Source: Myxococcota bacterium (lineage in GTDB: Bacteria > Myxococcota_A > SURF-8). Taken from it: a stretch of 64,000 nucleotides of DNA. Shown here one piece after another: positions 1-64,000 of the stretch. Positions within the stretch are counted from its first letter, which is position 1. Every line of letters starts with the position of its first letter. The stretch covers positions 2,308,179 to 2,372,178 of the forward strand of contig CAXXQS010000002.1 of assembly GCA_963674735.2 (NCBI GenBank). Direction: 5' to 3'. Under the pieces are notes generated by a model, which worked only from the letters and a program-made list of their open reading frames with translations, was not told the DNA's origin and did no database searches. The translations under genes were made by a program, and so were the position numbers.

Positions 1-1346
1 TGGGACTGAGTGGAATCCAGATTTTTAAGCTACTGCCGAAGACCAACTGCGGTGAGTGTGGCGTGCCCACTTGCCTGGCTTTCGGTATGAACCTGGCGGC
101 GGGTAAGGCGGAGTTGTCGCAATGCCCGTACGTCAGCGAAGAAGCCCAAGAAAAACTTGCCGCCGAGTCGGCGCCCCCCATTCGCACCGTCAATTTCGGG
201 TCCGGCGAAAACGTGGTGCCCGTTGGGGGTGAAACCGTGCTGTATCGGCACGAAAAAACCTTCGTCAACAAACCCGGTCTGGGCCTGCTCGTCTGCGACG
301 ACGAGCCGGAAGCCGACGTGAAGGAAAAGCTGCAGCGCTTCACCAATCTGCAGTACGAGCGCGTCGGATTGAATCTCCGGGCCGAAGTGGTCGCGCTTAA
401 ATCCAACACCGGCGACCCCGCCAAGTTCAAGGCGCTGGCGGAAGCGGTCAAAGCCACCGATGCCGCGCCGGTTCTCATCGGCGAGCCGGAAGTGCTCAAG
501 GCGGGCCTGGCGGTATTGAAAGACCGCAAGCCGGTTCTTTATGCGGCGACCTTCTCCAACGCGGCCGAAATGGGCCAACTGGCGCTCGAATCGGGCTGCC
601 CCCTGGCGGTGCGCGGCGAGAACCAGGACGACCTGGTCGAACTGACCGAGTATTTCACCGCCATGGGGATCAAGGATCTGGTCCTCGATCCGGGCAAGCG
701 GACGCTGCGCGATTCGCTGTACGACCATGTATCCATGCGCCGTCTGGCTATCAACAAGGTTTTCCGCCCCCTGGGCTTTCCGACCATCACCTTCCCCTGC
801 GAGATGACCAACGATCCCATGCTTGAAACCATGTATGCGGGCGTGTTCATCGCGAAGTACGCGGGCATCGTGATTTTGTCGGATCTCAAGGGCGAAAACC
901 TCTTCCCGCTGCTGTTGCAACGGCTCAATATCTACACCGATCCGCAGCGGCCCATGAAAACCACCGAGGGCATCTACGAGTTCAACGGCCCGACCGAGAA
1001 CTCGCCGGTGCTGGTCACGAGCAACTTCTCCTTGACATACTTCATCGTATCCGGTGAAATTGAGGCCAGTCGCGTTCCGGCCTACCTCATGGTGCTCGAC
1101 ACCGACGGTTTGTCGGTGCTGACTGCTTGGGCGGCCGGGAAGTTCGTCGGCGAAACCGTCGGCGCGCTGCTGAAGAAAACGAAGATCGAAGAGAAACTGG
1201 CCACGCGGAAACTGGTTCTTCCCGGCTATGTCGCCGTCATCTCGGGCGACACCGAGGAGGAAGTGGGCAAAAACTGGGAGGTCCAGATCGGGCCGCGCGA
1301 AAGCGCTCACATCCCGGCGTTTCTGCGTCAGAATTTCCCAGCCTGA
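1..1346 (+). CDS. acsC: Corrinoid iron-sulfur protein large subunit (ACDS gamma); start codon cut by 1 nt at the window edge
   Basis: The frame is open from position 3 as GLSGIQIFKLLPKTNCGECGVPTCLAF (4Fe-4S CxxCxxxxC motif). C-terminal NIYTDPQRP, TSNFSLTYF and GLSVLTAWAAGKF motifs are typical of AcsC. Confidence 0.95.
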   Translation, partial: GLSGIQIFKLLPKTNCGECGVPTCLAFGMNLAAGKAELSQCPYVSEEAQEKLAAESAPPIRTVNFGSGENVVPVGGETVLYRHEKTFVNKPGLGLLVCDDEPEADVKEKLQRFTNLQYERVGLNLRAEVVALKSNTGDPAKFKALAEAVKATDAAPVLIGEPEVLKAGLAVLKDRKPVLYAATFSNAAEMGQLALESGCPLAVRGENQDDLVELTEYFTAMGIKDLVLDPGKRTLRDSLYDHVSMRRLAINKVFRPLGFPTITFPCEMTNDPMLETMYAGVFIAKYAGIVILSDLKGENLFPLLLQRLNIYTDPQRPMKTTEGIYEFNGPTENSPVLVTSNFSLTYFIVSGEIEASRVPAYLMVLDTDGLSVLTAWAAGKFVGETVGALLKKTKIEEKLATRKLVLPGYVAVISGDTEEEVGKNWEVQIGPRESAHIPAFLRQNFPA

Positions 1347-1350
1347 GCGG

Positions 1351-1388
1351 ATGGGGGGGGGAATCTTCCCCCCGCCGCCTGGCGGCGC
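1351..1388. other. GC-rich stem-loops in the acsC-acsE spacer (possible mRNA stability element)
   Basis: gggggggaatcttcccccc and cgccgcctggcggcg inverted repeats, with no U-tract. Confidence 0.4.
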
Positions 1389-1423
1389 TTTCAACGGATC
1401 GACGAGTATAGGAGGGGATACGA

Positions 1424-2320
1424 ATGAGCATGAAAGTTATCGCCGAGAACGTCAATGTGATGTCGCGGTCGCTCGGACCGGCGATGAAAGAGCGCAATGC
1501 CGCGCCCATCATCGCCATGGCCAAGCAATGTGCGGAAAACGGCGCGGATTACCTCGACATCAACATCGGCCCGGCGCGTAAAAACGGCGACGAGCTGCTG
1601 GAATGGATCGTCAAGACCATTCAGTCCGAGGTGCAACTGCCGCTGTTTATCGACACCACCAACCAGAACATCCAGGAAACCGGCCTGAAATTCCATAACA
1701 ACGATTTCGGGCGTCCCATCATCAATTCCATCGATGCGGTTGCCGAGCGGATGGACTTTCTGATGCCGCTGGCCAAGAAATACGATGCCGGTTTCGTGGC
1801 GCTGATGTACGGCAAGGACGGTATTCCGCGTGATACCGACGAGCGTGGCATTCTGGCGGCCGACCTCATCGGCAAGTCGATGGAATACGGCTTCGAAGAT
1901 CCGGAAGCCCTTTTCTTCGATCCGATCGTGGTGCCGGTTTCCTCGCAGCAGAACCAGGTTCTCTCCTGCTGGGAAGCCACCGGCATGATCGACGACATGA
2001 TGCCGGGCGCCATGAGCACCTGCGGATTGTCCAATGTTTCGAACGGTTCCCCGGAGCATCTGCGCGCTGTCATCAATCAGACCTACCTGATGATGCTCAA
2101 GCGCCAGGGTATGCGTTCGGCCATCATGGACGGACTGGATACCGAGATCATTTCCATCGCCAAAGGCGAGCATCCCGAATGGGAAGCCGTGGTGGCCAAG
2201 GCCATGGACGGTGAAGCCATCGATATGGACGGCCTGTCCGAGCGTGAGCGCAACTACGTGAAGACAGTCAAGATCCTCAAGGGCGACGCGCTGTATTCCG
2301 ACTCCTGGTTGGAACTGTAG
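1424..2320 (+). CDS. acsE: Methyltetrahydrofolate:corrinoid Fe-S protein methyltransferase (pterin-binding barrel)
   Basis: IAENVN, GADYLDINIG, IDTTN, IINSI, FDP and GLSNVSNG motifs; RBS GGAGG; directly downstream of acsC. Confidence 0.9.
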   Translation: MSMKVIAENVNVMSRSLGPAMKERNAAPIIAMAKQCAENGADYLDINIGPARKNGDELLEWIVKTIQSEVQLPLFIDTTNQNIQETGLKFHNNDFGRPIINSIDAVAERMDFLMPLAKKYDAGFVALMYGKDGIPRDTDERGILAADLIGKSMEYGFEDPEALFFDPIVVPVSSQQNQVLSCWEATGMIDDMMPGAMSTCGLSNVSNGSPEHLRAVINQTYLMMLKRQGMRSAIMDGLDTEIISIAKGEHPEWEAVVAKAMDGEAIDMDGLSERERNYVKTVKILKGDALYSDSWLEL

Positions 2321-2327
2321 CGGTCCG

Positions 2328-3020
2328 ATGTCCCAAGAGTCTCCCACCCGCCCCAAGCTGGTGGAGCAGGAAAATCTCGACGTGGCGGCGCGGCTGGCGC
2401 AGGACATCCTGCGTCGCCTCGACCCCGCGGCGATCGCCCGGAAATGCGGTGCCGAGCTGTTCGATAAGGATGGCCGCCCGCATCTGCGCGTTTCCTACTT
2501 CACCGATCCCATCGTGATCGATCCCTCCGACGGCCGTATGGCGAAAGAATCCGGAGACGGCGTTCCACTTTGGGAACAAATCATCATCCTGCACTATCTA
2601 ACCCACGACGGCCGACCGTTGGCGGTGGAGGATCAACGTCCCATCGCCTTCAAGGAGATTCCCGATGGTCGCTTTTACGCCGAGCCTTTCCGGCGGCGTT
2701 CCGTTTTGCCGCTGATCGCCGTGTTTGGTGAAAAGCCCGCTCTGTTGCGGCAGGCGGCGCTGGCGCTCGCTGGGCGTGAAAGCACGGGAGCCGACGTGGC
2801 GGTGGTGGTCAACGCCTTTCCCGAAGCGCCGGTGACGGTGTTTTTATGGCAGGGCGACGATGAGTTTCCGCCCGAGGCCAATTTGCTCTTTCGCGCGGAC
2901 ATCCCCACGTTTTTCTCGGCGGAAGACGTGGCGGTGATTTCGGGTATTTTGGTCGGTCGCTTGAAAAAGCAAGCCCAGTTGATCGAGGCGGCGGCCGACA
3001 CAGATGAACACAAGTCCTAG
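2328..3020 (+). CDS. DUF3786 domain protein
   Basis: ILHYL, FKEIPDGRFY and LWQGDDEFPPEANLLF...SAED motifs; this family is common in acs clusters. Confidence 0.8.
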   Translation: MSQESPTRPKLVEQENLDVAARLAQDILRRLDPAAIARKCGAELFDKDGRPHLRVSYFTDPIVIDPSDGRMAKESGDGVPLWEQIIILHYLTHDGRPLAVEDQRPIAFKEIPDGRFYAEPFRRRSVLPLIAVFGEKPALLRQAALALAGRESTGADVAVVVNAFPEAPVTVFLWQGDDEFPPEANLLFRADIPTFFSAEDVAVISGILVGRLKKQAQLIEAAADTDEHKS

Positions 3021-3030
3021 GAGGTGAGTG

Positions 3031-3807
3031 GTGAAACTGAAGCTGGCATTTGGTGGCAAGGGCGGCGTGGGTAAAACGACCGTGACCGCGCTCATGGCCC
3101 GGTTGCTGGCGAAAAAGGGTAAACGCGTGATCGCCGTGGATGCCGATCCCGTGGCCAATCTGGCGGCGGCATTGGGGATTCCGGAAGACGAGCCCATCAC
3201 GCCCATCTCCCAACTCTCCGATCTGATCGCCGAGCGCACCGGTTCGCAAAAAGGCACCTACGGCGGTTTTTTCAAGCTTAATCCGCGTGTCGACGATATT
3301 CCCGAGCGTTTTTCGCTCGACCGCGACGGCGTGAAACTGTTGGTGATGGGCACGGTGGACAGCGGCGGTTCGGGCTGCATCTGCCCGGAAAGCGTGATGC
3401 TCAAAGCCCTCATGCAGCATCTGGTGCTTTACAACGACGACGTGGTGCTGATGGACATGGAGGCCGGGGTGGAGCATCTGGGACGCGCCACGACCGGATC
3501 GGTGGATGCACTGCTGACAGTGGTCAATCCCGGTGCGCGCAGCCGCGTGGCCGCCGAGCGCATCCGCAAGCTGGCCAGCGATCTCGGCATCAAACGCGTG
3601 CTCGTTATCGGTAACCGCGTGCGCGGTCCCGAGGACGAAGCGCTCATCCGCGAGGCGCTGTCGGAGTTTGAGATTCTGGGATTTCTACCCGAAATGGATG
3701 AACTCATCCAGGCCGACCGAAAAGGCGTACGGCCTTTCGAGAACCTCGACGAACTGCCGGAGTCGGTGCATGTGCTGGCCGAGCGTTTGATCAACCTTTC
3801 GGAGTAA
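3031..3807 (+). CDS. cooC: CO dehydrogenase/ACS nickel-insertion ATPase CooC/AcsF
   Basis: GKGGVGKT Walker A, DADP, GSGCICP (CxC Ni site) and DMEAGVEHLGR. Confidence 0.92.
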   Translation: MKLKLAFGGKGGVGKTTVTALMARLLAKKGKRVIAVDADPVANLAAALGIPEDEPITPISQLSDLIAERTGSQKGTYGGFFKLNPRVDDIPERFSLDRDGVKLLVMGTVDSGGSGCICPESVMLKALMQHLVLYNDDVVLMDMEAGVEHLGRATTGSVDALLTVVNPGARSRVAAERIRKLASDLGIKRVLVIGNRVRGPEDEALIREALSEFEILGFLPEMDELIQADRKGVRPFENLDELPESVHVLAERLINLSE

Positions 3808-3985
3808 ACAGGATGCGGTGACCCATCAAGTCGATTTCCTCGATGGTGCCTTCCACTTCCACGCTCTCACCGAGAATGCCGCGCAACAGGTATTTCCCCT
3901 CGCCCAGCGGTTTGACCTGGGCGACCGTTTCCATGATCTTTTCCTGCGTATCCGCCCTCACGATATAAGCCGTCGATTCGCACAT
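3791..3985 (-). CDS. cooT: CooT family nickel-binding protein
   Basis: N-terminus MCESTAY, C-terminus IEEIDLMGHRI, 64 aa; RBS AAAGGGG before the ATG at 3985. Confidence 0.85.
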   Translation of the reverse strand: MCESTAYIVRADTQEKIMETVAQVKPLGEGKYLLRGILGESVEVEGTIEEIDLMGHRILFTPKG

Positions 3986-4224
3986 GTCGTATCCCCTTTC
4001 GATCGAACAACCTGACATCAGCCTAAGCCTTTATGGCGCGGGTTTCAAGGAGAATTGCGGGGAGGAGGCTGGAATCTCTCTCCAGCCCGCGTTCGCGGAC
4101 GAAGGGGGCAAGCGGTCGGAAAAGGCGGAGCCCGTCGGGAGACGCGCTCCAACACGCGGGATGTTTTGAAAAAAAGAATTGGCCGGACTGAACGAAGGGC
4201 AGCCCGGCGCAAATCCTGCTTGGA

Positions 4225-4743
4225 CTATCCGAGTTTTTTAATGAGATCGTCGATTGCCGTCTGGGCGTCGATATCTTGGGTGTGCAGGATGATCTCCGCG
4301 TCCGAATGGGGCTCGAAGGGATCGTCGATGCCGGTGAAATTCGGGATTTCGCCGGCGCGCGCGCGTTTGTATAACCCCTTGGGGTCGCGCTCTTCACAGA
4401 CGGCCAGCGGCGTGTTCACCCAGGCGAAGTTGAGAGGAAGGCCGTGAAAGGATTCCCGGATCTTGTGGCGGATCGACTGGTAGGGCGTGATGGCCGCCAC
4501 GATGACCAGGCCCTTGTGGCGCACGATTTCGCGGGCCACGAAGGCGATACGCAAGAGGTTCATTTCGCGGTCTTCCTGCGAAAACCCCAACCCCTTGCTC
4601 AAATGGCGGCGCACGATATCGCCGTCCAGCATCGTTACCGTGCGACCGGCTTCCATCAGGCGTTGCTCTAGAATCTCCGCCAGGGTCGTTTTGCCTGCAC
4701 CCGAAAGACCGGTAAACCAAATACAACATCCGTTCTGCAGCAT
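4225..4743 (-). CDS. cysC: Adenylyl-sulfate (APS) kinase
   Basis: WFTGLSGAGKTT P-loop, LDGDIVR and RDPKGLY; RBS AGGAGG. Confidence 0.95.
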   Translation of the reverse strand: MLQNGCCIWFTGLSGAGKTTLAEILEQRLMEAGRTVTMLDGDIVRRHLSKGLGFSQEDREMNLLRIAFVAREIVRHKGLVIVAAITPYQSIRHKIRESFHGLPLNFAWVNTPLAVCEERDPKGLYKRARAGEIPNFTGIDDPFEPHSDAEIILHTQDIDAQTAIDDLIKKLG

Positions 4744-4774
4744 GGTACTTCCTCCTGGAACGTGAAGGCTGAGC

Positions 4775-6205
4775 CTAGAGGCTCAACCGGGTGAGATCAT
4801 CGTAAACCGCCTGTGCTTCGCTCATCAAGGCCGGGGGCAGGTCGTCGACCGCGTGCGGTCTGGCGGGTGAAATTCCATCCGCCGCGCCGTCCGGCAAGGT
4901 CATCCCCAGGCGCTCGAACACGGCGCCGAGAACGCGCGCCGGGTCTTCCCCGAGGCGCTCGTAGGAGACGAACAGGCTGTCCGCCGGAGCCTGCGCGAGA
5001 ACGTAGCGATAGCTGCGAATCCACAGGGTTACCCAATAGGCCAGTTCGGCCGGGGATGTTTCGCCATCCTGCGGGGGATCGTCCGGGAAGCGGAAAGGCT
5101 TGTGGTTGCCGCCGAATTCGTGGTGCCCGAGCCAGGTCATGTAGGTCAACCCGAAGGCGTCTTCCTTATGCCGGATCAGAAAGCGTTCATGCTGCTGTTT
5201 GAGCGACAAGGCGTGCTGAATGGGATCGCGAAACGGAATGATGATCACGCTGCCGGGAAAGGCTTTTTTTAAACTGGGTAAGCGCAAGAGGTTGTTGTTG
5301 TTTTTCGACAGGTAACGCCGTGGGTCTCCATTCGTGGCGGCCGCCACCTGTGCGACGTAGTGCCGGAAGCGGTCGAGCGTTTCCGTGTCGGGCGAATGGG
5401 GAACGAGTGCATCCGGCTGCATGTAAGCCGGGCCGTCGAAAATGCGCCAGAAGACTTCTTCGAAGGCCTCGGGCGAATCGTAGTTCACCTTGATGCGGTC
5501 GCCGTGGGCGCGTTCCTCTTCAGCTTTGTGCTGCCGCAGGAATTTGGAGGCTTTGGACCACAGCTTGGGCATCAGGACGAAGGGCATGTCGCGGTAAGTG
5601 AGCGAGCGAAACGCGCCGGTGCCGTACAAGGTGCGCATCAAAATGGTGGTGCCCGCACGCGCCAGACCGCTGACGAAAACCGGTTGGGCGTCGGCCGCCG
5701 GGGGCTCGGCCGGGTGCAGCATACGCTCCATGTCGAAGGAGGTTTCCGCTACCGCGCGGGAACCGAGAGCCAGACGATGCAAAAAGCGCGACAGCGTCCC
5801 GTATTCTTCGATCGTCCTTTTTTTCGGGCTTCCGATCAAGGCCTGGCGCAAATAGTAATACACGACGGCGAAGGCGACGGAGAATCCGATCGGCCCCCAG
5901 TCGGACAGCAGCACGAGCACCGGACGTTCGAAGGGCCGCAGATAGTCCCACACCAGCGGTACGACAAGCGCCGCTCCCACGATTGCGGCCATCATCACGA
6001 TCAGTTTCAGCGTGGTGAGAAAGATCGTGCCGGAGGCCTTGAGCAGGCGTGCCTGCTTCTCATCGTCGGTGAGGGTCTTGGATGAAACGACGCCCGGAAC
6101 GGCGGCGGTGGTATCGAGCATGCGGCGCAAATGGTCGGTGAAAGGCAGGCGTAGCGCCACCTCGACCGCCACGAAAACCAGCAGAGCCGTCAGAACGTAA
6201 ATCAT
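4775..6205 (-). CDS. PAPS-dependent sulfotransferase with an N-terminal multi-TM anchor
   Basis: 5'-PSB loop SGLARAGTT, SKNNNN, 3'-PB motif FRDPIQHALS and VSYERL; three hydrophobic N-terminal segments. Confidence 0.85.
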   Translation of the reverse strand: MIYVLTALLVFVAVEVALRLPFTDHLRRMLDTTAAVPGVVSSKTLTDDEKQARLLKASGTIFLTTLKLIVMMAAIVGAALVVPLVWDYLRPFERPVLVLLSDWGPIGFSVAFAVVYYYLRQALIGSPKKRTIEEYGTLSRFLHRLALGSRAVAETSFDMERMLHPAEPPAADAQPVFVSGLARAGTTILMRTLYGTGAFRSLTYRDMPFVLMPKLWSKASKFLRQHKAEEERAHGDRIKVNYDSPEAFEEVFWRIFDGPAYMQPDALVPHSPDTETLDRFRHYVAQVAAATNGDPRRYLSKNNNNLLRLPSLKKAFPGSVIIIPFRDPIQHALSLKQQHERFLIRHKEDAFGLTYMTWLGHHEFGGNHKPFRFPDDPPQDGETSPAELAYWVTLWIRSYRYVLAQAPADSLFVSYERLGEDPARVLGAVFERLGMTLPDGAADGISPARPHAVDDLPPALMSEAQAVYDDLTRLSL

Positions 6206-6447
6206 TCCTTCGTCTCATCCTCTTTTTGGGACGCGGCGTTCGGGTCGGGCTTTGACCCGCGTTTGAACAGCTTTTTGATGGGGTACCAGAAGATGGCGAA
6301 GATGGCCAGCAACACCGAAAGCAAAACGCCCAGAATGGCGCCGATGGTGCCGAGACCCAGTCCGGGACCGATGTAGGCATGCGCCGGTGCGGCGAAAACC
6401 AACAGCAACCAGCAGATGGCCAGAAATGGCGGAATTAGTCGGAACAT
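6202..6447 (-). CDS. Small membrane protein (signal peptide AHA, then YIGPG and one TM helix)
   Basis: Overlaps both neighbours (ATGA with the sulfotransferase start); signal peptide, Gly-rich TM and basic tail. Confidence 0.75.
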   Translation of the reverse strand: MFRLIPPFLAICWLLLVFAAPAHAYIGPGLGLGTIGAILGVLLSVLLAIFAIFWYPIKKLFKRGSKPDPNAASQKEDETKE

Positions 6448-7763
6448 GATGGCATTTTCTCCAAGTCGTAAAAGTCCGGCGGCAGATAAACGGCCTCCGC
6501 CACGCTGAGTGTCAGGTTCTTTTCCTTGTCGTAAATATTGAGAAACTCGAAGACCACGCGCCCATCCGGGGTGACTTCGCGAACACTGCCGTAAAGCGGC
6601 ACCGAGAACAGAATGTTGCCGTTGGGCAAAACCTGATGCTTGCCCCGGTCGTAGGAATAAAAACGACTCGTTCCCTCGCCGGCCAGAATCTGGACGCTAT
6701 TCGTTTCAGGATCGATTTTGACGATGCGCGAGGCGCGACGGTGCATGTTGTTGTCGTAAACGGTGATGGTGCCGTCGGGTTGCCAATCGGCGTCGTGTTG
6801 ACGGCGCCACTGTCCGACCCGCCACCATTTGACTTTCAGGCTGGACGGATCGACGACGCACACCAGGTTGAGCGAGCGGAAATTCAAAAGCAGATCCCCG
6901 ACGGCGAATTGGGGAAAGGCTCCGGCCAGCGCGGCGGGCAAGGGCTCGACGTCGTTGGCGTGCCACATCTGGCCGCCCACCTCGGTGAGCCATGGAGAGC
7001 CCTCGATCCGGTCGTCCTGGCGAATACCCAGAATGTCGATTTCGGGGTTGGCGGTATAGATCGCTTCGATGGGCAACTCGCGCAACAGCTTGCCGGTCTG
7101 GATGTCGAATTGGCTGAATGCGCCGTTGCAGGTCGGGCCGACTGCCCAGATGCGGTCGCCTTCGTCGGGCGAGATGGCGTGGTTGTAGAGGCCCGGCGTG
7201 GCCCACAGGCGGCGGCCGCACCAGTCGAAACGCTGGATAGACGAGCCGAAATCGAAGGTGAAAATCAGCGAGCCGTCGGGTTGCGGCAGAATGCCGTGGG
7301 GATATTTCACCTGTTCGCTGCGCGTAACCTCGAAGGGCAGTCCGTTCTCATGCAGCACCCAGTGGTGCACGATGCGCCCCTCGGTATCGAGCAGAATCGC
7401 GCCGTGCAGACCGGCCTCGAAATCGAAAACGCCGTGGATCAGGCGGTAGCCCGGCTGGGCGCCGTCGCTCAGATACACCTGTGCCGCGGCGCGGCGCTTT
7501 TTGGCTCCGGGGATCGCTAACGTTTTGTAATTACGGGAGTTATCGACTTGCAGCAGGGAGTAATGGCGGTAGGGGTTGACGTCGGCGTCGTTGAGAACTT
7601 TTTCGACGAAGCTGGTGCCTTCTTCGGGATGACCGGCGGCGAAGGCCAGAAAATCCTGCACCACCGCATAGGGAAAAACCTCGTATTTCCCGATGGCGAA
7701 ACCCCAGGTCATGAAAAGTAAAACGGCCAGATAATAGACCGCGAATTTCTGCAATCGGTTCAT
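6435..7763 (-). CDS. Arylsulfotransferase (ASST-like, PAPS-independent), exported
   Basis: N-terminal signal anchor; His motifs YPHG, NHAI, WHAND and RQHDA; ITVYDNN; LPNGNIL beta-propeller repeats. Confidence 0.85.
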   Translation of the reverse strand: MNRLQKFAVYYLAVLLFMTWGFAIGKYEVFPYAVVQDFLAFAAGHPEEGTSFVEKVLNDADVNPYRHYSLLQVDNSRNYKTLAIPGAKKRRAAAQVYLSDGAQPGYRLIHGVFDFEAGLHGAILLDTEGRIVHHWVLHENGLPFEVTRSEQVKYPHGILPQPDGSLIFTFDFGSSIQRFDWCGRRLWATPGLYNHAISPDEGDRIWAVGPTCNGAFSQFDIQTGKLLRELPIEAIYTANPEIDILGIRQDDRIEGSPWLTEVGGQMWHANDVEPLPAALAGAFPQFAVGDLLLNFRSLNLVCVVDPSSLKVKWWRVGQWRRQHDADWQPDGTITVYDNNMHRRASRIVKIDPETNSVQILAGEGTSRFYSYDRGKHQVLPNGNILFSVPLYGSVREVTPDGRVVFEFLNIYDKEKNLTLSVAEAVYLPPDFYDLEKMPSCSD

Positions 7764-7957
7764 GCCAGCCGTCGCCTCGAAGAAAAAACGTTCGCGAAAT
7801 CAGACCCGTGACCGTGGCTTGACAGGCAAGCGTTCGTGAAGAAAGGATCTGAGCGCGCGACCAAAACCTGATTCTAGGTATCACCATTGGGGGGACTTTG
7901 TCAATCAAACGTTCTGTTTCCTATTATATAGAAGAACGGTTTTCGACGGCCGCGCCC

Positions 7958-7989
7958 AAAAAGAATCCCCGACCCAAGCGGGCCGGGGA
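7958..7989 (-). terminator. Rho-independent terminator after ino1
   Basis: Minus strand tccccggccc-gctt-gggtcgggga followed by ttcttttt. Confidence 0.7.
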
Positions 7990-8015
7990 AGATGAAAGCG
8001 GAACGGTATGACGGA

Positions 8016-9347
8016 TTAGTCTTTATCCATCATGTCGTAGTATTCGAGGCCCAGGTGGGTGATGAGATCTTCCTTCATCAGCCAACGCATGGTGTTTTTC
8101 ATCTTGTGCTTCTGGATGAACAGATCGTGTTCCGGGTAAACGCTCTCGGCGGCCTGCGGGCTCTTCCAGTAGAAGCTCAGCCACTCCTGGATACCGTACA
8201 TATTGCAGCGATGGGCCAGGTCCATCAACAGCGCCAGATCCAACACGATGGGGGCGGCCAGGATGGAATCGCGGCAGAGGAAGTCGACCTTGATCTGCAT
8301 GGGATAGCCCATCCAGCCGAAGATGTCGATGTTATCCCAACCCTCTTTGTTATCGCCGCGCGGCGGGTAATAGTTGATGCGGACTTTGTGGTACAGATCG
8401 CTGTAAAGCTCGGGGTACATGCTCGGTTGCAAAATGGCGTCGAGCACGCCCAGCTTGCTGACTTCCTTGGTTTTGAAGCTCTCGGGATCGTCCAGCACTT
8501 CGCCGTCACGGTTACCCAGGATGTTGGTCGAGAACCAGCCCGAGACGCCCAGCATGCGCGCTTTGAAGCCCGGGGCGAGGATGGTTTTCATCAAGGTCTG
8601 GCCGGTTTTGAAATCCTTGCCGCCCACCGGAACGCGGTTTTCTCTGAAAAGCTCCATCAGGGCCGGGGTTTCCAGGCACAGGTTGGGCGCGCCGTTGCAG
8701 AAAGGCACGCGCTCTTTGATGGTGGCGTAGGCGTAAATCTGGCTCGGGGCGATTTCGGGATTGTCGTCTTTCAGACCTTGCTCGAACGCGGCCAGCGATT
8801 GATGCACCGCCGACGGCTCGCGGAAAACTTCGGTGGATGCGCACCAGATCACCACGGCGCGGCTGCAGCCGTTGTCTTTCATGAAGTTGCGGATATCCGC
8901 TCTGAGCGCCTGGGCCATTTCCCACTTGGTGCCCGTTTTCTTGTTGGGACCGTCGATCTTTTTCACGTAATCGGTCGAGAAAACGGCGGCCATGGGTTTG
9001 ATGGACTGCATTTCCTCTTTGATGCCTTGCAGATCTTCGCGCTTGAGCACGGAGGCGTTGAGCGCGGCTTCGTAGGCGGTATCGTTGAAGATATCCCAAC
9101 CGCCGAATACCAGCTGATCGAGATCGGCCAGGGGCAAAAAGTCTTTGATTTTGGGGCTGCGCTTATCGGAACGCTTGCCCAGGCGGATGGTGTTCAATTG
9201 CGTCAGCGAACCGATGGGCTTGGCCAGCCCTTTGCGGCTTGCGAGGACACCGGCCATGAAGGTTGTGGCCACGGCACCGAGACCGGGCGTCAGAATCGCC
9301 AGCTTGCCGTCCTTCGGTTTAATGTCATCTTTGCGTAGGATGGTCAT
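8016..9347 (-). CDS. ino1: myo-Inositol-1-phosphate synthase
   Basis: GLGAVATT, GGWD, WCASTE, GKDFKTGQT, NILGNRDG, GDNKEGWD and RDSILAAP motifs; RBS AGAGGTG. Confidence 0.95.
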   Translation of the reverse strand: MTILRKDDIKPKDGKLAILTPGLGAVATTFMAGVLASRKGLAKPIGSLTQLNTIRLGKRSDKRSPKIKDFLPLADLDQLVFGGWDIFNDTAYEAALNASVLKREDLQGIKEEMQSIKPMAAVFSTDYVKKIDGPNKKTGTKWEMAQALRADIRNFMKDNGCSRAVVIWCASTEVFREPSAVHQSLAAFEQGLKDDNPEIAPSQIYAYATIKERVPFCNGAPNLCLETPALMELFRENRVPVGGKDFKTGQTLMKTILAPGFKARMLGVSGWFSTNILGNRDGEVLDDPESFKTKEVSKLGVLDAILQPSMYPELYSDLYHKVRINYYPPRGDNKEGWDNIDIFGWMGYPMQIKVDFLCRDSILAAPIVLDLALLMDLAHRCNMYGIQEWLSFYWKSPQAAESVYPEHDLFIQKHKMKNTMRWLMKEDLITHLGLEYYDMMDKD

Positions 9348-9436
9348 AATCACCTCTCTTCATCTTCCGACTCACATCCAATAAACGGTGTCGGCCGATC
9401 AAGCCGTGCTCCGGTTTGGTCTGCCCGAATTGGGAC

Positions 9437-9465
9437 AACCTAGTATTCTGCCCGTCAATTGTCAA
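9437..9465 (-). promoter_or_regulatory. Putative sigma70 promoter of ino1
   Basis: Minus strand TTGACA-N17-TAGGTT. Confidence 0.4.
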
Positions 9466-9571
9466 CAGAATTCCATTGATTTCACCCCAAGGAAAAAAAC
9501 GCTGAAGGCTTTACAAATTTCCGGGGATTTTGTACCCTTATAAAGGAGTAACTTGTGCGGAGGATCGCTGA

Positions 9572-10060
9572 ATGGAGGACTACCTGATACGCCCCGTCGA
9601 ACCACGGGACGTAGAGCGCGTCATCGGCATCATATCTCGACACGACGAATCGGAGGGGGAACTGGCGCGCGACTATCTGGACGCGTATTTCCAGGATCCA
9701 CTGACCGCTCGCGAGTATGGACGTCACTATGTCGTGGAGTTGGACGAGGAAATCGTGGCGGTGGGCGGCTATTTATGCGAGCCTGTGCGCGGTGAGTTCT
9801 GGGTGGGTTTTCTGGTGGTGGATCCTTACTACCAGGGCCAGGGGATCGGCTCCCTGCTATTGGAACGCTTCGATGCCGATGTTCGATCCCTGGACGGTGC
9901 GGCGCTGCATGTGGCGGTTCCCGAGTCGGACGTGCTGAAGCGCTCGGCGCGTTTCTACGAAGTGAACGGCTTCAATCGCTGCGACGACGTTCTTGCGCCG
10001 CCGCTTCCCATGAAATCCGGAGGACAAATCTACCGCAAGCCGCTTGTTCCGCCCGGCTGA
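9572..10060 (+). CDS. GNAT family N-acetyltransferase
   Basis: VDPYYQGQGIGSLLL acetyl-CoA motif A and ARFYEVNGF. Confidence 0.85.
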   Translation: MEDYLIRPVEPRDVERVIGIISRHDESEGELARDYLDAYFQDPLTAREYGRHYVVELDEEIVAVGGYLCEPVRGEFWVGFLVVDPYYQGQGIGSLLLERFDADVRSLDGAALHVAVPESDVLKRSARFYEVNGFNRCDDVLAPPLPMKSGGQIYRKPLVPPG

Positions 10061-10135
10061 TCCGCGCCGCCCGACCTCTCGCAGACAGCGGCTGTAGCGC
10101 TGCGTCATCAACGACTTTTACCATAGGAGCCTGGG

Positions 10136-11161
10136 ATGGGGAATCGCGTTCGCTTCGATTTGACGGACCGCTCTTTTTACGAGGTGTGGTATCTCACCGT
10201 GGTGCATCGCCAAAGCGGCCAGGCCTTCTGGATCCGTTCGACGCTGTTGCAGGGTGTGTCCGATAACGGTCAACGGCGCGGCGGTTTGTGGTGCGCCCGA
10301 TTCGACCCGCGCGACGCCTCCCGCAATCTGTTGGTGCAACGCGCCTATCCCGAATCGCAGGTGCGGGTGGCTCCGAATGAAACCCCGGTGGCGGTGGGCG
10401 ATTCACTCTTCGATGACACGCGCTGGCAGGCCGCTTTCGTGCGTGACGGCTGGGCGGTGGATTGGGATCTGCACTGGGAGCCGCAGGAGGACACGGTGTG
10501 GATGATCCCCGATCTTGTCCGCCGCTCGCATATCCCCAAGGCCGACAGCAACGTGCCCCACATCGATATCAAACTCACCGGCACGCTCACCATCAACGGC
10601 GAAACGGTTACGTTCGACGGCGACCCGGCCGGGCAGGCGCATCATTGGGGGTACCACTACGCCAAGGAATGGATCTGGGGGCATTGCAACGTGTTCGACC
10701 ATGCCGAGGATTCGTGGCTGGAATTTCTTTCGGCCAAAATTTACGATGCGGGAAGCTGGACCTATCCCTTCACGATGCTGCAAGTGAAAACTCCCGAGGG
10801 GCGCTTCGGGGTGAACACGCCGTGGGCGCTGTTGCGTTCGCGCGCCACTTACGAAAACGGGAGTTGGCGGGTGACCGCGCAGGATGGAGAGCGACGCATC
10901 GAGCTGCACATGGCGGCCCCGCCGGAGCGCTTCGTTTGCGCGCCCTACGAATCGCCGCATCACGAGGCTTACTGGTGCCACAACAGCTGTCTGGCGGATC
11001 TGCGCTGCCGCGTGTTGAAACGCGAGGGGACGGTCTGGCGGCAGGAACGCGAATTGATCAGCACCGGCCGCGCCGCCGCCGAGTTCTGCACCACCCAGGA
11101 TACCACCCCGGCCGACTTCGTCTTCCGCACGCTGGCTCCGCCCGTGTTCGTGGGGGAGTAG
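10136..11161 (+). CDS. Tocopherol cyclase/AttH-like beta-barrel protein
   Basis: FYEVWYL, GTLTING and GQAHHWG...EWIWGHCN motifs. Confidence 0.55.
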   Translation: MGNRVRFDLTDRSFYEVWYLTVVHRQSGQAFWIRSTLLQGVSDNGQRRGGLWCARFDPRDASRNLLVQRAYPESQVRVAPNETPVAVGDSLFDDTRWQAAFVRDGWAVDWDLHWEPQEDTVWMIPDLVRRSHIPKADSNVPHIDIKLTGTLTINGETVTFDGDPAGQAHHWGYHYAKEWIWGHCNVFDHAEDSWLEFLSAKIYDAGSWTYPFTMLQVKTPEGRFGVNTPWALLRSRATYENGSWRVTAQDGERRIELHMAAPPERFVCAPYESPHHEAYWCHNSCLADLRCRVLKREGTVWRQERELISTGRAAAEFCTTQDTTPADFVFRTLAPPVFVGE

Positions 11162-11226
11162 GGGTAGGTATAACGGCTCAAATGAATGGGGGCTCATTCA
11201 AAATATGACTATTGGTGTTGTTTTAC

Positions 11227-11254
11227 TTGACAAAAATTGAGTTGGCAATAGAAT
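11227..11254 (+). promoter_or_regulatory. Putative sigma70 promoter of the AT-rich cassette
   Basis: TTGACA-N16-TAGAAT. Confidence 0.55.
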
Positions 11255-11477
11255 CGTCAAAAGATTTCTTGCGGGTATGCTGTAAAGCATAGTAATATAT
11301 GTTATTCAATAAGTTGCATTGAGATAGCTTGGAAAGCTTGGAAGTCGTTTGGCTGTTGTTTTCCAGCACGTACGGAGAGGCGTTGAGTGTGTTTGCAGCC
11401 ATGTCCAGTGATGATAAGATTCAAGATTTTTTAATAATGTCCGATCTATTTCGGGTGTAGGGGAGGGACAGAGAATT

Positions 11478-11825
11478 ATGATTTTGGACGTTTTTTATGG
11501 AGCGTTATTGGGGGTTATCTTCTCCAGGATATTTTGTCAAGGAAGTGTAGAATTAGGTGCAAGTGTTGGACTTGAATTTGTTCCTTGGGTAATGTTCTTA
11601 TTCGGAATCGCAGCGATACTAAGCAAGTATAGAGACGATGCGATGCGGCGTGATGGTTATTTGAAGCTGGCTATCTGGTTGGCTCTGCTGTTGCTTATGG
11701 TTCCCTTCGTATTGAATTCCTTTTCTGTAGAAATAGCAGGAATATTTGCCCATGCTCTCGCAATTGGTGTTGCGACGTTTTTCTGGATTGTAGCGAATGA
11801 ACTAGTCCATAAACCAATGTGGTAA
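11478..11825 (+). CDS. Hypothetical 4-TM membrane protein (AT-rich insert)
   Basis: 115 aa with four hydrophobic segments; RBS GGAGG. Confidence 0.65.
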   Translation: MILDVFYGALLGVIFSRIFCQGSVELGASVGLEFVPWVMFLFGIAAILSKYRDDAMRRDGYLKLAIWLALLLLMVPFVLNSFSVEIAGIFAHALAIGVATFFWIVANELVHKPMW

Positions 11826-11847
11826 GAAAACATAAAGAGAGGGTTGC

Positions 11848-12159
11848 ATGACAACCGAAGAAATGATTCTGATGATCCTTACAATCCTTGCGTTAGCGGG
11901 TCTTCTTGTCTATTTGCATTTCATTAAACCCGTCTTAGTGACGAGGCGAGATAGGCAAAGACATTCCAATGGTGGTGGGCCGTCGATGTCTTTGGAAAGA
12001 AGCTCTTCTGCCGAGAGAGGGGGATTATCTAGCCTCCGCACTTTGACAGCTAATTTGAGTGGAGGGCGGATCGAAATAACGGATGGAAACGCAGATATTC
12101 TGCTCAATGCTTTGGATCAGGTTTGGCAAAAGCACAAAAAGCCGGAAGGCGCAGAATAG
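11848..12159 (+). CDS. Hypothetical single-TM protein (AT-rich insert)
   Basis: N-terminal hydrophobic helix followed by basic TRRDRQR; RBS GAGGG. Confidence 0.6.
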   Translation: MTTEEMILMILTILALAGLLVYLHFIKPVLVTRRDRQRHSNGGGPSMSLERSSSAERGGLSSLRTLTANLSGGRIEITDGNADILLNALDQVWQKHKKPEGAE

Positions 12160-12216
12160 ACCCACCTTTGAAATTTGTCCGTGGCTATAAACGTTCATAT
12201 GCCGATGGGAGTTTGA

Positions 12217-12972
12217 ATGCTTGATACTCGGTTAAGCTATGCTAGGGGTGTGTCCGAAACTCTGAGAGAAGATTTGGGACGAAACCAGATTGATAAAGAT
12301 GGGTTGTTGGATATTGCGACCGATATCACCACGAGATTGAAATGTGAATTTGAGTTTGCTTCGATCGATCTTCCCAAGGAACAATTCAAAGCTTTGGTTG
12401 CCTTTAAATCAAGTATTCGAACCTATTGTCTGTTGATCAATAAAAATTTGATTGCAGGCTCTGAATCTGAAAAATCGACAAGTCCATCGGAGTGGTTTTT
12501 TATTGCCCACGAAGTGGGGCATATCGTGTTACATCGGGATTTATTCGATGTTGAAGTGATGCGTCAATCCCCTGAGCTTGAAGACCAAGCCGACTTTTTT
12601 GCACGTCTCTGTTTCTGGCCACTTGAGCGAATCACTTTGGCCTTGGCCACCGGGAAAGAGTTTGGGGAAGCCACGGGATATAAAGAAGTCATGGATCTTA
12701 ATATGGCAAAGGAGGAGTTTCCACCCAAAATCAGCTCTGAACGGTCGTATTCCAGAGATGACTTGTGTCACCAATTGGCCATATTTGCTTCTCAAGCATA
12801 CGAGGATAAGGGTTGGAACAGTCAGGTTAATGTCCGCTGGTCCTACTTGAGCATGCTTCGTTATGCGAATGAATTTCTCTATCAATATGAGAGATATTTA
12901 CCCCATTCCTATTGTAAGTTTATGTCTTATTTATCTCCTTATGCCATCGGGCACAACGGGTCTTACCGTTAG
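12217..12972 (+). CDS. ImmA/IrrE family (M78) zinc metallopeptidase
   Basis: FFIAHEVGHIVLH (HExxH) with the downstream ExxAxxFA motif EDQADFFA..FWP. Confidence 0.8.
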   Translation: MLDTRLSYARGVSETLREDLGRNQIDKDGLLDIATDITTRLKCEFEFASIDLPKEQFKALVAFKSSIRTYCLLINKNLIAGSESEKSTSPSEWFFIAHEVGHIVLHRDLFDVEVMRQSPELEDQADFFARLCFWPLERITLALATGKEFGEATGYKEVMDLNMAKEEFPPKISSERSYSRDDLCHQLAIFASQAYEDKGWNSQVNVRWSYLSMLRYANEFLYQYERYLPHSYCKFMSYLSPYAIGHNGSYR

Positions 12973-13010
12973 AGTCTCTGATCCACATCAGGATTAAACA
13001 AACATCCCAC

Positions 13011-13036
13011 AAAAAAGCCCCCTCGGCTGAGGGGGC
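13011..13036 (-). terminator. Rho-independent terminator after purH
   Basis: gccccctc-ggct-gagggggc stem with A6 on the plus strand (U6 on the minus strand). Confidence 0.75.
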
Positions 13037-13066
13037 GTAATCGTAGCGGGAAAAGCTTCGCGGCGT

Positions 13067-14317
13067 TTAGTGGCGGAAGCTGCGTTGGCCCGTGAAGACC
13101 ATCGTCGCTCCGGCTTCGTTGCAGGCTTCGATCGACTGGTAGTCGTTCATCGAGCCGCCCGCCTGCAGGATGGCTTTCACGCCCTCGCGCAGGCCCACGT
13201 CCACGCCGTCGCGGAAGGGGAAGAAGGCGTCGGAGATCATCACCGAGCCGGGCAGGCCGCCCTTGGCTTCGCGCACGGCGGCGTCGATGGCGGCTTTGGC
13301 GTCGGCGTCCTGCAGGTCGTTGTAGGGCATCTGGTGGCGCTCGAAGCAAAGGCGGTCGGACAATTTGCGGTAGGCCTTGTCGCGCGCGATTTCGGCCACG
13401 CCCACGCGGTCCTGCTCGCCGGTGCCGATGCCCACGGTGACGCCGTCCTTGACGTACAGGATGGAGTTGGAGGTTACGCCCGCTTCGACCATCCAGCCGA
13501 AGATCATGTCGCGTACTTCCTGCTCGCTGGGCTCACGGTTGATTTTATAGGTCTGGCCTTTGTAGTCCGTTTCGGCCAGCTTCAGTTCGGCGGGCGTCTG
13601 CCCTACCGGCGTGAAACTGTTCTGCACGATCAGGCCGCCGTCGATCAGACTTTTGAATTCGAGGGTTTTGGTGGGCGCGAATTCCTTGAGGCGCTGCATG
13701 TTGCCGATTTTCAGGATGCGTAGGTTTTTGCGCGCCGCCAGAATTTCCACCGCGCCTTCTTCATATTCCGGGGCGACCACCACTTCGGCGTAACGTTGAG
13801 CGATTTCGCGGGCGGTGTCGGTGTCGCAGGCACGGTTCAGGGCGATGCAGCCGCCGAAGGCCGCCACGCGGTCGGCCAGATCGGCCTTCACATAGGCCTC
13901 GGCCAGGGAGGTCGCGCGCGCCACACCGCAGGGGTTGTTGTGCTTCATGATGGCGACGGTGGGTTCGTCCATCAGGTAACGCAAAATATTGAGGGCGTTG
14001 TCGGCGTCGGTGAGGTTGGTTTTGCCCGGATGTTTACCCGATTGCAAAAGCTCCATATCGCTGACCAGGTAGCGTCCCGGCGCGATGGTGGTGATGTCGC
14101 CCAGCACCAGGTTGCCGTTGGTCAGTTTGTACAGCGCCGCTTCCTGCCCCGGATTTTCGCCGTAGCGCAGGCCTTTCTCGACGCCGTCGATGACCCAACT
14201 CGCCTTTTCGTAGCACAGCGTGGTCCGCTTGGCGCCGTCGATGAAACTCACTTCCATCTGCGGCGGGAAGTGGTCGTCCATAATGGTGCGATAGGCTTTT
14301 TTCAGATCGTCCGCCAT
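13067..14317 (-). CDS. purH: AICAR transformylase (stand-alone C-terminal PurH domain)
   Basis: LRYGENPGQ, MKHNNPCG, AFGG, GIGTGEQDR and SDAFFPFRDG motifs. Confidence 0.88.
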   Translation of the reverse strand: MADDLKKAYRTIMDDHFPPQMEVSFIDGAKRTTLCYEKASWVIDGVEKGLRYGENPGQEAALYKLTNGNLVLGDITTIAPGRYLVSDMELLQSGKHPGKTNLTDADNALNILRYLMDEPTVAIMKHNNPCGVARATSLAEAYVKADLADRVAAFGGCIALNRACDTDTAREIAQRYAEVVVAPEYEEGAVEILAARKNLRILKIGNMQRLKEFAPTKTLEFKSLIDGGLIVQNSFTPVGQTPAELKLAETDYKGQTYKINREPSEQEVRDMIFGWMVEAGVTSNSILYVKDGVTVGIGTGEQDRVGVAEIARDKAYRKLSDRLCFERHQMPYNDLQDADAKAAIDAAVREAKGGLPGSVMISDAFFPFRDGVDVGLREGVKAILQAGGSMNDYQSIEACNEAGATMVFTGQRSFRH

Positions 14318-14351
14318 AACTTACTCCTTTATCATCGGCCGAAGACGCCGA

Positions 14352-15041
14352 CTAGATTTTGTCGCGATGGGTGTACAGGGTGGCTACGGAGCCGGGCTCC
14401 CGCTCGTTGAGATAGGCCGCGATGGCCGTATCGTAGGCGGCGGTATGGGCAAAGGCCTTTTGGCTGAGCTTGAATCGGGTTGCCAGGTTGAGCTGTCCGC
14501 CGTTGTCGCGCAGCATGTCGAGCAGGAAACGGTAATCGGCCGGATTGACCACCGACGAGACGCGCAGGTAGTTTTTGGCCGCCGCGCGGATCATGGTGGG
14601 GCCGCCGATGTCGATGTTGCCGCGCGCCTGTTCGACGGTGACGCCTTCTTTGGCGATGGTTTCTTTAAAGGGATAGAGATTGACCACCACCATATCGATG
14701 GGGTAGCCGTCCACCCGCTTCAGGTCGTCCTGGTGGGAGTCGTTGTAGGTTTCGGTGAGCAACCCGAGATAGATTTTGAAATCGAGGGTTTTCACCAGTC
14801 CGCCCTGGGTTTCCGGCTGGCCGGTGTACTCGGAAACCGGTGTCAGATGGCCCTTGGCTTTGTCGCCCAGGATCTTTTCGATGGCGGCGTAGGTGCCGCC
14901 GGTGGAGTAGAACTGGATTTCGGGGATCAGTTCCAGAAGGCCGGGGATCAGCGTGTCGAGGCCGGACTTGTCGGAAACCGAAATCAGGACGCGTTTGACG
15001 GCCACCCAGTTGTCTACGTCGGTTACGAAATTGACGGACAT
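14352..15041 (-). CDS. IMP cyclohydrolase (stand-alone N-terminal MGS-like PurH domain)
   Basis: LISVSDKSGL, STGGT, GGLVKTL, VVNLYPF and IDIGGPTMIRAAAKN motifs; RBS GGAGGG. Confidence 0.88.
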   Translation of the reverse strand: MSVNFVTDVDNWVAVKRVLISVSDKSGLDTLIPGLLELIPEIQFYSTGGTYAAIEKILGDKAKGHLTPVSEYTGQPETQGGLVKTLDFKIYLGLLTETYNDSHQDDLKRVDGYPIDMVVVNLYPFKETIAKEGVTVEQARGNIDIGGPTMIRAAAKNYLRVSSVVNPADYRFLLDMLRDNGGQLNLATRFKLSQKAFAHTAAYDTAIAAYLNEREPGSVATLYTHRDKI

Positions 15042-15085
15042 GATACCCTCCACGAAAGATTGACAGTCATTGACAGTGCGGCCCC

Positions 15086-15113
15086 ACTATAGCGATCCCG
15101 TAAAAAATTTCAA
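15086..15113 (-). promoter_or_regulatory. Putative sigma70 promoter of the split purH operon
   Basis: Minus strand TTGAAA-N16-TATAGT. Confidence 0.5.
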
Positions 15114-15215
15114 GCCAAAAAAAGGCCCTTTGCAAGTACTTGTAAATGCCTGTGATTCCGCAGCTTATTGGATCGCATGGAACGAATTGGCTTGGTTTTG
15201 CTTACATGACTGATG

Positions 15216-15248
15216 AAAAAAACGACGACCGGATATTCCGATCGCCGT
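15216..15248 (-). terminator. Rho-independent terminator after iorB
   Basis: Minus strand acggcgatcgg-loop-ccggtcgtcgt followed by a T-tract. Confidence 0.65.
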
Positions 15249-15283
15249 GAGTTTACAGGTTTTACAGATCGGATATATGTTTT

Positions 15284-15862
15284 TCAGGACGCGCGTGCCT
15301 GTTCGAACACGGACAGATTGGCCTCCAGCGCATGAGGCGGCAGCACTGCCTGCAAGGTTTCGCGCAGAATATCGGCGCTGAGGCCCTCAACTAAATCAAG
15401 GCTGGCGAGGCGACCGAGAAGCGCCACGTTCGACATGCGCACATCCGGAATTCCCTGAACAAAGACCTTTTCGACTTTGATGCGCTTTTCCTTTAGCGGG
15501 CTGGCGAGGTCGTCATCATTGGGATAGGGAGCCTGACCGCTGCGCACCATCTGGGGTTGCTGCACGGCGTTGTAGTAGACCAACGTGCCGCCCGGTTTGA
15601 GCATGCTCGTCGCTCCGCGCAGACCTTCCAGGCGTTCGAGCGCGATGACCAAATCGGCTTCGCCCGGCGGTGTCATGGGGTAAAAGACGCTTTGGCCGAT
15701 ACGCAGATGCGAGACGACGATTCCACCGCGCTGGGCCAGACCGTGGGTTTCCACCGAGCGCACCTGATATCCGGCCGCCAGACAGGCACGCGAAAGCACC
15801 TCGCCCAAAAGCGCGATACCCTGGCCGCCCACACCGCATAGATAGAGATTCATGGCTTTCAT
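15284..15862 (-). CDS. iorB: Indolepyruvate:ferredoxin oxidoreductase beta subunit
   Basis: GVGGQG, ETHGLAQRGG.VVSHLRIG and NVALLG motifs; ATGA overlap with the iorA stop. The ORF track's extension to 16477 is spurious. Confidence 0.9.
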   Translation of the reverse strand: MKAMNLYLCGVGGQGIALLGEVLSRACLAAGYQVRSVETHGLAQRGGIVVSHLRIGQSVFYPMTPPGEADLVIALERLEGLRGATSMLKPGGTLVYYNAVQQPQMVRSGQAPYPNDDDLASPLKEKRIKVEKVFVQGIPDVRMSNVALLGRLASLDLVEGLSADILRETLQAVLPPHALEANLSVFEQARAS

Positions 15863-17760
15863 TTCAGCACCTCTTGGCGTTTCTTCATGACGAGCCCGCC
15901 GCTCGGACTCGACGGCCGGCAGCTTCCACAGCCGATGCATAGAGAGGCGTTGACCCCCACCGTATCGTCGTCTTGGCGTTCGAAGCTCGGGCAGCCGAAG
16001 CCTACGATGGCCTCGTTTTCGCCTTGCGGGATTTTCTCGGATTCGACCGTCATCAGCATGGGCGGTTGCAGGCCTTTTTTGCTGAGCTGGCGTCCCCATT
16101 TTAGCATGCAGGGATGGGACGCCACCACCACCGAAAAGCCCTTGTGGTCCATCGAGGTTTTGATGGCGGTCAGCAGTTTGTCGTGATTGTAGCAATCGAC
16201 CGTATCGATCACCTTGGCCCCCATCCCTTCCAAAACGTTTTGGATGGGTATCTTCTCGCCCACCTCGCCGGAGCCCGGATTGGGCTGCTGGCCGGTCATG
16301 GCGGTGGTGCCGTTTTCCATGACGATCAGGGTGATGTCGTGATCGTAGAGCACGGCGTTGACGATCCCCGGCATCCCGGCGTGGTAGAAGGTCGAATCGC
16401 CGAGAAAGGCCACCACCTTGCGCGTGTCGTTGCCGATGGACAAGCCTGCTGCGGTACCGGTGGAATGGCCCATGCACAGCAGCACCTGCCCCACGTTGTA
16501 GGGTTCGAAGGCGCCCATGGTGTGGCAGCCGATGTCGGCCACGGTGATGTCGCTGTCGCCGAGCGCTTTTTTGACGGCGAAGAAGGCGGCGCGGTGGCCG
16601 CAGCCGGAACAGAACGTGGGCGCACGCGGGGGTAAATTTTGTACCGGCGATGGGCCGGATTCTCGCGGCGTGAACAGCTTGGGCCAGACGCCCGCCAAGA
16701 TGTCCCAGGTGGCGCGCGGTCCCAATTCGCCTGGCAGGTAGCGGTCGGGTTTGGCGTGCAGCTTGACGGAAATCCCGGCGTCGAAGGCCAGCGCCTTCAA
16801 CTCCTGCTCCATGACGCGGTCGAGTTCTTCCACGACCAGCACTTCGTCGTGATTCTGCATGAATTCAACGAGGTGGCGTTTGGGCAGCGGATAGCTTAAG
16901 CCCAGGCGGAAGAGATCGATGGGGTGCTTGCTTTCGCTGAGATTTTCGAGCAGCGACAAAGCGGGCAGGGAGGCGGTGATCAAGCCCAGGCGCTTGCCGT
17001 CGATCAGCTCCGAACTGTTGGGGGATAGCACTTGATTGGCTGCATGCGTTTCGGCTTCCTCCGCCACGGCGTTCAGCTTGGCGAGTGCGCGCGCCTTCAT
17101 GGGGTCGACCAGGCGCGTGATGGGGATGAACGGCCCGCCGTTTTCGGGGCTGAAACGCGGGGTCCAGTCGTAATCGGAGTCGGGGCTCCAGGAGGCGAAG
17201 TCGACCACCTCGCGGGCGTGACAGACGTGTGTCGTCAACCGCAGAAAGACCGGCATGCGACGTGTTTGCGACAACTCGGCCGCCTGTAGAAACATGCGAT
17301 AGGTTTCGCCGGGGGTGGCGGGTTCGAACATCGGGATGTAGGACATGCGGGCGAAGTGGCGATTGTCCTGCTCGTTCTGCGACGAATTCATGCCCGGATC
17401 GTCGCCCAGGATGATGACCATGCCGCCCAGCAGTTCCATCAGCGCCAACTGCACCGCCGAATCGGAGGCGACGTTGAGCCCGACGGACTTGAAAAAGACG
17501 GTGGACAGATGCCCGTTCATACTCGCGCCGAAGGCTACTTCCAACGCCACTTTTTCGTTGACGGAATATTCGAAGCGGAATGGCCGTTCCTCGACCCGGA
17601 TCGACTGGATAGCGTCGGCGATTTCGGGTGTGGGTGAGCCGGGGTAGGTGGTGGTCACCTTGACCCCCGCCTCGATCATGCCGCGCACGAGCGCGTGATT
17701 TCCCATCATCAACTCCGAAAACGCCTCGGTCGAGAGAAGTTGTTCGTTTAATCGTTTCAT
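15859..17760 (-). CDS. iorA: Indolepyruvate:ferredoxin oxidoreductase alpha subunit
   Basis: YPGSPTPEI, NEKVALE, SSQNEQDNR, FCSGCGHR, DIGC, GDSTF and ENGTTAMTG TPP motifs; RBS AGGAG before 17760. Confidence 0.92.
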   Translation of the reverse strand: MKRLNEQLLSTEAFSELMMGNHALVRGMIEAGVKVTTTYPGSPTPEIADAIQSIRVEERPFRFEYSVNEKVALEVAFGASMNGHLSTVFFKSVGLNVASDSAVQLALMELLGGMVIILGDDPGMNSSQNEQDNRHFARMSYIPMFEPATPGETYRMFLQAAELSQTRRMPVFLRLTTHVCHAREVVDFASWSPDSDYDWTPRFSPENGGPFIPITRLVDPMKARALAKLNAVAEEAETHAANQVLSPNSSELIDGKRLGLITASLPALSLLENLSESKHPIDLFRLGLSYPLPKRHLVEFMQNHDEVLVVEELDRVMEQELKALAFDAGISVKLHAKPDRYLPGELGPRATWDILAGVWPKLFTPRESGPSPVQNLPPRAPTFCSGCGHRAAFFAVKKALGDSDITVADIGCHTMGAFEPYNVGQVLLCMGHSTGTAAGLSIGNDTRKVVAFLGDSTFYHAGMPGIVNAVLYDHDITLIVMENGTTAMTGQQPNPGSGEVGEKIPIQNVLEGMGAKVIDTVDCYNHDKLLTAIKTSMDHKGFSVVVASHPCMLKWGRQLSKKGLQPPMLMTVESEKIPQGENEAIVGFGCPSFERQDDDTVGVNASLCIGCGSCRPSSPSGGLVMKKRQEVLK

Positions 17761-17968
17761 CGGCACTCCTTCGGCTCGCGTCGCCTCTTTCACTCGGCGG
17801 GGCCGCCCTTGGGAGCGGTCCACGCAAACGGGGCGGCGGGTCGCCATGGATCAATCGAGATTGCTTTCAATAGAAGGCTGAACGGGGGGGTGAAATTCCG
17901 CTTTTTCGTTTTCGGCGAAACGTGTTGGGATGTCTAGGGTTTTATGTGTCTGGAGCTTGGGATACCGC

Positions 17969-18430
17969 TCAGGTGTTGCGGAATTGGTCGCGGCCGCTGA
18001 CATCGGAAGGGAGCGAGGTGATGGAGAAGGTGGCCTGTCCGATGGCCATTAAGCGATCGGATTCATTGTAAAGTTTCATCTCGGACATGATCAGGCTTCT
18101 ACCGACATGCAGGATGTCTCCAATCGAGTAGAGCGCTTCCGCGCGCGCGGCGCGAAGGAGTTTCATGGAAAAATCCACGGTCGCCACCCAGGTATCGACC
18201 TGCGTGGCCGCCGTAAACCACCCGGCGTTGTCGAGCAGGGTGGCGTAAATGCCGCCGTGGATGCCGCCCAGAGCATGGTCGAAATCGGCTTTGTAGGGCA
18301 TGTCGAAGCGGGCCTGACCGTTGGATTGGTAGCTGAGTTCCATATTCAAGGCATGCTTGATGGGAGCGTTGTCGAACAACTCCTTCAGGCGTTTCTGACG
18401 GCGTTCGAGCGTCGCGAGCGATTCAGGCAT
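17969..18430 (-). CDS. PaaI family hotdog thioesterase
   Basis: HGGIYATLLDNA motif. Confidence 0.85.
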   Translation of the reverse strand: MPESLATLERRQKRLKELFDNAPIKHALNMELSYQSNGQARFDMPYKADFDHALGGIHGGIYATLLDNAGWFTAATQVDTWVATVDFSMKLLRAARAEALYSIGDILHVGRSLIMSEMKLYNESDRLMAIGQATFSITSLPSDVSGRDQFRNT

Positions 18431-18451
18431 GACGACTCCTTGGGGATGATG

Positions 18452-18787
18452 CTAGTCGGTTTCCGGTACTTCGGAATTGGTCTTTGTTTCGGTATCTGTT
18501 GTTTCGCGACAGAACGGCAGACCATATTCCGGGCAGAAGATTTCCTTTCTTGGTAATTGCCAGATCTCGGGCTGGGTTTCAACGCACATCAATTCCTCGG
18601 GTGTCATTTTACAATAAAGAAGCTTGTCATGTTCACCGAAGACGCGTTGAACTACCCAGACGTGGCCGTTAGTCGTCGGACTGATACTTTCATAAAACAT
18701 CCGATGCTCGGATGGTGCAGGAGATGCACAGTTGATCAGGCCAACAAGCGCGACTACCAGCAGAAGATGAAAGAGAAGTCTTCTCAT
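18452..18787 (-). CDS. Hypothetical small lipoprotein
   Basis: MRR plus hydrophobic stretch and lipobox LINC; four further Cys. Confidence 0.55.
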   Translation of the reverse strand: MRRLLFHLLLVVALVGLINCASPAPSEHRMFYESISPTTNGHVWVVQRVFGEHDKLLYCKMTPEELMCVETQPEIWQLPRKEIFCPEYGLPFCRETTDTETKTNSEVPETD

Positions 18788-18945
18788 AATTTCACCTGTT
18801 GTCGTGTTTGATAAACCATGACTACCAAAGTTTGGTCGTGGCGGCAACTCATAATGAATCGATGCCTGCGCTTCGGGCTTGGCGGACGGCCCAAGGTGTG
18901 CTACATAGGCAAGCCTGACTGTGTGACCGGAGGTATGTGCCACCC

Positions 18946-20022
18946 ATGTCCGTCATTCACGAATCGCCAGCCTCATCATCCGCCGTCGTTGCGGACAATG
19001 CCCTCGCGCGTCCTCTCGTTGTGCGCGGCGTGACGATCCCCAACCGCTTGTTTCTGGCCCCGGTGGACGGCATCTTCGATTACCCGGCGCGTGCCTTGGC
19101 CAAACGGCGCGGGGTGGGGCTGACCTGCTCCGAGATGGTCCCGGCCCAGGGACTGAAGTTCAATCGGGGTAAACTGCTGGTCAAATTCGATCGCTCCCCG
19201 GATGAGCGACCTTTTCAGGTGCAGCTCTCCGATCAGAATCCGGACTTGCTGGCGCGTATGGCCGCCGGGATCGAAGAACACGGTTACGGTGAACTGGTGG
19301 ACCTCAACATGGGGTGCCCGTCGCGCCTGGTTACCGCCAGCGGTCACGGGGCGGCGTTATTGAAAGACCCCGCGTTGATTCGCGAGATCGTCAAGTCCGT
19401 GCGGGCGGCGATCACGTTGCCGTTGTCGATCAAGATTCGCCTCGGCTGGGACGCCCACTCGATCAACGCGCTGGAGGTGGCGCGCATCGCGGAGGGCGAA
19501 GGGGCCGACTTCATCACCGTGCACGCACGCACGCGCGCTCAAGCCTTCGGCGGAAACGCGGATTGGTCGATGATTGCGGCGGTGAAACAGGCGGTCACGA
19601 TTCCGGTCGTGGGCAACGGCGACGTGAATTCAGCCGAATCCGCGCAGCGGATGCTACGCGAAACCGCTTGCGATGCGGTGATGGTGGCGCGCGCCGCCTT
19701 CGGCAATCCCTGGCTCATCGAGCGCATTCTCAGTGGGGACGATACGCGCCGCGGTTCCGCCGCCGAACGTCGCCAAGAGGTGTTCGCGCACCTGGCCTTG
19801 CAGTTCGAGTGGATAAAAAGCGAGCGCGTAGCGGTGCGACAGATGCGCAAACACCTGGCCTGGTATGTCAAATCGCTGCCCCACGCCGCTCGTTTTCGTC
19901 GGGAAGCGCTTATCATCCCCGACCGTGCCACCTTGGAGGCCTATCTCACGACCTATTTCGACGAACTCGAAGCCCGCGAAGCGGCGCGCCACGCGGAAAC
20001 GGAATCGACGCCATCCACGTAG
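18946..20022 (+). CDS. dusB: tRNA-dihydrouridine synthase (DusB-like)
   Basis: DLNMGCP, GAALL, KIRLGWD, TVHARTRAQ, NGDV and RKHLAWY motifs. Confidence 0.9.
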   Translation: MSVIHESPASSSAVVADNALARPLVVRGVTIPNRLFLAPVDGIFDYPARALAKRRGVGLTCSEMVPAQGLKFNRGKLLVKFDRSPDERPFQVQLSDQNPDLLARMAAGIEEHGYGELVDLNMGCPSRLVTASGHGAALLKDPALIREIVKSVRAAITLPLSIKIRLGWDAHSINALEVARIAEGEGADFITVHARTRAQAFGGNADWSMIAAVKQAVTIPVVGNGDVNSAESAQRMLRETACDAVMVARAAFGNPWLIERILSGDDTRRGSAAERRQEVFAHLALQFEWIKSERVAVRQMRKHLAWYVKSLPHAARFRREALIIPDRATLEAYLTTYFDELEAREAARHAETESTPST

Positions 20023-20128
20023 GCGTTTTTTCGAGTCGCTTGTTCGCGGCGGTCCACTCTGCTAAAATGGCGGCCCACGTTCGATTTCGAGTGCGGGAAA
20101 TGAATCTCCAACATGAATAGGAGCCTCG

Positions 20129-21415
20129 ATGCGGCCGCTCACGCTCATCCTGCTGTTTGGCTTTCTGATCGGACTGCTTGCTTGCAGTGGCGGTGCGGCT
20201 TCGTCGACGGCGGGCGATGAGGATCATTCGGACCTGGATCTCTATCCCTGGCCCGACGGCGATCGGAATCTGAACGGTGATGTGGAGGACCGTGACGGAG
20301 ATTCCGATGACGAGCGATTCGACCGCGACAGCCCGGATGGAGACATCGTTGATGGGGATGGCTTCGATGGTGAGCAGGACGTCGATTACGAACTGCCGCC
20401 ACCGGGAGATGTGTGCTTGGAGATCGACGGGCGGCTCGATCTCGGTTGCGATGGCGTGTTCGACCGTGCCTGCATCACGCGTCGCAGCGACATCCACGGT
20501 CGGGAGGTGGAATCCTGGCGCGATGATGACTGCGACGGCACACCCGACAGCTTCTGTTCCACCACAAGCTACGACGATGCCGCCCGCTCGACCTTGGAAA
20601 CCGCCGACGACGACTGCGACGGAGTCGCCGATCTGTGCACCACGCGTTTTTTCGATGCCTATGGGCGCGTGGAGCGGTTGGAGATCGATCAGGGCTGCCT
20701 GGCAGAGACGAGCGCATGCCAGTGGATCGGCTATCAGACCGCTTCGCAGGAACGCGCGAGCGGCTTCGACCAGGACTGCGATGGGACACTCGATAGCTTG
20801 TGCGTGTTCGAAACCTTCGATGCGGCCGGTTTGCTCATCCTTGAACGCGAGGAACCTGCCTGCGATGGGACTGCTCAACGTTGCTTGGCTTACTCCTACG
20901 ACGAGTGGGGAGGGTTGACGCGGCTTGTCCACGATGAGGGTTGCGATGGTTCGCCCGAAAACTGTTACGTGTTCACCAACGATGCCGCCGGGCGGGTGGT
21001 CTCCGAGGCGCGTGACATGGACTGCGACGATTCGCTCGACTTCGATTGCATCAGCCGTGCGTTCGACGAACAGGGGCGATTGGCGTCTGAATACCTGGAT
21101 GACGATTGCGATGGCACACCCGAGCATTGTACGGATGTGTCCAGCGATACCCAGGGGCGGCGCGTGGAAACACTGAGCGACTGCGGAGAACGGATTTGGG
21201 CCTGCATCACCCGCAGGCTGGATGCCGAGGGACGTCTGCTTGAGGTGCGGGACGACCGCGAATGTGATGACAGCAGCGATCCCAATGACCGTTGCGATAC
21301 CTACACTTACGACGCGGCCGGAAACCGGAGTGAACAAAGCACCGATCTTGCCTGCGACGGCGTCCCCGACGAATGCCGCGCTTGGAATTACGCGTGTTTT
21401 GCAGTCGCCGACTGA
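20129..21415 (+). CDS. Lipoprotein with a DGD linker and Cys-paired YD-like repeats
   Basis: Lipobox LLAC; about 12 repeats of ~27 aa, CDGxxxxC...(Y/F)DxxGR. Confidence 0.75.
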   Translation: MRPLTLILLFGFLIGLLACSGGAASSTAGDEDHSDLDLYPWPDGDRNLNGDVEDRDGDSDDERFDRDSPDGDIVDGDGFDGEQDVDYELPPPGDVCLEIDGRLDLGCDGVFDRACITRRSDIHGREVESWRDDDCDGTPDSFCSTTSYDDAARSTLETADDDCDGVADLCTTRFFDAYGRVERLEIDQGCLAETSACQWIGYQTASQERASGFDQDCDGTLDSLCVFETFDAAGLLILEREEPACDGTAQRCLAYSYDEWGGLTRLVHDEGCDGSPENCYVFTNDAAGRVVSEARDMDCDDSLDFDCISRAFDEQGRLASEYLDDDCDGTPEHCTDVSSDTQGRRVETLSDCGERIWACITRRLDAEGRLLEVRDDRECDDSSDPNDRCDTYTYDAAGNRSEQSTDLACDGVPDECRAWNYACFAVAD

Positions 21416-21430
21416 GGGAGAAAGCGACCC

Positions 21431-22948
21431 ATGACCCTTTCGGATAGAGAGCGTTTGCGCCTTGGTTGGTTGTGTCTGGTGCTGCTACTGCTGTGCGCGT
21501 GTTCCGATGAGGGTGATCGTCCCATCGATGGCGATAAAATGGCTTCTGATGGCGACGGGGATAGCTTCGATAATGACGCAACCGACGGCGACCGGGACGA
21601 GGTCGAAGAGGACGGGGAGGCGGAAGAAGAACGCGAGATCGATGTGGAAATTGATGAGGAGCCCGGCGAAACCTTCCCGCCCGAGTTGCAGACACCTCTG
21701 TTCGAGCGTGGTTTGATCTTACCTCCCAATTCGCTGCCCTGTACCCCGGTGGAAACGGGCGTGCCGCAAAACAATTGCAATCACCACGGATCGACCGTCA
21801 CCGAACTGGCCGACGGCACGGTGGCGGCGGTGTGGTATCACGGCGAATACGAGAAATCGCTCGATTCGCGCATCGTGTGGTCGCGCCTGGTTCCCGGGAC
21901 TACCGAGTGGTCGCCGGTGGAAGTGCTGTATGACGATCCCGAGCATTCCGACGGCAACCCGGCGGTGTGGACCCGCGAAGACGGCCGCTTGTACGTTTTC
22001 GTGGCGACTTTGTGGGAGGGAAGCTGGGACAGCGTTAAGCTGCGGATGGTGACGTCCGACGATGATGGGGCGAACTGGTCCGACCCGATGTTTTTACGCG
22101 AAGCCTATTGCTGGAACGCGCGTCATCGTCCCTTGCGGCTGGAAGACGGCCGTCTGCTTTTACCGCTGTATCAGGAATGTCTGGCTTTGCCTGTTTTCAT
22201 GCGTTCGGAAGATGATTTTGAGAGCCACTGGGAGGAACTCTACGATGCCACGGGAGAAAGTTTCCTCGATCACGTGGGTCAGATTCAACCGGCGCTGATT
22301 CGCCTCGGCGGCGGAGGCGTCGCCGCTTTGACGCGGGACGGTACGGCCGCCCATCGCATCCAGCGTATGGAAAGCTTCGATGGAGGTGAAAGCTGGACGC
22401 CGAGCACGCCGATCAACCTGCCCAACAGCGGAACGTCCATCGATCAGGTCCGTCTGCTCGACGGTCATGTGGTGGTGGTGTTCAACAACAGCCCCACGCT
22501 ACGTTTTCCGCTCACGGTAGCGCTGAGCCTCGACGAGGGCCGCACCTTTACAGCCATCCGCACGGTTAACGACGACTGTCCCGAAGGTGGCTGCTCCTTC
22601 CATTATCCGTCGATCATGCAGAGCAAACACGACGGAACCATCTGGATCACGTATACCCACAAGCGAGAAACCATCGGTTGGGTGCATTTCAACGAGGCCT
22701 GGCTGGCCCAAGGTGGCGAGCTTTCCCGCTTCTTCTGCCTGCCGGGTGAAGGCTGTGTCGATGGAACCTGCTATCCGGTCTGTGATGACGGGAACTGCGG
22801 CGACGACCGAAGCTGTGTGGCGGGTGTCTGTCGTCGGGTTTGCCCCTGCGAAGCGGATGAAAGCTGCGACAGCGGCGGCTATTGCGCTCCGATTCCCGCT
22901 CCGAACCGGGTAGATGTTCTGTGTCAGGGAGATTGGCTGGAACGTTGA
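21431..22948 (+). CDS. BNR/Asp-box sialidase-like beta-propeller lipoprotein with a Cys-rich C-terminus
   Basis: Lipobox LCAC; Asp boxes SDDDGANW, SFDGGESW and SLDEGRTF; YPS motif. Confidence 0.8.
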   Translation: MTLSDRERLRLGWLCLVLLLLCACSDEGDRPIDGDKMASDGDGDSFDNDATDGDRDEVEEDGEAEEEREIDVEIDEEPGETFPPELQTPLFERGLILPPNSLPCTPVETGVPQNNCNHHGSTVTELADGTVAAVWYHGEYEKSLDSRIVWSRLVPGTTEWSPVEVLYDDPEHSDGNPAVWTREDGRLYVFVATLWEGSWDSVKLRMVTSDDDGANWSDPMFLREAYCWNARHRPLRLEDGRLLLPLYQECLALPVFMRSEDDFESHWEELYDATGESFLDHVGQIQPALIRLGGGGVAALTRDGTAAHRIQRMESFDGGESWTPSTPINLPNSGTSIDQVRLLDGHVVVVFNNSPTLRFPLTVALSLDEGRTFTAIRTVNDDCPEGGCSFHYPSIMQSKHDGTIWITYTHKRETIGWVHFNEAWLAQGGELSRFFCLPGEGCVDGTCYPVCDDGNCGDDRSCVAGVCRRVCPCEADESCDSGGYCAPIPAPNRVDVLCQGDWLER

Positions 22949-23117
22949 GGTGGAATACGGATTCCCGCGTTATTTGAGTCATTTACATGCGATAACGAAC
23001 CATCCAACCTGGCGGCAAAGAAAAAAGGGGCGATTCCGTACCGATTTGATGTTTGACCAGCCGAAAAATTCATAGTATTTAGTGGTTATTGCAATCTTGT
23101 AAAAAATAGAGGCGAAG

Positions 23118-25796
23118 ATGAAATTGTGTACCTGCTGGGCTGTTGTTGTTTTCCTGCTGATTTTCTCATGCTGTGTCGGTTGTGGTTCCGATGTGAACGA
23201 TCCGGACGGAGATCGTTCGGACGGCGACGATCCCGACGGCGACGATCCCGATGGCGACGATCCCGATGGCGATGATCCCGATGGCGATGATCCGGACGGT
23301 GATGGTCCGGACGGCGACGACCCGGACGGCGATGAACCAGATGGTGACAATGACAGCGACGGCGATTCGGATTCCTCCGAGGAGACCGGGATCAATACGC
23401 CTATGGCCAGGAAGGTGACCACCCTGATCCATGTCGACGAGCCAACTTGGTTGTTGCCTGGTGTCAGCAGCGAAAAAATGGGCAGTATCCTGGATGACAA
23501 GGGCAGTGACACTCCTGGTGCTGAAATCGGACAGATTTTGGACCGCTTGATGACGGATCAGCCGAATGGGCGGTTGGTGGAGATCCAGTCCGGCGATGTG
23601 GACGCCGACGGAAAAGACGAAATCGTGGTGCTTAGCCTTTATACCGATCACGAAAATACCGAATATCGTTTCGACTTTCCCCGTATCACGCTCATCGATG
23701 ACCAGGATGCCGGATTTGCCGTCATCGGTACGATCGATAAAACGCCTTTCGAGGTAGATCCGCTTAACCCCGATTTTGATTCCTACCTTGCCATGGATCT
23801 GGCCTTGGGCAACCTCGATGACGATGATGCCCTGGAGATTATCGTTGTCGGCACCTACGGGCGGATTTCCATCAACAATTATTCAGGGAATGAGACGTTT
23901 CAGCATGCCAGTGTGATCGCTACCTTCGATGATGCCACCAACGCACTGGCACCCTTGGCCTTCAATGCCGAGGTGGGGGTCGACATGTTGAGCATGCATG
24001 TCGATACCGGAGACGTCGATCATGACAACCGCGACGAAATCATCGTCGTTGCCAAGGGAAAGAATGGTTACGTCAAAGCCTGGGCTTTGGACGATCATGT
24101 GCAGGCATACGCTGAACTCCATCTCTGGCACAATCTCGATGACCAGGTTTTTACCAACACCAGTGGGCTGCCGAATCTGGTCTGTGGAGATTTCGACGGC
24201 GACGGTCTTGATGAAATCACCTTCGGAGCTGTCGCTCAATCTGGCTACTGCCGCTTGCAAACGCGTGTTTTCGATGATGCCCTCCAAGGATTCGCCTACA
24301 TGGAAGGAAAGTATATCGAAGACTGCCCGAATAGAATCTGGAATAGGTACATTCCCTTGCAGCTTGCCGCCGCGGATTTCGATGGCAATGGCAAGGACGA
24401 TGTCATCATTGCGGTTCACGATGTCTACTACGACGATCGTGGCTGGTCTCTGTTTTATTTTCGACCCGACCGAGATGACTCGGGAATCATCGAAACCGAA
24501 AGATTGGGCAAGCCCAATGGAGAATTTTTTGCGCGAACCCCGTTCGACATGCTTCCCGGCGGCTTCCATCTGGCCGTCGGCGATTTCAATCGCGACCGCC
24601 GGGACGATGTCTTTGCCATCTATCATCGCTATAATGAGGGGGGGATTTGGGGCCGCGATTTGAATGAGGATGACGAGTCCGTAATTGAGGGATTTGATGC
24701 CAAACGATGGTTTTTCGACGATGCGAATTTCATTGTCGACGATGAATGGAGTTGGGATCTTCCTGAAAGCCTACCCTACGGGACTGCGATTCAGCCTCTG
24801 GTGGGGCTGGGCGATTTAGACGGCGACAGCATGGTTGTCCGCTACACGGGAGAGAAATGGCTGGCCATGAGCGAGCCGCGTATCGTGGTGGCAATGGCCA
24901 TGCCGCCGGGCTGGGCTTCTATTCCCCAGGACAACAAAAACAATACTTGGGTTGGTTACGGACAGGTTCGGGAGGAGTCCAACTCCGAGTCCAACGAAAT
25001 CGCCATGTCGGCTTCCGTGACGATGAGCATGGAAGCGTCCGATCCTTTCGGGATCGTGTCGGCCTCGGCCTCCACTTCTTTGAAGGAGGAACTGGCCAAA
25101 ACGACCACCGTGACCAAAACGACCAGCACGGGCGTCAAGCGCATTGGTAATTGGGCACCGGATGATTTGGATAATTTCGTGATCTATACCGCGACGGAGT
25201 ACGAGCGGTTTCAGTATGAGATTATCACGCATGAAGACTCGGACAAGATCGGAACCTTGCTGACCATCGATGTTCCGGTTGAAACCAACACCTATAAAAA
25301 GACCGTCACGGCTTTCAACGAACAAAACGGCGACTATCGCGATATCGGTGCGGAAACCTTCGGTCATACGGTTGGTGACCCGTCCAGCTATCCCACCGAG
25401 ACCGAACGTGACGCCATACTCGCCGCCTATACGGGCTGGATTACCCCCGCTTCAAGCGAACCCTTATATTCGATTGGGGAAACTTCAGCAGGTGGCACGG
25501 AAGTGTTTATCTCCATGAGTGAAGAAAACGCCGAGGCCGAGGCGCGCACTCTCGGGGTCGAGGTGTCGGCGGGATTTTCGGTGGGAGGGGTCGGAGTGGA
25601 AACCACGGTTGGCCTCAGCAACACGAGTATCTACGAAATCGCCATTGCGGAATCCACGGAGTATGTTGGTAGCGTAGGGGATATACCAAGCAGTGATTAC
25701 ATGGATTACAACTATGGCTTCGGTATGTTCGTTTATAATTTCGAGCGCGATGACGGGGTAAAATACCAGGTTATCAACTGGTGTGTGGAAGAGTAG
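23118..25796 (+). CDS. Lipoprotein with a (PDGDD)n linker, FG-GAP/VCBS repeats and a Ser/Thr-rich beta C-terminal domain
   Basis: Lipobox CVGC; about 7 GDxDGDGxDE-type repeats. Confidence 0.8.
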   Translation: MKLCTCWAVVVFLLIFSCCVGCGSDVNDPDGDRSDGDDPDGDDPDGDDPDGDDPDGDDPDGDGPDGDDPDGDEPDGDNDSDGDSDSSEETGINTPMARKVTTLIHVDEPTWLLPGVSSEKMGSILDDKGSDTPGAEIGQILDRLMTDQPNGRLVEIQSGDVDADGKDEIVVLSLYTDHENTEYRFDFPRITLIDDQDAGFAVIGTIDKTPFEVDPLNPDFDSYLAMDLALGNLDDDDALEIIVVGTYGRISINNYSGNETFQHASVIATFDDATNALAPLAFNAEVGVDMLSMHVDTGDVDHDNRDEIIVVAKGKNGYVKAWALDDHVQAYAELHLWHNLDDQVFTNTSGLPNLVCGDFDGDGLDEITFGAVAQSGYCRLQTRVFDDALQGFAYMEGKYIEDCPNRIWNRYIPLQLAAADFDGNGKDDVIIAVHDVYYDDRGWSLFYFRPDRDDSGIIETERLGKPNGEFFARTPFDMLPGGFHLAVGDFNRDRRDDVFAIYHRYNEGGIWGRDLNEDDESVIEGFDAKRWFFDDANFIVDDEWSWDLPESLPYGTAIQPLVGLGDLDGDSMVVRYTGEKWLAMSEPRIVVAMAMPPGWASIPQDNKNNTWVGYGQVREESNSESNEIAMSASVTMSMEASDPFGIVSASASTSLKEELAKTTTVTKTTSTGVKRIGNWAPDDLDNFVIYTATEYERFQYEIITHEDSDKIGTLLTIDVPVETNTYKKTVTAFNEQNGDYRDIGAETFGHTVGDPSSYPTETERDAILAAYTGWITPASSEPLYSIGETSAGGTEVFISMSEENAEAEARTLGVEVSAGFSVGGVGVETTVGLSNTSIYEIAIAESTEYVGSVGDIPSSDYMDYNYGFGMFVYNFERDDGVKYQVINWCVEE
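23202..23351 (+). repeat. 15-bp tandem repeat, about 10 copies, encoding PDGD(D/E/G)
   Basis: ccc/ccg-gay-ggc-gay-gay units are directly visible. Confidence 0.9.
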
Positions 25797-25905
25797 AATC
25801 GCTTTTCCTAGATCCGTGAACCCGAGTTCGTCGCCAAACTACCGAGCAGGTCGGTTGTTTTCTAGGCTGTGTTGATGATGGGGGCCGATCCCGCCTGCCG
25901 GATCT

Positions 25906-27120
25906 CTAACCTGTGATCAGCCGTTCGTTATCCAACTGGCGGTGGCGCAGGAACAAAATCAGCGGGATGGCCGATAGCAGCACGAACGTGTTCGCCAGCC
26001 AGTATAGATGCTCGATCGGCAGCAGGTCGCTGGCTGCGCCGGTGAGGATGCCGCCCGTAAAACCGCCCAGGCCGATAACCAGGCTGGCCCATAGCGTCTG
26101 GTAGCTGTTGCGCATATGGGGTGGAGCCTGACTGGCGACCAGCCGGGTTCCCACGATGTAGAACAGAGCGAAGCCCAGGCTGTGCAGGGTTTGTGCGGCG
26201 AGAATCAGCCAGATCGGGGCGGCCAGGGCGAAGATCGTGTAGCGCAAAAGCGAGGAGAACAGAATCGCCCCGAAAAGGGTGGGTAGGCGGAAGTGCCGGA
26301 TCAGGCGGTTGGACACCAGAAACAAGAAGAATTCAACCAGCGTTGAAATCGCCCAGCCGATACCGATCCACAGGCCGACGTTATCGAATCCTTGGCGGAC
26401 AAGCATTTCCTTTAAAAATACGCTGAACAGGTGCATGTAAGGGATGAAGCTGATCCAATAAAGCATGCCGAAAAGGAAAAACAGCAGCAACCCCTGTTTG
26501 CGCACCGAGGCCAGGATGCGAAAGATATTGAGCGGTACCCGACTACCGGCGCGGTCTTCGTCGGCACCGGTGTCGTCGACGAACCAGACCGCGATTCCGG
26601 TAAGCCATAGGGCCACCGGAATGACGAACATCAGCGATTCGAGCGGTACCCATTCCAGAATCGCTCCTCCCAAAAGCGTCGTGATGAGAAAAGTCAGCGT
26701 TCCCATTGCGCGGGCGGTGGCGAATTGCGCCCGGATGTTGCGCAAGGAGATGGCATCGAGGGTGGGAATGACGGGGGTGGCGAACAGGGAAAAGACGAGC
26801 ATTCCACCGATCAGCCAATAGCCCTCGGGGTGGCGTGAAAAAACGAGAAATACCGCTCCCGACACCGTCAACAGGACGGTCAGCGTGATACGGCGATTGA
26901 GTACGCGGTCCATCAAGTAACCCCAGATGGGCGGGGCGAAGAAGGCCACCAAGGGAAACAGTGAGAAAACCCAGGTTGCAAAACGTCGACTGTTGCCCGC
27001 TTCCACCAAGTATAAAACAAAATAGGGAATCAAAATACCCCAGGAGACGAAGAACAGGCCGTACAACCACATAAAGGGTATCAGGCGAGGCGCGGAAGTG
27101 GTTGGTGCGGTCGGGGTCAC
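25906..27120 (-). CDS. MFS transporter (nucleoside:H+ symporter/HcaT-like)
   Basis: About 12 TM segments; PPIWGYLMDR, RAMGT and QTLHSLGFAL motifs. Confidence 0.8.
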   Translation of the reverse strand: MTPTAPTTSAPRLIPFMWLYGLFFVSWGILIPYFVLYLVEAGNSRRFATWVFSLFPLVAFFAPPIWGYLMDRVLNRRITLTVLLTVSGAVFLVFSRHPEGYWLIGGMLVFSLFATPVIPTLDAISLRNIRAQFATARAMGTLTFLITTLLGGAILEWVPLESLMFVIPVALWLTGIAVWFVDDTGADEDRAGSRVPLNIFRILASVRKQGLLLFFLFGMLYWISFIPYMHLFSVFLKEMLVRQGFDNVGLWIGIGWAISTLVEFFLFLVSNRLIRHFRLPTLFGAILFSSLLRYTIFALAAPIWLILAAQTLHSLGFALFYIVGTRLVASQAPPHMRNSYQTLWASLVIGLGGFTGGILTGAASDLLPIEHLYWLANTFVLLSAIPLILFLRHRQLDNERLITG

Positions 27121-27384
27121 GGTCCCTCCATTGAAATTGGCATGAAAATCCGGTCGATTCGACCGGAAACCACGCCATCATACTCCGAGCTTTTCCGATT
27201 GCAACGGATATTGTCCGCCAGTCGAGCTGCGGGAAACAACGAATTGTCTCCTCCGCGGATCGGTACGTCTGTCCATTGCGCAGGGTCGAACCGAAAAGGC
27301 AGCAGGTTGTCCGGTGCCGCTCGGCAGGCAAGATCCGGATTTTGGCCATCCTATTCCATCCAGTCGCGGTGCAAGCCGTAAAAG

Positions 27385-27413
27385 TGTCGGGGAGTTGAAA
27401 AAACATGGGGTCC
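27385..27413 (+). promoter_or_regulatory. Putative sigma70 promoter of the POT transporter gene
   Basis: TTGAAA followed by a TGn-extended TACAAG -10-like element. Confidence 0.3.
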
Positions 27414-27562
27414 GTGCTACAAGAGACAAACCGTAGAAAGACCTCGCACCCCGTATGGTGTGAACCGGAAGCGGCGATACCCGAAAACCGAACGTCCGTT
27501 GCCACACGGTCGGGGCAAGCTCCCCTCCCCAAACGGACCCCCATAGAAAGGACCGACAGCTC

Positions 27563-28870
27563 ATGAGTGATGCGGCCATTCCCCGAGGTTTCAACGGCCA
27601 TCCCAAAGGTCTTTTCCTGCTCTTCGGCGTCGAGGCCTGGGAGCGCTTCAGCTATTACGGCATGCGTGCGCTGCTGGTGCTTTATATGACCAAAGTGCTC
27701 ATGTTCTCCACCGAACAGGCGGGCAGTGTCTACGGCTGGTATACGGGGCTGGTTTACCTCACTCCGCTGGTCGGCGGCTATATTGCCGACCGCTACCTGG
27801 GGCAGCGCAAATGCATTTTCATCGGCGGGCTTTTAATGGCGTTGGGACATTTCGCCATGGCCTTCCCGCCGCTACCGTTTTTCTACAGCGCCTTGATTCT
27901 GTTGATTCTCGGCAATGGCTTTTTCAAACCCAACATTTCCACTGTTGTGGGACAGCTTTACGAAAAAGACGATCCGCGCCGCGACGGCGGCTTCACCATT
28001 TTCTACATGGGTATCAACCTGGGGGCTTTCTTTTCTCCGCTGGTTTGCGGGTATCTGGGTGAAAAAATCGCTTGGCACCTGGGTTTCGGTGCGGCGGGCG
28101 TGGGTATGGTGCTTGGTTTGGTGATGTACTCCATCTGGGGACCGAAGTTTCTGGGTGATAAGGGGACTCGACCTGTGGGAGCCCCTAAAAATGAAAAAGG
28201 CGAGAGTGAACCGCTGACGCGCGAGGAAAAGCACCGCATTGCCGTCATTTTCATCATGGCTTTTTTCGTGATTTTCTTTTGGGCGTCCTTCGAACAGGCG
28301 GGCAGTTCGCTGACCTTGTTCGCCGACCGTTCCACCAATCGCATGATTCCCTTCCTCAACTGGGAGTTCCCCACGAGTTGGTTCCAGTCGGTCAATCCGC
28401 TGTTGATCTTTCTGTTGGCTCCGTTGTTTTCGAAAATCTGGATCGACCTCGCCCGCTCCAAGCGTGAGCCGTCGAGTCCGATGAAGTTCGTCATCGGCTT
28501 GAGCCTGCTGGCGATCGGCTTCGTGGTGATGGTCGCTGCTGCCGCCGTGTACGAGGCTTCGGGCCCGGTGAGCATGCTCTGGTTGCTGGGAGCTTACCTG
28601 CTGCACACGCTGGGTGAACTGTGCCTCTCGCCGGTGGGCTTGTCGCTGGTGACCAAGCTGGCCCCGGCCACCTTCGGTTCGTTGTTGATGGGCATCTGGC
28701 TGGCTTCCAGCGCCGCAGCCAATCTGGTGGCGGGGCTGTTTGCGGGTAATTACGACACCATGGAGCACACCACCTTCTTCGCCATCCCGGTCGCCACGGC
28801 GGGCGGTGCGGCACTGGTGTTACTCTTGTTCAAGGGCCCCATTCGTCGTCTGATGCACGGCGTGCACTGA
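27563..28870 (+). CDS. POT/PTR family di-/tripeptide:H+ symporter
   Basis: EAWERFSYYGM, GGYIADRYLG, GNGFFKPN, FYMGINLG and ELCLSPVGLS motifs. Confidence 0.95.
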   Translation: MSDAAIPRGFNGHPKGLFLLFGVEAWERFSYYGMRALLVLYMTKVLMFSTEQAGSVYGWYTGLVYLTPLVGGYIADRYLGQRKCIFIGGLLMALGHFAMAFPPLPFFYSALILLILGNGFFKPNISTVVGQLYEKDDPRRDGGFTIFYMGINLGAFFSPLVCGYLGEKIAWHLGFGAAGVGMVLGLVMYSIWGPKFLGDKGTRPVGAPKNEKGESEPLTREEKHRIAVIFIMAFFVIFFWASFEQAGSSLTLFADRSTNRMIPFLNWEFPTSWFQSVNPLLIFLLAPLFSKIWIDLARSKREPSSPMKFVIGLSLLAIGFVVMVAAAAVYEASGPVSMLWLLGAYLLHTLGELCLSPVGLSLVTKLAPATFGSLLMGIWLASSAAANLVAGLFAGNYDTMEHTTFFAIPVATAGGAALVLLLFKGPIRRLMHGVH

Positions 28871-28899
28871 GACGCGGTTCCGGTTACACTTCAAACACG

Positions 28900-28931
28900 A
28901 CGAGCGGGAGATTCCCCGCTCGTTTCTTTTT
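28900..28931 (+). terminator. Rho-independent terminator
   Basis: acgagcggg-loop-cccgctcgt followed by ttcttttt. Confidence 0.8.
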
Positions 28932-28949
28932 GACTTGGAATGGGTCGTG

Positions 28950-29399
28950 CTACTCGGGCCAGATGCGTTCCAGCGTCCATTCGTGCTCGTGCACGGCCTG
29001 CACGGCGTAGGCTTGCGAGTCCGCCCGGGTCAAGGCCTGTTCCGGGTCGATCTCATCGATGAAACCTAGCAGAAGCGCCATGATTTCCGGCCCCGTCACG
29101 ATCAGCAGGTGGTTGTCCTCTTGGTTGGTGAGGTGTTCGCGGAAGGCCACAAGCCGCGCGACAACTTCCGCAAGCGTTTCGCCGGAAGTGTTGGCCGGGG
29201 CGCACAGACGGCGATCCGGTGTCGGGGTGGCGTGGCGGCGACCGCGCAAGACGCCAATGGTGAAATCCAAAACGGCCGGATCGTCCGCACAATAGACGGT
29301 ATCGAACAGGCTATCGTTCAGCCGGGTTTTCAAGGCTTCGATGGAGGCAGTTCGTGTGGCATCGTCCGTACCGATACTGATGAGCGTGAGGTGGGTCAT
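28950..29399 (-). CDS. Degenerate histidine-phosphatase-fold protein
   Basis: FDTVYC, DRRL, GETLAEVVARL and LLIVTG segments align with the PGM fold, but RHG is absent. Confidence 0.5.
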   Translation of the reverse strand: MTHLTLISIGTDDATRTASIEALKTRLNDSLFDTVYCADDPAVLDFTIGVLRGRRHATPTPDRRLCAPANTSGETLAEVVARLVAFREHLTNQEDNHLLIVTGPEIMALLLGFIDEIDPEQALTRADSQAYAVQAVHEHEWTLERIWPE

Positions 29400-29424
29400 G
29401 GTTCCTTTTCCTTGCGGTCGGTGC

Positions 29425-30243
29425 TTACATCTTCGCCAGTATGCCTTCCACGATGGCTTGAAAGCGCGGCGCGGCTTCGTTGGCGGTGGCGGTCACTTCC
29501 GTATGGGTGAGCGGTTGGTCCAAAACGCCCGCCGCCATGTTGGTGATCAACGACAATCCGGCCACCCGCATACCGGCGTGACGCGCGGCGATGGCTTCGG
29601 GGACGGTAGACATGCCCGCCGCATCTCCTCCGATGGTGCGTAGCCAGCGGACTTCGGCGGGGGTTTCGTAGCAGGGGCCGGTCATCCAGGCGTACACGCC
29701 CTCTTTGAGCGACAAGTTTTTCTCCTGGGCCACTCGGCGCGCCAGTTCCTGATAATCGAGGTCGTACACATGCGACATGTCGGGGAAGCGTGTGCCCAGG
29801 TCATCGATGTTGTCGCCGCGCAGCGGATTCTGTCCGGTGAGATTCAGGTGGTCGGTGATCAGCATCACATCCCCAGCCTGAAAATCCAGGCTGACGCCTC
29901 CGGCGGCGTTGGTGATGAGGATGGAACGGACTCCCATCCGCGCCAGGACACGCGTGGGAAAGACGATCACATTCGGATCATGGCCTTCGTAATAATGGAA
30001 GCGTCCGGCCATGCCCAAGATCCAACGTCCGGCGAGCTTGCCGAACACCATCTCGCCGCGATGACCGGCTACCGTCGGCTTTGGAAAACCGGGGATGTCG
30101 CCGTAGGGAATGACGGTGGTGTCGGAAAAGCGGTCCACCAGTCCCCCCAGACCCGAGCCCAATGTCACCGCGCAGGCGGGTAGGGCGGGCAGGCGCTCTT
30201 TGAGGTAGTCGGCACAGCGGTCGATGTGTTGCAGCGGTGTCAT
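29425..30243 (-). CDS. punA: Purine nucleoside phosphorylase (trimeric type)
   Basis: LGSGLG, GRFHYYEG, TNAAGG, GPCYETPAE and GMSTVPE motifs; RBS AGGAG. Confidence 0.93.
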   Translation of the reverse strand: MTPLQHIDRCADYLKERLPALPACAVTLGSGLGGLVDRFSDTTVIPYGDIPGFPKPTVAGHRGEMVFGKLAGRWILGMAGRFHYYEGHDPNVIVFPTRVLARMGVRSILITNAAGGVSLDFQAGDVMLITDHLNLTGQNPLRGDNIDDLGTRFPDMSHVYDLDYQELARRVAQEKNLSLKEGVYAWMTGPCYETPAEVRWLRTIGGDAAGMSTVPEAIAARHAGMRVAGLSLITNMAAGVLDQPLTHTEVTATANEAAPRFQAIVEGILAKM

Positions 30244-30278
30244 ACGACATTTCTCCTCGTTGGGGGATGGCTTTCGCG

Positions 30279-31850
30279 TCAGAGAAGCATCCCGGCGATG
30301 GTGGCGGTCATGAATCCGGCCAGGGTGCCGCCGATCATGGCGCGCAAACCCAGCCGGGCCAGATCTCGACGGCGCTCGGGGGCAATGCCGCCGATGCCGC
30401 CCAGTTGAATGGCCACCGAGCCGAAGTTGGCGAAGCCGCACAGGGCGTAAGTGAGAATGACCAGGCTGCGGTAGGAGAGGGTCGGACCTTCGCCTTGCAG
30501 CAATTCCGCCAGATGCAGATAGGCCACGAATTCATTCAGGACGGTTTTTTCACCGAGAAGCTGAGCGGCAGCGCTGCAGTCGACGGCGGGAATGCCCATC
30601 AGCCAGGCCAGCGGCCAGAAAATCCACCCCAGCAGCTTTTGGAAGCTCAGGTCTTCGAGCCCCACCACGCCGCCCAGCGCGGCGATCAGGTAGTTGAGCA
30701 TGGCCACCAGTGCGATGAAGGCCAGCAGCATGGCCCCCACGTTAAGCGCCAGCTTGAGTCCGTCGCCTGCGCCGCGGGTGGCGGCGTCCACCACATTGAC
30801 TGTTTTCTTTTCAATCGTCAGCTTTACCGATCCGGCCGTGAGCGATTCTTCGGTTTCAGGGACCATCACTTTGGCGATTACCAGCGCAGCCGGGGCGCTC
30901 ATCACCGATGCGGCGATCAGGTGCCCCGCGATGTCGGGGAACAGGTGGCGCAGCATGCCCACATAGGCGGCCAGAACGCCGCCCGCGATAGTGGCGAAGC
31001 CGCCGGTCATCAACGCCATCAACTCCGACTCGGTCATTTTGCCGATGTAGGGGCGTACTACCAGGGGGGCTTCGGTTTGTCCGACGAAGATATTGGCGGC
31101 GGCCGAGAGCGACTCGGCACCGGAGGTTTTCATGCTGCGGTGCATCACCCAGGCCATGCCTTTTACCAGGGTCTGCATGATGCCGAGATGATAAAGGATG
31201 GACATCAGCGAGCTGAAAAAGATGATGGTGGGCAGCACGTTGAAGGCGAAGAATGCGCCGGTATTGGCGTATCCGGTGGCCAGCGCTTCCGGCACCGGAC
31301 CCATGTGGGTGTCGCCCAGCGGGGACCCCACCGGGACGTTGTTGAAAACCAGGTTGCCGAAAACGAAGCGTGCCCCCTCCACCGTGAAACCCAACAGCAC
31401 GTTCACGGCGTCGGTGAGTTGCTGGAATACCCATTGTCCCGGCGAGGTTTTGAGCACCAGGACTGCAAACACGAGTTGCAATCCGATGCCCCAAGCCACC
31501 AGTCGCCAGGGAACGCGGCGGCGTGCGTTGGAGAAAGCGAAGGCGATCAATACCATAACCGCCAGACCCACCACACTCATCACACGGTCGAACCAGGTGG
31601 TGGTGTCATCGGCGCGGTCGCGCAGGATCTGTTTGAGTTCTGTGGGGGCGGGGGCTTCTTTAGCCGGGTTGACCTCTTCGGTGATGGCGGTGTCCGGATT
31701 GAGTTGAGCGGGATCGGACTGAGTGTCGGCCGCCACTGCCGGATGATCGGACAGCAAACCGGCCAGCAGTAAAGCCAACCATAGAAGGATCGAGAATGAG
31801 CCCAGCCGCTTGAGAATCCAGCGCATGGAGAGACGAGCGCATATCTGCAT
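30279..31850 (-). CDS. nupC: Concentrative nucleoside transporter (CNT/NupC family); start uncertain
   Basis: [30 protein letters not shown] and CGFANFGS motifs. Confidence 0.92.
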
Positions 31851-31854
31851 GGCG

Positions 31855-32667
31855 TTACCCGACAATGGCGATGCCGGAGCTGGTGCCGATACGATTCGCC
31901 CCGGCTTTGAGCATGGCCAGGGCGTCGGCAGTGGTTTTGACGCCACCGGAGGCTTTCACTCCGGCTCCGTCACCCACCACCGCGCGCATCAGGGCGACGT
32001 CGCGGACCGTGGCTCCGCCGGAGGCGAAACCGGTGGAGGTTTTAACGAAGGCCGCGCAGGCGAAGCGCGCGAGCCAGCAGGCGACGATCTTTTCGTCGTC
32101 GGTTAAGAGTGCGGTCTCGATGATCACTTTCACCGGGACACCGGCGGCGCGGATGACGTTCTGGATGTCTTCGAACACCGGTTGCCAGCGGCCTGCTTTG
32201 AGCCAGCCGACGTTGATCACCATATCGATTTCACTCGCTCCATGGTTGACCGCGACTTTGGCTTCATAGGCTTTGGCGGCTGTGGCCATCTGCCCCAGTG
32301 GAAATCCCACCACCGCCGCCAGATCCACCCGATTGTCGACCAGTGCGTCGGCGGCCTGGGCCACGTAGGCTCCATTGACACATACTGCGGCGAAGCCATG
32401 TTGCAGCGCTTCGTTGCATAGGGTGGAGACCTGTTCGGGCAGGGCTTCCGGTTTGAGGATGGTGTGATCGATGGTCTTGGCCAAGGCGGCTTTGTCGCCG
32501 CGTTCGATGGCGGATAGCGTATTCGGATCCAGGCTGGGATAGAACCCGGCTTGTTCATTGATCTGGTAGGCGGGGACGCCGTCGGGGTCGATTCCGAGGA
32601 CTTCTGCCACTTTATCGCGTATGTGGGCGATACGGTCGAGAGTCCGAGTGTCGAGAGAGTCGTTCAT
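31855..32667 (-). CDS. deoC: Deoxyribose-phosphate aldolase
   Basis: [37 protein letters not shown] and RIGTSS motifs. Confidence 0.95.
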
Positions 32668-32691
32668 GATCGCCCCCATGGCGGGTTGGGG

Positions 32692-34518
32692 TTAATAAGA
32701 ACTGAAAATAAATGGATAATCGACGCTGATGGGATCGCCCGAGAATTTCGGGAAGCTCCAGCCGCGTATGGCTTCCGAAACACAGGAATCGAGGTAGCTT
32801 CCTCGGAATTTCCGCGTTTTGAGCTTCACGGTAGATACGCGACCGTTTCCATTTATCGTAAAGGATACCACCACTTTTCCACTGAGATTCGGATTGCGAC
32901 GCAACTGACTGTCGTAGCAAAAACGGATGCGGGTGAGGTTGCGTTCGATGACGGTTTTGATCTGGCTCTGGCTCAGCCCGCTTGGGAGAAACGGATTCTC
33001 ACCGATATCGGGTGGGGGAACGGTCGGCATGGCGATGGCGCTTTCGCGCGGCTGGGAGCCGTTGGACGAGGGAGCCGGGCGACCGTTGCCGTTGCGTTGG
33101 GCTTTGCGCTTGGGTTTGCCGTTTTCGGTTAAGGCTTTGTGCATTGCCTTTACTTCGGCATCCAGTTTTTTCTTCAGCGTTTTTTCATCATCAACCGGGT
33201 GTTTCGTCGTGTTCGTGTTCTCGGTTGTTTTCGGCAATTCCTTATCGGGCAGAAAAAGATTGGTCGACTCTTCTTCGACCACCGGCGCGAGCAGTTCCTG
33301 CTCACGGGTCGGGGAATCGAGGAGCAAACCGAAAATCACACCCGTGGCCATGGAAGCCAGGATCGCAAGTAGAATCAATGCCTTAAGGATCGGCTTGGTA
33401 GGCCTGGTTGTCGCGGCTTTTTCCGTTTCAACCGTGAGAGTCGAATCCGTAACCGGGACTGCCGCAGCCTTCTTTTTGGCCTCGGCTTCTTCCTTCTTTC
33501 GCGCTTCTTCGTCGGCCTTCTTTTTGGCCTCGGCTTCTTCCTTCTTTCGCGCTTCTTCGTCGGCCTTCTTTTTGGCCTCGGCTTCTTCCTTCTTTCGTGC
33601 TTCTTCGTCGGCCTTCTTTTTGGCCTCGGCTTCTTCCTTCTTTCGTGCTTCTTCGTCGGCCTTCTTTTTGGCCTCGGCTTCTTCCTTCTTTCGTGCTTCT
33701 TCGTCGGCCTTCTTTTTGGCCTCGGCTTCTTCCTTCTTTCGCGCTTCTTCGTCGGCCTTCTTTTTGGCCTCGGCTTCTTCCTTCTTTCGCGCTTCTTCGT
33801 CGGCCTTCTTTTTGGCCTCGGTTTCTTCTTTCTTTCGCGCTTCTTCGTCGGCCTTCTTTTTGGCCTCGGCTTCTTCCTTCTTTCGCGCTTCTTCGCGTTC
33901 GATTTCCCGTTGTAACGCGGCTTCCTCTTGCTCGCGCCGCAGACGTTCCTCTTCTTCGATCAACGATGCTGCGATTTCATCATCGGAATGACCTACGGCG
34001 GGTTCGACCGCCTGCTCCAGATCGACTGCCTGATCCAAGTCTACAGCCAGTTCCGTTTCGGATATTTCCAGCATACTCGCCATGGGGTCGGGTTCCGGCT
34101 CCGCTCCCACGGCTTCGTCCAGACCGGGGGCGATTGGAGCGGAAGGGGGGGGAGGGGGACTGGCGATGGCTTGCAGGATATCCGTCAACTCCCGGACTTC
34201 ACCGAGAGGCCGCCATTGCTCCATTCCCTCTTTCCATACCAGGGTGGAGGCGAGTAACTGAGTATTTTCAAGCAAACGACGCATGGCTCCGATTGAGACG
34301 GGACCATGGGTTTGTTTATCTTTGGCGTAGAACCAGATATCGTCTTCGTCAGGCGGGGGTGGAGCCTGCAACGATTGTGTGATCTGTTCCTCAAGGGCTG
34401 GATCTTTGACGTAGAAAACATGGCGGCAGTGCGTACACCGTACCTTCAGAATGCGATTTCGCAGCCTTTCATCGGGGATCGGGCAATCCGCAGCGCAATT
34501 GGGACAACCGAAAATCAT
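32692..34518 (-). CDS. AgmX/GltJ-like protein: zinc ribbon, GYF_2, charged repeat, TM and TonB_C-like domain
   Basis: CPNC..KVRCTHC; WFY..GPVS..LVWKEGMEQW; C-terminal IRFCYD..NPNLSGKV..W.FP..YPF. Confidence 0.85.
   Translation of the reverse strand: MIFGCPNCAADCPIPDERLRNRILKVRCTHCRHVFYVKDPALEEQITQSLQAPPPPDEDDIWFYAKDKQTHGPVSIGAMRRLLENTQLLASTLVWKEGMEQWRPLGEVRELTDILQAIASPPPPPSAPIAPGLDEAVGAEPEPDPMASMLEISETELAVDLDQAVDLEQAVEPAVGHSDDEIAASLIEEEERLRREQEEAALQREIEREEARKKEEAEAKKKADEEARKKEETEAKKKADEEARKKEEAEAKKKADEEARKKEEAEAKKKADEEARKKEEAEAKKKADEEARKKEEAEAKKKADEEARKKEEAEAKKKADEEARKKEEAEAKKKADEEARKKEEAEAKKKAAAVPVTDSTLTVETEKAATTRPTKPILKALILLAILASMATGVIFGLLLDSPTREQELLAPVVEEESTNLFLPDKELPKTTENTNTTKHPVDDEKTLKKKLDAEVKAMHKALTENGKPKRKAQRNGNGRPAPSSNGSQPRESAIAMPTVPPPDIGENPFLPSGLSQSQIKTVIERNLTRIRFCYDSQLRRNPNLSGKVVVSFTINGNGRVSTVKLKTRKFRGSYLDSCVSEAIRGWSFPKFSGDPISVDYPFIFSSY
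33467..33895 (-). repeat. 48-bp tandem repeat x9 encoding EEARKKEEAEAKKKAD
   Basis: Near-identical units of gccttctttttggcctcggcttcttccttctttcg(c/t)gcttcttcgtcg. Confidence 0.95.
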
Positions 34519-34819
34519 AGCGTCTGAATTCCTTCCAAACTGCTCGCGTTCTGGTTCACGGGACGGAGGCGTTCCGGCCAAAGGGTCGGAGTACCACCAC
34601 ATGCACTAACATACCGCTGAAGATCGGACGGTGCAATGGGTTCAAATTACATGTCTTTCCACCGTATCCATCCGTCTGGGAAAGCGGGCAAAACGAAGGA
34701 TTGAGTATACCAGTTGTGTATAGTAAGTCAATGAAATTATTGCCGATGTTTGTTGCAGGAGAGGTTGGCGGAAGGGAGGCTTGCATCGTGGATGGTTGCC
34801 TTTTCTCGCGTTCGAGGGT

Positions 34820-35707
34820 ATGAGTGGGGCCATGGCTGATCAGGAGGACAAAATCGTGACCCCGACTTCCCCGTTATCCAAACCGCGCTTCTTTTCCTGG
34901 AGCCAATTTCACCGCCGTAGCCGTGAGGCCAAGGAAATTCTGCGCATGGTCGGCCGCACATCCCAAAATTTCGGCTTGATTCGCCCCGGAGATCGCATTT
35001 TGGTGGCCTGCTCGGGAGGAAAGGACAGCTATACCCTGGCTTGGGCCCTGGCCCAGACACAAAAACGTGTTCCATTTTCCTTTGAATTAATCGCATTGAA
35101 TATCGATCAGGGCTTTGGCGCTTACGACCAGGAAACGGTTGTGGATTTCCTCACCTTTCAGGGATTGACGGTAGAGGGAGTGCGCGAGAATACGGGAATG
35201 ATCTGCCGGGCCAAAGTGGGGAAAGACGGCAATGCCTGTTGGCTCTGCGCCCGCCTGCGACGCGGGATCTTATATAGCCACGCACGGCGCTTGGGCTGTA
35301 ATAAAGTTGCGCTCGGTCACCACGCCGACGATTTGATCGAAACGCTGCTGATCAACCAGTTTTTCGCCGGTCAGATCAAATCCATGCCGCCCTGGTTGCG
35401 CATCAATGAAGGCGATCTGGAAGTTATTCGGCCGCTGGCCCGCGTGCCTGAACGTACGATCTCCGCTTTCGCCGCTTCTCTGCATTTTCCCATCGTGCCC
35501 TGCAGTTGTCCCTATGATGGCAATCTCGTGTTATCGGAACGGGCCCAGGTGAAAAGCTTGCTTTCCGAGCTTCAACAACGCATCCCCGACATTAAAAGCA
35601 ATCTGCTGGCTTCTCTTACACGGGTGCGGCCGAGCCACCTGCTGGATCGGACACTCTTCGAGTTTTCCGGAAAATCTGAAATCGATACCCCCGGAACGGA
35701 GGACTGA
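34820..35707 (+). CDS. ttcA: tRNA 2-thiocytidine biosynthesis protein TtcA (start 34820 or 34832)
   Basis: SGGKDS PP-loop, CWLCARLRRG, LGHHADD, IRPL and PCSC motifs. Confidence 0.9.
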   Translation: MSGAMADQEDKIVTPTSPLSKPRFFSWSQFHRRSREAKEILRMVGRTSQNFGLIRPGDRILVACSGGKDSYTLAWALAQTQKRVPFSFELIALNIDQGFGAYDQETVVDFLTFQGLTVEGVRENTGMICRAKVGKDGNACWLCARLRRGILYSHARRLGCNKVALGHHADDLIETLLINQFFAGQIKSMPPWLRINEGDLEVIRPLARVPERTISAFAASLHFPIVPCSCPYDGNLVLSERAQVKSLLSELQQRIPDIKSNLLASLTRVRPSHLLDRTLFEFSGKSEIDTPGTED

Positions 35708-35713
35708 GAGCCG

Positions 35714-38401
35714 CTATTGCGGGCAGGTCAATTGCAGGGTATCGACCGCGACATCGTACCCCGACGATTCGGGGTTGCGGCCCATCACTTTGATCACCAG
35801 GCGGTGCGTTCCCGCGCTCAGGCTGCCAACGGCGTAAGTCGCTTCGAACCACTGCACCAGTTCGGAGGCGTAGAGGTCGAGTGGGTCGTAACCGTTTTGT
35901 GCGTGTGTAAGAGCTCGTGCCAGGGGCGTGTCCATGAATAGTCGCAGGGTGCCGCTTTCAGTGGTGGACTTGAAACGTAGCTTCAACGAACCGCTGAAAT
36001 CCTGATCCAAAGTGAACAGCAGGACGATCTGGTCACCCCTGCCTGCGGCGCTCAATTGCAGGGCTTGCGCATCGTCGGCCGTGGCGTCGTCGATGAGGCT
36101 CACCGCGCTGGTCGGTAGCGATAGGCTTTCATCTACCAGATCTTCGGCCGCCCATTCAAGATCCGTACACGGCAGCGTTGCGGGCGGTGTGTCCTCGCAG
36201 GCGTCGCCGGGATAATTGCCATCATCGTTTTCCTGGCCGGAGTTCGGAACCGTGGGGCAGTTGTCGGCGCAGTAAAACTGTTCGCCGGGTTGACAGGGAG
36301 CCGTTCCCGTGGTGGCGATGCCGTCCCGGTCGAGGTCGAATTTGGGTGCAGCGCAGCGGAACCCGACCGTATCGGCCGCCGCGATTTGAGAGAGATTTTC
36401 GCGGAAAGCGCCGCGCAGGCGTAACTCGGCATCGCTGAACGAGCCGCCGCGCACCACTCGCAGTCCGCCGGTCTTTACCACCGGGTTGGTGATTTCGTCG
36501 GCGGAGTAGGCGGTGAAGGCATCGAACACCCATTCGGCCACGTTTCCCGCCAGATCGTGCAGCGTAAACAGGCTGGTTCCGTTTTGGGTTTGATTCTCGC
36601 CGTTATACGAGCCCACCCAGATGGGGTGGTTCCAGCAGGGGTCGGTGTTGGCCCCGTCTCCGTTGCGGTCACCGAAATTGGCTAATTCACAACTCGGCTC
36701 GGTATCGCCCCAGGGATAACGACGCCCTTCGGGGTTACTGTTGGGACCGCGTGCGCCGTATTCCCATTCGGCTTCCGTGAGCATTCGTTTTCCAGTCCAA
36801 CGACAATAAGCCTGTGCGGCGTGCCAGCATATGGACGCCACCGGGCGTTGTTCGTGTCCCGGCTCGGGAGGCTGCGAAAATTCGCCGTAGCTCGACCCGC
36901 AGGGATTTTCCCCGCTGGTGTTGGTTTGCCATATCGGCGTGTCCTGGGCGAACTCGTAATACCCCTGCTCGGTAACCTCGAAAGCATCCACCCATACACC
37001 GTGGGTCAGAGAAGTCGTATGAGCGGGTTTGGCGTCGGCGCAGCTCTGAGCGTTGCATTCGCTTTCCGTAAAGCCCTGTCGGAAGGCGTTGGCGGGCAAA
37101 AACACCATTGATCCCTTATCGTTGGCATTGCCCATGATGTTGGTTTCACAATAACCTTGGGCGTTGAGCGGCCAATCCTGACAGTCGGGGTTGATTCCGG
37201 CACAGATTCCGCCGTTGCAGCGGTCGTTTTGTGTTCCGGGTTTGCGGTCGTTGCAAAGCATGTTATCTGGTAGCGGGTTGTACATGCACTGTTCGGCTTC
37301 GGTGTTCCAGGTTCCCACCGTACAGGGATTGCCGTCGTCACAAACAATGCTGTCATCCGCTTCGGCTTCATCGTCGAGATCGCCGTCGGGGACATTGAGC
37401 AGGGTATCGATGAAATCGTTGGTTACCTGAATCAGATCGAGGGTGACGTCGTTTTCCGGGCAGTCGTAGTCGGTGAAATTCGCGGCATCGCCATACCAGT
37501 AGACGTGACCGACAACGCCTGATTCGCATTCATTTTCATCGCGGCAGGGAGCCAGATAAGCGCGGTCGGCTACTTTGCGAGCGAAGGAATCGAACTCGGC
37601 TTCGGGAACCAGGCCGTCATCCACGCGCAACCCTCCCTGGGGTGTTTCGACTTCCAGGCGGTAGATCCGATTGCCGTAAAGCCATAGGCTGCGGTCGGTA
37701 ACGCCGCTTCGCCGGTAGGCAAAATCGAGCAGAATATCGCCCTCGTATTCCTGCTCCGGGGCTTCGCAAATTTCGGGATCGAGATCGGCTTCATCATCGA
37801 TTTCGTTGTCACCATCCGTTTGGTCCAGGTCGCCGTCGCCCGCCGGGTCATCCAGGTCGCCATCGGGTTGTCCGGCCAGAATGGTGGTATCGATCCAGTG
37901 GTGCATATAGTTGAGAAAAGCCAGCAGATCGTCATCCAGGCTGCAGTTCCACGACAATTCCCGTGTGTTGGGTCCGGCATAGAGTGCGCTGCCGGAAAGA
38001 CAATCGACGCCGCTTTCGATGTAGTCGCCGTTGAGCGATTCCAGCCGGGTTTCCAGATATCCGCTGATCTCGGCCACTTGGGCGAGTGTTAAGCTTCCGG
38101 CGATGCTTTTATCGAAAGTTGAAAGACCACTCTTGTTGTAGTCCATATTGTAGGAACCGGTCAGACGCATGGTTAGACTGATGTTGCGTTCTCCGGGCAC
38201 CCGCGAATCGAAGCGGAACAGAAACTCCTCACCACCCCAATCCCTATCGCCGTCCGTAGCCGGGTTTTGATCGGTGTTGTCGGAATCGGATCCGCTTTCA
38301 GTCCATTCGTTATCGCCCGAGAGATCCGCAGCTTTCTCGCCGCTGCAGGCTATGCATAATGCGATGAATGTCAATGCCATCATAAAAACGGCCAGACGCA
38401 T
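35714..38401 (-). CDS. Multidomain lipoprotein with FGE-sulfatase (SUMF1/EgtB-like), Cys-rich, TSP3-like and CBM-like domains
   Basis: Lipobox IAC; CDDGNPCT; LTEAEWEYGARG, DLAGNVAEW, RGGSF and GFRCA; DNCPTVPNSGQ. Confidence 0.8.
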   Translation of the reverse strand: MRLAVFMMALTFIALCIACSGEKAADLSGDNEWTESGSDSDNTDQNPATDGDRDWGGEEFLFRFDSRVPGERNISLTMRLTGSYNMDYNKSGLSTFDKSIAGSLTLAQVAEISGYLETRLESLNGDYIESGVDCLSGSALYAGPNTRELSWNCSLDDDLLAFLNYMHHWIDTTILAGQPDGDLDDPAGDGDLDQTDGDNEIDDEADLDPEICEAPEQEYEGDILLDFAYRRSGVTDRSLWLYGNRIYRLEVETPQGGLRVDDGLVPEAEFDSFARKVADRAYLAPCRDENECESGVVGHVYWYGDAANFTDYDCPENDVTLDLIQVTNDFIDTLLNVPDGDLDDEAEADDSIVCDDGNPCTVGTWNTEAEQCMYNPLPDNMLCNDRKPGTQNDRCNGGICAGINPDCQDWPLNAQGYCETNIMGNANDKGSMVFLPANAFRQGFTESECNAQSCADAKPAHTTSLTHGVWVDAFEVTEQGYYEFAQDTPIWQTNTSGENPCGSSYGEFSQPPEPGHEQRPVASICWHAAQAYCRWTGKRMLTEAEWEYGARGPNSNPEGRRYPWGDTEPSCELANFGDRNGDGANTDPCWNHPIWVGSYNGENQTQNGTSLFTLHDLAGNVAEWVFDAFTAYSADEITNPVVKTGGLRVVRGGSFSDAELRLRGAFRENLSQIAAADTVGFRCAAPKFDLDRDGIATTGTAPCQPGEQFYCADNCPTVPNSGQENDDGNYPGDACEDTPPATLPCTDLEWAAEDLVDESLSLPTSAVSLIDDATADDAQALQLSAAGRGDQIVLLFTLDQDFSGSLKLRFKSTTESGTLRLFMDTPLARALTHAQNGYDPLDLYASELVQWFEATYAVGSLSAGTHRLVIKVMGRNPESSGYDVAVDTLQLTCPQ

Positions 38402-38576
38402 TTGAGGACCACTATGGATGGACGTTTGCATGTTTTACCCCGTGCAGGTGCCGAATCGTGAAATGGAATTATACCACACTTGCGGAGGAAAACGGAAAGC
38501 GCTTCTTGCGATGCAACCTGTTCGGGTTCTTGATCGAATTTCGTTGCGAATGCGATTCGTTCGGTCCGTTGTTTTA

Positions 38577-39125
38577 TCAGGCGCTGGCGCGAGCCGGGCT
38601 GGCGACTTGGCGCGGCTGTTTTTTGTAAATTTGACGGATCTCCAACAACGCATCGTTGTAGCGACCGGATTTGAAATCGGGGAAGCCCCACTCGAAGGGG
38701 TGAAAGGTTCCTTTTCGGTAGTAGAGAGTCGGGTCGGCGTAGACCCCTTTATCCAGGAAGATTTTTTGCCAGCCTTCTTTGGCCGAGGCCAGAATCAGCT
38801 TATGGGTATCGAGATAACCGACATCCAGATTGACCCTGCGTGCCTCATTCCGGATATACTCATCTTCGATTCTGATGGTCAGCAGCTTGAGGGCCACCAG
38901 CATGCTGGGATCGACCAATCGTTCGAAGGAAATCAGCACCCGTTCGATTCCCGGTCCCATCTCCGCCTCATAGTAATGCGTTACATCGAACGGAAAGGAT
39001 GCGGAGGTATAGTCGATCGGGCCGAAAGCGGTTTCCAGGCGGGCGTATACTTCCGTTCGATCGATGTCGCGGCTGAAAAGAACGGCGATGAGCAGCTTGA
39101 CTTGTTCAGGTTGAATTGGATGCAT
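38577..39125 (-). CDS. DUF4416 family protein
   Basis: FGPID, THYYEAEMG, RRVNLDVGYL and LILASAK motifs. Confidence 0.75.
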   Translation of the reverse strand: MHPIQPEQVKLLIAVLFSRDIDRTEVYARLETAFGPIDYTSASFPFDVTHYYEAEMGPGIERVLISFERLVDPSMLVALKLLTIRIEDEYIRNEARRVNLDVGYLDTHKLILASAKEGWQKIFLDKGVYADPTLYYRKGTFHPFEWGFPDFKSGRYNDALLEIRQIYKKQPRQVASPARASA

Positions 39126-39146
39126 GATGACTTCCTTGCGAGCGGT

Positions 39147-39953
39147 TCAGATCTTTTTCTTGATGCGACGCTGATTTAAAAGGTGACGGGCCTGACGGAT
39201 TTTTTCGCTGTCGATGGCGAACAGCCGGGCGGCATCTGATTCCAAGTTGTCGTTAAGATTATACTTTTCAACCTCGTTAGGCCGGATGCGGCGGAAATGA
39301 CGGTTGTGCAGATAGAGCTGCGCGCCTTCGCTGAAACGTGTAATCAGAAGTTGGTTCATGCCGGGCCAGCTGAAAGAATCGATCCAGCTTGTGGCGAAAC
39401 GGGCTTCATCGACCGGTTCGGGCTTGAGTGTGTAGCGTGGGCGCTCTTCGCCTTCGTAGCGCAAATCGAGGGTTCCGTTTTGCCGGTCGCGTCTCAGCCA
39501 AAGGCGTCCGCGCGGCGTGTCGAGGACCGTTTGATCGTCGGGTAAACGCATCGGTTCACAGATCAGATAGCCGGGATCGATCAAGTAAAGACCGTCTCCC
39601 TGGCGTAACACCAAGGCACAGTGGTGGTTGGCGCCGGAGGGCATGTCGGCCAGAACGGGCGCGGTGGCGACACCGAGGGAGTCCATCACCGTCTGCATGC
39701 AATAGGTGAGGGCGAAGCAGGTGCCTCCCAATCCATGGGCCAGATGGTCCTGCATGACTTCGAGCGGCTGCCGTCGCCAGGTGGAGGCTTCTCCGGGCGT
39801 GGCGGTTTTGAGCACCTTCGAGATGTTTTCGTAGGGCAGTTGGGAGAAGGTTTGCGCAATATCCCCCAGATCCTTCAGGGTTTCCGCCCGCGGTGTCGGG
39901 TGAAGAGAGTCGAAAAAAAGTTCGACGGCTTGCTGAGTGTCGGATACGGGCAT
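39147..39953 (-). CDS. Arylamine N-acetyltransferase family protein
   Basis: PYEN, GGTCF, HCAL and IDPGY (Cys-His-Asp triad). Confidence 0.85.
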   Translation of the reverse strand: MPVSDTQQAVELFFDSLHPTPRAETLKDLGDIAQTFSQLPYENISKVLKTATPGEASTWRRQPLEVMQDHLAHGLGGTCFALTYCMQTVMDSLGVATAPVLADMPSGANHHCALVLRQGDGLYLIDPGYLICEPMRLPDDQTVLDTPRGRLWLRRDRQNGTLDLRYEGEERPRYTLKPEPVDEARFATSWIDSFSWPGMNQLLITRFSEGAQLYLHNRHFRRIRPNEVEKYNLNDNLESDAARLFAIDSEKIRQARHLLNQRRIKKKI

Positions 39954-40144
39954 TGGCTGTCCGGGTCGGATGTTACGGCTAGGGCGCCGGTCTCGATAAC
40001 CGAGTGTGTTTTAGCGGAAAGCGGTTGAAAAGGCAAGCGAGATAAGTGTTCTGATCTGAAAATATATAACGGACGTCGACAAGGAGGAAAGGTTGGGATA
40101 TAGTTGCCGAAATAGATGATTTAGTTGTGTAGCGAGGTGTAAGC

Positions 40145-42340
40145 ATGCAGATTGTGAAATGGACCGTTCTACTCATGGTTGTCTGGGTGTCTTTGTGGAT
40201 GGTGGGCTGTGGTTCGGACTATATGGAAAACCCGCCGGCGGACGGCGATTCGGTGGTTGACGGAGATACGGACGGCGATGTCGACGTCGAGGGGGAAGTC
40301 GAGCTCGACGAGTCGGATGGTGACGAGGCGGATGGCGATGAGCCCGATGGGGATTTGGATGAGGATCACGACATCGCGGAAGAAGAGTCCGATGGCGACC
40401 TGGATGCGGATTCGGACGCTGAGGAGGAGGTCGAAGCCGAGGAAGACGGTCCCGATCTGCCGGTACTTGACTTGGTAGAGGATTGTAATCCCTTCGCTTT
40501 TACGGATGTCTGTCTGCCGCCGTTCCCGAGTATTTTCTTCGAGCGGGAAGACGCCGATTCCCCCACCGGTATTCGCGGCGACTATCCCGACGACGCTCTG
40601 CCCAATTGGTCGGGGCGCTATTTCTTCAACACCGATTACGCCGATCTGGCCGATGGTATCTCGCCCGCCTCGCCCATTATCGTGCATTTCGGCGTGGATG
40701 TGAATCCCGATCAACTCACTGCACAGCGCGAACTGGCGGAGTCGTTGGCCACGGACAATCCCATCCAGCTTTACGACATGGAAACCGGCAAACGGGTGTT
40801 GTTCATGTCGGAAATGGATGCCAATCGCGACGAGGAACGCCCCGGACGTTATGCCTTGATTATCCGGCCCCTTGAACCGATGGCCATGGGGCACCGGCAT
40901 GCGGTGGTGTTGACGAACGATCTCACCGATGACGAGGGCAATGCCTTCGACTCGCCGGAGGCCTTCGAGGTGTTGCGCGACGGTGTCATCACCGCCAACG
41001 AGCCTATCGAGCGGGTGCGCGATGATTTCGACACCCTGTTTACATTCCTGGAAGGAAAGCAGGTCATGCGGGAAGACCTGCTGGTGGCGTGGTCTTTCCA
41101 GGTGGCTTCCGAGGACTGGCTTTTGGGACCGGTGAAGCATATGCGCAGCGAAGCCTTGACCGCATTCGATGCGGAGGGCTTCGGCTATACCATCGAGGAG
41201 GTTCAGGACGATCCCAATGACTCGACCGCCAGGCTTGTGAAAGGCGTCTTCCAGGTGCCGACCTATCTTACGGATGATCAAGACCTGGATTTCGACGTGA
41301 ATCATGTGCCCCAGCGCCAAACCGAGGACTGGGAATTCCCCTTCACGGTGGTCATTCCCAAAAAAGCGCGGACCCTGGCCGAACCGCTGCCCCTGCTGGT
41401 TTTCGGGCACGGCATCTTTGGTAGCGGCCGCTCGTATCTCGCCGGTTGGGGGACGAACGTCATCCAGCCTTTGGCGGAAGAATACGGCGTGGTGATGATC
41501 GCCACGGACTGGATCGGGCTTTCGGCTGCCGACGAAGACATCATCGTGGATGAAATCATCGGCGATTTGAACCGCATCGGCGTGGTGACGGACCGCCTGG
41601 TGCAGTCGTTGATCAACAACCTGACCATGACCGAAATGATGCTGCAGGATCTGCAATACAACAATCAGGTGAAGATCGGCGAGAACGACCTGATCGACAC
41701 CAGCCGGGTGTATTACTATGGTGTGAGCCTGGGCGGCATCATGGGCAGCTCGTTCGTCTCGCTATCCAACCGGATTACTCGCGGGGTGCTGGCCGTTCCG
41801 GGTTGCGCCTGGGCCAATATGTTGCCCCGTTCGACCGTGTGGAACCCCATCGCAACCTTCTTCGACCTCGAATACCCCGATCCGCTGGTTCGCCAGATGG
41901 GGATGGTGTTTATGCAGATGCGTTTCGACCACTCCGACCCGATCAACCTGACTCAGATGCTGTATGCCAACCCGCCTGCCGATGCACCTGCAGGGAAACG
42001 GGTGATCTTGCAAGAATCGATCGGAGATTCGCAAGTGCCGAACCTCACGACAGAAATGCTGGCGCGGGGGATTGGTCTCAAACTGATGACTCCCTCTGTT
42101 TTTGGCGTTGAAGGCTTGGAAAGCGTGACATCACCGACCACCGAGTCGGTGTTGGCTCAGTACCATATGGTGGATCAGGAACAGGCGAATCCACCGCCGC
42201 AAACGAATATTCCGCCAGCGTCCGATAACGGGGTGCATTCCGATATGGTATTTCTCGACAATGTACTGGACCAGATCGGGGTTTTCATGGAAACCGGTAA
42301 TATCGAGCAGTATTGCACGGATAGCTGCGATCCCGATTAG
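40145..42340 (+). CDS. Lipoprotein alpha/beta hydrolase (lipase-like) with an acidic DGD linker
   Basis: Lipobox MVGC; FGHG, nucleophile elbow GVSLGG, GDSQVPN and C-terminal His (GVHS). Confidence 0.75.
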   Translation: MQIVKWTVLLMVVWVSLWMVGCGSDYMENPPADGDSVVDGDTDGDVDVEGEVELDESDGDEADGDEPDGDLDEDHDIAEEESDGDLDADSDAEEEVEAEEDGPDLPVLDLVEDCNPFAFTDVCLPPFPSIFFEREDADSPTGIRGDYPDDALPNWSGRYFFNTDYADLADGISPASPIIVHFGVDVNPDQLTAQRELAESLATDNPIQLYDMETGKRVLFMSEMDANRDEERPGRYALIIRPLEPMAMGHRHAVVLTNDLTDDEGNAFDSPEAFEVLRDGVITANEPIERVRDDFDTLFTFLEGKQVMREDLLVAWSFQVASEDWLLGPVKHMRSEALTAFDAEGFGYTIEEVQDDPNDSTARLVKGVFQVPTYLTDDQDLDFDVNHVPQRQTEDWEFPFTVVIPKKARTLAEPLPLLVFGHGIFGSGRSYLAGWGTNVIQPLAEEYGVVMIATDWIGLSAADEDIIVDEIIGDLNRIGVVTDRLVQSLINNLTMTEMMLQDLQYNNQVKIGENDLIDTSRVYYYGVSLGGIMGSSFVSLSNRITRGVLAVPGCAWANMLPRSTVWNPIATFFDLEYPDPLVRQMGMVFMQMRFDHSDPINLTQMLYANPPADAPAGKRVILQESIGDSQVPNLTTEMLARGIGLKLMTPSVFGVEGLESVTSPTTESVLAQYHMVDQEQANPPPQTNIPPASDNGVHSDMVFLDNVLDQIGVFMETGNIEQYCTDSCDPD

Positions 42341-42362
42341 CGTTGTCCACGTGATCTAAAGC

Positions 42363-42397
42363 GAAACCCCGGACGCCGATGCGTGCCGGGGTTTTTA
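42363..42397. terminator. Probable bidirectional terminator
   Basis: aaaccccgg...ccggggttttt between convergent genes. Confidence 0.7.
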
Positions 42398-42426
42398 TTG
42401 GGCGAATTATTGCTAAAACAGGGGGT

Positions 42427-43275
42427 TCAGTTCCGACCGGTTGCCTGACGTTGCAGACGCTCGATGCGGTCTTCCATGTTGGGATGTGTGGAGAACAGAG
42501 AAGCCAGCGCGCGGCCAGACAGCGGTGAGGCGATGAACAGATGGGCGGTAGCCGGTCCGGCCTCACGCATCGGGGCCACTTCAACGCCTCTGTGGATTTT
42601 ACGCAAAGCCGCAGCCAAGGCCATGGGATCGCCGGTCAATTCGCCCGCTTTCTGATCCGCGTGGTATTCGCGGCTGCGACTGATTCCCATCTGGATGATG
42701 AGCGCGATGATGGGTGCGACGATGGCCAAGGCCAAAAGCGCAATACCGCCATTGTCGTCATCGCGCGAGAACCCTCCGAAAATCGCGCCCCATTTGGCCA
42801 TCCAGGCGAGAGACGAAATCGCACCCGCCATCGTTCCGACGATGCTGCCGATCAGGATATCGCGATGTTTGACGTGCGCCATTTCGTGGGCCAGCACCCC
42901 TTCCAACTCGCGGTCATCGAGGAGGTGATATAACCCCTCGGTTACGGCCACCGCTGCGTGCTCGGGATTGCGTCCCGTCGCAAAGGCATTTGGGGAAGGG
43001 TTTGGAATCACATAGACTTTCGGCATGGGAAGCTCAGCCCGGGCCGCGATACGTTCGACGATTTCGTAGAGTTTGGGGGCGCTCTGGCGGTCGATTTCTT
43101 TGGCCCGGTACATGGCTAGGACCATTTTGTCGGAGAACCAGTAGGCGAAAAAGTTGGAAACCAGCGCGAACCCGAGCGCGATCACGATTCCGGCTTGGCC
43201 ACCCAATGCCCCGCCGATGAAAACGAACAGCATCGTCATCACCATCATCAGGATTCCGGTTCGCAAAATGTTCAT
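42427..43275 (-). CDS. htpX: Zinc metalloprotease HtpX
   Basis: PNAFATGR, AHEMAH, SRSREYHAD and LFSTHP motifs; RBS GGAGG. Confidence 0.95.
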   Translation of the reverse strand: MNILRTGILMMVMTMLFVFIGGALGGQAGIVIALGFALVSNFFAYWFSDKMVLAMYRAKEIDRQSAPKLYEIVERIAARAELPMPKVYVIPNPSPNAFATGRNPEHAAVAVTEGLYHLLDDRELEGVLAHEMAHVKHRDILIGSIVGTMAGAISSLAWMAKWGAIFGGFSRDDDNGGIALLALAIVAPIIALIIQMGISRSREYHADQKAGELTGDPMALAAALRKIHRGVEVAPMREAGPATAHLFIASPLSGRALASLFSTHPNMEDRIERLQRQATGRN

Positions 43276-43401
43276 GAAAACAGCCTCCTTCGCGTCGTCC
43301 AATCGTTGTTACCGATAAGTAGAACCTCCGCAGGCGCTTTTTTATGCCTGCCGCTGTCCTATCAACCATAAGCACCGTCGGACCACTTGGCAAGCCGTGT
43401 C

Positions 43402-44259
43402 CTAGGGTTTCGTGGCCTCTGGAACATCCGGGAGGACTTGATTGGGGCGTGCTTGGTTCGTAAGGTACGCATTTCCTTTGCGTTCTTCACCAAGCCTGCT
43501 GTTGGGGCCATGTCCGGGGAGTATCATCGTTTTATCCGGTAGATTGGCGAAAGCAGTGCGGATGTTTTGGATCAATTCCAGTTTAGTGAGGGAATGGGCG
43601 GAATTCGTGCGCCCGATATTGTAGTGAAACAGGGTATCTCCCGTAAACAGCACCCCCAGTTCCGGTTCGTAATAACAGACTGAGCCGACGGTATGGCCCG
43701 GAGTCGCGATGACGGCCAGGGTGGTTTCCCCAATGTCGATCACATCGCCGTCATCCACTCGACGATCCGGTTTCGGCGGCAGGTCGGCATGAATGCGCTT
43801 GGAAATGGCTGGGTCGGGTTTCTGTAACCAATCCGCGTCTTTACTTGGGGCGATAAAGGCGGCCTCGGGCCAATCGGCTTTGAGCGCCGCGACACCGCCT
43901 GTGTGATCGAGGTGCCCGTGGGTGACGACGATGGCCACCACGCGCGCTTTTTCCTGTTCGGCCCAGAAGCGCATCATTCGCACCGAAGCGATACCCGGAT
44001 CGATGAACAGCGCCGTCTGGGTGGCGCGGTCGAGAACTCCGTACCCATGGGAGCTCATCCGATCCCACTTCGGATATTCGGGGAAATTGACGATGTGTAC
44101 CGTTGGGGTGTCGAGTACCGATAAATACATCGAGGCATCGGGGGGCGGTTCCGGGCCGGTCTTTGCGGCGGGTTTTGTCCGGCCTTCAATGGGTTCCAGA
44201 TACTCGATCATTTTTCCGTCAACCAGCTTGCGCACGCGTCGGAATGCGCTTTTGGGCAA
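43402..44259 (-). CDS. MBL-fold metallo-hydrolase (glyoxalase II-like); true N-terminus lies upstream across a frameshift
   Basis: THGHLDH, TPGHT, FTGDTLF and PGHG motifs. Confidence 0.85.
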   Translation of the reverse strand: MPKSAFRRVRKLVDGKMIEYLEPIEGRTKPAAKTGPEPPPDASMYLSVLDTPTVHIVNFPEYPKWDRMSSHGYGVLDRATQTALFIDPGIASVRMMRFWAEQEKARVVAIVVTHGHLDHTGGVAALKADWPEAAFIAPSKDADWLQKPDPAISKRIHADLPPKPDRRVDDGDVIDIGETTLAVIATPGHTVGSVCYYEPELGVLFTGDTLFHYNIGRTNSAHSLTKLELIQNIRTAFANLPDKTMILPGHGPNSRLGEERKGNAYLTNQARPNQVLPDVPEATKP

Positions 44260-44446
44260 AGCCTGCGCGGCGGTGTCGTCCGGGGTCGTGATATCCGAAT
44301 CGCCGGAGGTCGTCGGCTCGATGTCGACTGTAGGTGTTTCTTCGTTGCAACGGCTTGCAATTGGATAGACCGAAAGCGAGAAACAGTGCTCCGATAAGTG
44401 CGGCGCAAGTCGGTAATGAGCGGAAATGCTTGGATAATGGGGGCAT
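44219..44446 (-). pseudogene. Frameshifted lipoprotein signal fragment of the MBL hydrolase
   Basis: MPPLSK...LFLAFGLSNCK joins the MBL frame (RCNEETPTVDIEP...) if one base is removed near 44352. Confidence 0.6.
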
Positions 44447-44552
44447 AGGTAGTTCTTCCGGTTTCGAATTAACGATCAAGTTCGGGACGGAATCCGTCAT
44501 CGGGTCATGCTATGGATATCCTAATCGATTTTGGGTGAGCCTCGCAAGGACG

Positions 44553-44585
44553 AAAAACCCCCACGTCGGATATCGACGCGGGGGT
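44553..44585 (-). terminator. Rho-independent terminator after the OM barrel gene
   Basis: acccccacgtcg/cgacgcgggggt stem with an A-tract on the plus strand. Confidence 0.65.
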
Positions 44586-44608
44586 AGAAGTCGCGGTCGC
44601 GGATGATC

Positions 44609-45970
44609 TTAGAAAACGAAATCGTAACCCAGCAGGAAGGACAATCCGCCGTGCTCGGCCGCTTCGAGTAAGGTGATGTTTTCGCTGACGTAATCGTGTT
44701 TGGATATCATGTAGCGCACTTTGACGAAGGGGCCTCCCCACCAGACGTTGAACAGGCAGCCGCCCCAGAAGGCCACTGCGTAAGTGAAATCCTTCGATTC
44801 GACATCGATGCGTTGGCCGGAGTTTCCGGAACCGGGGATGCTGGCGTAATCCATCTTGACCCAGTTGGCGCCGGCACCGAGCCCTACGAAGGGCTGGAAA
44901 ATGCCTTTGGTCAGAATGAAGGCATCGAATTCGAGCATAATGGGAACGGAGGTCAAGGTGACATCCACCGTGGTTTCGTCGGCCGTGTCGGGAGCAACGG
45001 TTCGTGAGAATGAATACTCGTACCAGTCGAGGCCCAGGCCGATGCGAAAACGTTCGTCCAGGAATGGCATGATGTAGCGTGCGCCCATTCCAACCGAGAA
45101 GCCCGGGTTGGCTTCGAAACTGGCGCCGTCGCCGGAATCGACCGATTGCATGGCCAGATTGACGCCCAGGCGTGGCTCCAGCATGACGTAATGGGGACCG
45201 TCCTGGTTGGGCCAGCCACCCTTGTCTTCAGTTGCCGCAACCTCTTCGGCCGGTTTTTCTTCCTCGACCGGCTTGGTTTCGTCTTCAGGCTTGGCTTCTT
45301 CTTCAGGTTTGGTTTCCTCGACGGGCTTGGCTTCTTCCGCAGGCTTGACTTCCTCTGCGGGTTTGGGCTCTTCCACCGGTTTTGGGGCGGGTTCGGCGAC
45401 CGGTTCGGGGACGACTTCTTTAACTGCCGGGACGGGGGCCACCAACGGTACCAGTGGCACCAGTGGAATCAACTCCTGTTCGGTCTCCGGTTTTTCGAAG
45501 TTCAGGCCGATCGCACCACCTTGCATGGCATCGGGGGAAAGTAAGATGCCGATACTCCAGGTTTCTTCCGGCACCTCGACACTCCATGCCATGGCTTTTC
45601 CCGGCACGAGATCCTTGTTATCTTTGTAGATTCGCTCTTTCTTGACGGGGGCGGTGTGGACGATGCTCTGCCAGATAACGCCGTTTTTCAAAATCGTGAA
45701 CGTGGACTGAACCTTCCCACTGTTCGGATCGGTTGGTTTGGTGTTTTTGATGAACTGAACCGTCAATGTCCCGGGACCGGTTACGTTGAATTGCAGCGGG
45801 GCAAGGGGCGTGATCGCCCATGCTTCCACTGATTTTTCGCCATCTTGAATCTGGAGTTTGGCATTTTGGCTGAGGAGGGAAATCGGTTCGTTTTCTTCCG
45901 CGGCCGTTAGAGAGGCCATCCATCCCAAAATGAAGATCGGAACCCAAACGACAATGGCTATACTTCTCAT
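44609..45970 (-). CDS. Secreted protein with a C-terminal outer-membrane beta-barrel and a Pro/Glu/Lys-rich linker
   Basis: Signal peptide; PFVGLGAG amphipathic strands; C-terminal LGYDFVF beta-signal. Confidence 0.75.
   Translation of the reverse strand: MRSIAIVVWVPIFILGWMASLTAAEENEPISLLSQNAKLQIQDGEKSVEAWAITPLAPLQFNVTGPGTLTVQFIKNTKPTDPNSGKVQSTFTILKNGVIWQSIVHTAPVKKERIYKDNKDLVPGKAMAWSVEVPEETWSIGILLSPDAMQGGAIGLNFEKPETEQELIPLVPLVPLVAPVPAVKEVVPEPVAEPAPKPVEEPKPAEEVKPAEEAKPVEETKPEEEAKPEDETKPVEEEKPAEEVAATEDKGGWPNQDGPHYVMLEPRLGVNLAMQSVDSGDGASFEANPGFSVGMGARYIMPFLDERFRIGLGLDWYEYSFSRTVAPDTADETTVDVTLTSVPIMLEFDAFILTKGIFQPFVGLGAGANWVKMDYASIPGSGNSGQRIDVESKDFTYAVAFWGGCLFNVWWGGPFVKVRYMISKHDYVSENITLLEAAEHGGLSFLLGYDFVF
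45243..45380 (-). repeat. Degenerate 18-bp repeats encoding KP(A/V/E)EEx, about 7 copies
   Basis: KPVEEPKPAEEVKPAEEAKPVEETKPEEEAKPEDETKPVEEEKPAEE. Confidence 0.7.
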
Positions 45971-46198
45971 GCGAAACCCCACCTGATTAGTTTCAAGTTT
46001 CGGAAACTACATTTCTTGTGGCTCGGCTATCTTAGCTTAGTAAAAAACCTAGCGTCAAGCAAAATTGGGCGAGATTAAAACACTTTTCCGGTTTTGGTGA
46101 CCGGAAAAATTGTTGCGGTTTCAAGTGTGTAAGTGGTATCATTCGACCGCGAGTCGTTAAGTATGAAATCCATTATCTTCAAACCCCGAGGTGATTTG

Positions 46199-48235
46199 AT
46201 GAAGGTGTCCTGCCAGAAGTGCGGAGCACGTTTCAAGATCGATGATAGTAAAATCCCTAGCCAGGGCCTGAAAATGAAATGCCCGAAGTGCTCGGAACCG
46301 ATTTCGATCGGTGCTGGGGGAGGGGATGACGTGATTGAATCGGATCCCGTTAGCGAACCCGATGTTGTGAGTGAACCCGATCCTGTGAAAGAGGCGGAAA
46401 ACTTATTGGGGATCGATTCGGAACCCGACAAAGCGCTCGAAGAGGCACCCGAAGAGGATTTGTCTTTCGTCGGAGATATGGAATCCGAGACGCCCGAGAC
46501 GCCGGATTCTTTCCAGGCAGAGGAGGCTTTCGGGGATATGGGGCTCGATGAGGCGGCTCCGCCGGAAAGTCCGTCCGACGATCTCGATCTGGCCGATGAC
46601 GGGTTTGCTTTGGATGATGCCCTGCTGGAATTGGACGAAGAATTACGCATGGAAGGGCAGGATTCTCTGCCGCCGGTTCCCGATATGAGCGAGAAGCTGC
46701 CGGACGCCGATGTCGAAGGCCTCATGTTCGACGGTGGAGAAGAAGCTGTCGATCTTAGTGCAACCTCGAGTGACGCTCAGGCCGATGAGCCGGCTCTGGA
46801 TATGCCGTCTTTGCTCGAAAATGCCGCAGCCGAGTTGGAAAAAGAACTCGGTCAGGATGATAAAACCGAACCGGGTATGGATGCTGAGTTTCCGGATCAA
46901 GGATTTTCGTTCGACGATATGCTGGGCGATGAAAGTGCCGCAGAGACCGAAGCTGAACCCGATACACTTGATCTGGCCGGTGAACTGGGCTTGATGGAGA
47001 ATGAAGATGGGGGTGCGGCGGGACTGCCGGATCTCGATGAAACCGTTTCCGAGGAGCCTCTACCCGAGATCGATTCCGCATTTGAAACCGATGACATGGA
47101 GGATACGCGTATCGTCCAGACATCCGACAGCGATCTTTTCAGCCAGCTACCCGATTTGGGGATGGAAGGCGGAGAGCAGGTCGTGCTGTATCAGGTGCGG
47201 CGTCAAAGCGGCAAAGTATTCGGACCTTTCCCCGAAAACACCGTGATCGATATGGTGCAGGGAGGCAAGTTACAAGGCAACGAGGACGTCAGCGTTTCCG
47301 GTGGCGATTGGGTTCCGTTATCCGAGATGGAGGTGTTCAAGGCCGTGGTGGCCGATGCCGCCAATCGTAGCGGTGTCCTGGATACCTTCCTGCCCGACAG
47401 CGGTGACGAACAAAAAACCGGCAAATTGGACCAGGAAAAGAAGCGTGTCCTGGAGGTTAGCAAGAAACGGCGTAAGGCGGGCTCTTTGGATGTCGTATCC
47501 CCGCTTAAGAAACGGCGCATCGTTATTCCCAAACGTGTGGCGCTTCTGGTCGCCGTGGTTGCCGTTTTGGTGGCTGTTGCGGCTTACTTCCAGATCGTGG
47601 AAGAGCGCAGCCTGATAAGCATTATTACCGGTCGTAATATTGCCGATCTGCCCTATTACGAGCAACTGAAATCACGCTATCGCGAACGTTTGGATATGGC
47701 CTATACGCAGATGGCGCGTGATAACTATCAGGGTTACACTCAGGCTCGCGAGATTTGTGTCGATCTTCTGCGGGTGCCCGATTTCCGTGGCGCTCCGATC
47801 GTGTGGGCGTTGAAGGCTCAGATCGATTTCCAGATTCTGCGCCGTTTCGGCGGGGCGGAAGAGTATCTCGAAGGCGCTAAAGCGGCGATGGCGCAATTGG
47901 CGAATGAAAAACGCGAAGAACCGGAGATTCTGTTCGCCAAAGCAGCCGAGGCCATGTACGAAAAACGATTCGGTCCGGCCAAGGATTTGTTGTTGAAGGC
48001 CCTGATCGCCAAACCGAAAAACAGCAAAGCTCTACATTTGATTGCCGAAGTTTCGCTGTATTTGCCGGACAAGAACCCGGCTAAAAAATATCTGGATAAG
48101 GTGATCGAAGCGAACGAAGCCAGTGCCCGAACGTATTATCTGCAAGGTCTGTTGCACGACCAGCTGGGAGATGTGGCCGGGGCGAGAGCCAGTTTTTGCC
48201 AAAGCACTGGAAAAAGATCCCGAGCACTTGGATAG
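46199..48235 (+). CDS. Zinc-ribbon/GYF-like/TM/TPR protein, N-terminal part (frameshift near 48195)
   Basis: CQKC..KMKCPKC, acidic linker, GKVFGPF, TM helix, then TPR-like helices; RBS GAGGTG. Confidence 0.8.
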   Translation: MKVSCQKCGARFKIDDSKIPSQGLKMKCPKCSEPISIGAGGGDDVIESDPVSEPDVVSEPDPVKEAENLLGIDSEPDKALEEAPEEDLSFVGDMESETPETPDSFQAEEAFGDMGLDEAAPPESPSDDLDLADDGFALDDALLELDEELRMEGQDSLPPVPDMSEKLPDADVEGLMFDGGEEAVDLSATSSDAQADEPALDMPSLLENAAAELEKELGQDDKTEPGMDAEFPDQGFSFDDMLGDESAAETEAEPDTLDLAGELGLMENEDGGAAGLPDLDETVSEEPLPEIDSAFETDDMEDTRIVQTSDSDLFSQLPDLGMEGGEQVVLYQVRRQSGKVFGPFPENTVIDMVQGGKLQGNEDVSVSGGDWVPLSEMEVFKAVVADAANRSGVLDTFLPDSGDEQKTGKLDQEKKRVLEVSKKRRKAGSLDVVSPLKKRRIVIPKRVALLVAVVAVLVAVAAYFQIVEERSLISIITGRNIADLPYYEQLKSRYRERLDMAYTQMARDNYQGYTQAREICVDLLRVPDFRGAPIVWALKAQIDFQILRRFGGAEEYLEGAKAAMAQLANEKREEPEILFAKAAEAMYEKRFGPAKDLLLKALIAKPKNSKALHLIAEVSLYLPDKNPAKKYLDKVIEANEASARTYYLQGLLHDQLGDVAGARASFCQSTGKRSRALG

Positions 48236-48854
48236 TCAAATCGAACTGGCGGGTATTCTGCTCAAGGAAGAGGGGGGCCTCAAGCGCGCCGAGCGTGAGT
48301 TGAACACCATTCGCAATGCCTTCAAAGATCGTATGAGCAAAAAGCAGCTGGCTCGTATGCACTATTATTCGGCGCGGATCTTCATGTCGCGTAACGAGCC
48401 TTACAAGGTGGTGAAAGAACTCACCGCCGCCATTGAAAACGAACCGGATAACTACGTCTACAATCTTGAGCTGGGTGAGTTCTACCAGAAGAAGCACGAA
48501 TACGAGAAAGCGCAGGAACAGTTTACGCAGTGTATCGAAAACAACTCGCGGGAGATTCGTTGCCATCTCGACCTGGGAGAGAATCTGCTGACGTTGAACC
48601 GTTCCGACCAAGCTCTGTTCAAACTCGAAGCCGCCGCGAAAATCGAACCGAAAAATGCACAGGTTTATTACCTGACCGGTTTGGCGCTCGAACGTCTGTT
48701 CCAGCCTCAGAAGGCGCTGGAGATGTACGAAAAGGCCATTGCGCTGGACTCGAACGGCGTGCATTTCTATACCAGCGCGGCCATGTCTTATCTGCGGCAA
48801 GGACAACCTGACGAAGGCGGGCGAATACATCCAGAAAGCCAAACTCATCGATAG
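48123..48854 (+). CDS. TPR protein, middle fragment of the frameshifted gene
   Basis: In-frame TPRs from FAKALEKDP (~48198) to SYLRQ (~48800). Confidence 0.7.
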   Translation: MPERIICKVCCTTSWEMWPGREPVFAKALEKDPEHLDSQIELAGILLKEEGGLKRAERELNTIRNAFKDRMSKKQLARMHYYSARIFMSRNEPYKVVKELTAAIENEPDNYVYNLELGEFYQKKHEYEKAQEQFTQCIENNSREIRCHLDLGENLLTLNRSDQALFKLEAAAKIEPKNAQVYYLTGLALERLFQPQKALEMYEKAIALDSNGVHFYTSAAMSYLRQGQPDEGGRIHPESQTHR

Positions 48855-49932
48855 CGGGTCGCCGTTGGTGCACAATTTCCTGGGCCAGATGCACCTGCAC
48901 CAGGGCGATATCGGAAAAGCTGAAGAGGAGTTTTCAAAGGCGATCAAAGTCGATCCCAAGTTTTCCGACGCTCGTTATCACCTGGCCAACGCCTATCGTG
49001 ATGAGGGACAATTCGAAAAAGCGATCAAAGAATATGAGGAAGTGCTGAACCTGGACGATAAAAGCGATCGAGCCTATTTCGGTCTTGGTATGACCTACTT
49101 CCTGATGGATAACATCGACAAGTCGATTTCCGAGTTTGAAAAAGCCTTGGCCATCAACGATCGTAACCACATGTATTTCTTCGAGTCGGGACGTGCCTAC
49201 TTCAAGAAAGGCGAGTTCGACAAGGCACGGAAAGCGTTTGAACGCACCTTGACCTTGTCTCCCGGTTATTCCGATGCCAGTTTCTACCTGGGGCGGGTTT
49301 ATCACGAAAAGAAAATGTACGACCGCGCCTACGACTTTTTCGAGCAGGCGATCCAGGCTAACCCCAAAGAGCCAAGCTATTATTACTACTTCGGCTTGAT
49401 GTTCGAGAAACAGGAAAAATACTCCGATGCACTCGAATATCTGGATAAATGTCTGGCGCTTGATAAAAATTATGCTTTGGCCTACCTGCACAAAGGTATT
49501 GCGCTTCGGGCGCAGAACAAGTTTGTGCCAGCCATTAAAATGTTCAAGACTGCTAAAAAGCTTGATTCCGGTATCAATACGGCGCGTATCGAGCTGGGCG
49601 ATTGCTATTTTGAGATGGGCCAATACAAAACCGCCATCAAGTATTTTCGTGAGGCGATCAAGGTCAGTGCAAACAATGCCGAGGCTCATCGCAAGCTAGG
49701 GATGGTGTTTCAGGAGATGCGTAAACCGCGTGAAGCCGTGAAATATCTGCGCAAAGCGGTGGATCTCGATCCCAATGATCCTCAACCCTATCTGGGGTTG
49801 GGCTATGCCCTGAAAGCGCTGCGACGCAAAGGGGAGGCGGTCAAGCAGTTCGAGACCTATCTTGAACTCAACCCGACCGCCATCGATAAAGAGGAAGTGG
49901 AAGATGAGATATTCTGGCTGAAAAATCGCTGA
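48739..49932 (+). CDS. TPR protein, C-terminal fragment of the frameshifted gene
   Basis: About 11 tandem 34-aa TPRs from DNLTKAGEY onward. Confidence 0.85.
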   Translation: MRWTRTACISIPARPCLICGKDNLTKAGEYIQKAKLIDSGSPLVHNFLGQMHLHQGDIGKAEEEFSKAIKVDPKFSDARYHLANAYRDEGQFEKAIKEYEEVLNLDDKSDRAYFGLGMTYFLMDNIDKSISEFEKALAINDRNHMYFFESGRAYFKKGEFDKARKAFERTLTLSPGYSDASFYLGRVYHEKKMYDRAYDFFEQAIQANPKEPSYYYYFGLMFEKQEKYSDALEYLDKCLALDKNYALAYLHKGIALRAQNKFVPAIKMFKTAKKLDSGINTARIELGDCYFEMGQYKTAIKYFREAIKVSANNAEAHRKLGMVFQEMRKPREAVKYLRKAVDLDPNDPQPYLGLGYALKALRRKGEAVKQFETYLELNPTAIDKEEVEDEIFWLKNR

Positions 49933-49956
49933 TTGAGCGCGAAAGCCGATTGACCG

Positions 49957-49986
49957 AGCCCCGGCGAGAGCGTCGGGGCTTTTTTG
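49957..49986 (+). terminator. Rho-independent terminator
   Basis: agccccggcg-agag-cgtcggggct followed by ttttt. Confidence 0.8.
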
Positions 49987-50033
49987 TGCAGGCTGTCCGT
50001 GTCTCGAAAAAATGGAATGTTAAGATTTTTTAA

Positions 50034-50062
50034 TTGCCAACTTCGTATCTATCCGTTACACT
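50034..50062 (+). promoter_or_regulatory. Putative sigma70 promoter of csp, giving a ~200-nt leader
   Basis: TTGCCA-N17-TACACT; long structured 5' UTRs are typical of csp genes. Confidence 0.5.
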
Positions 50063-50264
50063 CGTATTCAGGGTGGAAAAGTGTTTCGATCAAATGTTGT
50101 TTGAAAGATGACAGGGGCGGCACAGCCTTTCGGCGTGTTGTTTCTTGAGACAGTGTTCATTGACAATCGAAAGAGCATGGAAACGGTTTCCAACAGGGGA
50201 AGGAAGCCGGGCAAAGGTGCAGCTTAGGATGTTTGCCGGAAGGCAAGTCGTAAAGGGGGTTCGT

Positions 50265-50513
50265 ATGGAAATGGAAGTTGGGAAGATCAAATGGTTCAAT
50301 GATACCAAGGGGTTTGGATTCATCAAACGCTCCACCGGTGAGGACGTTTTCGTCCACTATACCGCCATCGACGGTGAGGGTTTCCGCTCGCTGTACGAAG
50401 GCCAGGAAGTGGAGTTTGAGTGCACGCAAGGCCCGAAAGGCCTGCTTGCCAAGAAAGTGGTCAAGCTTGATAAACGTAACAGTTCGACCGTAGCCAAGGA
50501 GGCTGTTGCGTAG
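50265..50513 (+). CDS. csp: Cold-shock protein
   Basis: [18 protein letters not shown] and GPKG motifs. Confidence 0.95.
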
Positions 50514-50550
50514 CTGAGAAGTTGTAAGCGCCATGCTCTTTCGATCCTAT

Positions 50551-50581
50551 AAGCCCGATGCTTTGCATCGGGCTTTTCGTT
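50551..50581 (+). terminator. Rho-independent terminator after csp
   Basis: aagcccgatgc-ttt-gcatcgggctt followed by a T-rich tail. Confidence 0.8.
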
Positions 50582-50602
50582 TGTAAATGGAGAAAGTGCG
50601 AA

Positions 50603-51130
50603 ATGACGAAAACCCGGCTTCGATACCGCAGTTCATTGGGTGATATGGCGTTACAGCTATCAGACCAGCAATTGGAATCCGTTCATTTCGGTAGAGCGCC
50701 ATCAGACTTGCCACCTTTGCATGAATGTGATCCGGCTCTGGCGAAGTGGTTCGACCGTTATTTTGCGGGTGAGGCCGTCAGACCCGGCGATTTGTCGTTG
50801 CGTTTGGTGGGAACCGCTTTTCAACAGTCTGTTTGGCGCGAGTTGCTGACGGTTCCATGGGGCGAGGTTGTGACTTACGGCGAACTGGCCCATCGTGTGG
50901 GTTGCGGCTCGGCTCGTGCAGTCGGGCAGGCGGTAGGGCGGAATCCCCTGGGGATCGTGGTTCCCTGTCATCGCGTGATTGGAGCTAAGCGTGCTCTAGG
51001 TGGATTTTCCGGAGGTCTTCGGGTTAAGATAGCTTTGCTTGAACGGGAAGGCTGGCGAATCGATACCATGGCTGGACGTTTGCTCGGACGTCGGGTGGAA
51101 GAGCCGTCGACATCGGTGAAAGGAATGTGA
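50603..51130 (+). CDS. ogt: Methylated-DNA-protein-cysteine methyltransferase
   Basis: GTAFQQSVW, TYGELA, RAVG and PCHRV active site. Confidence 0.93.
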   Translation: MTKTRLRYRSSLGDMALQLSDQQLESVHFGRAPSDLPPLHECDPALAKWFDRYFAGEAVRPGDLSLRLVGTAFQQSVWRELLTVPWGEVVTYGELAHRVGCGSARAVGQAVGRNPLGIVVPCHRVIGAKRALGGFSGGLRVKIALLEREGWRIDTMAGRLLGRRVEEPSTSVKGM

Positions 51131-51136
51131 AAACGC

Positions 51137-51994
51137 ATGCTGCAAAGGAATGACCGGAAAGGGCGAAGAGTCTGGCGAGTGAAGGGGTGGCCGGTCCGGC
51201 TCCTTGCGATTCTGCTGCTGATCGTTGCCCTGAGTCACTTCGGGTGGACCGAGGAGGTGTTGGAATCCGTACCGGCTCCCGCAGGTCTGCCGGTCATCAC
51301 CGTATTGTGTGCGCCGGGTTTGCAGGGTTTGGTTGAGCAGGTAGGCAATCGGTTGCGTATGGCTCGCCTGGCCGAACTGCAGGTGAAATCCGCACCGCCG
51401 GAAAGCTTGCTTATGTTGTCGGTTGACAAGAAGCTGAACCCCGACGTCGTTCTGACGGAGGGAAAAGACTTGATCACCCTTTTGGTGCAGCAAGGCTTGG
51501 TCGAGAAGACGGAGCCGGTTGTTCTGGCGGCCGACCGCCTGGTTTTGGTCGCGCGGGTGGAGCCATCCAAACCCGACCCGATCCGGTTGTTGAAAAATGC
51601 CGGTGTGGGTCGTGTGGCGTTGCCCGATCCGGAACGCACCATAGCCGGCGTGCATGCTCAGGCGGCGTTGCGCAAGATCGGTATGGCCAAGGATTTGGCC
51701 TCGCGCCTGGCCATCCATTCCGATGCCGATGCGGCATTGCGGGCGATCGGCAAAGGCGCGGCTGATTTGGCGATTGCTTATCAGAGCGATGTGGTGCGTT
51801 ATCCCGATCTACGTTCGGTGATGGTCTTTCCCGAACGGAGTTATTTACCCATTTTGTATATTGGAGCACGTTTCAAGAATACCCGCCACCCGCAGGCAGC
51901 TCGCTCGTTCTTGATGATGCTTTTAGGGCGCGGTAGCGCCCAAGCGTGGAAGACGGCCGGGTTCAGCCCGCCCCCGCTTAAAGAGGACATGTAG
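51137..51994 (+). CDS. modA: ModA-like substrate-binding protein (divergent)
   Basis: RLVLV, VALPDP, ADLAIAYQSDV, PILY and GF C-terminal pattern. Confidence 0.65.
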   Translation: MLQRNDRKGRRVWRVKGWPVRLLAILLLIVALSHFGWTEEVLESVPAPAGLPVITVLCAPGLQGLVEQVGNRLRMARLAELQVKSAPPESLLMLSVDKKLNPDVVLTEGKDLITLLVQQGLVEKTEPVVLAADRLVLVARVEPSKPDPIRLLKNAGVGRVALPDPERTIAGVHAQAALRKIGMAKDLASRLAIHSDADAALRAIGKGAADLAIAYQSDVVRYPDLRSVMVFPERSYLPILYIGARFKNTRHPQAARSFLMMLLGRGSAQAWKTAGFSPPPLKEDM

Positions 51995-54479
51995 CACCAT
52001 TTGGCCAGCGGGATGTCGACGCGTTTTCACTTTTCAATTCCTGTACAAGACGAAACCCGATATTGACGGCGCACAATTCGCGAGGGGCTCCGGCGCGACA
52101 GGTGCAGCGTGAAAAAATCTCATACATCGACCACGCTCCCCCGCGCACCGTGATGTTGGTGGTGGCCTCATCGACCGTTCCGAGGGTCCAATCGCGCATG
52201 TTGCCCGCCATGCCGAGGATGCCGTAGGGTGAGCGATCAACGGGAAAGGCATCGACCGTGTCTAAATGGGGGAAGTCGTCGAAACTGTCGCGCATGTTGC
52301 AGAAGGAGGGATCGAAGCTGTTGCCCCAGGGGTAGCGTCGTCGGTCCGCACCGCGTGCCGCTTTCTCCCATTCCTCTTCGGTGGGCAGGCGGAAGCGGAA
52401 CCCTTCGCGTTGGCTGCGCCAGACGGCATAAGCCTCTGCGTCGTCGAAAGAAACTCCCAACACCGGCCATCCGGGTTGCCACACATGGCCTTCGGCGTCG
52501 GCCTCGGGAATATGAAAAAGCCCGGCCTCGTCTTCGCGCAGATACCAGGTGCCGGTCTTGGTGTCGCGCGGGGCGTGGCGATGAGCTTCTTCTTGCGTGT
52601 GGTAAGCGCGATCGTTGAGGTACGTGAGATAGTCCGCGACGGTGACGGGATGGCGCGCCAGGGCGAAATCGGGTAGGTCGGCCGTGCGCGCGTTAAAAGC
52701 TCCGAACGTGTCGGGGTCGCCTCCGATCGGGACTGGCCCCGCCGGGATGTGAATGAAGCCCGGTGCAATGTCGGCAACGGGATACAGCCGTACCGACAGA
52801 AGGAGGGTTTCCATGCGTTCGAGGTTAAGCGGCACGATCGCCGGGGCATGATCGGGGAAGGTGAGTGTGAGTTGGTAGGGGCCGTGGGGCAGTCTTAAAA
52901 CGGCGTCTGCCGATGCTGTGACAAGCTTCGGAGGTTCGGGGACCAGTCGTCGGCTTCGCTCGGTCAATCGCGCGATGGCCACCTGTGCGCCCGCCGGATC
53001 GCTTTCGATCGTGATTTGCCCTTCACCTTTGAGCTGTTCGGAGAAGCGGCCGTCGTCCACGCGTCGGAGTTGCGCTTCCCAGGTGATCATGGCCGGAATC
53101 TGTCCCTTGCGTTCGGCTTCCAGGTAACGCGACCAGTATAGTTCGCCCAAACGGGCTTTCGCTTCGCGATTGCTGGGTTCGAGGCGTTCGGCCATCAGGT
53201 ATAGGTTCAACGTTTTGGAAAAGCGCCAGGCCAGATCGCGTTCGGCGGCTTGCAGGCGGTCTTCGAGATTCCACAGCTTGTGGCGTTCTTCTTGACGGTT
53301 GTTTCCGGCGATTTGGGTTCGCAGAATCTGCATTTCGCGTTCGACGGTTTCGCGTTGCGAATCGATGGCCCGATAATGACGCCGTTCCAGATCGCCCAGT
53401 TCGATGTGGTGCAAGGCTTCGCGGTGACGCCGCTCGGAAGCCAGAGTACCCTCGAAGAAAGCCTGGACGGCATTATGCAATTCACGTGCGTCGGTGTAGC
53501 GTTCGTCCGGATCGAAGGTCAATGCGGTCAGGCAGATGTCATCCAATTCCGGGGCGATGTCGCGCTCCGGAGATCGCAAGGCGGGCGGTTCGATATTGCC
53601 GTCCAACACGGCATCGAGGGCTTGAAACACCTCGCGCTCCAAGATGGGCGGCGTTAAGGTGAGGATTTCATACAGCGTGGCTCCCAAGGCGTAAACATCG
53701 GAGCGGCGGTCGGTTTGCGAAACTTTGCCGCGTGCTTGTTCCGGCGGCATATAGGCGGGGGTGCCGACGATATAACCGTCTTCCCGCGAGTCGGGTGGAT
53801 TCAGATCGATGGCCTGCCCATGTTCGGACACGTCGGACCGCACGAGGGCCGCTCCCCAGTCCATAAGCAGAACTTCCCCGTAGTCGCCTAGCATGATGTT
53901 TTCAGGTTTGATGTCGCGATGGATGACGCCGCGCGCATGGGCGAAATCGACCGCTAGGCAGACCTGCATGAAGATGCGCAGGCAATCGAGCAGGCGGAAT
54001 TGCGCGACCGTCTGCGGGTTGTTTCGGGCAAGTCCGGCCAGTACTTGCGCCAGGGAGCGACCGCGAATGCGTTTCATGGCGAAGTACAAACTGCCGTCCG
54101 GCAGGCGGTCGAGGCGGTAGATGGGGACGATATTGGGGTGTTCGAGTTGCCCGGTGATGCGTACTTCGCGCAGCAGATTGGCCAGTGCGCGCGCGTCTGC
54201 GCCGGAGGACGCATGGGGCGACTTGAGGGCGACTTCGCGGCCGATTCCCGAATCGTGCCCTAAAAGAATACGTCCCATGCCGCCGCGTCCGATTTCCTCT
54301 CCCACGGTCAGGTCGAGGGAGAGGGTCGTGAGGTCGGGATTGGGCAACTGCAACTTTGTGTCGCGTCGCGTGTGATCGAGGCTGACGGTCGCCGTGGCGG
54401 GGGCGGCGTCGGGGACGGCCACTTCCAGAAGCGTTTCGCCGAAGGAATCGGCCCCCGGCTTGTTCGTCTCGTCAGCCAT
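51978..54479 (-). CDS. Ser/Thr protein kinase with PEGA and FGE-sulfatase domains
   Basis: GRGGMG, VALK, HRDIKPEN, DWG and GTPAYMPPEQ; ESDPAGA; LPTEEEWEKAARG and GFRLV. Confidence 0.9.
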   Translation of the reverse strand: MADETNKPGADSFGETLLEVAVPDAAPATATVSLDHTRRDTKLQLPNPDLTTLSLDLTVGEEIGRGGMGRILLGHDSGIGREVALKSPHASSGADARALANLLREVRITGQLEHPNIVPIYRLDRLPDGSLYFAMKRIRGRSLAQVLAGLARNNPQTVAQFRLLDCLRIFMQVCLAVDFAHARGVIHRDIKPENIMLGDYGEVLLMDWGAALVRSDVSEHGQAIDLNPPDSREDGYIVGTPAYMPPEQARGKVSQTDRRSDVYALGATLYEILTLTPPILEREVFQALDAVLDGNIEPPALRSPERDIAPELDDICLTALTFDPDERYTDARELHNAVQAFFEGTLASERRHREALHHIELGDLERRHYRAIDSQRETVEREMQILRTQIAGNNRQEERHKLWNLEDRLQAAERDLAWRFSKTLNLYLMAERLEPSNREAKARLGELYWSRYLEAERKGQIPAMITWEAQLRRVDDGRFSEQLKGEGQITIESDPAGAQVAIARLTERSRRLVPEPPKLVTASADAVLRLPHGPYQLTLTFPDHAPAIVPLNLERMETLLLSVRLYPVADIAPGFIHIPAGPVPIGGDPDTFGAFNARTADLPDFALARHPVTVADYLTYLNDRAYHTQEEAHRHAPRDTKTGTWYLREDEAGLFHIPEADAEGHVWQPGWPVLGVSFDDAEAYAVWRSQREGFRFRLPTEEEWEKAARGADRRRYPWGNSFDPSFCNMRDSFDDFPHLDTVDAFPVDRSPYGILGMAGNMRDWTLGTVDEATTNITVRGGAWSMYEIFSRCTCRAGAPRELCAVNIGFRLVQELKSENASTSRWPNGATCPL

Positions 54480-54491
54480 GTTTCGCTCCGG

Positions 54492-55106
54492 TTACGGCAG
54501 TTTGTAGTGGGTGAGTTCCAGCACGACCTGATTGGCGGTGCGGTTCTGGTTGTTTTCCATGCGTGTTTCATTGCGCACCATGCCGACCTTGGGGGCGTAG
54601 ACGATGGTGTTGACCATGCGCACGTTTTTCGAAACGTGGGTGGTCGAGCGCACCACCGCGCAGTGCTCGAATTTCCCGGCCGGGACGGTCACGGTGGCGT
54701 TGTCGTCCATCACTTCGAAGTGTTCGGCCAACTGCGGGGCGACCTGCACGCGCCAACGCTTACCCGTTTCGATCGGGGAAACCAGCAAATAGCGGTTGGG
54801 GTCGCGCAATCCATGGGGGGTGATCATGAGACGGCCACCCTGGTTGTCGACGAAAAAGCCTTCCTTATCCTTGGAAACCACGGTGACGGTCAGCGAGCCG
54901 GTTTCGCCGAGGAAACGGCGTTCGTAGGTCCAGGTGTTTCCCAGATTGAGCGGCATCCATTCACTGATGGCACGCGCGCCGTAGGCATCGGTGCGGTCGC
55001 GCATCGCGGCCGGGCTGGGTTTGACTTCTTTGGAGGCACAACCGGTCACGAGTGCGACAAGTAGAAGTCCGGCCATGAACCATCCGAGGCGAGTACGAGC
55101 GTGCAT
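54492..55106 (-). CDS. Lipoprotein (DUF3108-like)
   Basis: Lipobox VTGC; PL..GNTWTY, VTVPAGKF and YAPKVGMV motifs. Confidence 0.7.
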   Translation of the reverse strand: MHARTRLGWFMAGLLLVALVTGCASKEVKPSPAAMRDRTDAYGARAISEWMPLNLGNTWTYERRFLGETGSLTVTVVSKDKEGFFVDNQGGRLMITPHGLRDPNRYLLVSPIETGKRWRVQVAPQLAEHFEVMDDNATVTVPAGKFEHCAVVRSTTHVSKNVRMVNTIVYAPKVGMVRNETRMENNQNRTANQVVLELTHYKLP

Positions 55107-55128
55107 GCTTTCTCCTTTTCGAGGTAAT

Positions 55129-55830
55129 TTACGCCGTTTCCGGTTCGGGCGGGCGTTGTTTCTTCATCTCGGCGGTGAACACCTCACCGAATCGTTGTGC
55201 GGCGCTTTCAGCTGCTTGTTCGACTGTCCAGTCTATTCCCAGGCGGGCAAGCGAGGTGACGCCGCGATCCGCCAGACCGCAGGGGGTGATCCAGTCGAAA
55301 TGTGTAAGATCGGGATGGATATTGAGGGCGAACCCGTGGGTCGTTACCCGATGCGAGACATGCAGCCCGATGGCGCCGATCTTGTCGGTTCCGATCCACA
55401 CTCCCGGAAGCCCTTCTTCGATCGTTGCGGTTTGCCCGGCATCGGACACGACAGCGATCATCAGGCGTTGCAGTTTGCCCACAAACGCCTCCACTCCACC
55501 AACGCCCAGGCGATCGAGGTGTACGACGGGATAGCCCACCAACTGGCCGGGACCGTGATAGGTGGCCAATCCGCCCCGGTTGCTTCGGATCCGCTCGATT
55601 CCGGCTGCCGCCAGCCTGGCCGTGTCTCCGTGAATATGGGTTTGGCTATCACGCCGACCGGTGGTGATGGTGGGGGGATGTTCGAGCAAAAGCAGCCAGC
55701 CCGCTATCTGCGTTTCGCCCTCACTTGCCAACAGACGTTGCGCCAGGGCGTTTTGCCAATTCCAAGCGGCTTGATAATCTACTTGGCCCAAATAGCTCCA
55801 ATATACGATTGGCATCCCGGATACCCTCAT
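55129..55830 (-). CDS. lipB: Octanoyltransferase LipB
   Basis: LEHPP.ITTG, RGGLATYHGPGQLVGY, KIGAIG, HGFALN and PCG motifs. Confidence 0.95.
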   Translation of the reverse strand: MRVSGMPIVYWSYLGQVDYQAAWNWQNALAQRLLASEGETQIAGWLLLLEHPPTITTGRRDSQTHIHGDTARLAAAGIERIRSNRGGLATYHGPGQLVGYPVVHLDRLGVGGVEAFVGKLQRLMIAVVSDAGQTATIEEGLPGVWIGTDKIGAIGLHVSHRVTTHGFALNIHPDLTHFDWITPCGLADRGVTSLARLGIDWTVEQAAESAAQRFGEVFTAEMKKQRPPEPETA

Positions 55831-56558
55831 TCGCCGCCGTATAAACGCGAAGCGAAGTAGTCGGACAGGCCCGCATTGAGGATTTTCTCTGCTGCCCGGT
55901 CGATATCGTAGGCGACCCGATAAAATTCCACGCGCCGGGTGTCGGTTTGGTAGATGACGAAGCCCGCCCGTGCGTCGTAATCGCGTGGTTGGCCCACCGA
56001 TCCGACGGCGATGATGTATTTGCGGTCTTCGCGCAAGGTCAGATTATCCACCGGAAGTTCGATGGTTTCGGTGGGGGATAGCTGGAACGCACGCCGCAGG
56101 TGCGAATGTCCGACGAAGGTAACGGGCTGCAACAGCTCGTAAAAAGCCTGCATCTGGCGGGCCTGTTCGAGGGTGTAGATATAGTTGAATTCGTGCGGTG
56201 AAATCGGGTCGCCGTGGGTGAAACAAGCCCCGCTTTCCACGCGGAAATAGGGTAGCTCTTTCAGGTAGGTCAGATTGTCATCCGAGAGTTGCGCACGCGT
56301 CCAGTCGAGCGCTTCACGCGCCGCCTCGTAATAGTAGTGGTAGTCCATCTGCCGCGCGACGGCGGCATCGTGATTGCCCATGATGGTGAAATCGGCCAAA
56401 GGACGAACGAGCGTCACGACCGTGTCGGGGTCGGCACCGTAACCGACCAGATCTCCCAAACAGACGATCCGGTCGATTTTCAGGTGGGGAAGCGTGCGCA
56501 AAACCGCCTGCAACGCTTCAAGGTTGCTATGGAGGTCGGAAATTATGCCGATGCGCAT
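55827..56558 (-). CDS. Metallophosphoesterase (calcineurin-like)
   Basis: DLHSN, GDLVGYG, GNHD, HG, GHSH and GSVGQPRD motifs. Confidence 0.9.
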   Translation of the reverse strand: MRIGIISDLHSNLEALQAVLRTLPHLKIDRIVCLGDLVGYGADPDTVVTLVRPLADFTIMGNHDAAVARQMDYHYYYEAAREALDWTRAQLSDDNLTYLKELPYFRVESGACFTHGDPISPHEFNYIYTLEQARQMQAFYELLQPVTFVGHSHLRRAFQLSPTETIELPVDNLTLREDRKYIIAVGSVGQPRDYDARAGFVIYQTDTRRVEFYRVAYDIDRAAEKILNAGLSDYFASRLYGGE

Positions 56559-56642
56559 GCGCTTCCTTTCCATTTCTCCGGGTCGTCGCACTTATGTTCG
56601 GTTGCGCGGTGTCTGGCGAGTTGCGCCGAACGGGAAGACTGC

Positions 56643-57482
56643 TTACTTGAAGGCCTTGCCGAGCAAGTTCCGGCATTCCTTGAGATAAATCACACCGTCG
56701 GCCGGTTCCTCTTGCTTGGGATCGAGGGCCACGCAGGTGTTCAACAAGGCTTTGGCTTCGTCCTTGCGGTCCAATGCCAGATACGTTTCGGCCAAGTAAA
56801 AATGGGTGCGCAATTTATTCGGTGCGGCCTTAAGCGATTGTTCGAGTAGTTTGGCCGAGCGTTTGAGATCCTGCTTGACCGACGGTACTTTGAACCAATA
56901 ACGCCCGTAGGCGCGCGTGGGTCCGCCATATTCGTAATCGGGATCTATTTTAATGGCTTTTTCGACCATTTTCTCATAGTCCCCGGCCAGGCCTTTGAAA
57001 AACGCCTTGAAGGTGCCGATGGCGGTGGAGTACTGGCCCAGGGAAGCGACGCCCCAGAACCAACCCTCGATACGCTGCGGCTTGAGTTTGGCGGCACGTT
57101 CCCCGGCTTCCCAACCCATTTTGCCGTATTTTTCCATCTGATCTTCGTTTGCAGCCAACTCGGCTTTCCAGAAATAACCGCGCGCCAGCCGCCAGACGGT
57201 CTCGAATTCCTCGCCACCCGCCTTTCGGGCTGCATTGGCCAAATCGATGGACCGGTCGATGTTGCCCGCTTTTTGACGGGTGACCCACATCCGATCGGAT
57301 TGCTTGAACAACGCGGCGGGGTCGGGTTTGGCTTCCTGAACGATTTTCTCGGCCGGGGCGGCCTGAACCGGAGCGTTGGCGGCCGGTGCCGTTTTTTCTA
57401 TGGGGGCCGCTTCTTGAGCCTGCGCGAACGATACCGTGAAACACAGAACCACGACGAGAATCAAGATCTTTCTATACGTCAT
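56643..57482 (-). CDS. Secreted TPR protein (TatT-like)
   Basis: Signal peptide AQA; WRLAR, DPDYEYGG..RAYGRY and FYLAETY helical repeats. Confidence 0.7.
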   Translation of the reverse strand: MTYRKILILVVVLCFTVSFAQAQEAAPIEKTAPAANAPVQAAPAEKIVQEAKPDPAALFKQSDRMWVTRQKAGNIDRSIDLANAARKAGGEEFETVWRLARGYFWKAELAANEDQMEKYGKMGWEAGERAAKLKPQRIEGWFWGVASLGQYSTAIGTFKAFFKGLAGDYEKMVEKAIKIDPDYEYGGPTRAYGRYWFKVPSVKQDLKRSAKLLEQSLKAAPNKLRTHFYLAETYLALDRKDEAKALLNTCVALDPKQEEPADGVIYLKECRNLLGKAFK

Positions 57483-57610
57483 ATCTCCGACCTCCTTCCG
57501 GAAACCCCCGCAGATGACGGTGGCTTGTTTGCTGAACGGAGGCATGATAGCAAAAGCGGCCGTGCAAGGTCAAGCCGCCGCCCGTGATCGTGGAAACGGG
57601 AACGCGCAAA

Positions 57611-58216
57611 CTAAAGTATCCCGCAATATTCTTCCTGTTCCTCGATGAGGATGCTTCCTTCATTTTCGCCAAGATCAATCTGGCCTTCCCAGACCAGCCA
57701 GGGGTCGTCGTGGGTGTCGGTGACGAAGCGTTTCAGGCGCAGGTCGAGCGAATCCGCATCGAGATCGGGTAAATCGATGCGCCAATCGAAAAAGCACATG
57801 CAGTCACAGCGCGCGTCTCCATTTTCCGGGGCGTCGCGTTCGAGCAGGGTGTAGACACCGTCGGCTTCGTCGATGCTGATGACGTGGTTGCCGCAGCAGT
57901 TCAGGTAAACGTTGCGGTTGGTGAAGGTGACGCTTTTCGCGTCGGCGTCGTAGATCCACTCCAATACGTCGTCCACTTGGCACATCTCCATATCGTCGCC
58001 ATCCGCCGCCGCGTCGTCGTCGGCGCTATCGGCGTCCGGTTCTTCCACCGCCTTGACGCGTGCCGAAACGTTGCCATCGCTTTCGACGAAACCGCCGCAT
58101 TCACTGACGGCATTGTTGATTCCGATGCCGGGATCATCGTCCGAATCAGAACAAGCCGCTACGATGGAAAAGCATAGAAATATGGCGAGGAGCATCCATC
58201 CCGTCTTGTTTTTCAT
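57611..58216 (-). CDS. Hypothetical Cys-containing lipoprotein
   Basis: Lipobox VAAC; NCCG and CDCMC motifs. Confidence 0.7.
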   Translation of the reverse strand: MKNKTGWMLLAIFLCFSIVAACSDSDDDPGIGINNAVSECGGFVESDGNVSARVKAVEEPDADSADDDAAADGDDMEMCQVDDVLEWIYDADAKSVTFTNRNVYLNCCGNHVISIDEADGVYTLLERDAPENGDARCDCMCFFDWRIDLPDLDADSLDLRLKRFVTDTHDDPWLVWEGQIDLGENEGSILIEEQEEYCGIL

Positions 58217-58349
58217 CTCGATTTCTCCTTTTCAAAGACATGAGTTGCAACGAATACGAGTCTAGCGTATTACAGGCGGGACGGCAAGGTGGGTTTTCGC
58301 TTATTGCGTTATATGCGCGAGAAATTGTTGAAAAACGGTCGAGGATGAA

Positions 58350-59549
58350 TCAACGGTTCTTGTCTTGCTTGGGAATCAGCCACAAAAACGGGAGCCCGAT
58401 AATCGCCATTCCGGCGCAGACCATGAACGCCGAGCGCATCCCGTACTGATCGGAGAGAAAACCGACCAGCAGAATGACCAGGGCGCGCACGGCAAAGCTG
58501 ATGGCCATGAAGGTGCCGTTGGCGGCGGCCTGGTTGACTCCGGCGTTTTCAAGCACCGTCGCCATGAGAACCGGACCGGTGGCGAGGGTGGTGAATCCGA
58601 GGCCCAACAGAACGAGTAACAACGGCACACCGGACACATGCAAGAGCGCCAGCATCAGGAAGGGTGCCAGAACGATGGAAAAGCCCAGAACAAGGCGTCG
58701 CCCCAAGCGGTCGCTCAGGGTGCCGGAGACGAGGACACCCACGGCCCCGGCCAGTTCGAGGACCGAAAGCGCGATTCCCGAAAACCACAGGCTGTTGCCT
58801 TCCTGGTAGAGATACGTCGGCAGGTAGGTGGTGGCGGCTGCAGCCATGAACGAACGCGCGACCAGGATGCCGAAGATGCCGGTGATGATGATCCGCATTT
58901 CGACCAGCATGGCTTTAAGCGAAGGCTGGCGGCGCGGGTCGCGGTGATCGGCCGGGGGCTCGAAACGCCACCAGAGGACCAGCGACGCCACAACACCCGG
59001 CGGGATGAGCTTCCACAGTCCGTCGAGTCCGAAATGGCTGACGGCCCAGACCGCCACGATGGGTCCGGCGGTGCGCGCCAGTTCGCCGCCCATCATGAAC
59101 ATGCCGGTGCCGCGTCCGACCTTGTCGCCCGACAGGCGCGCTACCATCACCGGGGCCGAAACGTGGATGGCGGCTACACTGATCCCCACGGCGAGGAGTG
59201 TCAGGGCCAAGATGGCATAGTTGGGGGCGATACCGATGAAACACATGAGGGTCGCCGTTACACCCGGTGCGACGACGACAAGCAGGCGGATCCAGTTTCG
59301 GCGATCGGCAATGGCTCCGATGAAGGGGTTGAAAAAACTGGGGATTTGGGAAAAGACGCTCAGGGAACCGGCCTGTGTGAGGCTGAGACCCAGGCGTTCG
59401 ATAAGCAGGGGCAGAAGCGGTGCGAGAAACGCGGTGTAGATATCGTGGATGAAGTGTACAAGCGCGATGGTGGCCACTTTGGTTGTGTGGAACGACGTGC
59501 TGTCGGGTGTGTCCGGTTGTGGCGCAGAAGGGGAATTTGTCGATGACAC
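58350..59549 (-). CDS. MFS transporter (Fsr-like)
   Basis: HFIHDIY..FLAPLLP, GAIADR and LSDRLGRR motifs; about 12 TM segments. Confidence 0.85.
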   Translation of the reverse strand: MSSTNSPSAPQPDTPDSTSFHTTKVATIALVHFIHDIYTAFLAPLLPLLIERLGLSLTQAGSLSVFSQIPSFFNPFIGAIADRRNWIRLLVVVAPGVTATLMCFIGIAPNYAILALTLLAVGISVAAIHVSAPVMVARLSGDKVGRGTGMFMMGGELARTAGPIVAVWAVSHFGLDGLWKLIPPGVVASLVLWWRFEPPADHRDPRRQPSLKAMLVEMRIIITGIFGILVARSFMAAAATTYLPTYLYQEGNSLWFSGIALSVLELAGAVGVLVSGTLSDRLGRRLVLGFSIVLAPFLMLALLHVSGVPLLLVLLGLGFTTLATGPVLMATVLENAGVNQAAANGTFMAISFAVRALVILLVGFLSDQYGMRSAFMVCAGMAIIGLPFLWLIPKQDKNR

Positions 59550-59797
59550 GGGAGTATCCTTTCCATCGCGGCGCAGCTAGGAGCAATGATGAAGATAGCG
59601 CCGTCCATGGGCATAGCGCTCGCCGTGCGGCTTGTAAAGCAAAAAAACACCGGGATTCCCGGTAATCGGTCTGTTCAGCGGCTTGGCGCATGGGGAAAAA
59701 GGTTGACGCGGCGCGGGCTGTCGCGATACAAACGGAAGCTATTGTGATTCGTGACGCGCAAACGGAATGCAAATTGACGAGGCTGCCGGAGGCCGGA

Positions 59798-60538
59798 ATG
59801 CAGATGCCATCCGCGCCCCTGCGTTGGCTGCGCCTGGATGAAACCGGTTCAACCAATGCGGACGCCAAACATCTTGTTCTCCAAGGAGAATTGGATTGCG
59901 GCGTGGTCCAGGCGCGCTTGCAGCGCGCTGGTCGGGGACGCCTCGAACGGCGTTGGGAGTCGCCGGTGGGCGGGCTCTATTTGTCGTTGGTGGGCCCGAG
60001 CCCCGAACCGCAGGTGTCGCCGCTTTGGGTGACGGTGGCGGTGGGAGTGGCTTTAGTCGAAGAACTGGCGGCCTGCTGCGGCGTCGCGGCAAAATTGCGC
60101 TGGCCCAACGATCTGATGGTCGAAGGGCGTAAACTGGCGGGTATGTTGAGCGAGCGAGTCGTGGGTTTGGACGGAAAGGCGCGGGTGATCGTCGGTATCG
60201 GGCTGAACGATCGCACGCCGGTGCGACTGTCGGATAGTGATACCGAGACCACGTGCCTTTCGGCCGAGTCGCAGCAAACCTACGACGATTTGGCTGAACG
60301 CCTGGTGCCGGTTTTGTGGCGTGCGTGGCGCGAGTTGGATGAGGCCTCCCCCGCGATTTTGAAAGATCGTTGGATCGCAGTATCGGAGACCATCGGTGAA
60401 ACCGTCTGCGTGCGCTTGATGGACAACCGGGAAATAGTCGGGCAAGCCGTTGATTTAGCGTATGATTTCGGGTTGGTGGTGTATACGGAGACCGGACCGG
60501 TTACCTTGCGTGAGGGCGATTGTCGCCGCCTGCGTTAG
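59798..60538 (+). CDS. birA: Biotin-protein ligase (group I, no HTH)
   Basis: STN, GRGRLERRWES, WPND, KLAG and GIGLN motifs. Confidence 0.9.
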   Translation: MQMPSAPLRWLRLDETGSTNADAKHLVLQGELDCGVVQARLQRAGRGRLERRWESPVGGLYLSLVGPSPEPQVSPLWVTVAVGVALVEELAACCGVAAKLRWPNDLMVEGRKLAGMLSERVVGLDGKARVIVGIGLNDRTPVRLSDSDTETTCLSAESQQTYDDLAERLVPVLWRAWRELDEASPAILKDRWIAVSETIGETVCVRLMDNREIVGQAVDLAYDFGLVVYTETGPVTLREGDCRRLR

Positions 60539-60564
60539 AATCGGGCGACGAGGGAGAGAAACGG

Positions 60565-60909
60565 ATGAAAGTACCGCTGACAGACGCGCTTTTTATCGCC
60601 GCCTTGGGGATGAGCGTCGTGTTTCTCATCCTGGCTATCGCTTATGGATTGACGCACGTGATTCGGCGTTTTCTGGGTCATGAACAAGCGACCGATCCGG
60701 TGGTCGAGGCGGGGCCGCATGTCGATACGCCGTCCTCGCCTGCACCTGTGGACGAGGAAGCAGATGCGGTCGATATGGAAACGCAGACCGCGCAGCCTGA
60801 AGAGGCGGAGCCGGTCAATGCGGAGTTGATGGGGGCGATTCTGTCGGCGGTGCATCGTTACGAGCAGGACCAAAAAGACGAAAAGATGCCCGACAAATCG
60901 GGCCATTAA
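60565..60909 (+). CDS. oadG: OadG family decarboxylase gamma subunit
   Basis: LGMSVVFLIL TM, Pro/Ala linker and AILSAV motif. Confidence 0.7.
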   Translation: MKVPLTDALFIAALGMSVVFLILAIAYGLTHVIRRFLGHEQATDPVVEAGPHVDTPSSPAPVDEEADAVDMETQTAQPEEAEPVNAELMGAILSAVHRYEQDQKDEKMPDKSGH

Positions 60910-60969
60910 GCTTCTGTCGGCCGAACCGACAATGAACACAACTCCTAATCGTTTGACGTTGAGGTAGGT

Positions 60970-62784
60970 ATGACGCAGATCGGTGAGACCATTCTGTTGA
61001 GTGGACAGCAGCGGGTGCTGGGTGCGCGGCTGCGCTTGGACGATATGCTGGCGGGTGTCGTGCAGTTGGATGCAATCGGCTATCGTTCGCTGGAAGCCTG
61101 GGGCGGGGTGACGTTCGAGGCCTGCCTGCGCTATCTGAACGAAAATCCCTGGGACCGCCTGCGCAAGATCAAGGCCAAGGCCCCTAAAACGCCGCTGCTG
61201 ATGCCCATGTGCGGGCGTGCGCTGGTGTGTGCGGGTATGCAGGCCGACGATGTCGTGGAGGCGTTTGTTCGCACGACCGCCGAGAACGGTATCGATATTT
61301 ACCGCATCTACGATCCGCTCAATCGGGCCGAAAACCTGGAATTGGCCGTAAAGGCGGTGGTCAAGGCCGGCAAACGAGCCGAAGGCGTGATTCTGCTCGA
61401 CCCGTCCACTGAACAGAAGCTGGATGATATCGGGCGTTTTGCCTCCGAACTCAAGGACTTGGGGTGCCAAAGCCTGTGTCTGGCCGACCGCGTGGGGCTG
61501 TTGCCGCCGAAACGTGCGGGCGAATGGGTTGCGGCGGTGAAAAAAACGACCGATCTGCCGCTGGCGATGACGGTGTCCGATGGGGTCGGCACGGCGGCGG
61601 CGGCCTATGTGGCGGGTGTACAGGCCGGAGTCGATGTCATCGACGGAACGCTTTCCGCTTTCGCGTCGGCCGTAACCGAACCGCCTACCGAATCGCTGGT
61701 CCGCATTTTGTTCGAAGATGTGGGGCTCAAGCTGGAGGCCTTCGAGGAGGCGTCGCTGAGTTTTGCGAAAATGCGCGAACGTTATGCGGCGCGCGTCAAC
61801 CGCTTTGTCAATTGGGTGCATACTTGGGTGCTGCGTCACAAACTACCCGCCACCACCATCGCCGACGCCGGAGCGGAACTGGAAGCGCGTGACAAACTGG
61901 ACAAGCTGGACGATGTGCTGGCGGAGGTGGTGCGTATCCATGGCGATTTAGGTTATGCGCCGTTGGTGATGCCGGTGCGCGGGATCGTTTTACGTCAGGC
62001 CATCGTCAATGTTCTCGATAAGCGACGCTACGTCGATCTGGATCCCGATCTGGCGCGTTTGGCGCTGGGCCGTTATGGAACGCTACCCAAGCCGACGGCC
62101 GGGGTGTTGCGCGAAGCGGCCGAAAGTCTGGTAACGAAAGACGAGATCGGGGAGGCCTTGACCCTCGATGCGGTACAAAAAAAACACGGCAAACTCGTGC
62201 GAAGCGATGAAGACGCGCTGACTCTCGCCATGTATCCCGACGCGGGTGCGCGCTTTTTAGAGGGGTCGGCCAAGGCGGAAGCCCTCGATTCCCGCCCGAC
62301 ACGCGCCTACGATGTGGTGGTGGAAGGCCAGGCTTTCCACGTGGAGGTGCATCCTAGCAAACCGGGGGTGACGGTGGTTCCCACCGGAGCCACGGCAAAG
62401 AAGGTGTTGCGGCCTGCGCCCAATCGGCCCACTCCCAAACCGGCCGCTCCTTCCCAAGCACCGCGTGCCGCACAGCCTGCGCCTGTTAAAAAAGCCCCCG
62501 CGCCCAAACCTGCGCCGCCCACGGACCCGAAGGTGGCGGCGGCAAATGGTGACGAAGGCAATGGCGGCAGCTTTATGGTTACCTGTCCCATGCAGGGCAC
62601 GATTCTCAAGATGCTGGTGGCGGTGGGCGATTCGGTGACGCGCGGACAGAAAATCGCGGTGCTCGAAGCCATGAAGATGGAAAACGACGTCTATTCCGGC
62701 GAGGCGGGGGTTGTGGTGCGCTTATTGGTTGCGCAAGGTGAGGCGGTGGTGTCGAGTCAGGCGCTGCTGGAACTGGAAACCTGA
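60970..62784 (+). CDS. Oxaloacetate decarboxylase alpha/PycB-like protein with a biotinyl domain and a degenerate active site
   Basis: RLRLDDM, SLEAWGG.TF, ENPWDRLR and GYAPLV motifs; C-terminal EAMKM. Confidence 0.85.
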   Translation: MTQIGETILLSGQQRVLGARLRLDDMLAGVVQLDAIGYRSLEAWGGVTFEACLRYLNENPWDRLRKIKAKAPKTPLLMPMCGRALVCAGMQADDVVEAFVRTTAENGIDIYRIYDPLNRAENLELAVKAVVKAGKRAEGVILLDPSTEQKLDDIGRFASELKDLGCQSLCLADRVGLLPPKRAGEWVAAVKKTTDLPLAMTVSDGVGTAAAAYVAGVQAGVDVIDGTLSAFASAVTEPPTESLVRILFEDVGLKLEAFEEASLSFAKMRERYAARVNRFVNWVHTWVLRHKLPATTIADAGAELEARDKLDKLDDVLAEVVRIHGDLGYAPLVMPVRGIVLRQAIVNVLDKRRYVDLDPDLARLALGRYGTLPKPTAGVLREAAESLVTKDEIGEALTLDAVQKKHGKLVRSDEDALTLAMYPDAGARFLEGSAKAEALDSRPTRAYDVVVEGQAFHVEVHPSKPGVTVVPTGATAKKVLRPAPNRPTPKPAAPSQAPRAAQPAPVKKAPAPKPAPPTDPKVAAANGDEGNGGSFMVTCPMQGTILKMLVAVGDSVTRGQKIAVLEAMKMENDVYSGEAGVVVRLLVAQGEAVVSSQALLELET

Positions 62785-62876
62785 GCTGGTTGTGCTATGA
62801 TGGGCGTAACGGGATATCCAGCAAGGTTGAAATCTCCCGGTAGCCGATGATCGTGTAGTACGTTTAGGAGCTTTGC

Positions 62877-63632
62877 ATGTCCGCCGATTCTGTCGAATCA
62901 ACCCTCCAATTGCCTCCGGCCCTTATCCTTGTGGGCGGTATGGGAACGCGCTTGCGCAAGGTGGTGTCCGACCGGCCCAAACCCATGGCGCTGGCCGAGG
63001 GACGTCCCTTTCTGGAATGGCTGGTGCTCTATCTCAAAGCTCAAGGTCTGCGGGAATTGATTTTCGGCAGCGGCTATATGGCCGAGATGATCGAGGCGCA
63101 CTTCGGCGATGGCTCGGACTGGGGGCTGTCGATCCGCTATTCGGTGGAGCCGGAGGCGCTGGGGACGGGCGGAGCCATGCGTTTCGCGCGCGATAAACTC
63201 GGGAACGGTCCGTTTTTTCTCGTGATGGGCGACACGCTGTTCGCCATCGATTACGCCGCTTTATGGGCTTTTCACCGTGAACACAACGCCGACCTCAGCC
63301 TGGCCCTGCATTATGTGCAGGACAATTCCCGTTACGGCGGGGTGGAACTGGACGACGCCCGTATCGCCGCCTTCACCGAAAAACCCGCCACCGGCTACCC
63401 GAGTTGGATCAACGGCGGCGTTTTACTGGTGGAACCGTGCATGTTCGACATCATGCCCGCTGAGCGGGTGTTCAGCTTCGAACAGACCGTCATGCCCGAC
63501 GCCATCGCGCGCGGATTCAATATCTTCGGTTTCAAGCAGAACGGCTATTTCCTCGATATCGGCCTGCCCGAAACTTATGGCCGCCTGCAAGCCGACCTGC
63601 CGGAGTTGCTTGAAAAGGGGCTGTTCGGGTAA
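62877..63632 (+). CDS. Sugar-1-phosphate nucleotidyltransferase (HddC/WcbM-like)
   Basis: GGMGTRL..PKPM, EPEALGTGG, GDT, FTEK and FLDIG motifs. Confidence 0.85.
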   Translation: MSADSVESTLQLPPALILVGGMGTRLRKVVSDRPKPMALAEGRPFLEWLVLYLKAQGLRELIFGSGYMAEMIEAHFGDGSDWGLSIRYSVEPEALGTGGAMRFARDKLGNGPFFLVMGDTLFAIDYAALWAFHREHNADLSLALHYVQDNSRYGGVELDDARIAAFTEKPATGYPSWINGGVLLVEPCMFDIMPAERVFSFEQTVMPDAIARGFNIFGFKQNGYFLDIGLPETYGRLQADLPELLEKGLFG

Positions 63633-63790
63633 AAAATCAGATGCAGCTTATTCTTGCTTAGGAATGCCTTCCTTTTCCGTCCTTCCTGTCAAGTTGGCTT
63701 GACACCTTCGTGGCAAGCTTCGTTTGTCTCGCATTCGATAAAGATCCGCAAATCCGACAGCTTAGCCGAATCAAGACGATACTTAATGTA

Positions 63791-63806
63791 AGGCATGGAA
63801 TTTGCT
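63791..63806 (+). promoter_or_regulatory. Putative sigma54 promoter
   Basis: AGGCAT-GGAAT-TTGCT, exactly GG-N10-GC. Confidence 0.55.
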
Positions 63807-63891
63807 TGCATTTTACCCGTGATGTTTTAGTCTGAAAGACACGTATTCAGTTCGATGACACGGCTATTCGCAGATATGCGGGAGGCGAGTG

Positions 63892-64000
63892 ATGAGGATA
63901 TCCAAAATAACTTGGGGGCAGTGGGCTGGATGGCTGATTCTGCTGAGCCTGGTATGGGCTTGCGACAGCGGTTCCATCGGCAATTTCGGCGATCCTTGCG
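63892..64000 (+). CDS. Lipoprotein, partial (runs off the window)
   Basis: RBS GGAGG; MRISKITWGQWAGWLILLSLVWAC lipobox; no stop before the window end. Confidence 0.65.
   Translation, partial: MRISKITWGQWAGWLILLSLVWACDSGSIGNFGDPC

Follow-up and report, generated by a model that had tools for sequence, protein, structure and literature searches.

A conserved micro-protein encoded between two sulfotransferase-family genes, and its possible part in a membrane-spanning sulfation module

We describe a micro-protein whose gene (6202..6447, minus strand, 81 codons plus stop) lies between genes for two sulfotransferase-family enzymes in a 64,000-nt stretch of DNA (the window, by which we mean the whole of the DNA analysed). 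The ORF is a real gene, and its product belongs to a conserved family without prior annotation or description. We favour, tentatively and with a confidence that falls somewhat short of even, the view that the micro-protein is a docking subunit which couples the activation of sulfate in the cytoplasm to a periplasmic two-step transfer of the Cpz8/Cpz4 kind.

PAPS is made inside the cell, and PAPS-independent aryl sulfotransferases sit beyond the cytoplasmic membrane. The cassette described here unites, across many phyla, the enzyme that makes PAPS with one that uses it, an ASST-type enzyme that faces outward and a pair of very small membrane proteins, and makes directly testable how activated sulfate reaches a periplasmic enzyme, the invariant tyrosine and the two docking ends of the micro-protein being the first targets. 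The micro-protein is a handle on how bacteria bring sulfate groups to their outer surface, and it defines both an unannotated family and a portable membrane module by which sulfation operons can be recognised. According to the excerpted text of a 2026 review (PMC13426309), it is unknown for most PAPS-independent aryl sulfotransferases what their natural donors and acceptors are and which physiological roles they play, and our literature search returned no paper pairing both enzyme families as a cassette.

The cassette and its gene neighbourhood

Read on the minus strand, the gene starts with an ATG at 6447-6445 and has its own GGAG ribosome-binding site (6459..6462, minus strand) 11 nt to the 5' side of that ATG, within the 3' end of the ASST-like gene. 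At its 5' end it overlaps the ASST-like gene, whose stop is at 6437-6435, by 13 nt, and at its 3' end it shares an ATGA (6205-6202) with the start of the sulfotransferase gene. The coupled position between two sulfotransferase-family genes, which had been read from this stretch earlier, is upheld by these two overlaps and by the family matches of the neighbours (PF14269 at 1.5e-24 upstream and PF13469 at 3.6e-16 downstream); the proposed order of an AHA leader, YIGPGLGLG, a TM segment, WYP and a basic tail is likewise borne out by the ORF list and the minus-strand reading.

The upstream gene (6435..7763, minus strand) encodes a Cpz4/ASST-like six-bladed propeller of 442 aa, predicted to be periplasmic and anchored in the membrane by an N-terminal helix (3-27). 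Besides PF14269 it matches PF05935 at just E 0.011, and H195, H268, N270, Q322, H323, C182 and C440 are invariant. The downstream gene encodes a protein of 476 aa, of which approximately residues 1-125 (5831..6205, minus strand) form a membrane domain with three helices and a cytoplasmic helical hairpin (AF2 helices 2-19, 22-41, 47-89 and 103-124). In most relatives this three-helix domain is a separate gene of ~125 aa, usually just before the sulfotransferase gene, and its helix 1 holds an acidic residue, E15, conserved in at least 90%. The remainder (4775..5830, minus strand) is a Sulfotransfer_3 domain of the PAPS-type sulfotransferase fold, with a P-loop-like A-R-A-G-T-T and an R-D-P present; of its relatives with a solved structure and a known substrate, the nearest are tyrosylprotein sulfotransferases. 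The unit ends, 31 nt beyond the sulfotransferase gene, with the gene for the APS kinase that makes PAPS (4225..4743, minus strand; PF01583 at 4.1e-56, TIGR00455 at 2e-57).

A terminator-like hairpin (7966..7989, minus strand; 10 pairs, eight of them G-C, with a T-rich tail) sets the cassette off as its own transcription unit. On the other side of the hairpin lies an inositol-1-phosphate synthase gene (8016-9353, minus strand), found by a family search of the window's ORFs. Being separated by the hairpin and not a conserved neighbour, this gene was rejected as a maker of the acceptor or carrier, as was a tocopherol-cyclase-like gene nearby, which is not a conserved neighbour either.

The predicted linkage to sulfate enzymes proved near-absolute. 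Among 79 genome loci from many phyla, a PAPS-type sulfotransferase gene lies downstream in 75 and a Cpz4/ASST-like gene upstream in 71, and these two are the only conserved neighbour clusters among the 786 ORFs of the 79 loci: no third enzyme cluster is common to more than six of them, and no conserved gene for the synthesis of a small-molecule carrier, such as the type III PKS Cpz6, was found there. In the 29 loci that were checked, the genes overlap or almost touch. Two loci carry the ASST-like gene, the micro-protein gene and a methyltransferase gene without a sulfotransferase, and four carry the micro-protein and sulfotransferase genes without an ASST-like match.

In some loci or genomes several ASST-like paralogues accompany a single micro-protein gene. 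The source genome, which has one copy of the micro-protein motif, encodes two further close ASST-like paralogues (E 3.4e-145 and 3.4e-138), and no motif was found within 6 kb of either; moreover, of the 30 ASST-like loci that were sampled from the phylum, no more than 3 have the motif within 1.5 kb. Judging by these paralogues and phylum loci, the ASST-like family in general does not need the micro-protein.

Sequence constraint and natural fusions

With 26 close homologues, 187 genomic relatives and 2006 representative clusters at E<=1e-3, the micro-protein family stands far above what chance would give, and chance is excluded on these numbers. It is spread over many phyla, its cultured carriers including Mariprofundus ferrooxydans PV-1, Desulfatibacillum alkenivorans DSM 16219, Ruegeria sp. 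and Marinibactrum halimedae. The micro-protein has no Pfam match above cut-off and no NCBIfam match; YnaM (PF23676; 16.7 bits, gathering cut-off 27) and YbgT (PF08173; 15.0 bits, gathering cut-off 26.2) were rejected as assignments. The clusters matching in an ESM Atlas search are all unnamed 'hypothetical protein' entries, and a literature search did not find the motif in this context. One protein of 847 aa, P0028, was matched in 13 stretches but over the G-L-G-x-G-T-x-G part only; it is a repeat protein unrelated to the family and was left out of all counts.

Residues 1-24 (6376..6447, minus strand) form a Sec-type leader with an M-F-R n-region, a hydrophobic core and P-A-H-A, after which (at A24) the protein is probably cleaved. 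The sequence of the leader is unconserved and its length variable, with a median h-region of 17 (the length measure is distorted where the -2 residue is charged, and the median alone is meaningful). Nevertheless the family has the features of Sec/SPase I substrates: 123 of 165 leaders have an n-region of net positive charge, a hydrophobic core follows, small residues stand at -1 (A in 166/170, G in 4/170) and at -3 (A 142, V 13, T 5 and S 5 of 170), and a helix breaker occurs in the c-region (Pro within -7..-1 in 127/165). From these family statistics, cleavage after A-H-A would be expected.

The predicted new N-terminus opens residues 25-33 (6349..6375, minus strand), Y-x-G-P-G-x-G-x-G in the family and Y-I-G-P-G-L-G-L-G here, on the predicted periplasmic face. 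Tyr25 (codon TAC, 6373-6375, minus strand), at predicted position +1, is invariant in all 171 family members and in 170/170 of the per-position alignment, and G27, P28, P56 and K58, each 170/170, are its equals; G29 and G31 follow at 168/170 each and G33 at 167/170. The membrane helix, residues 34-53 (6289..6348, minus strand), carries a conserved stripe of small residues, the G/A/S fraction at positions 33, 36, 40, 44, 48 and 51 being 1.00, 0.95, 1.00, 0.96, 0.95 and 0.99. Residues 54-81 (6205..6288, minus strand), on the predicted cytoplasmic face, begin with W-Y-P-x-K-[RK] (here W-Y-P-I-K-K) and continue as a basic and then an acidic tail. Position 54 is W in 147/170 and Y in 23/170, Tyr55 is kept in 164/170 and is not invariant, and the 15 residues after the motif contain a median of 6 K/R. 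According to the positive-inside rule, one tyrosine would indeed lie at each membrane face, as had been predicted.

The micro-protein also occurs as part of larger proteins. Joined to an extra helix and an ASST-like domain it is found in three separate clusters (P0127, P0146 and P0173), joined to a helix and an SGNH enzyme in P0174, and joined to the membrane domain of the sulfotransferase in P0175, in which the helix count is odd if all three partner helices cross the membrane. In MAFFT block alignments (P0173, P0175), the partners' own membrane helices are misplaced onto the micro-protein part.

A homologous module (A-x-A leader, Y-I-G-P-G-A-G, helix, W-P-[IV]-R, basic stretch) stands at the N-terminus of AlkP-type enzymes of ~710 aa, which number in the hundreds, and extends the linkage to sulfate enzymes into a further kind of sulfation operon: at 80 metagenome AlkP-type loci we counted a sulfotransferase in 23, a sulfatase in 21, an APS kinase in 18 and an ATP sulfurylase in 16, and the tyrosine is kept in all 80 motif occurrences. 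These operons carry their own membrane protein of 275 aa; of the 25 members of its family, 4 gave weak EMC3/TMCO1-like matches that fall short of the Pfam cut-off (best E 0.0013). Since A-x-A followed by Tyr is retained even in fusions to enzymes having their own anchors, there is a hint that a free N-terminal tyrosine is needed for something beyond helix packing.

A docking subunit and its competitors

We suggest that the micro-protein may be the small membrane subunit of a four-part membrane-spanning sulfation module. After leader cleavage it would be oriented N-out/C-in, its small-residue stripe packing the helix against both the outer enzyme's anchor and the helices of the membrane partner of the inner enzyme. 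Of the two invariant ends, one would dock the propeller in the periplasm and the other the sulfotransferase complex in the cytoplasm, and together they would link a PAPS-dependent step inside to a PAPS-independent, aryl-sulfate-type transfer outside, an arrangement that may amount to the Cpz8-to-Cpz4 two-step sulfation spread over both sides of the membrane. On the outer face of the membrane, the cap rich in Tyr and Gly might help to hold a sulfated intermediate or present it to the propeller, and the micro-protein itself would not be consumed.

This docking role is favoured by the synteny, the gene overlaps and the fusions to either partner; by the equal constraint on both ends, together with the stripe (0.95-1.00); by the portable anchor module in the AlkP-type sulfation operons; and by the identities of the partners (Cpz4-like upstream, a PAPS-type fold downstream and an adjacent APS kinase). 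It is weakened by the retention of A-x-A and Tyr in anchored fusions, by the frequency with which the ASST-like family does without the micro-protein, by the two loci lacking a sulfotransferase and the four lacking an ASST-like gene, and by the odd helix count of P0175. A complex prediction of the ASST-like protein with the micro-protein was run without controls (score 0.02, mark 0.32) and counts neither for nor against docking.

The original prediction was of a sulfuryl carrier or a sulfated product, with a structural subunit as the alternative. Of the former, the invariance of the tyrosine and the linkage to sulfate enzymes stand, whereas the topology, the fusions and the equal invariance of G27, P28, P56 and K58 speak against it; the same four residues and the packing stripe of the helix are as expected of the structural subunit.

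As a carrier, the pre-protein would be sulfated on Tyr+1 in the cytoplasm by the TPST-like sulfotransferase, which its three-helix partner would keep at the membrane; the short segment would be exported, its leader would be cut, and the propeller would pass the sulfuryl group from the tethered N-terminal sulfotyrosine to a periplasmic acceptor, a sequence of events that we consider unlikely. In its favour are the tyrosine itself (171/171, and 80/80 in the AlkP-type motif occurrences), the lack of a conserved carrier-synthesis gene (type III PKS) in the cassette, the resemblance of the upstream enzyme to Cpz4/ASST and, by its closest solved relatives, of the downstream enzyme to TPST, and the occurrence of one micro-protein gene for three ASST-like paralogues, which fits a shared donor. 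In addition, ASSTs are described as using aryl sulfates and accepting tyrosine peptides (PMC13426309, in excerpt), the tyrosine of DltX as relaying D-alanyl groups (PMC12148441, in excerpt) and the RaxX precursor of the raxX-raxSTAB cluster as tyrosine-sulfated (PMC6637879, in excerpt). However, since Tyr25 lies on the periplasmic side and PAPS and the sulfotransferase domain are cytoplasmic, the residue could be loaded only before export and once per molecule; as PAPS could not recharge the tyrosine after export, only one sulfate would be delivered per 81-aa protein. Such a single-use donor is implausible for a module that is fused to whole enzymes (ASST-like, SGNH and hundreds of AlkP-type), the overlap and coupling of the genes point to three products made in similar amounts rather than to a consumable in large excess, and the tyrosine is matched in invariance by G27, P28, P56 and K58. 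To our knowledge, known tyrosine-sulfation sites are acidic, but here the residues beside Tyr25 are Ala and Ile/Gly.

It is doubtful that the Y-x-G-P-G module is the first protein-borne sulfuryl carrier, that its N-terminal sulfotyrosine is the natural ASST donor and that the AlkP-type module is a second such system. On this view the TPST-like sulfotransferase, joined to a minimal three-helix membrane protein whose layout resembles that of an insertase, would sulfate the tyrosine behind the leader, after which the sulfated segment would be pushed across and the leader removed; in the AlkP-type operons the same trick might be played alongside the 275-aa protein with its sub-threshold EMC3/TMCO1-like matches.

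Rather improbable, too, is a translocation path in which oligomers of the glycine-striped helix would form, with the ~125-aa three-helix protein, a small flippase or conduit; a sulfated lipid or a small phenolic intermediate, made by the sulfotransferase at the inner leaflet, would be moved through it to the periplasmic face for use by the propeller. Two small membrane proteins without an enzymatic domain are conserved in the cassette, a Gly-rich loop at the N-terminus of the helix joins a continuous small-residue face, the partner's helix 1 holds the conserved E15, and the AlkP-type operons have their own 275-aa membrane protein, all of which would suit such a path, as would the two-step logic, which requires something to cross the membrane (PMC6731281, in excerpt). 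Nevertheless, Pfam and NCBIfam searches detected no transporter family in either small protein, the two membrane-protein families show no detectable kinship (hhalign probability 0.1), and four or five helices are few for a transporter unless it is oligomeric.

The micro-protein might alternatively be the end product, a membrane-anchored peptide whose N-terminal tyrosine, permanently sulfated either by the sulfotransferase ahead of export or by the propeller on the outside, would serve as a mark for surface or partner recognition. Although the invariant tyrosine at the predicted new N-terminus, a cassette that travels alone with no conserved gene pointing to another acceptor, and the modulation of extracellular protein contacts by tyrosine sulfation (PMC12148441, in excerpt) agree with it, we regard this as very doubtful: two different sulfotransferases with a PAPS supply are much machinery for a single residue, the sharing of one micro-protein gene by several ASST-like paralogues fits several acceptors better, and neither a receptor nor a partner for export is conserved. 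That the ORF merely fills the short space separating two enzyme genes by chance, as its small size and lack of a curated-family match might suggest, can be dismissed with near certainty given invariant motifs at fixed spacing across phyla, the gene's own GGAG site and its occurrence as a fused domain.

Relation to known sulfation and shuttle systems

In caprazamycin biosynthesis, Cpz8, Cpz6 and Cpz4 carry out a two-step sulfation (PMC6731281, in excerpt; PDB 9kf4, 9kf6, 9kf2). The cassette resembles this system in that an ASST-type and a PAPS-dependent enzyme occur in one cluster, the upstream gene supplying the PAPS-independent transferase and the downstream gene, with the APS kinase adjacent, the PAPS-dependent one. 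It differs in that the type III PKS of the carrier pathway, Cpz6, has no conserved counterpart at the 79 micro-protein loci.

DltX is described as a tyrosine 'acyl shuttle' microprotein of teichoic-acid D-alanylation, the same motif being fused to PatA-type MBOATs (PMC12148441, in excerpt). Like it, the micro-protein is single-pass with an invariant tyrosine at its extracytoplasmic end, has its gene between those for an enzyme on the donor side and a transferase that faces outward, and occurs either alone or fused to a partner (here one SGNH-fused relative, P0174). However, it has no sequence similarity to DltX, and in place of the C-terminal F-x-Y-x-x-F hexapeptide given for DltX in that text it has an N-terminal tyrosine motif behind a leader and a variable charged tail at the C-terminus. 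Nor is there a conserved MBOAT/AT3 to load the outer tyrosine from a cytoplasmic donor (Acyl_transf_3 genes lie near 2 loci, and the SGNH fusion is a single one), and the group carried would be sulfuryl and not acyl.

RaxX/RaxST is a tyrosine-sulfated peptide system of Xanthomonas (PMC6637879, in excerpt). It shares with the cassette a PAPS-type sulfotransferase beside a short precursor with a conserved tyrosine, which is processed and exported, as is predicted for the micro-protein. In contrast, the micro-protein has a Sec-type leader and would stay in the membrane, its loci have no conserved peptidase-type ABC exporter, and an ASST-like enzyme is present.

Finally, the periplasmic arylsulfate sulfotransferase of E. 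coli CFT073, which occurs with DsbL/DsbI (PDB 3elq and others; PMC13426309, in excerpt), is likewise a periplasmic propeller; it has a single conserved pair of cysteines (in the ASST-like protein here, C182 and C440) and shares its operon with genes for small accessory proteins of the membrane or periplasm. The accessory genes here do not encode Dsb proteins, however; the propeller has a membrane anchor and falls into the PF14269 branch, and the cassette holds in addition a PAPS-dependent enzyme and an APS kinase.

The micro-protein gene and its family

On the minus strand of the window, the six-frame ORF list places the 81-codon ORF of the micro-protein at 6202–6447, with GGAG 11 nt upstream of its ATG; its start overlaps the stop of the upstream 442-aa gene by 13 nt, and its stop forms an ATGA overlap with the start of the downstream 476-aa gene. 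Pfam assigns these neighbours to Arylsulfotran_2 (PF14269, 1.5e-24; hereafter ASST-like) and Sulfotransfer_3 (PF13469, 3.6e-16; hereafter ST), the gene after the ST is an APS kinase (4.1e-56, NCBIfam concurring), and a strong terminator-like hairpin (7966–7989) parts the cassette from an upstream inositol-1-phosphate synthase gene. The ORF, overlaps and sulfotransferase-family neighbours on which the original prediction was built are therefore present in the sequence.

The product begins with a short, positive stretch, a hydrophobic core and P-A-H-A, followed by Y25-I-G-P-G-L-G-L-G, a hydrophobic stretch of about 20 residues, W-Y-P-I-K-K and a tail, rich in K/R, that becomes acidic. A word-indexed search matched 26 proteins of 61–114 aa at E<=1e-10 or better, and an exhaustive search of 1.84 billion representatives gave 2006 clusters at E<=1e-3, 221 of them at E<=1e-10. 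Pfam and NCBIfam contain no model for the family, the best Pfam scores lying far under cut-off, and its ESM Atlas matches are unnamed clusters only; we found no curated family for it. One of the 172 proteins retrieved, P0028, was dropped as an unrelated repeat protein (847 aa, about 13 near-identical 60-residue repeats) that had scored E 2e-18 through a G-L-G-M-G-T-V-G stretch.

The Tyr that the original prediction proposed as a possible sulfuryl carrier is kept in all 171 remaining members. In 170 sequences anchored on it, Y25, G27, P28, P56 and K58 are each found in 170/170, G29 and G31 in 168 each and G33 in 167; residue 55 is Y in 164 (F 4, M 1, H 1), and G, A or S makes up 95–100% of positions 33, 36, 40, 44, 48 and 51. 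Position -1 holds A (166) or G (4), and residue -3 is mostly A (142; V 13, T 5, S 5). The leader shows no sequence conservation and varies in length (median 23 residues ahead of the Tyr), with a net positive n-region in 123/165 and Pro within -7 to -1 in 127/165. This pattern is that of a Sec signal peptide, which we infer to be cleaved; the predicted new N terminus appears functionally constrained, and the helix appears built for tight packing.

The partner enzymes and the cassette

In an AF2 model (pLDDT 86.4) the ASST-like protein has an N-terminal helix (3–27) and a six-bladed propeller, for which the top Foldseek match is the caprazamycin-biosynthesis protein Cpz4 (9kf4 and 9kf6, E about 7e-15), followed by E. 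coli ASST. A profile of 28 orthologues matches Cpz4 at E 1.8e-13, and the family-invariant H268-x-N270 and Q322-H323-D324 align with its H-x-N and Q-H-D; the invariant C182 and C440 fit an exported protein with a disulfide. In the ST model (pLDDT 90.1), helices 2–19, 22–41, 47–89 and 103–124 precede the sulfotransferase domain. With scores of about 12 for heparan sulfotransferases and 10.1 for Cpz8, and with Foldseek concurring, tyrosylprotein sulfotransferases are its nearest relatives of known substrate, in a tie with mycobacterial enzymes of unnamed substrate.

Scanning a single genome from each of 185,579 species gave 187 relatives, of which 79 loci were kept for context counts. These span Alpha- and Gammaproteobacteria, Desulfobacterota, Zetaproteobacteria, Bacteroidota, Ignavibacteria, Planctomycetota, Nitrospinota and Spirochaetes, and most are of marine or saline origin. 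The expected linkage to sulfate enzymes was borne out by tblastn with the window's neighbours, which found the ST in 75/79 loci, the ASST-like gene in 71/79 and APS kinase in 6/79, in the order ASST-like, micro-protein, ST almost without exception. All-against-all clustering of 786 ORFs, setting aside over-called ORFs that contain the micro-protein gene itself (16 loci), revealed no other neighbour common to more than 6 of the 79 loci; thus the cassette is self-contained and mobile between contexts. The 476-aa ST corresponds in most loci to two overlapping genes, for a three-helix membrane protein of about 125 aa (33 clean examples) and a soluble sulfotransferase of about 350 aa (41 examples), which are fused, as in the window, in 15. 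The smaller protein (in the window the domain at 5831–6205, minus strand, labelled A4) has three helices and a cytoplasmic hairpin, a near-invariant Glu in helix 1 and a loop motif S-D-H-W-K-E-K, diverged in the window; it matched no known family.

Several loci depart from the usual composition. In L011 the order is ASST-micro-ASST-micro-ASST-...-ST, a tandem amplification with a single ST (L011:2795-9289) in which the two micro-protein copies differ chiefly in leader and tail, and L037 combines four ASST-like genes with a single micro-protein gene. Four of the 79 loci have micro-protein and ST without an ASST-like match. Two Halieaceae loci run ASST-micro-methyltransferase, the ST being absent within 4–6 kb; a class I methyltransferase (L014:1065-1772, L067:980-1687) takes its usual place right after the micro-protein gene. 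In a Flavobacteriales locus (L031:4622-5881) a CotH kinase-like protein (PF08757, 2.3e-15) replaces the ASST-like gene directly upstream.

The micro-protein gene is single-copy in the window's own genome, which carries two close ASST-like paralogues outside the window (C2:1521173-1522492 and C1:1221171-1222478; 3.4e-145 and 3.4e-138 to the family profile), with neither the micro-protein motif nor a sulfotransferase within 6–7 kb of them. Within the window, a Wood-Ljungdahl accessory set (1–4018; CdhD, 1.7e-96, a pterin-binding methyltransferase, DUF3786, a CooC-like ATPase and CooT), on the opposite strand except for CooT, ends about 200 nt from the cassette's APS kinase gene. A tocopherol-cyclase-like protein (PF14249, 1.9e-08; 10136–11161, plus strand), 2.4 kb off the cassette, was considered as an enzyme that might produce a phenolic carrier and set aside, as it is not among the conserved neighbours.

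Reuse of the module in larger proteins

A family-profile search for longer proteins gave 27 at E<=1e-3. P0146 and P0173 join the micro-protein and an extra helix to an ASST-like domain, as does the fusion cluster P0127, also among the matches; P0174 carries a GDSL/SGNH hydrolase, confirmed in a separate check, after the helix, P0175 the membrane domain of the ST, and P0176 is a truncated WD40-like chimera. The extra helix would place the enzyme outside in the ASST and SGNH fusions. The other 21 are AlkP-superfamily proteins of about 710 aa (PF01663), whose N terminus is the module with identical spacing (leader with A-x-A, Y-I-G-P-G-A-G, helix, W-P-[IV]-R), followed by an Arg/Lys run and at once by the catalytic domain, which the positive-inside rule would position in the cytoplasm.

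Metagenomes yielded at least 574 such AlkP-type genes, and 80 loci were kept for neighbour counts. The neighbours include a 211-aa sulfotransferase in 23, PF00884 sulfatases in 21, ATP sulfurylase in 16 and APS kinase in 18 (the last by tblastn), so that the sulfate-enzyme linkage which the original prediction asked about extends to these operons; the module thus accompanies sulfation gene sets in two architectures that are unrelated. The conserved operon (L110-L189, e.g. L149:6953-12395), an uncharacterised sulfation system of its own, runs from the module-bearing AlkP through a lipoprotein-type AlkP paralogue to a 275-aa membrane protein (33 loci), with weak EMC3/TMCO1-like matches in 4/25 members of the latter (best E 0.0013).

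Possible roles: docking subunit, carrier or translocation

With slightly less than even confidence, we suggest that the data are best fitted by a docking or coupling subunit, close to the structural alternative of the original prediction. The single helix would pack against partner helices through its continuous small-residue face, and the invariant caps, one per membrane face, would dock the outer propeller and the inner ST complex. The natural fusions with one or other partner, and the module's recurrence as a portable anchor elsewhere among sulfation operons, are in line with this. The reading is weakened by the A-x-A-Tyr junction, whose universal presence suggests that a free N-terminal Tyr may be required, and by the frequent occurrence of the ASST-like family without the micro-protein: the two paralogues in the window's own genome stand alone, and in a sample of 30 ASST-like loci from 301 genomes of the phylum just 3 have the motif within 1.5 kb.

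That the Tyr serves as a sulfotyrosine carrier we consider unlikely, despite its invariance, the possibly TPST-like inner enzyme and the absence of a carrier-synthesis gene from the cassette. Relatives of the outer enzyme are described as using aryl sulfates and accepting tyrosine peptides (PMC13426309), and there are precedents in the established two-step route of Cpz8/Cpz4, from PAPS to carrier to acceptor (PMC6731281), and in the Tyr relay on the microprotein DltX (PMC12148441). In the Dlt, Pat and OatA systems, however, the outer Tyr is charged across the membrane by a polytopic enzyme of the MBOAT or AT3 type, and nothing like it is conserved in the cassette (Acyl_transf_3 genes lie near 2 of the 79 loci); sulfation of the Tyr would thus have to precede export and could happen just once in each molecule. 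One-time loading is hard to square with whole-enzyme fusions, including hundreds of AlkP-type proteins, and fits poorly with overlapping coupled genes, whose arrangement suggests that the three proteins are made in comparable quantity. If a small exported donor recharged the relay on the outer side, the relay would be superfluous, since that donor could serve the propeller directly. Four further positions, at both helix ends, are as invariant as the Tyr.

A translocation role is, in our judgement, also improbable; one micro-protein and ST set for several propellers fits a shared donor-generating hub, which is compatible with translocation, with docking and with the carrier alike. We found no paper treating PF14269 and PF13469 as a bacterial cassette, and the motif string occurs in the literature, but in no paper that we found in a sulfation-cassette context. 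Small membrane subunits, two-step sulfation and Tyr relays are of kinds already known; what is new is the proposed membrane-spanning arrangement with the micro-protein.
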